Source: the human T2T-CHM13v2.0 reference genome, Homo sapiens
DNA: 64,000 nt
Assembly: GCA_009914755.4 (NCBI GenBank)
Contig: CP086569.2
Coordinates: forward strand, 2,848,001-2,912,000
Direction of reading: 5' to 3'
The first letter of the stretch is position 1; the number at the start of each line of letters is the position of its first letter. A program made the position numbers and the translations under genes. This document shows positions 1 to 64,000 of this stretch, in pieces. Under the pieces are notes generated by a model. It did not search any database and was not told where the DNA came from. It saw nothing but the letters and a program-made list of their open reading frames with translations.

Positions 1-270
1 TTTTTAAAGTCTGAATAGTATTCCATTTTTTATATATGACACATTATTCTTTATTTATCATCCCTTGATGGACATTTAGGTTGATTCCATAACCTGGCTA
101 CTGTTAGTAATGCTGCAATGAACATGGGAGTGCAAATATCACTTTGAAAACTTCATTTTATTTCTTTGGGACTGATATGCAGAAGTAGAGTTGGTGCATT
201 ATGTGGTAGCTCTAGTTTTAACATTTTTAAGAAACTCCATACTGTTTTTCATAATGGTTTTAAGCTTTTC
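1..270 (-). mobile_element. Old L1 (L1M-like) 3' ORF2 fragment, antisense
   Basis: Antisense L1 motif 'tattccat...ttgatggacatttaggttgattccat...gtaatgctgcaatgaacatgggagtgcaaatatc'; diverged from young L1. Confidence 0.5.
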
Positions 271-852
271 TCCATTTGAAATTGACCCAATTTCCCCATG
301 AAATTAATGTTTACTTTTTTTTATAAACATAGAAATTGACCATCTGTGGAGGAAGAGTTAAATATTAACTTTGAACTCAATTGAACTTGAACACAAAGAA
401 TGGTTACGTGCCAGTAAACAGCCCCTGGGCATCTGCCCAGGAGCTAGTAACCTATACTGATTGTTTTCGTAAGATACATTTTCTGCCTTAAGGCAAACAA
501 CAGAATCTAGAGAATAGGCTAACCTTCCTGTGTTCCCTGAGCCCAGTCATGAAGGGCCCTCATTCCTGGGCCTCAGGCCAAGAAAGGAATACTACAAAAG
601 GGCTAGGGTCCCAGACCACACAGAAGCTCCATGAGACCTCTCCTCATCTGTGCATGGTCGAGTGACCAACTCTGGATCCCAGGCTATTGCTTCCCGATCT
701 GGTGATGAATCCTCCATAGTCTAGTGAGTGTAACTATATATACATTTCCTTCTCCCCTTCCCATTGCAATTTGCTTATTATATAATTTGCTTATTATACC
801 ATTTTCTTATTATATCTGCATTGCCATTTACGTAGGATAAAGCATAGGATAA

Positions 853-1251
<399 letters not shown>

Positions 1252-1819
1252 TAGTCTTAAAGCTTGAAACTTACATTTGTCTTATGAGTTCCTTTCACAG
1301 AAAACTGATCCTGAGGCCTCACAAGTAGTGTCAAGATACTGAAACTCCTTAATTTCTGTTTTCCTAACTGACCACCTGCTTCCTGTTGACCAACTCCTCT
1401 TCCTTACCCCTCCCTAATTTTTGTTTTCCTTCACATAGCTACATTTCTTCCTCACTATTTAAACCCCCAATTTTAGTTGGTTAGGGAATGGATTTGAGGC
1501 TTATCTCCCATCTCCTCTGCTGCAGCACCTGAATAAAGCCTTCTTCCCTGGCAATGCTAACCTCAGTGACTGGCTTTCTGTGTGGTGAGCAATGGGACCT
1601 AGATCAACCACCTGGCATTTCAGTAAACCATTGAGTATAATGATAGCTGTGAGCTTGTCGTATACAGCCTTTGTTATATTGAAATACATTTCTTCTATAC
1701 ATAAATTGCAAAGCATATTTATTATGACAGGATGTGGAATTGTGTCAAATGCTTTTACTGCATCTATTAAGATGGCCACGTTTTATATCCTGCATACTTT
1801 TAATGTACTGTGTGACATT

Positions 1820-2129
1820 TATTATTATTATTACTACTATTATTTAGAGACAGGATCTCACTCAGTCACCCAGGCTGGTGTGCAGTGATGCAATCATAGC
1901 TCACTGTAGGCTCAAACTCCTGGGCTCAAGTGATTCTCCTATCTTGGCCCCTCAAGTAGCAAGGACTTAAAAGTTCATGCCACTACACTCAGTTACTTTT
2001 CTTTATTTCTTGTAGAAATGAGGTCTCACTTTGTTTCCCAGGCTGGTCTCAAACTACTGGCCTCAAACAATTCTCCCATTTTGGCCTCCCACAGTGTTGG
2101 GATTATTGATTTGAGCCATTGGACCTGGC
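1820..2129 (-). mobile_element. Alu SINE (older, AluJ-like), antisense
   Basis: A/T-rich tail then 'gagacaggatctcactcagtcacccaggctggtgtgcagtgatgcaatcatagctcactgtag...' ending '...gattattgatttgagccattggacctggc'. Confidence 0.8.
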
Positions 2130-3393
2130 TTCACATTTATTAGTATGAATTATATTTCAGACAATTCATAGATCTCCATTAATTTGAGGTCAGTTACTGG
2201 AAATTTATTTTCTTTTGGTGGTATCCTGTTTCCCTGATTCTTTGTTATTGATGTAGCATGTAGTGGGTGTGGATCCTGTTTAGTATGTGGATATCTAATT
2301 GTCCCAGCACTACTGATTGAACAGATTATGGTTTCCTCAATAAACTAGCTAGAAAAAAAGTAAAAAAAAATCAGTATAACAAAAACAGAAGAATTTATTT
2401 ATAGATTTTTAACTGGTTGAATTGAGCTATATGTCTATTTTTATGCCAGTACTATAGTGTCTTGACTTACTGCTGGTTTGTAGTAGGTTTCGAAATCAGA
2501 AAGTGTGAGTCCTCACAATTGGTTTTCCTTTTCCAATTGTTATGGCTATTCTGGGCCAATTACATCTTCATATAAAATGTATACTTATGTCAATTTCAGA
2601 AAAATCTGTAGAGATTTTTATAGGAATTGCACTGATTTTTGAGATTTATTTTAAAACTACTGCCAGCCTAGCAATATTTTGTGTTTCACTCCATAAACAA
2701 GAAAGATCTTTTCAGTTATTTAGATCTTAACTACTTTTAATAATATTTTGTTCTTTTCAATGTACAAGTCCTGCATGTGTTTTGTTAAATTAATTTCTAA
2801 TTGTTCTATTTTTTTGATGCTGTTTTAATGAAATTTTTTTTTCATTTTGAATTATTTACAGAAAAACAATTTTTGTATATTATTCATGAGTGTTGCAACT
2901 TTGTAGAACACTTATTTATTAGTTCTAACAGTTTTTAAATTTTATTTCTAAGAATTTTCTCTGTATAAAATCATTTTATCTGCATACAGATATAGGTTTA
3001 TCTGTTCATTTCCAATCTGGATACTTAAAAAAAATTTTTCCTTGCCTCATTGTCATAGCTATAACCTGCTCAATAGTGTTGAACCATGAGAAAAAACATT
3101 TTAATCTTGTTCCTGATATTAGGAAAAATCTCTAATTCTTTTAAAATTCATTATTATGCTAGTTACGAGTGTATTACAGATGTTCTCTATCAGGTTGAGG
3201 AAGTTCAGTTCTATTAAGAATTAGAAGGTTTTTAATCATGAGTGGGTGAATAACTTTGTCATAATTTTTCTTCTTCATATGTTCAAGTATTTATTTGTTC
3301 TTTATTATATTAAATGCTATAATACACAAAAGTGAAGTAAATCTCACTTCGTGATGTGCAAACTATTTGCATTTTTCAATTATTCTGGAATTT

Positions 3394-3721
3394 TTTTTTT
3401 AGCTTTCATTTTAGGTTCAGAGGTGCATGTGTAGATATATTATATAGGTAAATTGTTTGGGGAGTTTGGTATACACATTATTTTCTTACCTAGGTAAGAA
3501 GCACAGTACCTGCTATGTGTTTTTTTCAATCCTCAGCCTCCTCTCATTCCTCCATTCTCAAGTAGCCCTGGTGTCTGTTGTTCCCTTCTTTATGTTCACA
3601 TGTACTGAGGGTTTAGCTTCCACTTATGAGTGAAGATATACAGTATTTGGTTTTCTATTCCTGTGTCAGTATGCTTAGGATAATTTTCTCCAGCTCCATC
3701 CCTGTTGTTGCAATGGACACG
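3394..3721 (-). mobile_element. 3' end (3'UTR plus ORF2 C-terminus) of an older L1, split from its body by the nested insertion at 3735-4900
   Basis: poly-T 3394-3403 then antisense L1 3' terminus 'agctttcattttaggttcagaggtgcatgtg'. Minus-strand ORF 3655-3855 ends '...MELEKIILSILTQE', which is an L1 ORF2 C-terminus. Confidence 0.75.
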
Positions 3722-3734
3722 ATCTCATTCTTTT
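3722..3734. repeat. Target-site duplication, copy 1 ('atctcattctttt')
   Basis: Identical 13-mer recurs at 4901-4913 immediately flanking the nested L1. Confidence 0.75.
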
Positions 3735-4900
3735 CATTATTATTATTATAATTTTTATTATACTTTAACTTCTGGGGTACATGTGCAGAACATGCAGTTT
3801 TGTTACATACGTATACACGTGCCATGGTGGTTTGCCACACCCACCAACCCATCACCTACATTAGGTATTTCTCCTAATGCTATCCCTTCCCTAGCCCCTC
3901 ACCCGCCGACAGGCCCAAGTGTGTGATGTTCCCCTCCCCCTCTCTGTGTCCATGTGTTCTCATTGTTCAACTCCTACTTATGTGTGAGAACATGTGGTGT
4001 TTGCTTTTCTGTTCTTGTGTTAGTTTACTGAGAATGATGGTTTCCAGCTTCATCCATGTCCCTGTAAAGGACATGAACTCATCCTTTTTTATGGCTGCAT
4101 AGCATTCCATGGTGTATATGTGCCACATTTTCTTTATCCAGTCCATCACTGATGGAGATTTGGGTTGATTCCAAGTCTTTGCTATTGTGAATAGTGCTGC
4201 AATAAACATACGTGTGCATGTGTGTTTATAGCAGAATGATTTATAATCCTTTGGGTATATACCCAGTAATGGGAATGCTGGGTCAAATGGTATTTCTGGT
4301 TCTAGATCCTTGAGGAATCACCATACTGTCTTCCACAATGGTTGAACTAATTTACACTCCCACCAACAGTGTAAAAGCATTCCTATTTCTCCACAACCTC
4401 TCCAGCATCTGTTGTTTCCTGACTTTGTAATGATCACCATTCTAACTGACATGAGATGGTATCTCATTGTGGTTTTGATTTGCATTTCTCTAATGACCAG
4501 TGATGATGAGCTTTTTTTTCATATGTTTGTTGGCTGCATAAATGTCTTCTTTTGAAAAGTCACTGTTCACATCCTTCATCCACTTTTTGACAGGGTTCTT
4601 TTCTTCTTGTAAATTTATTTAAGTTCTTTGTAGATTCTGGATATTAGCCCTTTGTCAGATGGATCGATTGCAAAAATTTTCTCCCATTCTGTGCATTGCC
4701 TGTTCACTCTGATGATAGTTTCTTTTGCTGTGCAGAAGCCCTTTAGTTTAATCAGATCCCATTTGTCAATTTTGGCTTTTGTTGCCATTGCTTTTTGTGT
4801 TTTAGACTTGAAGTCTTTGCCCATGCCTATGTCCTGAATGGTATAGCCTAAGTTTTCTTCTAGGATATTTATGGTTTTAGGTCTTATGTTTAAGTCTGTA
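3735..4900 (-). mobile_element. 5'-truncated intermediate-age L1 (L1PA/L1PB-like) 3' fragment nested inside the older L1
   Basis: A-rich tail (as T/TAA repeats) then antisense 'ttattatactttaacttctggggtacatgtgcagaacatgcagttttgttacatacgtatacacgtgccatggtgg...'. Minus ORF 3967-4209 'MFIAALFTIAKTWNQPKSPSVMDWIKKMWHIYTMECYAAIKKDEFMSF...' is about 85% identical to the L1HS ORF2 C-terminus. Minus ORF 4615-4950 carries '...[16 protein letters not shown]...[12 protein letters not shown]'. Confidence 0.85.
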
Positions 4901-4913
4901 ATCTCATTCTTTT
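4901..4913. repeat. Target-site duplication, copy 2 ('atctcattctttt')
   Basis: See 3722-3734. Confidence 0.75.
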
Positions 4914-7900
4914 TATGGCTGAATAGTATTCCATTATGTATATTTTCCACATTTTTAATAAATCCAGTTTACCATTGATGAACATTTAGTTTAATTCCAT
5001 GTCTTGTTATTGTCAATAATGCCACGATGTATATATGCATGCATGTGTCTTTACAGTAGAATGATTTCTATTCCATTGGGTATATAATCACTGGGTCAAA
5101 TGGTAGTTCTGTTTCAAGTTTTTCAAGAAATTGACAACTGTTTTCTGCAGTGACTGAACTGCTTTACATTCCCACCGGCTATATATAAGTGTTCCCTTTT
5201 CTCTACAACTTCACCACCATCTGTTATTTTTTTGACTTTTTAATAATGCCCATACTGACTTGTGTGAGATGGTATCTCATTGTGGTTGTGACTTGCATTT
5301 CTCTAACAAATAGTGATGTTGAGCATTTTTTATGTGCTTGTTGGCTGCATGTAAGTTTTCTTTGAAAAGTGTCTGTTATTGTTCTTTGCTCATTTTTAAT
5401 GGGGTTATTTCTTTTTTGTTTGTTAATTTGTTAGTTTCTTATAGATTCCGGCTACTAGACCATCAGCAGACACATAGTTTGCAAATATTTTCTCCCATTT
5501 GGTAGGTTGTCTGTTTACTGTGTTGATAGTTTATTTTGTAATATAGAGGCTCTTAATTAGGTCCCACTTGTCAATTTATGTTTCTGATGCAATTGCTTTT
5601 GCCATCTTTATTATGAATCTTTGCCAGGTCCTATGAACAAGATATTGCCTAACTTATATTCCAATGATTTTATAGTTTTAGGTTTTACATTTAAGTCTTT
5701 GATTCATCTGGAGTTGATTTTTGTATATGACACAAGGAATGAGTCCAGTTTCAATCTTCTGCTTATGGCTAGCCAGTTATTACATCACCACTTATTAAAT
5801 AGGGAGTGTTTTCCCTGTTGCTTTTTTTTTGCCAAATTTGTTGAAGATCAGATGGTTGTAGATATTCTGCTTTATTTCTAGGTTCTCTATTCTGTTCAAT
5901 TAGTCTGTGTGTCTATTTTTCGACAAGTACCATGCTGTTCTGGTTACTGTAGCCTTGTATTATAGTTTGAAGCTGGGTAATGTGATTTCTCCAACTTTCT
6001 TCATTTTTCTTAGGATTACTTTGGCTATTCTGGCTCTTTTTGGTTCCATACACATTTTACAAAAGGTTTTCTAATTCTGTAATGAATATCATTGGCAGTT
6101 TGATAAGGAATAGCATTGAATCCATAAATTGCTTTGGGCAGTATGATTATTTCAACAATATTGAGTCTTCCTGTCCATGAGCATGAAATGTTTTCCATTT
6201 GTTTGTGTCATCTCTGACTTTGAGCAGTGTTTTATGATTCTTATTGTAGATTTTCACTTCCCTAGTTAGCTGTATTCCTTGGTATTTTATTGTTTTTTTT
6301 TTTTCTGGCTATTGCTTATGACATTATGTTCTTGATTAGCCTCTCACTTTAGTAGTTGTTGGTGTACAGAAATGCTACTAATTTCTGCACATTGATTTTG
6401 TATCCAGGTAATTTTCTAAGGTTGTTTTTCAGACTTAGGAGCTCTTGGAAAGAGACTATGGAATTTTCTAGGTAAAGAATCATATTAGGTGCAAAAAGAT
6501 AGTTTGACTTCCTCTCTTGCTATAGGGATATCTTTTATTACTTTTTCTTGCCTGGCATAAAATATCCAGTCCAGTCTTATGTTGAGTAGAAGTGGTGAGA
6601 GTGGGCATCTTTGTCTTGTTCCAGTTCTCAAGGGGAATGTTCCCAGCATTTGCCCATTCAGTATGATGATGACTATGTGTTTGCCATAGAAAGCTTTTTT
6701 GTTGTATGTTTCCTCAATACCTTGCTTGTTGAGGATTTTAAGATGAACAGATGTTAAATTTTATCAAAACCCTTTTCTGCATCTATTGAGATAATTGTGT
6801 TGGTTTTGTTTTTAGTTCCTTTTATGTAATGAATTAAATTTATTGATTTTCCTATGTTGAAACAATCTTTCACCCTAGGGATAAAGCCTACTTGATAATG
6901 ATGGATTAGCTCTTCGATGTGCTACTAAATTTGGTTTGCTCGTACTTTGTTGAGGATTTTTCCATCTCTGTTTATCAAATATATTAGTCTAAAGCTTTCT
7001 TTTTGTGTATTTATCAGGTTTTGATATTAGAGTGATGCTGGCCTCCTAGAATGTGTTAGGTAGGAGTCCCTCCTCCTCAATATTTTAGATTAGTGTCAGT
7101 AGGAATGGTACCAGCCTTTCTTTATACTTGTAGAAATTAAGCTGTGAATCCATCTGGTCCTCAGCTTCTTTTGGTTGGTAGGCTTTCTATTATTCATTCA
7201 ATTTTGGAACTTATAATTGGTCTGTTCAGAGATTCAATACTTTTGTAGTTTAGTATAGAGATGTGCTATGTTTCTAGGAATTTATTTTTTTTAAAGTGTT
7301 TTAGCTTGGTGCGTAGAGGTGTTCAAAGCAATCTCTGAGGAATTTTGTATTTTTGGGGGCTGTGGTAACATCCCGTTTGTCATTTCTGATTTTATTTATT
7401 TATATCATATACTTTTTATTAGTGTATTCAGTGGTCTATCAATCTATTATTTTGAAATAATCAACACCTAGATTTGTTGATCTTTTGTATGGTTTCTTGT
7501 GTCTGAATTTCCTTCAGTTCGGTTCTTAACTTTGGTTATGTCTTGTCTTCTGCTACCTTTGGAGTTGGTTTGCTCTGCTTTTTCTAGTTCTTCTAGTTGT
7601 GATGTTAAATTGTTAATTTGAGATTTTTCTAACTTTTTGATATGTGCATTTAGCAATGTAAAATTCCCTCTTAACATTATCTATGTATCAGAGATTCTGA
7701 TATGTTGTACCTTTGTTCTCATTAGTTTCAAAGAATTTCTTGATTCCTGCCTTAATTTCAATATTTACCAAAAAGTTATCAAAAAGTAAATCAGGAGCAT
7801 GTTGTTTAATTTCCATGTAATTGTACAGTTTTGAGCTTTCTTAGTATTGATTTGAATTTTCTTAGTATTGATTTGTATTTTTACTGTGCTGTGGTCTGAG

Positions 7901-8564
7901 TGTGGTTGGTATAATTTTGTTTTATAATTTGTTGAGAATTTTTTATGACTGATTTTGTGCTCCATTTTAGAGTATGTGCTATGTGCAGATGAGAAGAGTG
8001 TATGTTCTGTTGTTTTGGGGTGGAGAGTTCTGTAGATGTCTATTTGGTCAAGTGTTGAGTTCGGGTCTCAAATATCTTTGTTATTTTTCTGCCTCAATGA
8101 TCTGTCTAATACTGTCTCTGGATTACTAAAGTTTCCACTATTATTGTGTGGTAATCTAAGTCTCCTTATAAGTTGTAAAGTACTAAGTATGTAAAGCTCT
8201 GTGCTCCTGTTTTGGGTGCATATATTCTTAAGATAGTAATATCTTCTTGTTGAATTAAATACTTTACAATTATGTAATGCCTTTGTTTGTCATTTTTGAT
8301 ATTTGTTGGTTTAAAGTCTGTTTTGTCTGAAATTAGAATAGCAATCCTAGCTTTTTTCTGTTTTCTGTTTACTTGCCAGGCTTTTCTGCATCCATTCTCT
8401 TTGAACCTATGGGTGTAACTGCATATGAGAGAGATCTTTTGAAGACAGGATACCATTGGGTCTTCCTTTTTTATGCAACTTGCCACTCTGTGCCTTTTAT
8501 TTGGGGCATTTAGCTCATTTACATTCAAGGTTAATCTTGATATGTACAGATTTAATTCTGTCAT
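4914..8564 (-). pseudogene. L1 ORF2 (endonuclease plus reverse transcriptase) remnant with multiple frameshifts and stops
   Basis: Start Met context 'caagATGacagaattaaatctgtacatatcaagattaaccttgaatgtaaatgag' read on the minus strand. Frame is broken repeatedly downstream. Confidence 0.7.
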
Positions 8565-10090
8565 CTTGTTCCTAGCTGGCTAATATGCAGAGTTGATCGT
8601 GTACTTGCTTTATATGTCAATGATTCATGTACTTACATGTCTTTTTCTGGTAGCTGGTAATGGTCTTTCCATATTTAGCACTCCCTTAAGGACTTCTTGT
8701 AAAGCAGAACTGTTTGTAATGAATTTCATTAGCATTTGTTTTTCTGAAAATGATCTTATTTCTCCTTCGTGTATTAGGCTTATTTTGGCAGGAATAAAAT
8801 TTGTGATTGAAATTTATTTCCTTTATGAATAATGTATATAGGCCACCAATGTCTTCTGGCTTGCAGTGTTTCTGCTGAAAGGTCCACTATCAGCCTGATG
8901 GGATACCATCTATAGGTGACCTGCTCCTGCCCTCTTGCTGCCTTTATCATTTTTTCTTTTTTTCAAACTTGAAGAATCTGATAACAATGTGTGTTAGGGA
9001 TAGTTGTCTTGTATAGTATCTTCCAGGGGGTCTCTGCACTTCTTGAATTTTAATATTGGCTTCTCTAGCAAAACTGGGGAAATTTTTATTGATGATATTT
9101 TCAAATAACTTTTCCAAGTTACTTGTTTTTGCTTCTTGTTTCAGGGATGTAAATGAGCATAAATTTGGTCTCTTTACATAATCCTGTTTTTCTCAGAAAT
9201 TTTTTCAGTCTTCTTTACTCTTTTCTCTTTACTTTTATCTGAGTGTTTTCAAAGACCTGGTCTTCATGCTCTGAGATTTGTCCCTCACCTTGGTTGATTC
9301 TACTGTTCATACTAGAGATTGTATTATGAAATATTTGAAATGAGTTTTTCAGCTCTGTTAGATGAGTTTAGTTTTCTTCTTAAAATGATCATTTTGTCTT
9401 TGAGCTCATTGTTTTGTCGTATCCTTAGATTCCTTGGATTGGGTTTCAGATTTTCCCAAATCTCAATGATCTTCATTCCTATCCATTTTCTGAATTATAT
9501 TTCTGTCATTTCAGCCATTTCAGCCTGGTTAGGAAACACTGCTGAGGAACTAGTGGGTTTGTTTGGAGAAAATAGGACACTGTGTCTTTTGGGGTTACCA
9601 GAGTTCTTGTGCTGGTTATTTCTTTTCATTGTTTTGATGTTCCTTCAGTCTTTGAAGTTGTCTTCCTTTGGATGGGGTTTTTACTTTTATCTTCTTTGAT
9701 GCCTTTGGGGGTTTGATTGTGGTATAAAGTAGGTTCAATCAACTAGCTTCATTTCTGGAAGATTTTAAGGGGATAAGTCTCAACTCTTAGACTGTGTCCC
9801 CTAACTCTGAGGGGGGGCTGATATATGGCCGCTTGCTTTGTTCTGTGGCCCCTTGAGTTTAAAAACCTCATGTGCTGCAGGGTCCAATATGTTCCCAGTC
9901 CACTAGCTACAACACTTTCATTGGCAGTGCTGGCTAAAGCATTTTGTTGGCATAGTGGCAGTGGGATCCATGCTTGCTTGTGTGTGCCAGCAGCTGCAGC
10001 AGTGTGGCGGGGTGCACACGCATGGGCTGGCATGGCATACTGGCAGGAGTGGGGCTGTAGCATTCCTGCTTGTGCCTATGCCAATGGCCT
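4914..10090 (-). mobile_element. Older near-full-length L1 (mammalian-age L1M or old L1P), antisense: ORF2, ORF1 and 5' region, all decayed
   Basis: Contiguous antisense L1 body. Minus ORF 8166-8564 'MTELNLYISRLTLNVNELNAPNKRHRVASCIKKEDPMVSC...DKTDFKPTNIKNDKQRHYIIVKYLIQQEDITILRIYAPKTGA' is the ORF2 endonuclease N-terminus, about 60% identical to L1HS. Minus ORF 7468-7677 carries '...[41 protein letters not shown]'. The region 8590-9600 is antisense to the ORF1 C-terminus. Confidence 0.85.
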
Positions 10091-10095
10091 CTAAT

Positions 10096-11090
10096 CTTTT
10101 TTATAAGTTGTCGGATTTGGTTTGCTTATATTTTCTTGAAGATTATTGCACATATATTGCTAAGAAATATTGGTATGTAGTTGTTTTTCTTTTCTTGAGA
10201 TGACGTATTTTTTTTTAATCAGGCCATATATAATGGGTTAAATATTTTTTCTCTTTTATTTTATTGTAAATATTTCTTTAAGATTGGTGTTGATTACTTA
10301 AGCTTTTGGTAAAATTAAACAATAAGGGCACTTAGTCCTCAACTCTTATTTACGGGAACTTTTAAAATTACCGTTATAAAAGCTTTATTGTTACCGGTTG
10401 GAATATATTTTCTGTTTCTTCTTAAGGGGGTTTTAGAAGTTTTGTATTTGTGGTCATCTATTTCATCTAAGGTATCTAAATTGCTTTCATACAGTTGTTC
10501 ATGTTATTTCTTATAATCATCTTTGTTTCTGTAATGTCTGTAAAAATATCCCTCTTTTATTCTAAATTTAACTCATTTGAGTCATCTGTATTTTTATTTT
10601 TAGTAAGTCTAGCCATAGTTGCCAATTTGTTAATGTTTTCAAATAAGCAAATTTTGGTTGTACTGTTTTGTGTCTATTATTTTCCTAGTCTTTATTGTAT
10701 TTATTTCTCTTCTCATGTTTATTATTCACTACTTTTTGCTTGCTTTTAATAAATTCTATTATCTAAAAATAAAAAAATAGGTGAAATAACCAATGGAAAG
10801 TCAAATTGGAAAAGTTATAATTTTTATATCACAAACAATATGTAATATTCCTGATATAGAAAGAGCTTATACAAATTAAGAAAACAACAACATTTAAAAA
10901 GTCAAGACATATAAATTGTGCAAAGAGAGAATTATAAATGCATACAGGATACACAGAAATAAACACTAATATTCCTTAATCACATGAAAAAATAATATTT
11001 TTCAAAAGAAGAAAACTAAGGCATTACTTCTATTTTATTTACAACAACTCAATGTTTTGATGACATAAAACAATAATATGATTAATAAAT
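10096..11090 (-). mobile_element. L1 ORF2 internal fragment (antisense)
   Basis: Antisense L1 ORF2-like stretches, for example 'ccatagttgccaatttgttaatgttttcaaataagcaaattttggttgtactg' and 'gtctattattttcctagtctttattgtatttatttctc'. Confidence 0.55.
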
Positions 11091-11096
11091 TAGCAA

Positions 11097-11358
11097 GGCT
11101 TGGTATGATGACTCATGTGTGTAATCCCAACACTTTGAGGGGCAGAGGCAGGAGAATCACTTAAGCCCAGTAGTTCGAGAGTAGCCTGGGCAACATAGAG
11201 AGACCCTGTCTCTACAAAATACATACTTATATATATTTTTAACAACCAGGAAATGTGGTGCACATCTGGGGTCCCAGCTACTCTGGAAGCTGAGGTAGGA
11301 GGATCACTTGAGCCTGGAAGGTCTAGACTGAAGTGAGCCATGTTCACCCCAGTGCACT
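11097..11358 (+). mobile_element. Alu SINE (AluJ-like), 3'-truncated
   Basis: 'ggcttggtatgatgactcatgtgtgtaatcccaacactttgaggggcagaggcaggagaatcacttaagcccag...gggtcccagctactctggaagctgaggtaggaggatcacttgagcctgg'. Confidence 0.85.
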
Positions 11359-11419
11359 AAGTATCACTAAAAGAGTGATTTCAGTATCACTAAAAGAGTA
11401 AATGTTTAACATTCTCATC

Positions 11420-12700
11420 ACAAAAAAATATTAAATATCTGTGGTTATATATATGCTAAGTAGTTTAATTTTTCACATTGTATTAAAAATTGTAATACCA
11501 CTTTGTACTTTGTAAATGTATACAACTGTAATTTGTCAACATATAATATATTTTTTAAATAGACAAGAAAAATTTTTTAAAACTGGTATTGGGACTACAG
11601 ATTCTCTAAATGGGAAAATAACTGAGCCTTTAATTGTAGCATAAAAACAAACAGAAACCAAAAGAAATAACAAATCAGTGATTAGCAAAAAGATCACAGA
11701 CCTAAATGTGAAAGGCAAAACTTAAAAATATTTTAAGAACATTTTGGTAAGTATTTTGTTGAATTAGTTTAAGTCAAAATTTCCTGACATGAAGAAAGTA
11801 CAAGCATAAAGGAAAAGACTGATAATTGTACTGATAAATTTGAGTATTAAAAAAGTTTGTATAATGACACTATTTCCACAATTTAACAATAAACTAATGA
11901 CAGTTAGGGAATGTAGTTTCAGTGCATATAAACATGAAGTGATTAGTTTCTGGAACATATAAACAACTTCTACAAATCAACGTATTTTAAAAAATGAAAA
12001 ATAAGTGAAGGATATAGGCAGTCAATTCACACAAGTCACTTACATGACTGAAAAATATGGATGAATTCTCAATCTCATTTATAATCAGGAAAACTCAAAA
12101 TCACACTGTTACCATGTCTTGTTTATTATGAACATAGCAAAACAAAGTTTGACAGTACAAAGTGTTAGCAGCAATGTAGAGTCTTGTGTATTCTCAGACA
12201 CATAGGGTACAGATATATAGAGGTATAACTATTTTAGGGAGAAATGTGGCAAAATTTCATAAAGTTGAATTTGATTATACCCACTGGGCCTCCTGTCAAG
12301 TCTGTCTACACTTAACCTCCAGCAATATGTCAATTAAAGTTAAAGTGTTCTAACCAATACTAAATCCAATTGTGGGCTTCTGCTCCTAAACTTTTGTCCA
12401 GTAAGCTGTCTGTCTCTCCAGTGTTCAGGGCAGCCGTTTGTCCTATGACCTCAGTTCTCTGATGACAGAGCAAAAATTTGTTGATTTTGAATTTTTTTTT
12501 TATTGTGAAGAAACTTATTACAGTATTTGTTCAATTCTTCCCTCACATTCTTGGTGATATTTTTGTAATATATTTTAGTTTTGTATATGCTAATAACACA
12601 AAAATACTTCTATTTTTGTGTTATCTTTTAGAGCAATTAAAATTAAAATAACCCATTTAATTTTACTTTTATTTAATCCATTTACTGTGTTCTTTATTAA
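11420..12700 (+). mobile_element. Old L1 (L1M-like) ORF2 3' portion, sense
   Basis: 'gatcacagacctaaatgtgaaaggcaaaacttaaaaatattttaagaacattttgg' resembles L1M 'aaatggatcaaagacctaaatgtaagagctaaaactataaaactcttagaagaaaacatagg'. Downstream '...gaaatgtggcaaaatttcataaag' resembles the 'GCGEIGTL' region of ORF2. Confidence 0.45.
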
Positions 12701-12790
12701 TTTTTATAGAATCAAGTCTCTGACCCTTTATCATATCTGTTCTTTCTGATTTTTTACCGTTTCTAGTAGGCTAGAACTGGTAGTATAACT

Positions 12791-13345
12791 GGAAAGGGGT
12801 CCCAATCCAGACCTCAAGAGAGGTCTCTTGGATTTCACAGAAGAAAGAATTTGAGGCGAGTCCATAAAGCAAAGTGAAAACAAGTTTATTAAGAAAGTAA
12901 AGGAATAAAAGAATGACTAATCAAGAAATAACCATAAAAATGGTTGCCCATTTTTAGTATTCATTAGTTTTCCAGGAAAGCGGTGGGCAATTCCCAGAGC
13001 TGAGGTTCCTCCCCTTTTTAGACCATATAGGGTAACTTCCTCACATTGCCATGGCATTTATAAATTGTTATGGCACTGATGAGAGTGTAGCAGTGAGGAC
13101 AACCAGAGGTCATTCTCATTACCATCTTGGTTTTGCTGGGTTTTAGCCAGCTTCTTTACTGAAACCAGTTTTATCAGCAAGGTTTTTATGACCTGTATCT
13201 TGTGCCAACCTCCTATCTCATTCTGTGACTTAGAAGGCCTAACCATCTGGGAATACAGCCCAGTATGCCTCAGCCTTATTTTATCCAGCCCCTATTTAAG
13301 ATGGAGTTGCTCTGGTTCCAACACCTCTGACATTTTCCCCATCTC
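12791..13345 (+). mobile_element. LTR12-like (ERV9 family) LTR fragment, 5' U3 portion only
   Basis: 'ggaaaggggtcccaatccagacctcaagagagg...gcaaagtgaaaacaagtttattaagaaagtaaaggaataaaagaatg...cctcccctttttagaccatatagggtaacttcctcacattgccatggcatttataaattgttatggcactgatgagagtgtagcagtgaggacaaccagaggtcat...cagcaaggtttttatgacctgtatcttgtgccaacctcctatctcat'. Confidence 0.55.
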
Positions 13346-27000: not shown

Positions 27001-28159
27001 GTTTGTATGAAAAGCAAAAGACAGAATAGACAACAAAATACTAAAGAAGTAGTTTGAGGACACACCCTACATGATGACAAGACTTGCTGTAAAGTTACAG
27101 TAATTAAGACAACATAGTATTAGCAAATAATAGAAACATAGATCCAGGTAACAATATAGAAATTCCATAAATCAACCATGCTAATATATTCAACTGACCT
27201 GTGGCAAGAGAGCAAAGTCAATTAAATGGAGAAAGAATAGTATTTTCAACAAATGGTGCTGGAATATTTGGTCTAACATGTGCAAAAAAAATATGAATCT
27301 AAACACAAATTTTACATGTTTCTCTCCACACACACACAAAACTCAAAATGGATCATAGATCTAAATATGAAATACAAAACTATAGAACTCGGATATGATG
27401 ACAGCACAAAATCTAGGTGATTGGTTTTGACAGTGAATGTTTAGATACATCTTCAATGTGCATTGCTAATTGAAAGGAACTGGTCTGGAAGAGCTACATA
27501 TAATATAATTTCACTTTTTTCACATCCTGGAAAAATTAAAATTAGATAATAAAAAGATCAGTGTTTGCCAGGGTTTTAGGGGGGAGGAGGGAGGGATGAA
27601 TAAATCTATTATGGTAGATTTTTAGGGCATTAAAACTGTCTTTATGAAACTATAATAGTAGATACATATCACTGTATATGAGAATTTGTTCAAATCCATA
27701 GTGTGTACAACACCAAGAGTGAACTCTAATGGGAATTACGGACTTTAGTTAATAACAACATATTAATGTTAACTCGTCAAATGTAATAAATGCACCACAC
27801 TAATGCAAGATACCAATAATAATGGGAACTGGAGAAAGGGGAGAAACCCCAGAGCAAGCTCTGTGTACCTTTTACTCAATTTTTCTGTAAGGCAAAAACA
27901 GCTAAAAAAAAATCTATTGATTTTTAAAATTGAACTATCAAGCCACAGAAAACATAGATGAATTTAAAATGCATATTGTGAAGTGAAAGAAGCCAGTCAG
28001 AAAAGGCTTCATATCATATGATTGTAATGATACCATACTCCAGCAAAGGCAAATCTATAGCAATGTTGAAAAGATCCGTGATTGACAAGGATTCAGGGGC
28101 AGAAGAAGAGTTTAATCGGTCTAGTAATACTAATTATCCATATAATGTTAATCTTTTCT

Positions 28160-29475
<1,316 letters not shown>

Positions 29476-29479
29476 AAAG

Positions 29480-29650
29480 GGATTTTAAATGCTCTCACCA
29501 CAAAGAAATGATAGTATTTGGGTGGGATAAATATGTTAATTGACCATATTTGATTATTCCACAATGTACATGTAACAAAACACCACATTGTACCCCATAA
29601 ATATATAAAATTATTATTTGCAATTAGAAATAAAATATAACTTAAAAAAG
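29480..29650 (+). mobile_element. Terminal 3'UTR piece of the plus-strand L1M, separated from its body by the nested insertion
   Basis: 'gataaatatgttaattgaccatatttgattattccacaatgtacatgtaacaaaacaccacattgtaccccataaatatataaaattattatttgcaattagaaataaaat' matches the L1M 3' terminus ('...cacattgtacaccttaaatatatacaatttttatttgtcaattatacctcaataaagct'). Confidence 0.6.
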
Positions 29651-29804
29651 AAAATCCATAACTCCTTTCTATAATTTATGAATGTATGTCAAAAGTCTTA
29701 AATTTGGTTTTAAATATCTTGCTGTAACTGATCTTTACTGTCTATTTACAGGTCACTAGACATCCTGCTCCAGGTGTAATTATGCTATTAACACAAACAA
29801 CAGC

Positions 29805-29882
29805 TGGCTCACATGTACTAAGCTCACATGTACTAAGCTCACTTGTACTAGCAGCTCATTGAGCCCACATGTACTAAGCAGC
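29805..29882. repeat. Minisatellite, about 15-bp unit in 4-5 copies ('ctcacatgtactaag')
   Basis: 'ggctcacatgtactaagctcacatgtactaagctcacttgtactagcagctcattgagcccacatgtactaagcagc'. Confidence 0.85.
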
Positions 29883-30101
29883 GTGATAAGTACTTGTATA
29901 TGCAGTATGTCATATACAGGCAATAATTTTAAGAGGTACATATTATGCCTACAAGAATAGGGACCATGACTGTTTTGTTCAACACTGTACACCAGTACCT
30001 AGAGAAGTGATTTGTATATGGTAGACATTCAATAAATCGTTATTGAATGAAGGAACTTCATTTCATGGAAAGAAGATTTCAAAAGTTTCAGTATCTTACA
30101 T

Positions 30102-30425
30102 CAGGGATCCCTGACCCCGGGGCCACAGACTGGTACTGCTCTGTGGCCTGTTAGGAGCTGGCCTGCACAGCAGGAGGTAAGCAGCAGGCTAGCAAGAATT
30201 ACTGCCTGTCATGTTAGTAGTGGCATTGTATTCTCATAGGAGTGTGAACCCTATTGTGAACTGCACCTGTGGGGGATCTAAGTTGTGTGCTCCTTATGCG
30301 AATCTAATGTCTGATGATCTGATCTGATCTGAGGTGGAACGGTTTCATCCCACCCCACACCCATCCACGGAAAGATTGTCTTCCACAAAACTGTTCCCTG
30401 GTACTGAAAAAGCTGGGGACTACTG
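30102..30425. mobile_element. Short non-autonomous DNA-transposon-like element (MITE/MER-type) with terminal inverted repeats
   Basis: Start 'cagggatccctgaccccggggccacagactggtac' and end '...gtactgaaaaagctggggactactg' are imperfect inverted repeats. Recognisable conserved core 'ctcataggagtgtgaaccctattgtgaactgcacctgtgggggatctaagttgtgtgctccttatgcgaatctaatgtctgatgatctga...ggtggaacggtttcatcc'. Confidence 0.5.
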
Positions 30426-31708
30426 TCTTACAGAATGTCACACAGCACATGATATCAGAAAATTAGTCCCAGATCTGTGTATAAAGCATATAGTTAAAAT
30501 CACTGTATGATCACTACCTCGTGAATTTTCTGTGCATGTTGTGCTTTCACTTATATTGCTTGATTACATATTCACTGAAAATTCTCTCTTATCACCATCA
30601 ATGAAATCATTACATTTACTTCATGACTCACTAAAAGATGTAGGCTCTCTAAACATGTTCACAGATTCTTCCCATTTCATGTTAATCTTTTTCTTCTTTT
30701 CCATCTCCTTCATGCATGTATCCATCAGAACCAGGCTGATAATTAATCAAATAAACAGGTAGTTTTCAACCCCGGTTGTGTACCAGAAATACTTGTGGAG
30801 AATTTTAAAGTACAGATATCGCATGCTCAACTGTAGATTTTCCTAATCAGAATATCCTGCTTTAGAGTCTCAGTCTGAAAGTTTTGCAAGTTCTCTAGGT
30901 GTACTGGGTGCTGACATCTATTTGGCAGATCTAGGAATTCATTCCCTAAACTGTCAGGAATGTTGATTGTCAATGGCTCACAGCTTAGACACTCTCAGAA
31001 AATCACCCTCTTTGAAAGTAAACTACCTCTCACAAGATTGTACTTCTGTCCTGGAGGTAGCTTACTTCCAGTGATTATTGCATAGCTTACAAATACTCCA
31101 CCCTTTGCTTCACCTGGAAACTCTGAAAGATCATTTCAGCTCCAGAATTCCCTGTATACAAAACAGGGAGTTGTAGTGGTTGCATTGCTATTGAACTTCT
31201 GCCACTGCCAACCCTGCTTCCTTCACTATTACAGGTGTTAATCACAAGAACACTTTTCAATAAACCTGCATGCAAATCTTAAATATATATTTTATATATG
31301 GATGTAGAGCTCTGGTTCTGAGACAAGATGGCCTAGACTTTCCATTTCCTTTTCTTTCCTGCTCAATAAAACCAAATGCCCTAGAAATAATTCAAAATGA
31401 AAGAAGAATTCTGAAGGGTGGAAAGAAAGGTGAAATGCCTAAGGACATCAGGACTTGAAGAACATAATCATGGTGAATTTTGTGCTTTTTTCTTTTTTTA
31501 TCTTCCATATATCCTGGATGGAACATAACAGAGATCTGAAACCCAGAACTGCCAAGAGGTTAGCTCTGGGGAATAAGTTCGGGGGAAGGGGGCGTGTAGT
31601 GGAGGGTAATGAGAATCTCAGCTGGGACTTAATGAGTAAACCCATACCTGATGGAGCAAGCTGCCTGAACTGCCTATTGCTGAGTCACCACCAGAGATCC
31701 AGGGGCCA

Positions 31709-31764
31709 ACCCATCCCCTGCATCACACCAGTATGCAGCCGTGGGTGTGATGCAGGGGATGGGT
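31709..31764. other. Perfect 21-bp inverted repeat with 14-nt spacer (hairpin or cruciform-capable)
   Basis: Left arm 'acccatcccctgcatcacacc' at 31709-31729, loop 'agtatgcagccgtg', right arm 'ggtgtgatgcaggggatgggt' at 31744-31764. Confidence 0.9.
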
Positions 31765-32099
31765 CTACAGCCACAGTGGCAGCAGTAGAACTTTAGTGCA
31801 ATGAAAATTAGTAGTGATAAAGAGGAGCATTACACAATGATAAATAGATTAGCCAACAAAAAAGGCATGATGATCCGAAATGTGTAAGCACAAAACAAGA
31901 TAGCCTAAAATTAAATGAAATTAAAATGCATGGATCTGAATGGAGAAATAGACAAATCCACAAACATGTAATAGAATGTGGTTTCTTTGGAGGCTGATTG
32001 AAAAGTCTAAATTGACTGTGATGATGGTTGCATATATAATTGAATACACTAAAAACCATTAAATTATAAAATTTAAATGCATAAATTGTATGGCATGTA

Positions 32100-32420
32100 A
32101 ATTACATCTTTTTATTTTTTTATTTTTAATTTTTGTGGGTACATAGTAGGTGTATATATTTATGGAGTACATGAGATATTTTGATAAAGACACCCCGTCA
32201 TGCAAAATGGGGTATCCATCCCCTCAAGCAGTTATCCTTTGTGTTACAAACACTCCAATTATATTTTTTTAGTTATTGTAAAATGTACAATTAAATTATT
32301 ATTGATGATAGTCACTGTTGTGGTATGAAATACTAAATACTATTCACATTTTCTAACTATTTTTGTATCCATTATCCATGTGATTTATGTGTTAATAAAG
32401 CCATTTAAAATACTTTAAGA
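32100..32420 (-). mobile_element. Old L1 3'-terminal fragment (L1PB/L1MA-type 3'UTR), antisense
   Basis: poly-T then 'ttttgtgggtacatagtaggtgtatatatttatggagtacatgagatattttgat...aatggggtatccatcccctcaagcagttatcctttgtgttacaaacactccaattatat'. The same family recurs at 41715-41890. Confidence 0.65.
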
Positions 32421-33039
32421 ACCAGATGGAAAGAGATATATTTACTTGGTACATTATAGATTAATACAATGAATCTACACAACACTTGAGTGTAATATCT
32501 GGGGGCTATTTTTTTCTTCCTGTTTTATCAACTGCTATGTCTTCAGAACCGTACGCAAAAGGTGCTCAATAAAGATCTGTTACTGTTTGTTTTTTAACTG
32601 TTAGTTCAAATACATCAGTACACATTATTTAACTAGACAAATTCCCATAGAATCAGAGGTTTTCTTTCTCTATAGTCTTTCTCTCTGTATATCCCTACAA
32701 TTGGGTTAGGAGAAAAGAAAGAAGGAAGGAAGTCTGGTCATTTGTGTTTCCTCATTGAAGGATGTATTCTTTTTTGATACAAACTTGTGCTTAGTAAAAA
32801 TAGTCAATTTCACAATCAAGATTGCAGACATCCAAAATATGATTGTAACAGACACTATTTGTTTCCACTGAATATACATTCCCCATATTTTTCTTTGTCA
32901 CAAATCCCCACTTCTGCTCAGGTATTAGATGACATTGGGTTCCTTCCCATTTCAGGAATAAATTGTGATTAGTGCAATCTTATTATGGTATTTTATTCCT
33001 ATAGTAGACAGTGTTCTCCAGAAAAAAAATAGAACCAAT

Positions 33040-33440
33040 AGAACGTGTGTGTGGGTTCAGGGGAGGGGAGAGAGTTTACTTTAAGAAAGTGGCTGCAAAA
33101 CTGTGGAGGCTGGCAAGTCCCAGCTCTGCTGGTAGACCAGCAAGCAGACTAGACTCATGGAATAGTCTGTGTTTCAGCCCCAGTACTAAGGAGGTCAGTG
33201 GGCAGATTCCCTTTTTCTCAGAGAAGATCAGTCTTTTTCTTAAATCCTGGAAATGATTGCATGGGGCCCACCCACATTATAGAGGGCATTCTGCTTTATT
33301 CAAAGTCTGCTAACTTAAATATTAATCTCACCAAAAAATACCTTCACAGAAACATCCTAATATGTTTCACCAAATACACTGGTACATAGCCTATCCAAAT
33401 TGACACATAAAATTAACCTTCACAAGTCTACCTTTTGTCA
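33040..33440. mobile_element. ERVL/MaLR-type LTR (MLT-like), probably the LTR flanking the integrase end of the ERVL provirus
   Basis: 'gtggctgcaaaactgtggaggctggcaagtcccagctctgctggtagaccagcaag...gcatggggcccacccacattatagagggcattctgctttattcaaagtctgctaacttaaatattaatctcaccaaaaaataccttcacagaaacatcctaatatgtttcaccaaatacactgg...attgacacataaaattaacc'. Confidence 0.5.
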
Positions 33441-33749
33441 ATTTGGCACTCATATGCATATCAAACTATAATCTCAAAATACACAAAATTACAAAGTTAT
33501 ACTTCTGCTTAACATGATACATTTTACTACATACAACTAAAAATGCACTAACATTTTCTCCAGAAAAGGATGCAAAATCTTTGTTTAATATTCACTTTTC
33601 TTCTTGATATTCTAGAATTTAATTACTATAATATACAGTTAAAAATGCTTAAATATTATGCTGTTAAATAAAAATACCTTATATTATATAAAAAGAGGAT
33701 TAGATATAGAAGAAAAATGATATTTACTGAACATTATATAGATAGTTGA

Positions 33750-33795
33750 ATGTATATATGTATATATATTTCTACTCATATATATATATAAATAT
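33750..33795. repeat. TA-rich simple repeat
   Basis: 'tgtatatatgtatatatatttctactcatatatatatataaatatg'. Confidence 0.8.
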
Positions 33796-34807
33796 GTTTG
33801 CAGTAAAATAAGAAAAACTATTTACGACAATTACATCCTCATTTCTGTAACTCATCATACAGTCATGGAATATACAGGCAGTCTCCAACTTACAATTGTT
33901 TTGCTGGCAATTTTTCGACTTGATGATGATGTGAGAGTGATACACAATCAGTAAAAATCATACTTTAAATTTTGAAATTTGATATTTTCCCAAGCTGGCA
34001 ATATGTTGTATGATACTGTCTCATAATACTGTTCTGAGCATTTTTAAGGTAGGCTAAGCTGAGCTATGCTGTATGGTAGGTTATGTGTATTAAATGCATT
34101 TTTCATTTACAATATTTTCAACTTATAATGGATTTATCAGGATGTAACCCCATTATAAGTCAAGGAGCATTTCTATTTACAACTACAATCTCCTACTACC
34201 CATTTAACATTTCCTTTGCCTTCAGCAAACACCTCAGTTGTTGGTCATGGGTATTTACCTGGTGGGGTAAACAAAACTTCATTTCAGGAATGTCTGCTTT
34301 ATTAGCAGTTTTGTCTGAATTGGGTTGTTGCAGTTTTCCATTCACTTTAAACATAGCAAATGGTGACACTAAGAGATACTCCAAGGGATCTCCTGTATTT
34401 CAGACTCCTGTATTCTTATGGTATTGTTAAGTAGCAGTTTAATTTCCCGGTAATCAGGATCAATCACCTCAACCAGCACAATAACTCACTTATTTGTCTA
34501 TTGATTCAATGGGATAAGTATCTCAAAGTAGCCAGGTAGTATTCTTAACTTCAAGTACAATGTAATCATTATTGTGCCTCCTGGCAGAAGTATTTTCCCT
34601 TTGGAAATAAGACTTTTAGGCCAGCAGAGCATAAGGTCACGGCAACAGGAAGCAAAGTGGATCATTAGGGGTAATAGCTAATCGTGCCACTACCAATTCC
34701 ACTCCTTGAATGCTGGACACAGAAATCCTAGCTATGGGAGAAACAGCACCAAATTAGATGCTGATTCAGAGCATAAACATTGTCCTGAAGAATCTTACCC
34801 CAGCCTT

Positions 34808-35068
34808 TCAAGATAGTAACCCTAGTTGGCATAGTAACTGAGTCATCAAAAGGCCATTCCACTGTTCTATTAAGCCTGCTGCTTTATAATGGTGAGAAAC
34901 ATAGTAAGACGAATAAATTCCATAAGCATAGGCCCATTGCCACACCTTATTTGCTGTGAAGTAGGTTTCTTGATACAAAGCAATAAGTATGGAATACATG
35001 GTAAGGCATTCTGTGAGTCCACAGATGGTAGTTTTAGCAGAAGCATTGCACATGCGGGAAAGGAACAT
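34808..35068 (-). pseudogene. Retroviral integrase catalytic-core remnant (ERVL pol)
   Basis: '...GLIEQWNGLLMTQL...' motif; the ORF is bounded by stops. Confidence 0.65.
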
Positions 35069-36599
35069 CCATTTCCAGAATGAGTTTAAGTTCCAGCAAG
35101 GAAAAAAGAAGAAAAAAAAAAAAACAAAAAAACACTACCCTTTCCATAATGGAAGTGTTCCAATGTAATCTACTTGCTGATCTCCCCAAGGAAGGGTGCT
35201 ATATCAGAGACTTGGTGTTGGTGTCTGATGCTAGCAGATTGGGCACTCAGGAGTGGCCATAGCCAGGTCAGCCTTGGTGAATGGAAGGCCATGTTGCTGA
35301 GCCCAGACATAAACTCTATCCCTGTCAGCATAGCCACTTTATTCATGAGCTCACTGGGGGATTATAGGGGTGGCTAGGAAAGAGGCTATCTGGTATCCTC
35401 CACAGAATGGGTGATCTTATCTACTTGATTGTTAAAAAATTTCTCTACTAAGGTCATCCATTGTTGAGCATTTATACGGAATACAAATATCTTCAAATTC
35501 TTCACCCATTCTGAGAGGTCTATCCACATACCTTTTCCCCAGACTTCCTTGACAACTATTTTCAAATGATGTTCTATAAATTTTCTAACCTTTAAGCCAA
35601 ACCATTGCCATGAGTTGACACATAACTGCAAATCTGGCCATTTCTTCTTCCAAACAAAGTAAACAGCCAGGTGCACTTCTTGAGGTTCTGCCCATTAGGA
35701 GGATTTTTCTTCAATACTGCTTTTCAGGTATGTCCAGAAAGGAGCTGCAGTTCTCTAACTATCAACTTTTACGTAATGCCTACATATCACACAGAACCAT
35801 TTGCAAACCAGGCCCAGGTCTTCCCTTCCCCTATCAAATGATCATAGGAAACTTCCTAATAGGCCATAGGGGCAGGTTGGGAGAGACAAGGCAATGCTGC
35901 AGGAGTGGGGACCATAGGCATTTAGGTCACTGCTTCATATAACACATCTTTGCATTTAGAGCCTGCTGAAACTCAATCTGGAGTTATTGCTTTCATTTCA
36001 TAATGAAGTGCTGCTATACTTCCTTAACCTTATGGCTTGGTATTTCAGAGACTATTTAGTTAGTTATGGGCAGCTTCAGTTACATGGTAACTTGGTGGCT
36101 TGTGGTTAAGCATTCAGTCTTTGCCATGGCCCAATAGTGAGTCAAGGGCTGTCTCTCAAAAGAAAAGTAGTTATCTGCAGAGAATAGCAGAGTTTCCTAC
36201 AAATTCCTGAGGCCCTGCACTGTGATTTATCTATAAGGTCCTACCAAAGGCTCCAAACAGCATCCCTGTCTGACATGAACATTTCAAGCTCCATTTTATT
36301 TGCTGCATCATATAGCTCAAGTGACAGAGCAGCATGCACAGCACCCTGCACCTGCTGCAGAGTCTTCTCTTGTTCTGAGCTCTACTCAAAACTGACAGCT
36401 TTTTGGGTTACTCAATAAATAGGCCAAGATAGCATACACGAATGAGGAATATGTTGCCTTTAAAATTCAAAAAGGTTCACTAAGCATTGTGCAACTTTTT
36501 TGGTTGTGGGAGGGGTCTCATGCAAAAACTTATTCTTCAGCTTATAAGGGATATATTTACATGACACAAACACAGTACTATGGCTATTTCGCTCTGGTA

Positions 36600-37475
<876 letters not shown>

Positions 37476-37519
37476 TCTCTTTTTGTTTTCTATTCTTCCA
37501 GGTAGTGGCAGTTCTACTG

Positions 37520-37879
37520 TGATATGGATTGGCTCTGTGTCCCCACCCAAATATCATCTGGAATTGTAATCCCCACATGTCAACGGAGGGAGGTGACTGG
37601 ATCATGGTGGCGGTTTCCCTCATACTGTTCTCATGATAGTGAGTGAGTTCTCATGAGATCTGATGGTTTTATAAGCATCCGGCATTTCCCTTGCTCACTC
37701 TTCTCTCTCTTGCTACCATGTGAAGACGGTCCTTGCTTCCCGTTCACCTTCTGCCATGATTGTAAATTTCCCGAGGCCTCCCCAGCCATGGAGAACTGTG
37801 AGTCAATTAAGCCTCTTTCCTTCATAAATTACCCAATCTTGGGTAGTATCTTTATAGCAGTGTGAGAATGTACTAATAC
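37520..37879 (+). mobile_element. Solitary THE1/MST-type MaLR LTR with 5-bp TSD 'tactg'
   Basis: 'tgatatggattggctctgtgtccccacccaaatatcatctggaattgtaatccccacatgtcaacggagggaggtgactggatcatggtggcggtttccctcatactgttctcatgatagtgagtgagttctcatgagatctgatggttttataagc...gtgtgagaatgtactaataca'. 'tactg' sits directly before (37515-37519) and after (37880-37884) the LTR. Confidence 0.85.
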
Positions 37880-40149
37880 ATACTGGCTCCCACCTGACCT
37901 TTCCTACCATAATGACCTTCATTCCACAAGTCAGGGAACCCATGTGGGGACTGTGCCAGTTCCTGAGATTATCTATACCAATTATAGATTATGAAACTAG
38001 GGAATTAAGCACAGAATGATTTGGGGCACCCTCTAGATCCTGAAGGTGGACCAGAGCTAAAACATCATTGATCATCTGACCTCTATAAGTTCTTACTTTG
38101 GTGCATCAGAGTGATGTTATTAGTGTCAGTTCAGAGCCAGTATGCAGTAATTCCTGAAAGTTTCTGATTATGTCATTTTTCTCACTGCACAGACATCATA
38201 GTGAAAGGACATAAATCTCTTGGAAGAATGCTTGTAGTAAGATTAACTGTGTAAATTTTTGGCAATGTAACAGACTCTTTTCTCAAGTGGACCCAGTCTT
38301 TCTTTCATTAAAGGGGTTCTGGGTCTGTAAACTGGCTTCATGTCTGGGAACTGATTAAGAGGTCACAACTACTATCTCTTTTTACGATTCAGGCTAGATG
38401 TTTGTTCACTTTACCTAAACATTTTCTATTTATACAGATAAAGTAAGAATTTAGTAGGTTTCCTATCAATTTCACATTTAGAAACACTGTGATTAAATAC
38501 CCAACACCATAGGTCTCTTCAAGTCAGATTATTCTGATTACTTCTTTGACTCTGATGTCCATTATAGTAACCATGCCCACTTTTTTGGGGGGAATTGAGT
38601 GCTGCCACTTGACCCCTGCCACCTTAAGATCCAATTTCCCTTACTGCATTTAGATTTCCCAATTTGGTGGCAGTAGTTTCCAATGTAAGTTCTGACTCAC
38701 AGAGAAGAATGACCATAGAGGTGTTCAAGGATGCTAAAGCTCCCCTAACATTTTTTTTTTCTCATGGTAAAAGATTTGTTATTTGGACCCTACTGACATG
38801 GATGAGCAGGTCTTAAAAGACAAATGCACTGTTACATTCCAATCTCTCTAAGTGCTTTAGTTCCTTCACCCACAGCATACCAAAAAAAAAAGTTTTGACA
38901 TCTCTCCTTCATTTGCTGAGGGCCACCTTTTGGTCCATGTTTCAGACAGCCAACCAAATCAACTACTGAAGCCCTTTATAAATTCCTGGGCTACAACCTT
39001 AATTTGAGAATCTCTGTTTGGTGGGCTCATATCAATAAATTTAGCCTAATCCAACTTTAAGTTTCTTCCACCATGATCTCACATGTGTAAATTGGAAAAA
39101 AAAATGTAGTTCTTTTGAAGTGTAACACACCTCATGAATTACACTTTGTATTTCACCTTTCAGTCCCTTCTGGGACTTGAGTCTAGTTATAGGTATAGAA
39201 GTAAAGAGTAGTGTTGAGGGTGGATCATGAGAAGAAGCAGTATCTTGCAAGGCAGTTACCTTAGGGGAGCCATTACAGTTTCCTTAGGCAGTGTAGGATT
39301 AATCTCCTTAGATGGGGTTGCAGAGGCTTCTCCACTTACAGAGAAGACTCATGAAAATTTAAGGACTCAGCATCCTTAGGTTCATCACAGTCTGCCCTGA
39401 TATCCCATTTCAAGTTTCAGGATTCCATTTCTTTCCAATCAATCATCTCACTTTAACAGCAGACATTTTCTGAGGTTTGAAATTCAGTTTGGGTTGTGAT
39501 TCAGCCACTTACCAAATGAAACTCTTGGTTTGTTTTCCAGCAATCTCATCTCTGAGGGTACAAACAATAAGCGTTTATTTCAGGGCAGACATGGAAACTT
39601 TCCGGTCATTTATGTAACACATAGGCTGACACATAAATACCTGAGCTTATGCTCTGTTTTCTCCACTTTGTTCAGCAAGATTAGGAGTAACCAGCCTGTT
39701 TCCTTATATTCATTAGTTTGTTAAGAATGTTCTAAAATACCAAATACATAGTCATTCAAAATCTTGCCTCTTATAAGTATTTGATTGGGAGTATCCAATT
39801 GTGATATTTTGTGTATTTTTATTGCCACAATATGCCATGGACTCTCAGTACTCTCCTCAACTTTGGAAATATAGTCATTACTATTTGAGAGCACAGCAGT
39901 GTCTATAAATTTAAATTGATTAGAGAACTAATTCAAGAAACTCCAGAAGCTATTCAGAAAACTCATCCTTAAAACTCTGTCCCTCTAGAACCATTTTTGG
40001 TAACAAAAGCTGTAGTTGTCATGGTTCTCCAAAGAAAGAGAACCAACAGGATATTTACAGGTGTAGATATATAAATATATACATAGTATCCATTTATGTA
40101 TCTATCTACCTGTATGTATCTATCTATCTGTCTACTAAGAGAGAGATTT

Positions 40150-40682
<533 letters not shown>

Positions 40683-41714
40683 GAAAGGAAAACTAGTTTG
40701 AAAACCAGAAATATTAGATGTTTCTCCTAGCTGAAATCTGTTAAGAGATTTTAAAAATATTTTTTCAAAAAGATCTCTATGGTCAAAGGTCAGCTTAATT
40801 AAAAGCTGATGTTCAGGTTATACTTAAAAAAAAAAAAAAGGCCCTTCTCTTTTTCTCTGTTTTTGAATTATATTTCTTCCGTGGGAACTTCTAAGTCAAC
40901 TGAACCCCTTATTCTTGAAGCTTAGCTAACTAGAACTTTATTGGCCTTTATAGAAAACTTGAAATTTCCCTAATCTGGTTCCTCTAAGACTAATTCAATA
41001 TGTTTCTCCCCCTTTTTTCCTTTTGCTGGCTTTTTTCAGCCCATGCTTTCTCCATTTGGTGGTCAATGAATAAGAATTACTAAAGCAAAACCTTAGAGTT
41101 CTGGCTACCATATGGAGGGAACTAAAGTAAGACTTGTAGCATCTTTGAGATCATTTGAGGAACACAAAATGGACACCACTAAACCCTTTTTAGAGATCCT
41201 CTCTTTCTCCTGGAGTCCCAAGTGTCATGGATGGGTTCCTCCAAAGTGTAAAGCTCTTTTGTCTTCTGCCTTGAGTTCCGTGATCTCTGGCTTTTGGGAG
41301 TACAAAGGGTTATTTTATAGTGTGAGAGAACACTAGAACTTTGAGTTTACAGTCATTAAAAAGTCACTGTCAAGAGCTGCAATTTTCAAGGTAACTGACA
41401 GTGGTGGCAAAAAATGGTTGTTACAGGGAAAATCTCTGGCTTCCTGTCCTCTTAGTTTCTTCACATGCTTAGATTAAAAAAAAACAGTCTCAGATGTCTG
41501 ATCAAGTCAGATAGAAATTGGCAGTAAATAGCAATGGTATCTGAATTTTCTCGTATGCTAATTTGTCTAATTATTTGTAAAATCCTGTATTACATTCCTA
41601 TGATTTTTTTTGCTACCATTTTTTAAATTATCCTGTGTCTCATCGGTCTCATCTAACTGAAACACTTGAACTTAATTCTCCCACTCACCTGGCCCTTTAT
41701 CAGGGCTTTCCCAG

Positions 41715-41890
41715 AGAGTGGCTAGCTTTTTTTCTAAAATTTTTGTGGGTATATAGTAGGTGTACATATTTATGGGGTACATGATATATTTTGATACAGG
41801 CATACAATGTGAAATAAGCACATCTTGGAGAATGGGGTATCCATTCCCACAGCATTTATCCATTGAGTTGCAAACAATCCAATTACACTC
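41715..41890 (-). mobile_element. Old L1 3'-terminal fragment (same 3'UTR family as 32100), antisense
   Basis: 'tttttttctaaaatttttgtgggtatatagtaggtgtacatatttatggggtacatgatatattttgatacaggcatacaatgtgaaataagcacatcttggagaatggggtatccattcccacagcatttatccattgagttgcaaacaatccaattacactcttg'. Confidence 0.65.
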
Positions 41891-42912
41891 TTGATAAATC
41901 TGCCAGGCCAGGGCTGGAGTTTATAACCACCTTCCAGAGAAAAACCTGAAGACCAAATTAGAAAAAAATGCAACAAATTCACCCAGATGAATTTTGGAAA
42001 CATTCAAACCTAAAATCTAGTCCACAGCCTACATACATTTATTTTAATAGTAGACAATATATCTTACAGTCTTTTTTGAAGATAAAATTAAAAAAAAAAC
42101 TAATGCAAATGCATTTTAGTTTAAGTGATCTGAGATAACCTTTGGTAAATAAAGCTAGATTTAAAACTCTGAACTAAAAGTAAAAATGTCTTCAGAAGTG
42201 TCAGAATTTATTATTATACAAGCATACTTTTTTAAACCTAGAGTTCCTATTCAAGCAAGCTTGTTACCTCCTGGATATTTAAAGGAGAGGAAAAAACCAG
42301 GTTTAAATTTTAGCTTTTCGTTATCTCTGCTTTTATAATATTGTTGATGCATTCTTGATTTGTCTCAGGAGGAGGAACCTGAGGAGGCTGGATGCTGGGC
42401 TCCCAGAAAACATACATCTTGTTGTGAGCTTATGTACTTAATTTTGAGCCTCTGTATTCTGGGATCTAGACAGATCACCATTGTCAATCCTGGGGACGTG
42501 AGTGTGCTTAAAGCACCTGGGCCACCAGCTGCAGGGCAGAATCTAGCCTGGTATGACCACATCCTGCCTCCAGTGATTCAGATGCATGAGTTAGGATGAG
42601 ACTGGCTGATTTAGAGTTAACTTTGCTTTGCTTTTTCAAAAGAAAATAACTTTTAAAAAGCTACCTCTGTTTTCTATGAGCAATTAAAATATAATTGTTA
42701 AAAATAAGGAATTTATTTTATTTTATTTTTCAAGATGGCACATTAGACGCATTGCTAGCATACCTCTCTCAATTGAAAGGACAAAATAGTGCATAGAGAA
42801 TCATATTGTGAATGTTTTCAAGAAGCAATGCAGGTACTGAACAGGAACTCAAGGACCTTTTGAAAGGTCTGTAGATACCACCTTACTCCTGTGGGAACGC
42901 TCATTATTAAAT

Positions 42913-42915
<3 letters not shown>

Positions 42916-42950
<35 letters not shown>
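42916..42950 (+). repeat. (A)35 homopolymer expanded inside the L1 ORF2 coding remnant, at the 'attaaaaagtcagg' (AIIKKSGNN) site
   Basis: Flanks 'agataccaccttactcctgtgggaacgctcattattaaatagc' and 'ccatctgtattggcgtggatgtaggggaaagggaatgc' align to L1 'agataccatctcacaccagttagaatggcgatcattaaaaagtc|aggaaacaacaggtgctggagaggatgcggagaaataggaacac'. Confidence 0.6.
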
Positions 42951-42951
<1 letters not shown>

Positions 42952-43684
42952 ATCTGTATTGGCGTGGATGTAGGGGAAAGGGAATGCTTATACATTGCTG
43001 GTGGGAATGTAAATTAGAACAAGCTCTATGGAAAACAATATGAAGATTCCCTAAAGAGCTAAAACTAGACCTACTATACAACTGAGCAATCTCACAACTG
43101 GGTATCTACCCAAGGGAAAAAAAGTCATTATGTGAAAAAGAAACTTGCACATGTATGTTTATAACAGCACAGTTTACAATTGCAAAGATGTGGAACCAAC
43201 CTAAGTGCCCATTGACTAATGAGTGGATGAAGAAAATGTGGTATATATACTTAGATTCCTACTTAGCCATTAAAAGGAAGAGAATAATGTCCTTTGCAGC
43301 AACTTCGATGGAGCTGGAGGCCATTATTCTAAGTGAAGTAACACGGGGGTGGTAAGCCGAAAACTATATGTTCTCACTCATAATTGGGAGCTAAGCTATC
43401 AATATGCAAAGGCATACAGAGTGATATAATGGACTTTAGAGACTCAGAAGGGGGAGGGTAGGAGGGGAGCTAGGGATAAAAACAGTACACATTAGTTACA
43501 ATGTGCACTACTTGAGTTATGGGTGCACCAAAATCTTAGAATTCACCACTGTAGGGAACTGAACAGTGAGAACACTTGGACACAGGGTGGGGAACAGCAC
43601 ACACCAGGGCCTGTAGTGGGGTTGGGGGAGGGGGGAGGGATAGCATTAGGAGATATACCTAATGTAAATGATGAGTTAACACGT

Positions 43685-43810
43685 ACATGTATACATATGT
43701 AACATGGCACATGTATACATATGGCACATGGCACATGTATACATATGTAACAAACCTGGCACACATATACATGGCACATGTATACACATGTAACAAACCT
43801 GCACCTGCAC
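43685..43810 (+). repeat. Internal tandem duplication, about 3-4 copies of a 30-bp unit, in the L1 3'UTR
   Basis: 'catatgtaacatggcacatgtatacatatggcacatggcacatgtatacatatgtaacaaacctggcacacatatacatggcacatgtatacacatgtaacaaacctgcacctgcac'. A single copy occurs in L1 consensus. Confidence 0.75.
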
Positions 43811-44732
43811 ATTGTGCACATGTACCATAGAACTTAAAGTGTAATAAAAAAAAGAATTTACCACTGTATAATTCATCCATGTAACAGAAGACCACTTGTA
43901 CCCCAAAATATATTAAAATAAAATGAAAATTAACAAAACAAATTGTACCAGGCAAACAATAAAAAAAAGCAAATATAAACAAACATTTATATATTTGTAA
44001 GTGAAATTTGTTAGTTTCAAGAATCTTTTCAGTTATTTAAAATCTAAAAGTCATGTTATGTTACATTAAGTAGTAGATAGTCATAAAATATCTGAGGAAC
44101 TATTTTGTTTGTTTGTTTTTGGTTTCCACAGAAATTCATCTTAATAAATATTTAATTACTGAAATCATGTAGAGGTCTGACTTGTCTGGAAGCTCATCTA
44201 CAACAACACTTCCTGAAATGAGACATAACTGTTAACTGTTTAATTGGACTGGCCTATTTGGGGATTAAGAGGCAGAGACAATGGCTTATGAGACAACCCA
44301 CCAACCCAATTTCTAGACTTCGAATCTTTTTGTGGAAGTTTCAGATTGGAGAACATTGAGGCTCATAAAACAATACCCCCAAATTAAGATCTCAGAAGCA
44401 TAGGTTTTCTCTGTCCTTCTCCTGCACTCCTGTCTGTTACCCCCTCATTTTCCCCCAAGGGAAGCCATAGAAACTAAAATCCCTTTTCTCCAAGATGGGT
44501 CATAGAAACTAGAACTCCTTTTCCACATGAGACAGTTAACACTGTGTTTCCTTTCTGGAAGAGATGTTGTAGATGGGCTTCCACAAAAGTAAGGCCTCTG
44601 TATGATTTCAGCATTCAAATATTTAATGAGGCATTTCTATGGAAATATAATAAACAAAGATAAGTTAGGTAATAGTCATAAAACCTAAAAATGATTACCC
44701 TAACTTTCCTCTTCTTTCTGTGAAAGTATTTA

Positions 44733-45470
44733 GGGGTGGCAAATATCCAAGTCTCCCAACACCAGATATGTTACTGGTGGCAAATATCTGAGTCTCATGG
44801 CACCAAATATGTTAGGGGTGGAAGGTATTGGAGTTAAGGGTGGTGAATCCGTACAGGTCTGCAGCAACCTCAATTCTTGCCTCCTCGGAAGAAAGAATTC
44901 AACTGAGAGGCATAAGGCAGAAAAAGAGACCAAGGCAAGTTTCAGAGCAGTAGTGGAATTTTATTTAAAAAGGCTTTTGAACAGGAAAGAAAGGAAAGTA
45001 CGCTTGGAATAGACATAAGAGGGCATGTGAAGGTCAAGTGCCATCTTTAACCCTGATCCTAGAACTTTATAGACTGGCCCCTTTCCCGTGATTCTTCCCT
45101 TAGTGTGGGCTTCCTGTACATGCAGTACCCTTCTTACCCTTGGGAGGTGAGTACACGCAGTATTTTTAGGAAGTTGTATGCGTGCTCATCTGAGACTTTC
45201 TTCCCTTTTCTGGTGGAGTGTCCTCGGAAGGTCATACTCTGCCATTTTGTCTCTTAATGCACATGCCCAGGAAGTTGCATCTCTCTGGCACCTACAATTA
45301 ACACTTTAGTGCAACAGGTGTGGACCATAAAAAAAATGACCTCTCCCTGACACCGGCTGTCAATTTATCACTTTTACAATGTGATAATTGCTGAACAATT
45401 ACCCAACATTCCTAATGGGTGGAGAAAGAGCCCTCTCCTGGACCACTCCTCCTAACTGCCATAAAGAACT
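44733..45470 (+). repeat. Unclassified dispersed repeat, copy R1 (about 740 bp; LTR-like features)
   Basis: About 75% identical to 52486-53260 over the full length: 'ggtggcaaatatcc...gtctgcagcaacctcaattcttgcctcctcggaagaaagaattcaactgagaggcataaggcagaaaaagagaccaaggcaagtttcagagcag...ggaaagaaaggaaagtacgcttggaa...'. Confidence 0.6.
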
Positions 45471-46204
45471 TATCTGACCTACTTTGTTTGATAGTAGGTC
45501 ATAAGAGCCCCTTTTAAAAGAGGGTCCTTACCTATATCCAGAAGGAAGAAATGCTGCACAGAGAGGCTAGGACAAATACGAACAGACGGGCTTTGCTGTT
45601 TCCCGACTCAGTCTATTAGCATTAGCTATTACTCTCTTTTCAGTCATGGCTCTGCACAGTTGACCATTTTTTATTAAACCTAAGCATAATAACGGACACC
45701 TTCACCCATATCTTTGGGTCTTTATTCTGAAGGTTCTCATGTAACATAAAACTGTGATTCAATATAATTATTTTGCTTCTCTCTTGTTAAACTGTCTTTG
45801 TTCTAAGGGTGTCAGCTGTGACCCTTATGGGGAGGAAAGAAATCACCCATTTTGCACCCCCACAGGAAATTAGTTAACATATTATTTATTAATTTTTTGC
45901 TAAAATATATCTTATCAAATAACAGCTAGAGTGCAATTTAGCAGAAATGATGTTGGCATTACACAAATATAGAACATTTTTTATACACCTCTATATTTTG
46001 TGGGCTCAGAAACTGATATCCCAAAATATGGTGTTTTAATGTGCTGAACTTAAGAAGCCTCAAGTCTCGCTGACCTGTCCTCCACCACAGCCTCTCCCAA
46101 AGCATGGGACAAAGTTGTTATTTGAAGCTGCTCTATCGGCCCAAAGTCCAGACGCACCAGGGAGAACAATTGTTGTTGTTTTTCTCTTCCCTATTATATA
46201 ATTA

Positions 46205-46545
46205 TTTATTGCCGAAAAGAAGACCAAGAATTTAACCACACAAGAACAGACTCTTATATAAGATAATGTCTGTCTCTCAAATGTATTCAAATTCCAAAGA
46301 GAACTATTTACCAGTTAATCTGTTCCCCATCCATTTATTCTTCCTGTTATTCAATTATTGCCCCTCACCATAATTCTTCTTCCTCCCTTTCAAAATCTGT
46401 TTTGCCAGGATCTGAGTCCCATTCTTTCTGTAACATCAAGCTGGTGTATAAGCTTCTTTGCCTTATTGGGGGGTTGGATCTTTGTTTCCTGTATAAACAT
46501 TGAATAAATTTGTATGCCTTTTCTCTTATTAATCAACGTGTCTCA
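46205..46545 (+). repeat. Unclassified dispersed repeat, copy A1 (about 340 bp; AATAAA-containing, LTR-end-like)
   Basis: Homologous to 51640-51960: '...caagataatgtctg...attccaaagagaactatttaccagttaatctgttcc...cattgaataaatttgtatgccttttctcttattaatc'. Confidence 0.55.
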
Positions 46546-47756
46546 TGTCGGTGATTTTCAGCCAACCTTAAGAGGGCAAAGAGGAATTGTCCCCTTGGCT
46601 ACCCTACAATATCTATTACCTGTATCTTTCTTAAAATTGTACGTTAGCCATTTTTACTAGTTTTGAAAATGTTTTTTAAAAGAGAAAATAGTGTTTTGCA
46701 AAAGTTAGCAGACAATTTTATTGAAGTCCCTAATGCCTAATTTTTTAAGTGATTATTTGCATAACATATATTTTATCAAATGTGTTGCATTATGTTAATG
46801 GCATTTTGATTGTTAGTATTAATTTATGTGATAAATATTTCCTACATTAAAAAATTTAATACCAATAAATAAATAGCCTTCTTTCATTCAGAGCACATAT
46901 GGCTCTTTCAATGGGGCAAAGAGGTATCCAACTGCTACTGACTTTAAGCAGATCAAAAATTCTTTTCAGGTTGAGCAGGACACAAATTAGTCACAATCAA
47001 TCACATTATCTGTTCTCTTACACCTTCCAATTCCACTCTGAATAGTATCCACAGGAAAGAATTAGTAGGAAATTAAATTATAATCATGTATTCTGGAGAA
47101 TGTATAGAAAGTATTAAAGGACTGTGTAGAAGAAATTTGAATAGAACATAAAGGCATTAGATTCGTGTGAAAAGAACACAGCAGCATATGTGCCTTGTGA
47201 TATAATGTCAGACAAATTTCTTTCATATAATTAGCGAACCCTGGTGTTGCAGAACTTTGCTTCTTAGTTCAGCTAAAACCAAGTTCTTGTGACACGACCA
47301 GGAAGTTAGGCATGCAGGCACATTGAAGGGTGAGGGGAATGGAATTTATTGGGCAAAAAGGAAAAAAAAACAACAACAAAAAACACCTCTCAACAAAGCG
47401 AGAGGAGTTCCTGCTAACAGGCTGCCACCTCACAGGTTGATTTTAGGCCACACACAGTAACTGAAGAGGCCAGGCTCCTCCCCTGTGTAAACAGCACAAA
47501 CTTCCCATGGCTCCACCCTGTTCTCCCAGTGCACAGGCCGGTAGGAGATTGTCGGGAGACCCTCTCCCTTATCTGCTTTCTGCATCTATCACTGGCTTAC
47601 TATGTACATGAATATAAGACAGAAATTTTAATGTAACAACTAGGAAGCAAAAAAAAAAAAAAAAAATTACACAGTTTTACAGCCTGTTAATGAAATTCCA
47701 TTTTCATTGTTATGGGTGGTGTGCATTTTTAGAATTATAATATTTAATAGCATAGG

Positions 47757-50039
47757 TGTATTAGTCCATTTTCACGCTGATCATAAAGATATACCCAAGA
47801 CTGGGCAATTTACAAAAGAAAGAGATTTAACGCACTTACAGTTCCACTTGGCTAGGGAGGCCTCACAGTCACAACAGAAGATGAAAGACATGTCTGACAA
47901 GGAGGCAGACAAGAAAAGAGCACTTGTGCAGGGAAATCCCCGTTTTTAAAACCATCAGATCTCATGAGACTTATTCACCATCATGAGAACAGCATGGGAA
48001 AGAACCACTCCCGTGATTGAATCACATCCCACCAGGTCCATATCACAATATGTGGAAATTCAAGATAAGATTTGAATGGCGACACAGCCAAACCGTATCA
48101 TTCCACCCCAGCCTCTCCCAAATCTCATGTCCTCACATTTCAAAACCAATCATGCCTTCCCAACAGTCCCCCAAGTCTTAACTCATTTTAGCATTAACTC
48201 AAAAGTCCAACATCTCATCTGAGACAAAGCAAGTCCTTTCTGCCCATGAGCCTGTAAAATCAAAAGCAAATTAGTTACTTCCTAGATACAATGTGGGTAT
48301 AGGGATTGGGTAAATACAGCCATTCCAAATGGCAGAAATTGGCCAAAACAAAGGGGCTACAGACCCCATGCAAGTCGGAAATCCAGCAGGGCAGTCAAAC
48401 CTTAAAGCTCCAAAATGATCTCCTTTGACTCCATGTCTCACATCCAGGTCACGCTGATGCAAGTGGTGGGTTCCTGAGGTCTTGGGTAGCTCCACCCCTG
48501 TGGCTTTGTAGGGTACAGCCTCCTTTCTGGCTGCTTTCACAGGTTGGCATTGAGTGTCTGTGGCTTTTACAGGCGCACGGTGCAAACTGTCAGTGGATCT
48601 ATCCTTCTGGATTTTGGAGGACGGTGGCCCTCTTCTCACAGCTCCAGTAGGTGGTGTCTCAGTAGAAACTCTATGTGGGGGCTCAGACCCCACATTTTCT
48701 TTCCTCACTGCCCCAGCAGAGGTTCTCTATGAGAGTCCTGCCCCTGCAGAAAACTTCTGCCTGGGCATCCAGGCGTTTCCATTCATCTTCTGAAATCTAG
48801 GCAGAGGTTCCCAAACCTCAATTCTTGACTTCTGTGCATTTGCACACTCAACACCATGTGGAAGCTGCCAAGGCTTTGGAATTGCGTCCTCTGAAGCCAC
48901 GGCCTGAGCTATATGTTGGCCCCTTTCAGCCACAGCTGGAGTGGCTGGGATGCAGGGCACTAAGTCCCTAGGCTGCACACAGCACAGGGACCCTTTGCTC
49001 AGCTCGCAAAACTGCTTTTTCCTCCTAGACCTCTAGGCTTGTTATGGGAGGGGCTGCCATGAAGACCTCTGACATGCCCTGGAGACATTTTCCCAGTTGT
49101 CTTGGGGAATAACATTAGGCTCCTTGTTACTGATGCAAAGTTCTGCGGCCGGCTTGGATTTCTCCTCAGAAAATGGGATTTTATTTTCTATCGCATTGTC
49201 AGGCTGCAAATTTTCTGAACTTTTATGCTCTGCTTCCTTTTTAAAACTGAATGATTTTAACAGCGCCCAAGTCACCTCTTAAAGGCTTTGCTGCTTAGAA
49301 ATTTCTTCCGCCAGATACCCTAAATAATCTCTCTCAGAGTCTATGTTCCACAAATCTCCAGGGCAGTGGCAAAACTCTTGCTAAACCATAACAAGAGTCG
49401 CCTTTGCTCCAGTTCCCAAAAAATTTCGCATATCCCTCTGAGACCACCTCAGACTGGATTTCATTGTCCATATTTTCAGGATTTTGGTCAAAGCTATTCA
49501 ACAAGTCTCTAGGGAGTTCCAAACTTTCCCACAATTTCCTGTCTTCTTCTGAGCCCTCCAAACTGTTCCAACCTCTGCCTGTTACCCAGTTCCAAAGTCG
49601 TTTCCACCTTTCCCAGTATCTTTTCAGCAGCACTCCACTCTACTGGTAACAATTTACTGTATTATTCCATTTTCGCACTGCCAATAAAGACATATCACAC
49701 TGCTGATAAAGACATACCTGAGACTGGGCAATTTACAGAAAAAAAAAAGAGAGAGAGAGAGAGATTTAATGGACTTACAGTTCCACGTGGCTTGGGAGGC
49801 CTCATGATCATGACAGAAGGTAAAAGGCACATCTCACATCGTGGCAGACAAGAGAATAGAGTCTGTGCAGGGAAACTCCCCTTTTTAAAATCATCAGGTC
49901 TTGTGAAACTTATTCACCATCAAGAGAACAGCATGGGAAAGACCCACCCTTATGATTCAATCACCTCCCACTGGGTCCCTCCCACAACACATGGGAATTC
50001 AAGATGAGATTTGGTTGGGGACACAGCCAAACCTTATCA
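47757..50039 (-). mobile_element. Complete THE1/MST-type MaLR retroelement, antisense: 3' LTR 47757-48100, internal 48101-49656, 5' LTR 49657-50039
   Basis: Both LTRs read antisense '(c)tgtatta(g/t)tcc(a)ttttc(a/g)c(g/a)ctg...gacttacagttcca...cccaccaggtcc...caagat(a/g)agatttg...gacacagccaaacc(g/t)tatca'. A 1.56-kb internal segment lies between them. The 145-aa minus ORF 48271-48708 lies in that internal segment. Confidence 0.85.
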
Positions 50040-50250
50040 ATAGAAAAGTTTAAATTTTTCTCCTGAAGGTTCAATTATTTGAGTCTGTAAAACCAACTAA
50101 TAGACAATATTGGGATGCAGAAAATGAATACAAAAAATATGGTGCTTGGGCATGCTTTGTGCTTTTGAAAATGAAAAGACCTCAGAAATAAGCCTCAGAA
50201 TCAAGGTCCTTCTAACCTTGTTGCATTCCTCCCACTCCTCAAGAAGCATT

Positions 50251-50393
50251 TTCTTTTTCTGAGACAGGGTCTCACTTTGTCACCCAGGCTGCCCTGCAGT
50301 AGCACTATCATAGCTCACTATTGTCTCAACTTCCCAGGCTCAAGCCATCCTCTCACCTCAGCCTCCTGAGTAGCTGAGACCACAGCTGCGTGC
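50251..50393 (-). mobile_element. Alu fragment (3' half), antisense
   Basis: 'ttttctttttctgagacagggtctcactttgtcacccaggctgccctgcagtagcactatcatagctcactattgtctcaacttcccaggctcaagccatcctctcacctcagcctcctgagtagctgagaccacagctgcgtgcc'. Confidence 0.7.
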
Positions 50394-50747
50394 CTGTATT
50401 AGTCCGTTTTCACACTGCTGATAAAGACGCACCTGAGACTGGGCAATTTACAAAAGAAAGAAGTTTAATGGACTTACAGTTCTACATGGCTGGGGAAGCC
50501 TCACAATCATGATGGAAGGCAAGAAAGAGCAAGTCATATCTTACATGGATGGCAGCAAGCAAAGAGACAGCTTTTGCCGAGAAACTCCCCCTTATACAAC
50601 TATCAGATCTCATGAGATTTATTGGCTATCACAAGAACAGCAGGAGAAAGACCTGCCTCCATGATTTAATTATCTCCCTCCAGGTCCCTCCCACAACACG
50701 TGGGAATTCAAGATGAGATTTTGGTGGGGACACAGCCATATCATATC
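50394..50747 (-). mobile_element. Solitary THE1/MST-type MaLR LTR, antisense, directly downstream of the complete element
   Basis: 'tgtattagtccgttttcacactgctgataaagacgcacctgagactgggcaatttacaaaagaaag...cctccaggtccctcccacaacacgtgggaattcaagatgagattttggtggggacacagccatatcatatca'. Confidence 0.85.
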
Positions 50748-51467
50748 AATGTCACTGTCAACGAAAAGAGCCGAACTCTGTAAAATATTTGAAGAGATTT
50801 ATTCAGAGCCAAATATGAGTGACCATGGCTGGTGACACAGCCCTCAGGAGGTCCTGAGAACATGTGCCCAAGGGGGTTGGGATGTAGCTTGGTTTTATAC
50901 CTTATAGGGAGGAATGAGACATCAATCAAATACATTTAATAAATACATTGGTTTGGTTCAGAAAGGTGGTACAACTCAAAGTGGGGGCTTCCAGGCTGTA
51001 GGTAAATTTAAATACTTTCTGGTTGACAATTGGTTGAGTTGGTCTAGAGACCTGGGATTGACAGAAAGGAAATGTTAAGGTTAAGATAAAAGACTGTGGA
51101 GACCAAGGTTATTTTGAAGCCTTATAGTGGCTGCCCTTAGAGACAATAGATGACTAATGTTTTCTATTCGGATCTTTAAAAGGTGCTAGATTTTTAGTCA
51201 ATCTGTTTAGGATTGGGAGGGTCTGGAAGAAAAAGATTGGCTATGTTAATAGAGATTCTTTACAGATGTAAATTTTCTTCCACAAAGGACAGCTTTGCAG
51301 GGCCATTTCAAGATATGGCAAAGAAACATGTTTTCACATAAAATATTTTGATTTACTTCCATGTCTCATAATATTGTGCCAGAGTCAGGTTGGAAAGTAA
51401 GTCATGATATATAGGACTAAATAAAACCCATCTGATGAAAATTTATGGTTTGTAGGGCATGATTTCC

Positions 51468-51565
51468 CATGTTCTCCAGGCTAGTCTCAAACTCATGGCC
51501 TCAAGCAATCCTCCTGCCTTGAACTCCCAAACTACTGATATTACAAGCATAAGCCACGATGCTCA
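51468..51565 (-). mobile_element. Alu fragment (left-arm portion), antisense
   Basis: 'catgttctccaggctagtctcaaactcatggcctcaagcaatcctcctgccttgaactcccaaactactgatattacaagcataagccacgatgctc'. Confidence 0.6.
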
Positions 51566-51639
51566 GTGCAGAGCAGGAAAGCTTCATACCAACAGAAACA
51601 TAATTCCTTTCAATTTCTTCCCTGAAATGTCACCAATTT

Positions 51640-51960
51640 CAGAATAGAAGACTAAAGAAGGCAACCACACCAAATAGACTTTTTTTGCAAGATAATGCCT
51701 GACTCTTGAACTGATTTAAATTCCAAAGAGAATCACTTATGAGTTAATTTCTGTCTCCCTGGTCCATTCATTCTCTCTAATAATCACTTACTGCTGCCCA
51801 AAAGAATTTTCTACATTCCTTATCACCTCCCTCCCCTATGAAAAAGAGTACACTTCTATATCCCATTGAGGGTTTGGGGTAATCATTTTTCCCCCAACCC
51901 CTGCCCCTCATGCATGTTAATAAAATTTGTATGCCTTTTATCCCATTAATGAAACTGCCT
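51640..51960 (+). repeat. Unclassified dispersed repeat, copy A2
   Basis: See A1: '...caagataatgcctgactcttgaactgatttaaattccaaagagaatcacttatgagttaatttctgtctcc...catgcatgttaataaaatttgtatgccttttatcccattaatg'. Confidence 0.55.
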
Positions 51961-52485
51961 TTGTAAAATTATGGCAATAAGAGAAATCTGACATCATTGA
52001 CTTCATCTCACTCATAATTTTGAAGCTCTCCTCAGTAATTCATGGGCATAGGCCAAGCAAACTTTGGGAGAGATTTAGTTTGTAGTTTAATCTTAAAGCA
52101 AGGGTGATAATAGCTCTTCCCCAAACTAAATCAGCCTTGTAAAACTAATGAAAGTCCCTGCAAGTAAGATTATGAGAGGGACTTGAATTCTGCTAAGATG
52201 TAGGCATAGTTTCTATAATCCCTTACTGCTCAGGACTCAGGTAGCTGGAGATGACAAGATTCATGACTTCCACAGTTGCTCTTATAGATAATATCACTAT
52301 TGTGGAAGCTAAGATTCATCTTTTGAGATTTTTTTTTGCACACTTTTGTGTTCTGGCAACCAAGTTAATCCATCTGGACTTCTGATTCATGACTCAACCA
52401 GTCCTGTGGCCCCCCACTGAGAGGTGGACTCAACGCATGAGGACCATTTTTCACACTCCTATTATGGCAACTTCAACTGTTAGCG

Positions 52486-53260
52486 GTGGCAAATATCCAG
52501 GTTGCCAGTGCTGAATCTGTATGGGTCTGCAGCAACTTCAATTCTTGCCTCTTCAGAAGAAAGAATTCTACTGAGGTGCATAAGGCAGAAAAAGAGACTG
52601 GGGCAAGTTTCAGAGTGGGAGTGGAAGTTTATTGAAAAGCTTTAGAGCAGGAAAGAAAGGAAAATACACTTGGAAGGGATCCAAGTGGGCATCTTGGAAA
52701 TCAAGCACCTTGTTTAACCTTGAACCTCAGATTTTATATGCCGGTCTACTTCTAGCATCTTGCATCCTTTTCCTTTCAGTCTTCCCTAAAGGTGAGTCAC
52801 CCGCATGCATGGTGCCCTCCTTGCACTCGGGAGGTGAACACGCACAGTGTGTTTAAGTAGTCGTAAGCATGCTCACCTGAGGCTTTCTTCCTTTTCTGGT
52901 GAAATGCCCTGGGAAGGTCATACTTTACCATTTTATCTCTTAATGTACATGCTCAAGCCAACTCACCCCATTCCTGAGTTGTTATTGGAAGCTGTCAATT
53001 ACCAATTTCAAGTGTTTTTATCTATTGAGAAATTGCCTCTTTCTGGCATTGGCTGTGATGAATTATTATTTTAGAAAGCCCAACCATCTGGAAACTGCCT
53101 CTCTCTGGTATGAGCTGCAATCAATTCTCATTCTAGAGAGGCAGTGTGATAACTGCTAGGCCATCACCTGATGTTTGCCTGACATTCCCAGTGGGTGGAG
53201 GGTGAGCCCTCTCATGCCCCTCTGATGCCTGCCTAGCTATATACTGAAACACAACCAATC
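52486..53260 (+). repeat. Unclassified dispersed repeat, copy R2; contains an internal tandem duplication of about 50 bp
   Basis: See R1. Internal duplication 'gaaattgcctctttctggcattggctgtgatgaattattattttagaaag / gaaactgcctctctctggtatgagctgcaatcaattctcattctagagag'. Confidence 0.6.
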
Positions 53261-53901
53261 AGTAACTGCCATTACCTAGTCTTCTCCCTGCATACCAAAT
53301 TTTCTTGAAAGACCATAACTCTAAGCCTTCAAGGAGACTGATTTGGGTAAAAAGCATGTCTCCTATGTGGCCAGTTTCCTGTAAAATAAATCCTTTCCTT
53401 ACTGCAATGCTGTGATCTCAGTGTTTGTGCAGCAGGCAGGAAAAGGCCATCAAATGATTACATTGATATGCTTCTTTTTAATTTGATTTTTATAGAATCT
53501 TCAGAGCACAAAGGAAAAGTTTTCCCTTGTCCCCTACAGAAATTAGCAGAAAAAAAGACATACAAATGTATTGGCATGAATATGTGAGCATGAGAGTCAT
53601 ACAAATAAAAATCCTGAAAGAAAAGGAAGATGACTGATGCTTAAATATTCACTTCATTGAAGAGAGGGGAGATGGAGGCTTGTAGGAGTAAATGATATTC
53701 AGAGGAAATTAATGAACCTAAAGAACAGCAGCCCAGAAACAGGTTTCTCTGAGCTCTGAAGAATGTCACATTATGGGTTATAGAAAAATGAAGGAAGGAA
53801 TTTATGTCAAGCAAAGGTAATCTTGTTATGCAGATAAAAATATTCCAGGTAATCTCTGAGCTGCCTTTAGAAAAAGTAGATGATAGTTTGTGGTTGGTTA
53901 A

Positions 53902-54230
<329 letters not shown>

Positions 54231-54636
54231 GAAAGTCTGTTTATTTTACCAATGCAGTTTTTTTCTTTTTTTTTTCTTTTTTCTTTTTTACAAATGCACA
54301 TCTCTTCTGCAAAAGGCAGCTTTGCCAAGGTATTCCTGTGTGCAGGTTCTCTGAATAGCTTTCTGGAAATATCTCAAAAAAGTAGACTTTGGGGTAAAAT
54401 ATTTTTGGTTTCCCATAATGGCGTGTTATCCTTTGTATTCTGCCTAACTACATTTCTCCTTTCTCTGATAACCTATCTCTTGTTAATGGAAATAATACCG
54501 ATGACGATCCTTCAGAAACATAAAATCTGAGGCTACAAATCTTTGGCAAAGGAGAAAGTGATAGTTATGACTCTTACATGAGGTTATGTTAATAAAATTC
54601 TAGTTGCTAATAATCAGAAATAAGACAAAAAGTCTG

Positions 54637-54750
54637 TCTTCTCTGTCTCTATCTCTTTCTCTCTCTATATATATTTATGTATATATGTATGTATATATGG
54701 GTATGTGTATATCTATATATGTGTGTATATATGTGTGTGTGCATACGCAT
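54637..54750. repeat. Compound microsatellite (TC)n/(TA)n/(TATG)n/(TG)n
   Basis: 'tctctgtctctatctctttctctctctatatatatttatgtatatatgtatgtatatatgggtatgtgtatatctatatatgtgtgtatatatgtgtgtgtgcat'. Confidence 0.9.
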
Positions 54751-55158
54751 CCACCACACAGACCCCCCAGAATAGCAATAGCAATAGAATTTCAGGGTGT
54801 TAGATGGACTACATTGTGAGACCAAAGCAAATATTTGATGGTTACTATGCCAATTATGAAGGAGATAAAGCGGACAAGAGAGAATGAGAGAGAGAAAATA
54901 ATTTCAATTTAAAGGCAGTGGAAAAATGGCCCCAAAATCTTTCATATATTATTAATATCATCAGTTTATATTGTGTATGACAGAATAATTTTTCCTTCTT
55001 ATTTTTTAGAAAGATGTACATATTTCAGAGGTAAGATTTAGGTTTCAGGTGTTCTCCAACCTTTCTGCATATCAGCACAAACACCTAATGAATGTATTAC
55101 AAATGTTAGTTTCTTAGCTCTACTAAATCTGAATCCTTTGAAGTATCTATTTTAACAG

Positions 55159-55215
55159 GCTCTCTGGAGTGATGATCCTGATGTAACTGGCCCCTGGAGA
55201 GACATTTGGGATAAT
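55159..55215 (+). CDS. Candidate 57-nt internal coding exon, phase 0, peptide ALWSDDPDVTGPWRDIWDN. Speculative
   Basis: Polypyrimidine tract plus acceptor 'tatctattttaacAG|gctctctgg' and canonical donor 'gataatg|GTAAGTttgg'. One frame is open across all 19 codons and the other two are stopped. The flanking sequence is non-repeat. Confidence 0.2.
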
Positions 55216-57961
55216 GTAAGTTTGGTAACTATTTCTTTTTTTTTTTAGTGGTAATGAAATGTCATTGAGATTTTCTTTTATCTTTCTTGTTATAAGATGT
55301 TAAATACACTTTGATGCCAAAAAATAACCAGAATTCTTGATATTCTGCATTCCTGATGTTTCATTTCAATTTTGACAAAAGACCATGAGATCTGCAGAGA
55401 AAAAAAGAAGAGCTATATTTTCTATAAGCAGTCTGCAGATTGGGGAGATACAACCTTCAATGCAAACTGAAAATGTGCTCTGAGGAGAGGTTGCAGAGTT
55501 AGAGCTTATAAAGGCACAAACAGTAGGGCAAGAGAAGGGAGTTAGGAGAGTGAGAAATAGAATGTTTTGACTGGATGAGCTTTAAGCCCAAACTCATCAG
55601 TCTTTCTTAATTGACTGGTTTCAGGTGATTAATTTGTTGACAGGAGATAGTCTGTTGGTGATCAGTTGGGAAATATCCAGCTGCAGTCTATCTCAAGATT
55701 GACAACAAGAATTAGTTTGGCTTCATTGTGAAAAGGTAGGTTCATTGACACTTTTACATCTTTCAGAGAACACAGAGTGGGTGACCATTCCCTCACCCAG
55801 CCATGGCCACCTAATTCTGTTTAACTTGGAGCACCTCGGTGAGGCATGGGGAGTCCATATTATCTGTCAACTGGGCGCATAGTTCAACGTTGAACAAAAG
55901 TGACAGAGCTTGGGTTTATAAGTATTTTGTTTACATGTAACATGATGAGACAGGCACTAGGTATATTGTTTTTTAATCTCAAAATTCAAGCTGAAAGATT
56001 AAACTTGATTATTGTTGATTTATGGAAGTTTGGGGTCATCTTAAGTTCTAAAAATTTTTGTTTTAGAAAATTTAACTTATATTTTAATAAATTAGTATAA
56101 AATTTTGCATCTAGTTTGTTCAGGTGATTTCTAACATTTTAGTAAAAAATGTATTAATCATTAATGTATTAATGATCTTTTAAGAGTCTTTGGATCAAGA
56201 ACATTGTTAATTAGTGAATTGCTTTCAATTATGCGAAAATGAGCAGAAATAAAATGGATTATATACAGACTATGTTGCAAGTTAATATCTGGAAGCCTGA
56301 TTTTATACCTATCTAATCTATGCAAACAATTTTCATCAAACTGCCAGTTTCTCATCTTTGAAAGAAAAATTTGAAGCTTATTTTTCATTTCTGGCTAGTT
56401 CATGTTGTCCATTAACTCTTCCCTCCCAGAAATTTCTTTCAAATAAGAAGAGTTTAACTGATTATTAGAAAATTTCAGTATAGAAACAGATAAAATAGTA
56501 TTGATTAATCAGAAGCAATCCAAATAGTTTAATGTCTGGTTACTTCAATTTTTTTTGTTTATTCATTTTAGATTTTTATTTCCTAGTGCCACAGTTATTT
56601 AAAAGTGGATTAAGATTCAACTAAAAAGTAGAGCTATATAATCTGTATAATAGCAGATGTAATTGACACAAATCCAGAGAATTTACCTTAAAGAATAAAC
56701 AAATTTAACATGCTATAAAAATAATGTGTCATAAATTAAGTGAACAAAATGTCAAGAAAAGTTTAAGTTTTTAAATATATCTAAGTAATTATAAATGCAT
56801 TTCTTTCTCTTTTTTTTTAGTAGCATTAGGGGAAAATTGTAAGTAACGTAATTGTAAATGAATAGCTTGAATGTAAAATACATTACTTCCCCGCCTAGAT
56901 CTTTTTTCTAATTTTGTTTTTATTGACACATTATAATGGTTTATATTTATAGAGTACGTTGTGATGTTTCCATACATATATACATTGTATAAAATCAAAT
57001 CAGAATATTTAGCATATTCATCATCTCATACAGTTACCATTTGTTTGTGGTAATAACATTCAAAATTCTATCTTGTAGGTATTTTGAACTACACCATACA
57101 GTATAGTTAACAATAGGCACCCTGCTGTGCAAATAGAGCACCAGAACTTATTTCTCCTAAGTATAACTGTAAACATTGGCCACTCTCTCCCTATTACTCT
57201 TCTACCACCCCCCTTTAAAATTTTGGCCGCATTTTCTTTTGGGCAAGCAGAAACAGCAGTTAAGAGGAGTAAGAAGTTCCAGACTAGTGGTTCTGAATTC
57301 TGCACACATATCAAAATAAGTCTGGTGAAGGGGTTAAATTTAAAAGTATTTGATTTCAGGTCCTCACACCCAGATTAATTAACACAAAATATCTGGAGGT
57401 AAAGGCTAGGTATTTTGAAAAATAATAAACCTCGGTGATTTCATTTCACAGCTAGAAATAGAACCAGTGCTTTAGACAGGTATTTTTTTTAAATTAGATA
57501 TAATAAATTATTTGTTTTAGCATAAGATTAAATTTCTATAAAAAGCATATATTCTAGTGTGAGGAATATAATTGCACACTATGTGCCATAGTAGAATATA
57601 ATTTGGCTACTTCTAGAATACATTTCAAAATACATATTTATTATATATTACAGCAGAATGTGTGAGTTTCTTTGTTTTGTGGCTATGGTCTAATGTGAAC
57701 TATTTTATCATGCCTTTCTAAGCATGCATTCAGAGTTTATATGTAAAATCTGAAAAAATACCCATAGTATAATTACAATTTTAAAAAGTATGTGAATTAT
57801 AACCCTATTTTTTAAATGTAAGTTATTTACAGTATTTTTACATGAATTTTATTTGTTAAAGTATTTTGATTAAAAATATAACACATTTTTATTATTTTAG
57901 AAAATAAAGGCACAAAAACCTGTAACGATTCATAAATCAAAATCTATAATTGGGGTTATAT

Positions 57962-59700
57962 AATTTTTATTTTTATTTTATTTTATTTCAACAGCTTTTG
58001 GGGTACAAGTGATTTTCTGTTACATGGATGAATTATACAGTGGTGAATTCTAAGATTTTGGTGCACCCATCACACAAGTAGTGCACATTGTATCTGATGC
58101 GTAGTGTTTTATCCCTAGTTCCCCTCCCACCCTCCCCCTTCTGAGTCTTTAAAATCTATTATATCACTCTGTACGCCTTTGCATATTGACAGCTTAGCTC
58201 CCAATTAGGAGTGAGAACATACAGCTTTTGGTTTACAGACCCTGTGTTGCTTCACCTAGAATAATGGCCTCCATTTCCATCCAAGTTGCTGCAAAAGACA
58301 TTATCCTTTTCCTTTTAATGGCTAAGTAGTAATCAATGGTGTATATATACCACATTGTCTTCATAGTTTCAAACTTCTTTTAGCATTTCTTTTGGTGTTG
58401 ATTTGGTAATAACAAATTCACTCAGCATTCATTTGTCTGAAAATTACTTTATTTCTCCTTCATTTATAAAACTTAGTTTTGTGGGATACAAAATTATTGA
58501 CTGACAGTTGTTTTGTTTAAGGAGGTTGAAGACACGTCCCCAATCTGGTTTGTAAGGTTTCTGCTGAGAAGTCTGCTGTTAGTCTGATAAGTATTCTTTT
58601 GTAGGTTATCAGAGGCTTTTGTTTTGCTGATCTTAGAAGTCTTTCTTTCATGTTTACTGTACATAGCATGACAGCTATATACCTTGGTGAAGATATTTTT
58701 GCAGTGAACTTCTCAGGAGTTCTTCGAGCTACTTGGATTTGCATATCTAGATCTCTAGCCAGGACAAGAAAGTTTTTCTCAATTATTCCCTCAAATAAGT
58801 TTTTCAGATTTATTATTTTCTCTTTTGCCTCAGGAACATTAATTGTTCTTAGATTTGGCCATTTTACATAATTCCATATTCTTGAAGACCTTGTGAATTT
58901 CTTTTGATTCTTTTTTCTTTAATTTTTGTCTGATTGGGTTGATTCAAAAGACTTGTCTTTGAGCGCTTAAATTTTTTCTTCTATTTGTCCTACTCTATTT
59001 TTAAAACTTTCTACTGCATTTTGTAATTCCCTCAGTGTGTCTTTCATTTTCAGAAGTTCTGACTGTATTTTTTAAATTATGATATCACTCTCTCTAGAAA
59101 TTTTTTCATTCATATGCCAAACTGCTTTTTAAGTATCTTTATGGTGGTTTTTACCTCTCTCTGATATCTTCTTGAGTAGCTTAATACTTGACCTTCTGAA
59201 TTCATTATGTGGTATTTCAAAGATTTCTTCTTGGTTTGAGTCCATTCCTGGAGAGCTAGTGTGATCTTTTGGGGGTGTTATAGCATCTTATTTTGTCATA
59301 TTACCAGAATTATTTTTCTGGTTCCTTCTCATTCAGGTAGACTATTTCCCTCTAGTTATTCTTGAGCTTATGTTTGATTTTACTGTGGATTTTTGTTTTG
59401 TTTTATTTTTAAATCTTTTTTTCTTCTTAATGACGATACTTTAATGCTTATGGTAAATTATAGCCTAATTCGGTTCTTGGTGCTTTCAGGGGTGAAGATT
59501 GTAAAAGTTCTTTGGTTACAGAGAGTCTTTGTATGATGGCTTTCTCATATTCTGGTTGTAGTAGCAATGTGCTTGGTATATGAGCAAGTTTACTATCTCC
59601 TATGGGGTTGGAAGGGTAAAGGTCTCTTAAAGCTTATCTCATTACCCCGTGGCATGCACTCCTTATTTATTTATTTTACCTCAGTATTTTATGTACTTTT
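57962..59700 (-). mobile_element. L1 (older primate-type), antisense: 3'UTR and ORF2 C-terminal end joined almost directly to the ORF1 C-terminus, with most of ORF2 absent
   Basis: poly-T/A-rich tail then 'ttttggggtacaagtgattttctgttacatggatgaattatacagtggtgaattctaagattttggtgcacccatcacacaagtagtgcacattgt...gagtgagaacatacagcttttggttt' (L1 3' region). 'ctgagaagtctgctgttagtctgataag' and minus ORF 58517-58744 '...RLLRSAKQKPLITYKRILIRLTADFSAETLQTRLGTCLQPP' belong to the ORF1 C-terminus. Confidence 0.7.
58517..58744 (-). pseudogene. L1 ORF1 C-terminal remnant
   Basis: Compare L1 ORF1p '...MLRAAREKGRVTLKGKPIRLTADLSAETLQARREWGPIFNIL'. Confidence 0.75.
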
Positions 59701-62190
59701 TTGATGTTTCAGACTTCAGGCCAGTAGAGGACATATCCCTGAGTAGAAATTGGTTGCAACTAAAGCACGTGGCTAAGTGAAATATCAGCCTTGTCAGAGG
59801 TGGCTGGAAGAGCTTTCAATGAATTGCACCGAGGTCTTATCAAGGGGAAGGGTTGGAGCCACCTTAGCTTCCCCGCCAGATCAGCAGGAAGGTCCACCTC
59901 TCAAACACACTCTTGTCCCAGTCCTATGACTATTCAGATCAGACAGGCACCCCTTTTTATCTATAGGAATGTTCATATTCCAAGTAGAGTGAAATTGTGA
60001 TTCTCTCTCATGCACGGCTGAACCTGGAGGGTGCTCTTCCTGTGGGGATGCAGTCACACCTTACGTGTTCCAGAAAGGTGGTCTGTAGTTGCACCAACAC
60101 AGAACACACCTGGGGGAAGCTCCAACTGTGACTACAGTGGTGAGCAAAAGAAGAAAGACTTCCTTTTCCTCAAGACCCTTCATGCACACCAGGGCTGTCT
60201 GTATTGGGATAGAGCTGAAGACTTTCCCTTCTGAGTTAAACACTGCAACTGTACCTCTGCTAAAAGAAGCTTTCTACCAGGGGATAGATCTGTTTCTCAA
60301 GGCCTGCCATCCAGATTCTTTTGTCCCACAGGGTTTTCCCTTATGATACACTCCCCCTTCACCTAGGACTGGGAGTTCCTAGGAGTCAGACTACTGTGAG
60401 TGTTGTCGTTCTTAGGGGTCTAGCTGCCCAGTGAAGTTGCAACACTTCAGGCTGGTACTGGAGAATGTCTGCAAGGATCCGGTGATGTGACCTGTCCTCA
60501 AGTTTCCCAACAGTAGATAGCAGCACAAGCTCTAATGGGGGTCACAGGGAAGTGATGTAGACTCTGTGAAATTCCTTGGTTATTGATAGCCTTAGTGTTT
60601 TGGCTTTCTTGAACTTCAGTTATAGTACAATGAACTGGTCACATGGACAGACTCAGGACCTCCTGGTTGGCCAAAGTGGCGCAGGCAGTGGTGATAGCTG
60701 AGATCACACAAGCATTTTGTTCTTCCTGGGTACAGTGTTATTATGCCAGGAGAAACTGTAATGGACTGTGTTCGTTGGCCTCCAGCCAGGAGGTGGTGCC
60801 TAGAAAAGAGCACTAGCTACCGTAAAAACAGTTTGATTTTTGCTTCCTTAATTGCCCAAGGAGGTATTCTGGTTTCTCAGGCAATTGGCAGGGCCATGAA
60901 GCTCTCAAAATATTCTGTATTTTGTGTTAAGCTACCAGGGTGGGTGGTGGGGCAAAGCTAGGTAGAGGTTGGGTCAACACCATTTGCACTTTGGATTTTC
61001 ATGTACAGGGCAAGCAGCAACACTTGTGGGTTTGGGGGGATGAGAGTAAGGCAGGAAAATAGGGTCTGGAGGCAGGAAACATAGGCCGACTCACACTTCA
61101 CCTATAACAGGTAATACTCTCTCCATAGGGGTATGCCTTAAATTATTTTGTAACTTTACTTCATCCTCTCCATTTACATAGGGCGAACCCAAAGTAACCA
61201 ATGGAATCCTCTAGGGAGTATTTAAACTCCCCAAAATTCTGTAAGAGGACCTTTGAGCCCCTATGCTCCAGCCTGCTCCCACACTGTGGAGTGCACCTTC
61301 ATTTTCAACAAAACCCTTCATTCTTTCCTTTCTTTGTGCATTTTGTCCAATTCTTTGTTCAAGACGCCAAGAACCTGAACACCCTCCATGGTTAACAGGA
61401 GCGGGTCTCAGGCCAGTGGGTTGATGTTTCAGAGAGGAATATTGATGCCTGTACTGCACAGAAGTTTTTGTACAGTGAATGGGGAGTAGCAGGCTGCAGT
61501 AAGCCCCACAGAGTTGCCACATACCTGGTGAGGCAGATCCACACCTGCAGTGCTCCACTGAGAGCAGTGAGCTGAGTTCCAGTCAGCCTTTAATCAGACC
61601 TCACCACTGCTAGTAGTCCTAAGTTTTCCGTGGGGAGATAGAAACCGCAGCTTTCAGGCCAGGCTGTCAGCTGAAATGCTGAGCTCCTGCCTCCTGCACT
61701 TGGTACTCCTGCACTCACAGCCTGCTTTACTCTCTCTGTCACCTTGGCCCTGGCCAAGGGAATTTATCCCCACCCAAGGTTATATCATGAAACCCTGTTA
61801 GGAGTTTCTTTCAACCTGTGACAACTACTTGAAATTTTTTGCTGTTCTCCACAGGGTCCTTTCTGAGAAACAGTAAGGAATGACTGCCCTCAGCCCACAC
61901 TGGAATCTGGGAGTGCACGCAAGGGTCTTCCCATAACTGCTCCTAATGTTGTATTCCGCAACCTTCCCCAAGTCAGTTCCTGCACTGGGTGGAACTAGGG
62001 CCTTCCCCAGTGGCCTGGACTTTCAGGGACCCTGTGGGAGTGTGTATCCTGGAGGCAAACTCTCCCCGTCTCACACCCTGGGGACTGGCAGTCCTTCATC
62101 TGACTCACATTGTAGGCTGCAGCCTCCTACTTGCTTCAAAGTGTCCATAAATTTCTTTGGTTTTCCTGTTCAGTTCCTACACTGCTTCTT
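59700..62190. other. GC-richer repeat-like block of uncertain class. It is either the L1 upstream/5'UTR region in antisense, or an ERV LTR in sense carrying a promoter-like CCAAT/TATA module at 61190-61400
   Basis: 'tagggcgaacccaaagtaaccaatggaatcctctagggagtatttaaactccccaaaattctgtaagaggacctttgagcccctatgctccagcctgctcccacactgtggagtgcaccttcattttcaacaaaacccttcattctttcctttctttgtg' has CCAAT, TATTTAAA and an AATAAA-like motif in plus orientation. Confidence 0.3.
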
Positions 62191-62482
62191 GTAAAAAAAT
62201 TTACACCGTGAATTTCTACAAATTATTTTGTCCTTGCAAGTGGGAGAGGTATGCTAGCAACGCCTCTTATCTACCATTGTAAAAATAATGGGATTGTATT
62301 TTTGAAAGTAGATTTGTATCCTGTTTTTTGGCTTAATAAATATTTTAGTCTGAATTCTGTCATGTTATTGACTATTATTTAAAAACCGTTTTTTAGAAGC
62401 TACATTATATTATAAAGTGTTAATGTGGCATTTTTTTTTAATTTTTCTGTTGTAAATATTATTGTAAAATACTACAATTAGA

Positions 62483-62630
62483 GGTTGGTGACATGTTCCT
62501 GTAATTTCAGCTACTGAGGAAGCTGAGGTGGGAGGATCTCTTACACCAGGAGTTTGTGACCATCCTGGACAACATAGCAAAGCCATCTTAAAACACACAA
62601 TCAAACAAACAAACAGAAAAAAATGTTACA
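62483..62630 (+). mobile_element. Free Alu monomer-like element (FLAM/FRAM-type) with A-rich tail
   Basis: 'ggtgacatgttcctgtaatttcagctactgaggaagctgaggtgggaggatctcttacaccaggagtttgtgaccatcctggacaacatagcaaagccatcttaaaacacacaatcaaacaaacaaacagaaaaaaa'. Confidence 0.6.
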
Positions 62631-62656
62631 ATTAAAAATACTTGCCCACCTTTGAA

Positions 62657-62777
62657 ATATTCCCAATTAAATATTTCCAAAAGAGTAACTGGTTCAAATA
62701 TTATTAGATATTATTAGAATATTTCAAATATTCCCAATTAAATATTTCCAAAAGAATAACTGGTTCAAATATTATTA
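62657..62777. repeat. Local duplication of a 51-bp segment (2 copies, 20-bp spacer)
   Basis: 'aatattcccaattaaatatttccaaaaga(g/a)taactggttcaaatattatta' at 62657-62707 and 62727-62777. Confidence 0.85.
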
Positions 62778-63724
62778 ATATGTTTCTCAAATTGCTTGTC
62801 TGGTTTTATCAATTTATATTATCAGCAGATGTACCAACAAATATCTTTGATATTTTGAGCTTAATGGCTTCTAAGAAAGCAAAATTAACTTTTGCCCTAA
62901 GACTGAAAACTTTGTAGGATAAAAGAAATTTCTTCCAATATACTGAAAATCTCTCATAAATTACTGGCTCCTGTCCTTGTTAACAAGCATGGGCTATGGG
63001 AATAAGTTCTAGTAGTAGAAAATAGCAGGGGATCCCTGAAACAAATGTCTCAAAGAGCAGAAATGACTAGAGAGTTGGGTAGAACCTATTTCAAACTGTG
63101 TCATAATGAGAAAAAGTAATTATAAACTAATATCATAAACACTGAAACTTTCCCTCCCAGAAGCAAGTTTATCTCCTGTGGTAACAGTTATATGAGTAAA
63201 TCTAAAGAGCCCATATTTTGTGGCCTCCAAGCAAATTTTGGCATGAAAATCACCTGGATAAGAAAAGTGTTAGTGGAAATGAATTTAGACTATTCCTCAT
63301 CAATCTTTAGTGACCTCACTGTTGAAGCAAGTGTTTTTAGAATAACATTATTTCCAACACAATCAGAATAATGAGGATTACAGAAATATAATGAGAATAA
63401 TCAGAAGTCTCACTCAAATATTTTCGACGTTGTGTAGTGATTATAGATTATGAACTCACTGGATACAATTTTATAGATGAGCATACTTTAAAACCTTTAA
63501 AAAATATGTTTTCTTCTATGATTTTTTTTTTTTTTTTTGCCAGATGACAGGGAGACGCAGATCTGACTCCAATTTAAATAAAAGCCCTCATATTGCATGG
63601 CGTTAGACATGAAAGATAATATTAATTTAGGCCCCCAACTCAATTGAGGCTTGATTTATGGCCATGGATTGTCAGAAGAGATTATTGCAACCTTCATCCA
63701 AAGCAGTTCATAGCTGAGATAGGT

Positions 63725-64000
63725 AAAGTCCCTTTTTTATTTTTTTTGAGACAGGGTTTCACTCTGTCACCCCAGCTGGAGTGCAATGGCACAATCATGG
63801 CTCACTGCAGCCTCAGCCTCATGGGGCTCAAGTGATCCTCCCACCTCAGCTTCCCTAACAGCTGGGACTGCAGGTGCATGCCACCATACCCAGATAATTT
63901 TTGTAATTTTTATAGAGATGGGGTTTTCCCATGGTGCCCAAGCTGGTCTCAAACTCCTGGGTTCAAGTGATCCTCTCACCTCAGCCTCCCAAAGTGCTAG
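63725..64000 (-). mobile_element. Alu SINE (AluJ-like), antisense; runs off the window end
   Basis: 'ttttttattttttttgagacagggtttcactctgtcaccccagctggagtgcaatggcacaatcatggctcactgcagcctcagcctcatggggctcaagtgatcctcccacctcagc...'. Confidence 0.9.

What the first reader, a model, noticed from the sequence alone, without database searches (positions are those of the whole stretch)
44733..53260. Mirrored arrangement of two unclassified repeat modules (R about 750 bp, A about 340 bp): R1...A1 then A2...R2, all in the same orientation
R1 (44733-45470) and R2 (52486-53260) are about 75% identical over about 750 bp. A1 (46205-46545) and A2 (51640-51960) are homologous over about 340 bp and end in AATAAA-containing, LTR-terminus-like sequence. 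A third A-like end sits just after R2 (about 53330-53480). The order is R1, then 735 bp, then A1; versus A2, then 525 bp, then R2. The intervening 5 kb holds a complete THE1/MST element and a solo LTR. R carries internal about 40-50-bp tandem duplications that differ between copies. I cannot assign R or A to a named family. They may be pieces of one long ERV1-type LTR family present as 2-3 copies, or signs of an old local duplication or inversion. 50760-51640 begins with an LTR-start-like 'gagccgaactctgtaaaatatttgaagagatttattcagagcc' and may be a third copy's 5' part.
Basis: seen in the sequence. Interest (0 to 1): 0.55.

Follow-up and report, generated by a model that had tools for sequence, protein, structure and literature searches.

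The report
Old retroviral LTR remnants, coincidentally mirrored
This stretch of human DNA is an ordinary pile-up of ancient retrovirus-like repeat fragments: the two R blocks are separate insertions of one common LTR family, the two A blocks are an older LTR-like pair, and the mirror-like order has no functional meaning.

Summary
Both repeat pairs are real, but the arrangement is ordinary transposable-element debris in AT-rich human DNA.

**R blocks.** R is a complete LTR of a dispersed ERV1-type family. Eight further copies, sitting in unrelated flanks, were recovered from host-contaminated metagenome contigs.
- They define the termini as TGTTAC...GTAACA.
- R2 (52478-53251) has a perfect 4-bp target-site duplication, CAAC.
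- R1 (44727-45462) probably has AAAG.
- Both target sites fit the published ERV1 motif TN6A.
- R1 and R2 belong to different subfamilies, separated by two diagnostic indels. Each is closer to unlinked copies than to the other.
- They are therefore independent solo LTRs. They are not the two LTRs of one provirus and not a local duplication.

**A blocks.** A1/A2 is an older LTR-like unit of about 600 bp (K2P about 0.40).
- A2 is split by an Alu-borne insertion.
- A1/A2 may be the two LTRs of one decayed non-coding element, which I slightly favour, or two separate copies.

**Claims not supported.** The "third A-like end" after R2 and the "third copy" at 50760-51640 are unrelated to R or A. No retroviral protein remnants or Rfam RNA families are present. 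I could not assign Dfam family names with these tools.

The parts
44727..45462 (+). R1: solo LTR of a dispersed ERV1-type family (younger, R1-type subfamily); 3' tip eroded
   Evidence: Aligns over its whole length with 8 unlinked copies whose flanks are unrelated. K2P to the majority consensus is 0.094.
44730..44821 (+). 41-bp tandem repeat of the LTR's own 5' terminus, private to R1
   Evidence: TRF gives period 41, 2.2 copies, 78% matches. The repeat finder agrees. It is absent from the other 9 copies.
44723..44726 (.). Probable R1 target-site duplication AAAG (left copy); the right copy is at 45463-45466
   Evidence: Sequence read. The target TGAAAGAA fits the ERV1 motif 5'-TN6A-3' (PMC2836564). 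Less certain than R2 because the 3' tip of R1 is eroded.
45463..45466 (.). Probable R1 target-site duplication AAAG (right copy)
45633..45866 (+). LTR-3'-end-like tail directly after R1, distantly related to the 3' end of A1 and ending ...ACCCCCACA
   Evidence: Local score 25.5 vs 14.0+-1.8 (0 of 200 shuffles). For the last 95 bp the score is 18 vs 8.3+-1.4 (0 of 500).
45999..46608 (+). A1: about 610-bp LTR-like unit (TG...CA, TATA-like box, AATAAA about 100 bp from the end); homology to A2 is shown for 46007-46545
   Evidence: The outer boundaries are inferred.
47757..50039 (-). Full-length MaLR (THE1/MST-type) element with LTRs at 47757-48100 and 49695-50039 and 5-bp target-site duplication ATAGG/ATAGA
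   Evidence: LTR pair found. K2P between its own LTRs is 0.22. TSD read. The family name rests on my memory of the THE1 termini.
50109..50247 (+). A2, 5' part (before the Alu-borne insertion)
   Evidence: A banded alignment on the expected diagonal after removing 50248-51562 gives score 25 vs 14.4+-2.2, 0 of 300 shuffles.
50248..50394 (-). Antisense Alu, right-arm part (poly-T end)
   Evidence: Matches other Alus in the window at 71-78%.
50395..50748 (-). MaLR solo LTR, no target-site duplication
50751..51448 (.). Unassigned 700-bp segment X; not related to R or A
51449..51566 (-). Antisense Alu, left-arm part
51567..52014 (+). A2, 3' part (homology to A1 is shown up to about 51960; the end at 52014 is inferred)
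52474..52477 (.). R2 target-site duplication CAAC (left copy)
   Evidence: The empty-site window TTCAACCA fits 5'-TN6A-3'.
52478..53251 (+). R2: solo LTR of the same family (older, R2-type subfamily), TGTTAG...GAAACA
53029..53140 (+). 62-bp-period tandem duplication inside R2; both units are also present in other family copies
53252..53255 (.). R2 target-site duplication CAAC (right copy)
53256..53480 (+).

Best explanation
The interval is a cluster of decayed LTR-retroelement remnants in AT-rich human DNA. Nothing in it works as a unit.

**R1 and R2.** They are two independent solo LTRs of one dispersed ERV1-type LTR family, from two different subfamilies. Each arose from its own integration, which left a 4-bp target-site duplication. 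Homologous recombination between the two LTRs of the provirus then left a single LTR; this last step is inferred.

**A1 and A2.** They are two copies of an older LTR-like unit of about 600 bp.
- Most likely (about 0.5) they are the 5' and 3' LTRs of one decayed, non-coding LTR element.
- Otherwise they are two separate copies of one family (about 0.3).
- A short local duplication is less likely (about 0.15).

**Later insertions.** A MaLR element landed between A1 and A2. An Alu landed in A2 and was itself disrupted by a MaLR LTR plus 700 bp of unassigned sequence. The R LTRs landed about 0.5 kb outside each A copy.

**The mirror order.** The order R-A...A-R is a by-product of these separate events in a region that accumulates insertions.
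For: **The window is human.** An R1 ORF is found exactly in six human gut or bile metagenome contigs that are 99.4-100% identical to 44236-45931.

**R is a dispersed family.** A 21-mer shared by R1 and R2 retrieved 8 contigs. Each carries an R copy at 73-87% identity, set in unrelated flanks that contain Alu and THE1 pieces.

**R has LTR termini.** The alignment defines common ends 5'-TGTTAC... and ...CTAACTACCTGTAACA-3', a terminal inverted repeat, with homology stopping there in several copies.

**Target-site duplications.**
- R2 has a perfect CAAC on both sides.
- R1 has AAAG on both sides.
- Copy L003 has AAAG on both sides.
- All three target sites fit 5'-TN6A-3', and a 4-bp duplication is the ERV1 rule (PMC2836564 read).

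**R1 and R2 are from different subfamilies.**
- A 20-22-bp indel and a second indel of at least 19 bp are present in R2, L003 and L004. L008 also has the first.
- Both are absent from R1, L002, L005 and L007. L001 also lacks the first.
- K2P is 0.278 for R1-R2, 0.145 for R1-L002 and 0.220 for R2-L002.
- Distance to the majority consensus is 0.094 for R1 and 0.172 for R2.

**No shared flanks.** There is no homology between the flanks of R1 and R2 or between the spacers.

**A block.**
- The homology is significant and extends across the Alu-borne insertion.
- The inferred units are 610 and 591 bp.
- The outer flanks TATTT and TAATT match at 4 of 5 positions, while each copy's own flanks do not match.
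- K2P is 0.40 for A against 0.22 for the LTRs of the MaLR element nested between them. This fits A being older.
Against: - No repeat library could be run, so no family name is assigned. The ERV1 class of R rests on TSD length, target motif and termini.
- The 3' tip of R1 is eroded, so its TSD is less secure than that of R2.
- Two R copies within 7.7 kb, placed symmetrically about 0.5 kb outside the A pair, is an unlikely coincidence under uniform insertion. I could not compute how unlikely, because the family's copy number is unknown.
- No copies of A from elsewhere were obtained.
- A's boundaries are inferred and the match of its outer flanks was found by looking for one.
- I saw no primer-binding site after A1 and no polypurine tract before A2.
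- No retroviral protein domain was found on either strand.
Confidence: 0.82

Rival explanations
1. Nested proviruses. R1 and R2 are the 5' and 3' LTRs of one outer ERV1 provirus, and an inner LTR element (A1...A2) inserted into its interior. This would naturally give the order R-A-A-R in one orientation.
For: - The order and direct orientation fit.
- The R1-R2 start-to-start distance of 7.7 kb is provirus-like.
- The gaps R1-A1 and A2-R2 are of similar size, about 0.5 kb.
- R1/R2 divergence (0.27) is not below that of the nested MaLR LTR pair (0.22).
Against: - R2 has its own perfect TSD (CAAC) and R1 a different one (AAAG). The outer flanks, AAAG and CAAC, do not match.
- R1 and R2 differ by two indels that each shares with unlinked copies. 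They are not each other's nearest relatives. The two LTRs of a provirus are identical at integration, so this pattern is not expected.
- No primer-binding site or polypurine tract is visible.
- No gag, pol or env remnant was found in any of six frames of the non-MaLR interior.
- A (K2P 0.40) looks older than R (0.27). This is the wrong order for an inner insertion.
Confidence: 0.04
2. Old local duplication or inversion. R2 is a copy of R1, and A2 a copy of A1, made by segmental rearrangement of this locus.
For: Two pairs of homologous blocks lie within 8.5 kb. For A, no copy from elsewhere could be retrieved, so a purely local origin of the A pair is not excluded.
Against: - Homology stops exactly at the LTR termini of R, and the flanks and spacers are unrelated.
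- R1 and R2 are each closer to copies elsewhere in the genome than to each other, and they carry different subfamily indels.
- All repeats are direct, so no inversion is involved.
- The order R-A / A-R cannot come from one duplication.
Confidence: 0.06
3. R and A are the 5' and 3' parts of one long (about 1.8 kb) LTR family, present as 2-3 fragmented copies.
For: R1 is followed within 0.17-0.4 kb by an A-like LTR end (45633-45866) and within 0.54 kb by A1.
Against: - R is a self-contained unit with inverted termini and TSDs.
- In L002, L003 and L007, R ends in unrelated sequence. No L001-L008 contig matches A1 or A2.
- Next to R2 the order is reversed, with A2 upstream.
- The sequence after R2 is unrelated to A.
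Confidence: 0.02

Closest known systems
Solo LTRs of human class I endogenous retroviruses (ERV1 superfamily; from memory the layout resembles the MER41/MER4 group of LTRs)
   Same: - 650-800-bp unit, dispersed in the human genome.
- TG...CA ends with a short terminal inverted repeat.
- 4-bp target-site duplication and TN6A target motif, as described for ERV1 (PMC2836564).
- No coding capacity.
- An 'AGTTTATT' block about 150 bp from the 5' end. This last point is a resemblance from memory only.
   Different: - No named Dfam/Repbase family could be assigned here.
- R1 carries a private triplication of its first 41 bp.
- No R copy was seen attached to an internal retroviral sequence; the contigs available were short.
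MaLR LTR retrotransposons (THE1/MST)
   Same: - The element at 47757-50039 has two LTRs of about 345 bp, a non-coding interior of about 1.6 kb and a 5-bp TSD.
- Its termini are those I remember for THE1 (TGTATTAGTCC... is the reverse complement of ...GGACTAATACA).
- The A1...A2 unit, if it is one element, has a similar small non-coding architecture, with an original size of about 2.4 kb.
   Different: - A shows no sequence similarity to the MaLR LTRs or interior in this window.
- Its LTR-like units are longer, about 600 bp.
Nested or clustered transposable-element insertions in human intergenic DNA (Levy et al. 2010, PMC2836564)
   Same: Younger elements inserted into or beside older ones: an Alu in A2, a MaLR LTR in the Alu, a MaLR element between A1 and A2. 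That paper reports a four-fold preference of TEs for inserting into existing TEs.
   Different: Two same-family LTRs flanking an older pair symmetrically is not a described pattern. Here it is best read as coincidence.

Membership tests
ERV1-type solo LTR (for R1, R2) | Dispersed multi-copy sequence whose homology ends at the same two points in copies with unrelated flanks | tested here: met
   8 extra copies from metagenome contigs. BLAST to the window. MAFFT alignment with flanks.
ERV1-type solo LTR (for R1, R2) | 5'-TG...CA-3' termini forming a short inverted repeat | tested here: met
   The consensus is TGTTAC...GTAACA. R2 has TGTTAG...GAAACA. R1 has TATTTAG... with an eroded 3' tip.
ERV1-type solo LTR (for R1, R2) | 4-bp target-site duplication directly flanking the single LTR | tested here: met
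   R2 CAAC/CAAC is perfect. L003 has AAAG/AAAG. R1 has AAAG/AAAG but with an eroded tip. L002 and L007 show none. The rule that ERV1 makes a 4-bp TSD comes from PMC2836564.
ERV1-type solo LTR (for R1, R2) | Target-site motif 5'-TN6A-3' | tested here: met
   TTCAACCA (R2), TGAAAGAA (R1), TGAAAGGA (L003).
ERV1-type solo LTR (for R1, R2) | Significant match to a curated Dfam/Repbase ERV1 LTR model | not testable with these tools
   No repeat library is available.
One provirus with R1 as 5' LTR and R2 as 3' LTR | Identical TSD outside the 5' LTR and outside the 3' LTR, with none around each LTR alone | tested here: not met
   The outer flanks are AAAG and CAAC, and each LTR has its own matching pair.
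One provirus with R1 as 5' LTR and R2 as 3' LTR | The two LTRs are each other's closest relatives, since they are identical at integration | tested here: not met
   K2P is 0.278 for R1-R2, 0.145 for R1-L002 and 0.220 for R2-L002. Two subfamily indels separate them.
One provirus with R1 as 5' LTR and R2 as 3' LTR | Remnants of gag/pol/env, a primer-binding site or a polypurine tract between the LTRs | tested here: not met
   Pfam scan of all six frames of 45400-47760 and 50040-52500 gave no retroviral family at E<=1. PBS and PPT were checked by inspection only.
One LTR element with A1 as 5' LTR and A2 as 3' LTR | Two direct repeats of equal extent with TG...CA ends | tested here: inconclusive
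   Homology is shown for about 540 bp. The inferred units are 610 and 591 bp. A1 has TG...CA and A2 has AT...CA. The boundaries are inferred.
One LTR element with A1 as 5' LTR and A2 as 3' LTR | Matching TSD on the outer flanks only | tested here: inconclusive
   TATTT vs TAATT match at 4 of 5. The own-flank pairs TATTT/ATATC and ACAAT/TAATT do not match. The context is AT-rich and the A2 end was chosen with the match in view.
One LTR element with A1 as 5' LTR and A2 as 3' LTR | Primer-binding site after the 5' LTR and polypurine tract before the 3' LTR | tested here: not met
   By inspection, 46609 onward reads ATATCTATTACC... and the sequence before 50109 reads ...AACTAATAGACAAT.
One LTR element with A1 as 5' LTR and A2 as 3' LTR | Family members elsewhere in the genome | tested here: inconclusive
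   The viral-contig 17-mer hits are chance seeds. The bacterial genome scan was empty. The six-frame protein search was empty.
Local segmental duplication | Homology continues beyond the repeat units into the flanks or spacers | tested here: not met
   No flank or spacer similarity by BLAST, by banded alignments or by permissive local alignments.
MaLR (THE1/MST) element at 47757-50039 | Two LTRs of about 350 bp, a non-coding interior of about 1.6 kb and a 5-bp TSD | tested here: met
   LTR pair at 81% identity, K2P 0.22. TSD ATAGG/ATAGA. The family name rests on termini recalled from memory.

The most novel reading that the evidence does not exclude
The A1-interior-A2 unit (45999-52014, about 2.4 kb before later insertions) could be a rare, uncatalogued non-autonomous LTR element. 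Alternatively, two different subfamilies of one ERV1 lineage landing 0.5 kb either side of it could reflect a local integration hot spot rather than chance.
Probability: 0.05. Interest if true: 0.2.

Novelty: already known. Interest (0 to 1): 0.05.

Why it matters
It matters little. It is a worked example of how two same-family solo LTRs and an older LTR-like pair can mimic a structured, mirrored module. It also shows that target-site duplications and comparison with unlinked family copies are enough to tell independent insertions from a provirus or a duplication when no repeat library is at hand. No regulatory, coding or RNA feature was found that would give the arrangement a function.

Tried and rejected
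**Looking for retroviral coding remnants**
- A Pfam scan using DNA references failed because of stop codons. I redid it with stops replaced by X. No retroviral domain was found on either strand.

**Looking for more copies of R**
- A viral-contig scan with the R 21-mer returned nothing.
- A bacterial/archaeal genome scan with a degenerate R 31-mer returned nothing.

**Looking for more copies of A**
- The A 17-mer in viral contigs gave 18 hits, all chance seeds of 17-26 bp.
- A degenerate 22-mer in the bacterial genomes returned nothing.
- A protein search with a concatenation of all stop-free translations of A1 and A2 gave 7995 word-sharing candidates, none with E<=0.01. This negative is weak, because A-type copies may be too diverged for short ORF matches.

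**Testing the claimed extra copies**
- 'A3' against A1, A2 and the R1 tail showed no signal.
- X (50751-51448) against R and A showed no signal.

**Testing how far the A homology extends**
- There was none further upstream of 46000 after removing the MaLR element.
- There was none downstream of 46545/51960.

**Other**
- Rfam at gathering threshold found no family in the whole window.
- I tried to name R, A and X from memory of Repbase consensus sequences and could not do so reliably. No names are claimed.


Full report
**Source and context.** The window is human. A 71-codon ORF inside R1 (44797-45012) occurs exactly in six contigs of human gut and bile metagenome assemblies. These contigs are 99.4-100% identical to window 44236-45931, so they are host DNA. 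The region is AT-rich, mostly 33-40% GC. It is full of Alu and MaLR pieces and holds no Rfam family at gathering threshold.

**Checking the observation.** A self-BLAST of 44500-53700 against the window confirmed both repeat pairs as direct repeats.
- R1/R2: 44840-45269 vs 52508-52955, 74.8% over 453 columns, E=5e-83.
- A1/A2: 46208-46389 vs 51636-51821 at 72%, plus 46506-46536 vs 51923-51953 at 87%.
- The A1/A2 local alignment scores 85 against 20+-2 for shuffles.
- The MaLR element and the solo LTR between them are also real.

- The sequence after R2 (the supposed third A-like end, 53256-53480) is indistinguishable from shuffled sequence when compared with A1, A2 or the R1 tail.
- 50751-51448 is related to neither R nor A.

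**What R is.** R1 and R2 share the exact 21-mer GCATAAGGCAGAAAAAGAGAC, with 0 occurrences expected by chance in the window.
- One scan of the metagenome contig collection with this 21-mer returned eight contigs.
- Each holds an R-like copy at 73-87% identity to R1 and R2. The flanks are unrelated to this window apart from Alu and THE1-type pieces.
- They are therefore paralogous primate copies, and R is a dispersed repeat family.
- A MAFFT alignment of all ten copies with flanks shows homology starting at a common 5'-TGTTA(C/G) in R1, R2, L001 and L004 (in degraded form in L003 and L005).
- Homology ends at a common ...CTAACTACCTGTAACA-3' in L002, L003, L004 and L007.
- The termini are a TGTTAC/GTAACA inverted repeat, the signature of a complete LTR.

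On this register R2 is 52478-53251 and R1 is 44727-45462. The 'TAACTGCCAT' that seemed to end both copies is a mis-registration.

**Independent insertions.** Three lines of evidence point the same way.
1. *Target-site duplications.*
   - R2 is flanked by a perfect CAAC on both sides (52474-52477 and 53252-53255).
   - R1 is flanked by AAAG on both sides (44723-44726 and 45463-45466). Its last few LTR bases are eroded, so this is less secure.
   - Copy L003 also has AAAG/AAAG.
   - Levy et al. report that ERV1 insertions make 4-bp duplications within a 5'-TN6A-3' target (PMC2836564). All three reconstructed targets fit it: TTCAACCA, TGAAAGAA and TGAAAGGA.
   - A provirus would carry one duplication at its two outer ends. 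Here the outer flanks are AAAG and CAAC.
2. *Subfamily structure.*
   - A 20-22-bp segment is present in R2, L003, L004 and L008 and absent from R1, L001, L002, L005 and L007.
   - A second segment of at least 19 bp is present in R2, L003 and L004 and absent from R1, L002, L005 and L007.
   - Proviral LTRs are identical at integration, so they cannot differ by indels that each shares with unlinked copies.
3. *Distances.*
   - K2P is 0.278 for R1-R2, 0.145 for R1-L002, 0.163 for R1-L007 and 0.220 for R2-L002.
   - R1 is 0.094 from the majority consensus and R2 is 0.172. That consensus is dominated by the R1-type subfamily, so R2's figure is inflated.

In addition, the flanks and spacers of R1 and R2 share nothing. 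Six-frame Pfam scans of the non-MaLR interior find no retroviral domain. R1 and R2 are therefore two solo LTRs from separate integrations. They are neither a provirus nor a local duplication.

- The first 41 bp of the LTR are about triplicated in R1 only.
- A 62-bp-period duplication in R2 (53029-53140) has both units represented in the other copies. It is therefore a family feature.

**What A is.** The core A1/A2 homology is as reported, but A is longer.
- An antisense Alu lies in two pieces, 50248-50394 and 51449-51566.
- Between the pieces sit a MaLR solo LTR (50395-50748) and 700 bp of unassigned sequence.
- When 50248-51562 is removed, a further match (46007-46036 vs 50118-50147) falls on the same diagonal as the core. 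The banded score is 25 against 14.4+-2.2, with 0 of 300 shuffles reaching it.
- No homology extends further out on either side.

A1 has LTR-like features.
- A TG start lies at 45999.
- A TATA-like box is present.
- An AATAAA lies about 100 bp before a ...CCCTACA end at 46608.

The inferred A2 unit is 50109-50247 plus 51567-52014. That gives 591 bp against 610 bp for A1.

The outer flanks TATTT and TAATT agree at 4 of 5 positions. Each copy's own flanks do not agree. This weakly favours A1 and A2 being the two LTRs of one element, originally about 2.4 kb long.

Several points count against that reading.
- I see no primer-binding site or polypurine tract.
- There is no coding remnant.
- The A2 end was picked with the flank match in view.
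- No A copies from elsewhere could be retrieved.

K2P for the A core is 0.40. This compares with 0.27 for R1/R2 and 0.22 for the two LTRs of the MaLR element nested between A1 and A2. So A is the oldest layer, which is consistent with everything that has inserted into or between its copies.

One unexpected extra turned up. The 230 bp that end at 45866, just after R1, are distantly but significantly similar to the 3' end of A1.
- The score is 25.5 vs 14.0+-1.8 over the whole stretch.
- The last 95 bp score 18 vs 8.3+-1.4, with 0 of 500 shuffles reaching it.
- So an A-related LTR end lies after R1, not after R2.

**History (inferred).**
1. The A-type LTR-like units came first.
2. The R2-type LTR integrated about 0.46 kb downstream of A2.
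3. A MaLR element integrated between A1 and A2 (TSD ATAGG/ATAGA).
4. An Alu entered A2 and was later disrupted.
5. The younger R1-type LTR integrated about 0.54 kb upstream of A1.

At roughly 2.2e-9 substitutions per site per year (general knowledge, a rough figure), these layers span about 40-90 million years.

The mirrored order then needs only one coincidence: two R integrations on either side of the A pair. Its probability cannot be computed here without the family's copy number. TEs are reported to insert about four-fold preferentially into existing TEs (PMC2836564).

**Comparison with known families.**
- R meets every solo-LTR and ERV1 feature I could test: dispersed copies, TG...CA inverted termini, a 4-bp duplication and the TN6A target.
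- Its Dfam name could not be determined. Its 5' layout resembles the MER41/MER4 group, but that is a recollection and not a test.
- The element at 47757-50039 behaves as a MaLR (THE1/MST type).
- A remains an unnamed LTR-like unit.

**Verdict.** This is an ordinary, already-catalogued kind of sequence.

Noticed in passing
window 44077-44683: A palindromic, MITE-like element. Its arms at 44108-44248 and 44522-44658 are 77-80% complementary. It is bracketed by an exact 12-nt direct repeat ATAGTCATAAAA at 44077 and 44672. It is probably a non-autonomous DNA transposon; the family is not identified.
   Followed up: partly
window 50248-51566: An antisense Alu is split into its right-arm part (50248-50394) and left-arm part (51449-51566), with about 45 bp of its middle missing. 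Between the parts lie a MaLR solo LTR without a target-site duplication (50395-50748) and 700 bp of unassigned, LTR-like sequence (50751-51448). This is not a clean single insertion, and how it arose is unexplained.
   Followed up: partly
window 45633-45866: The sequence directly after R1 ends like an LTR (...ACCCCCACA). It is distantly but significantly similar to the 3' end of A1. It may be the 3' part of a related LTR truncated by, or adjacent to, the R1 insertion.
   Followed up: partly
window 47263-47567 and 24286-24589: A pair of inverted relatives, 66% identical over 318 columns. The copy at 47263-47600 looks like the 5' part of another ERV1-type LTR. It scores marginally above shuffles against R2 (17 vs 11.6+-1.3).
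   Followed up: no
window 47757-50039: The two LTRs of the full-length MaLR element are only about 81% identical (K2P 0.22). The element is therefore old, more MST-like than THE1-like in age. The TSD ATAGG/ATAGA has one mismatch.
   Followed up: yes
window 43678-43801: A short tandem array of 24-nt units (ACATGGCACATGTATACATATGTA...), four partial copies (family D7).
   Followed up: no
L006 (metagenome contig Ga0115855_100941) 2743-3121 in R orientation: This R-family copy is rearranged. Its 5' 135 bp are direct but the 3' part matches R1 and R2 in inverted orientation.
   Followed up: no
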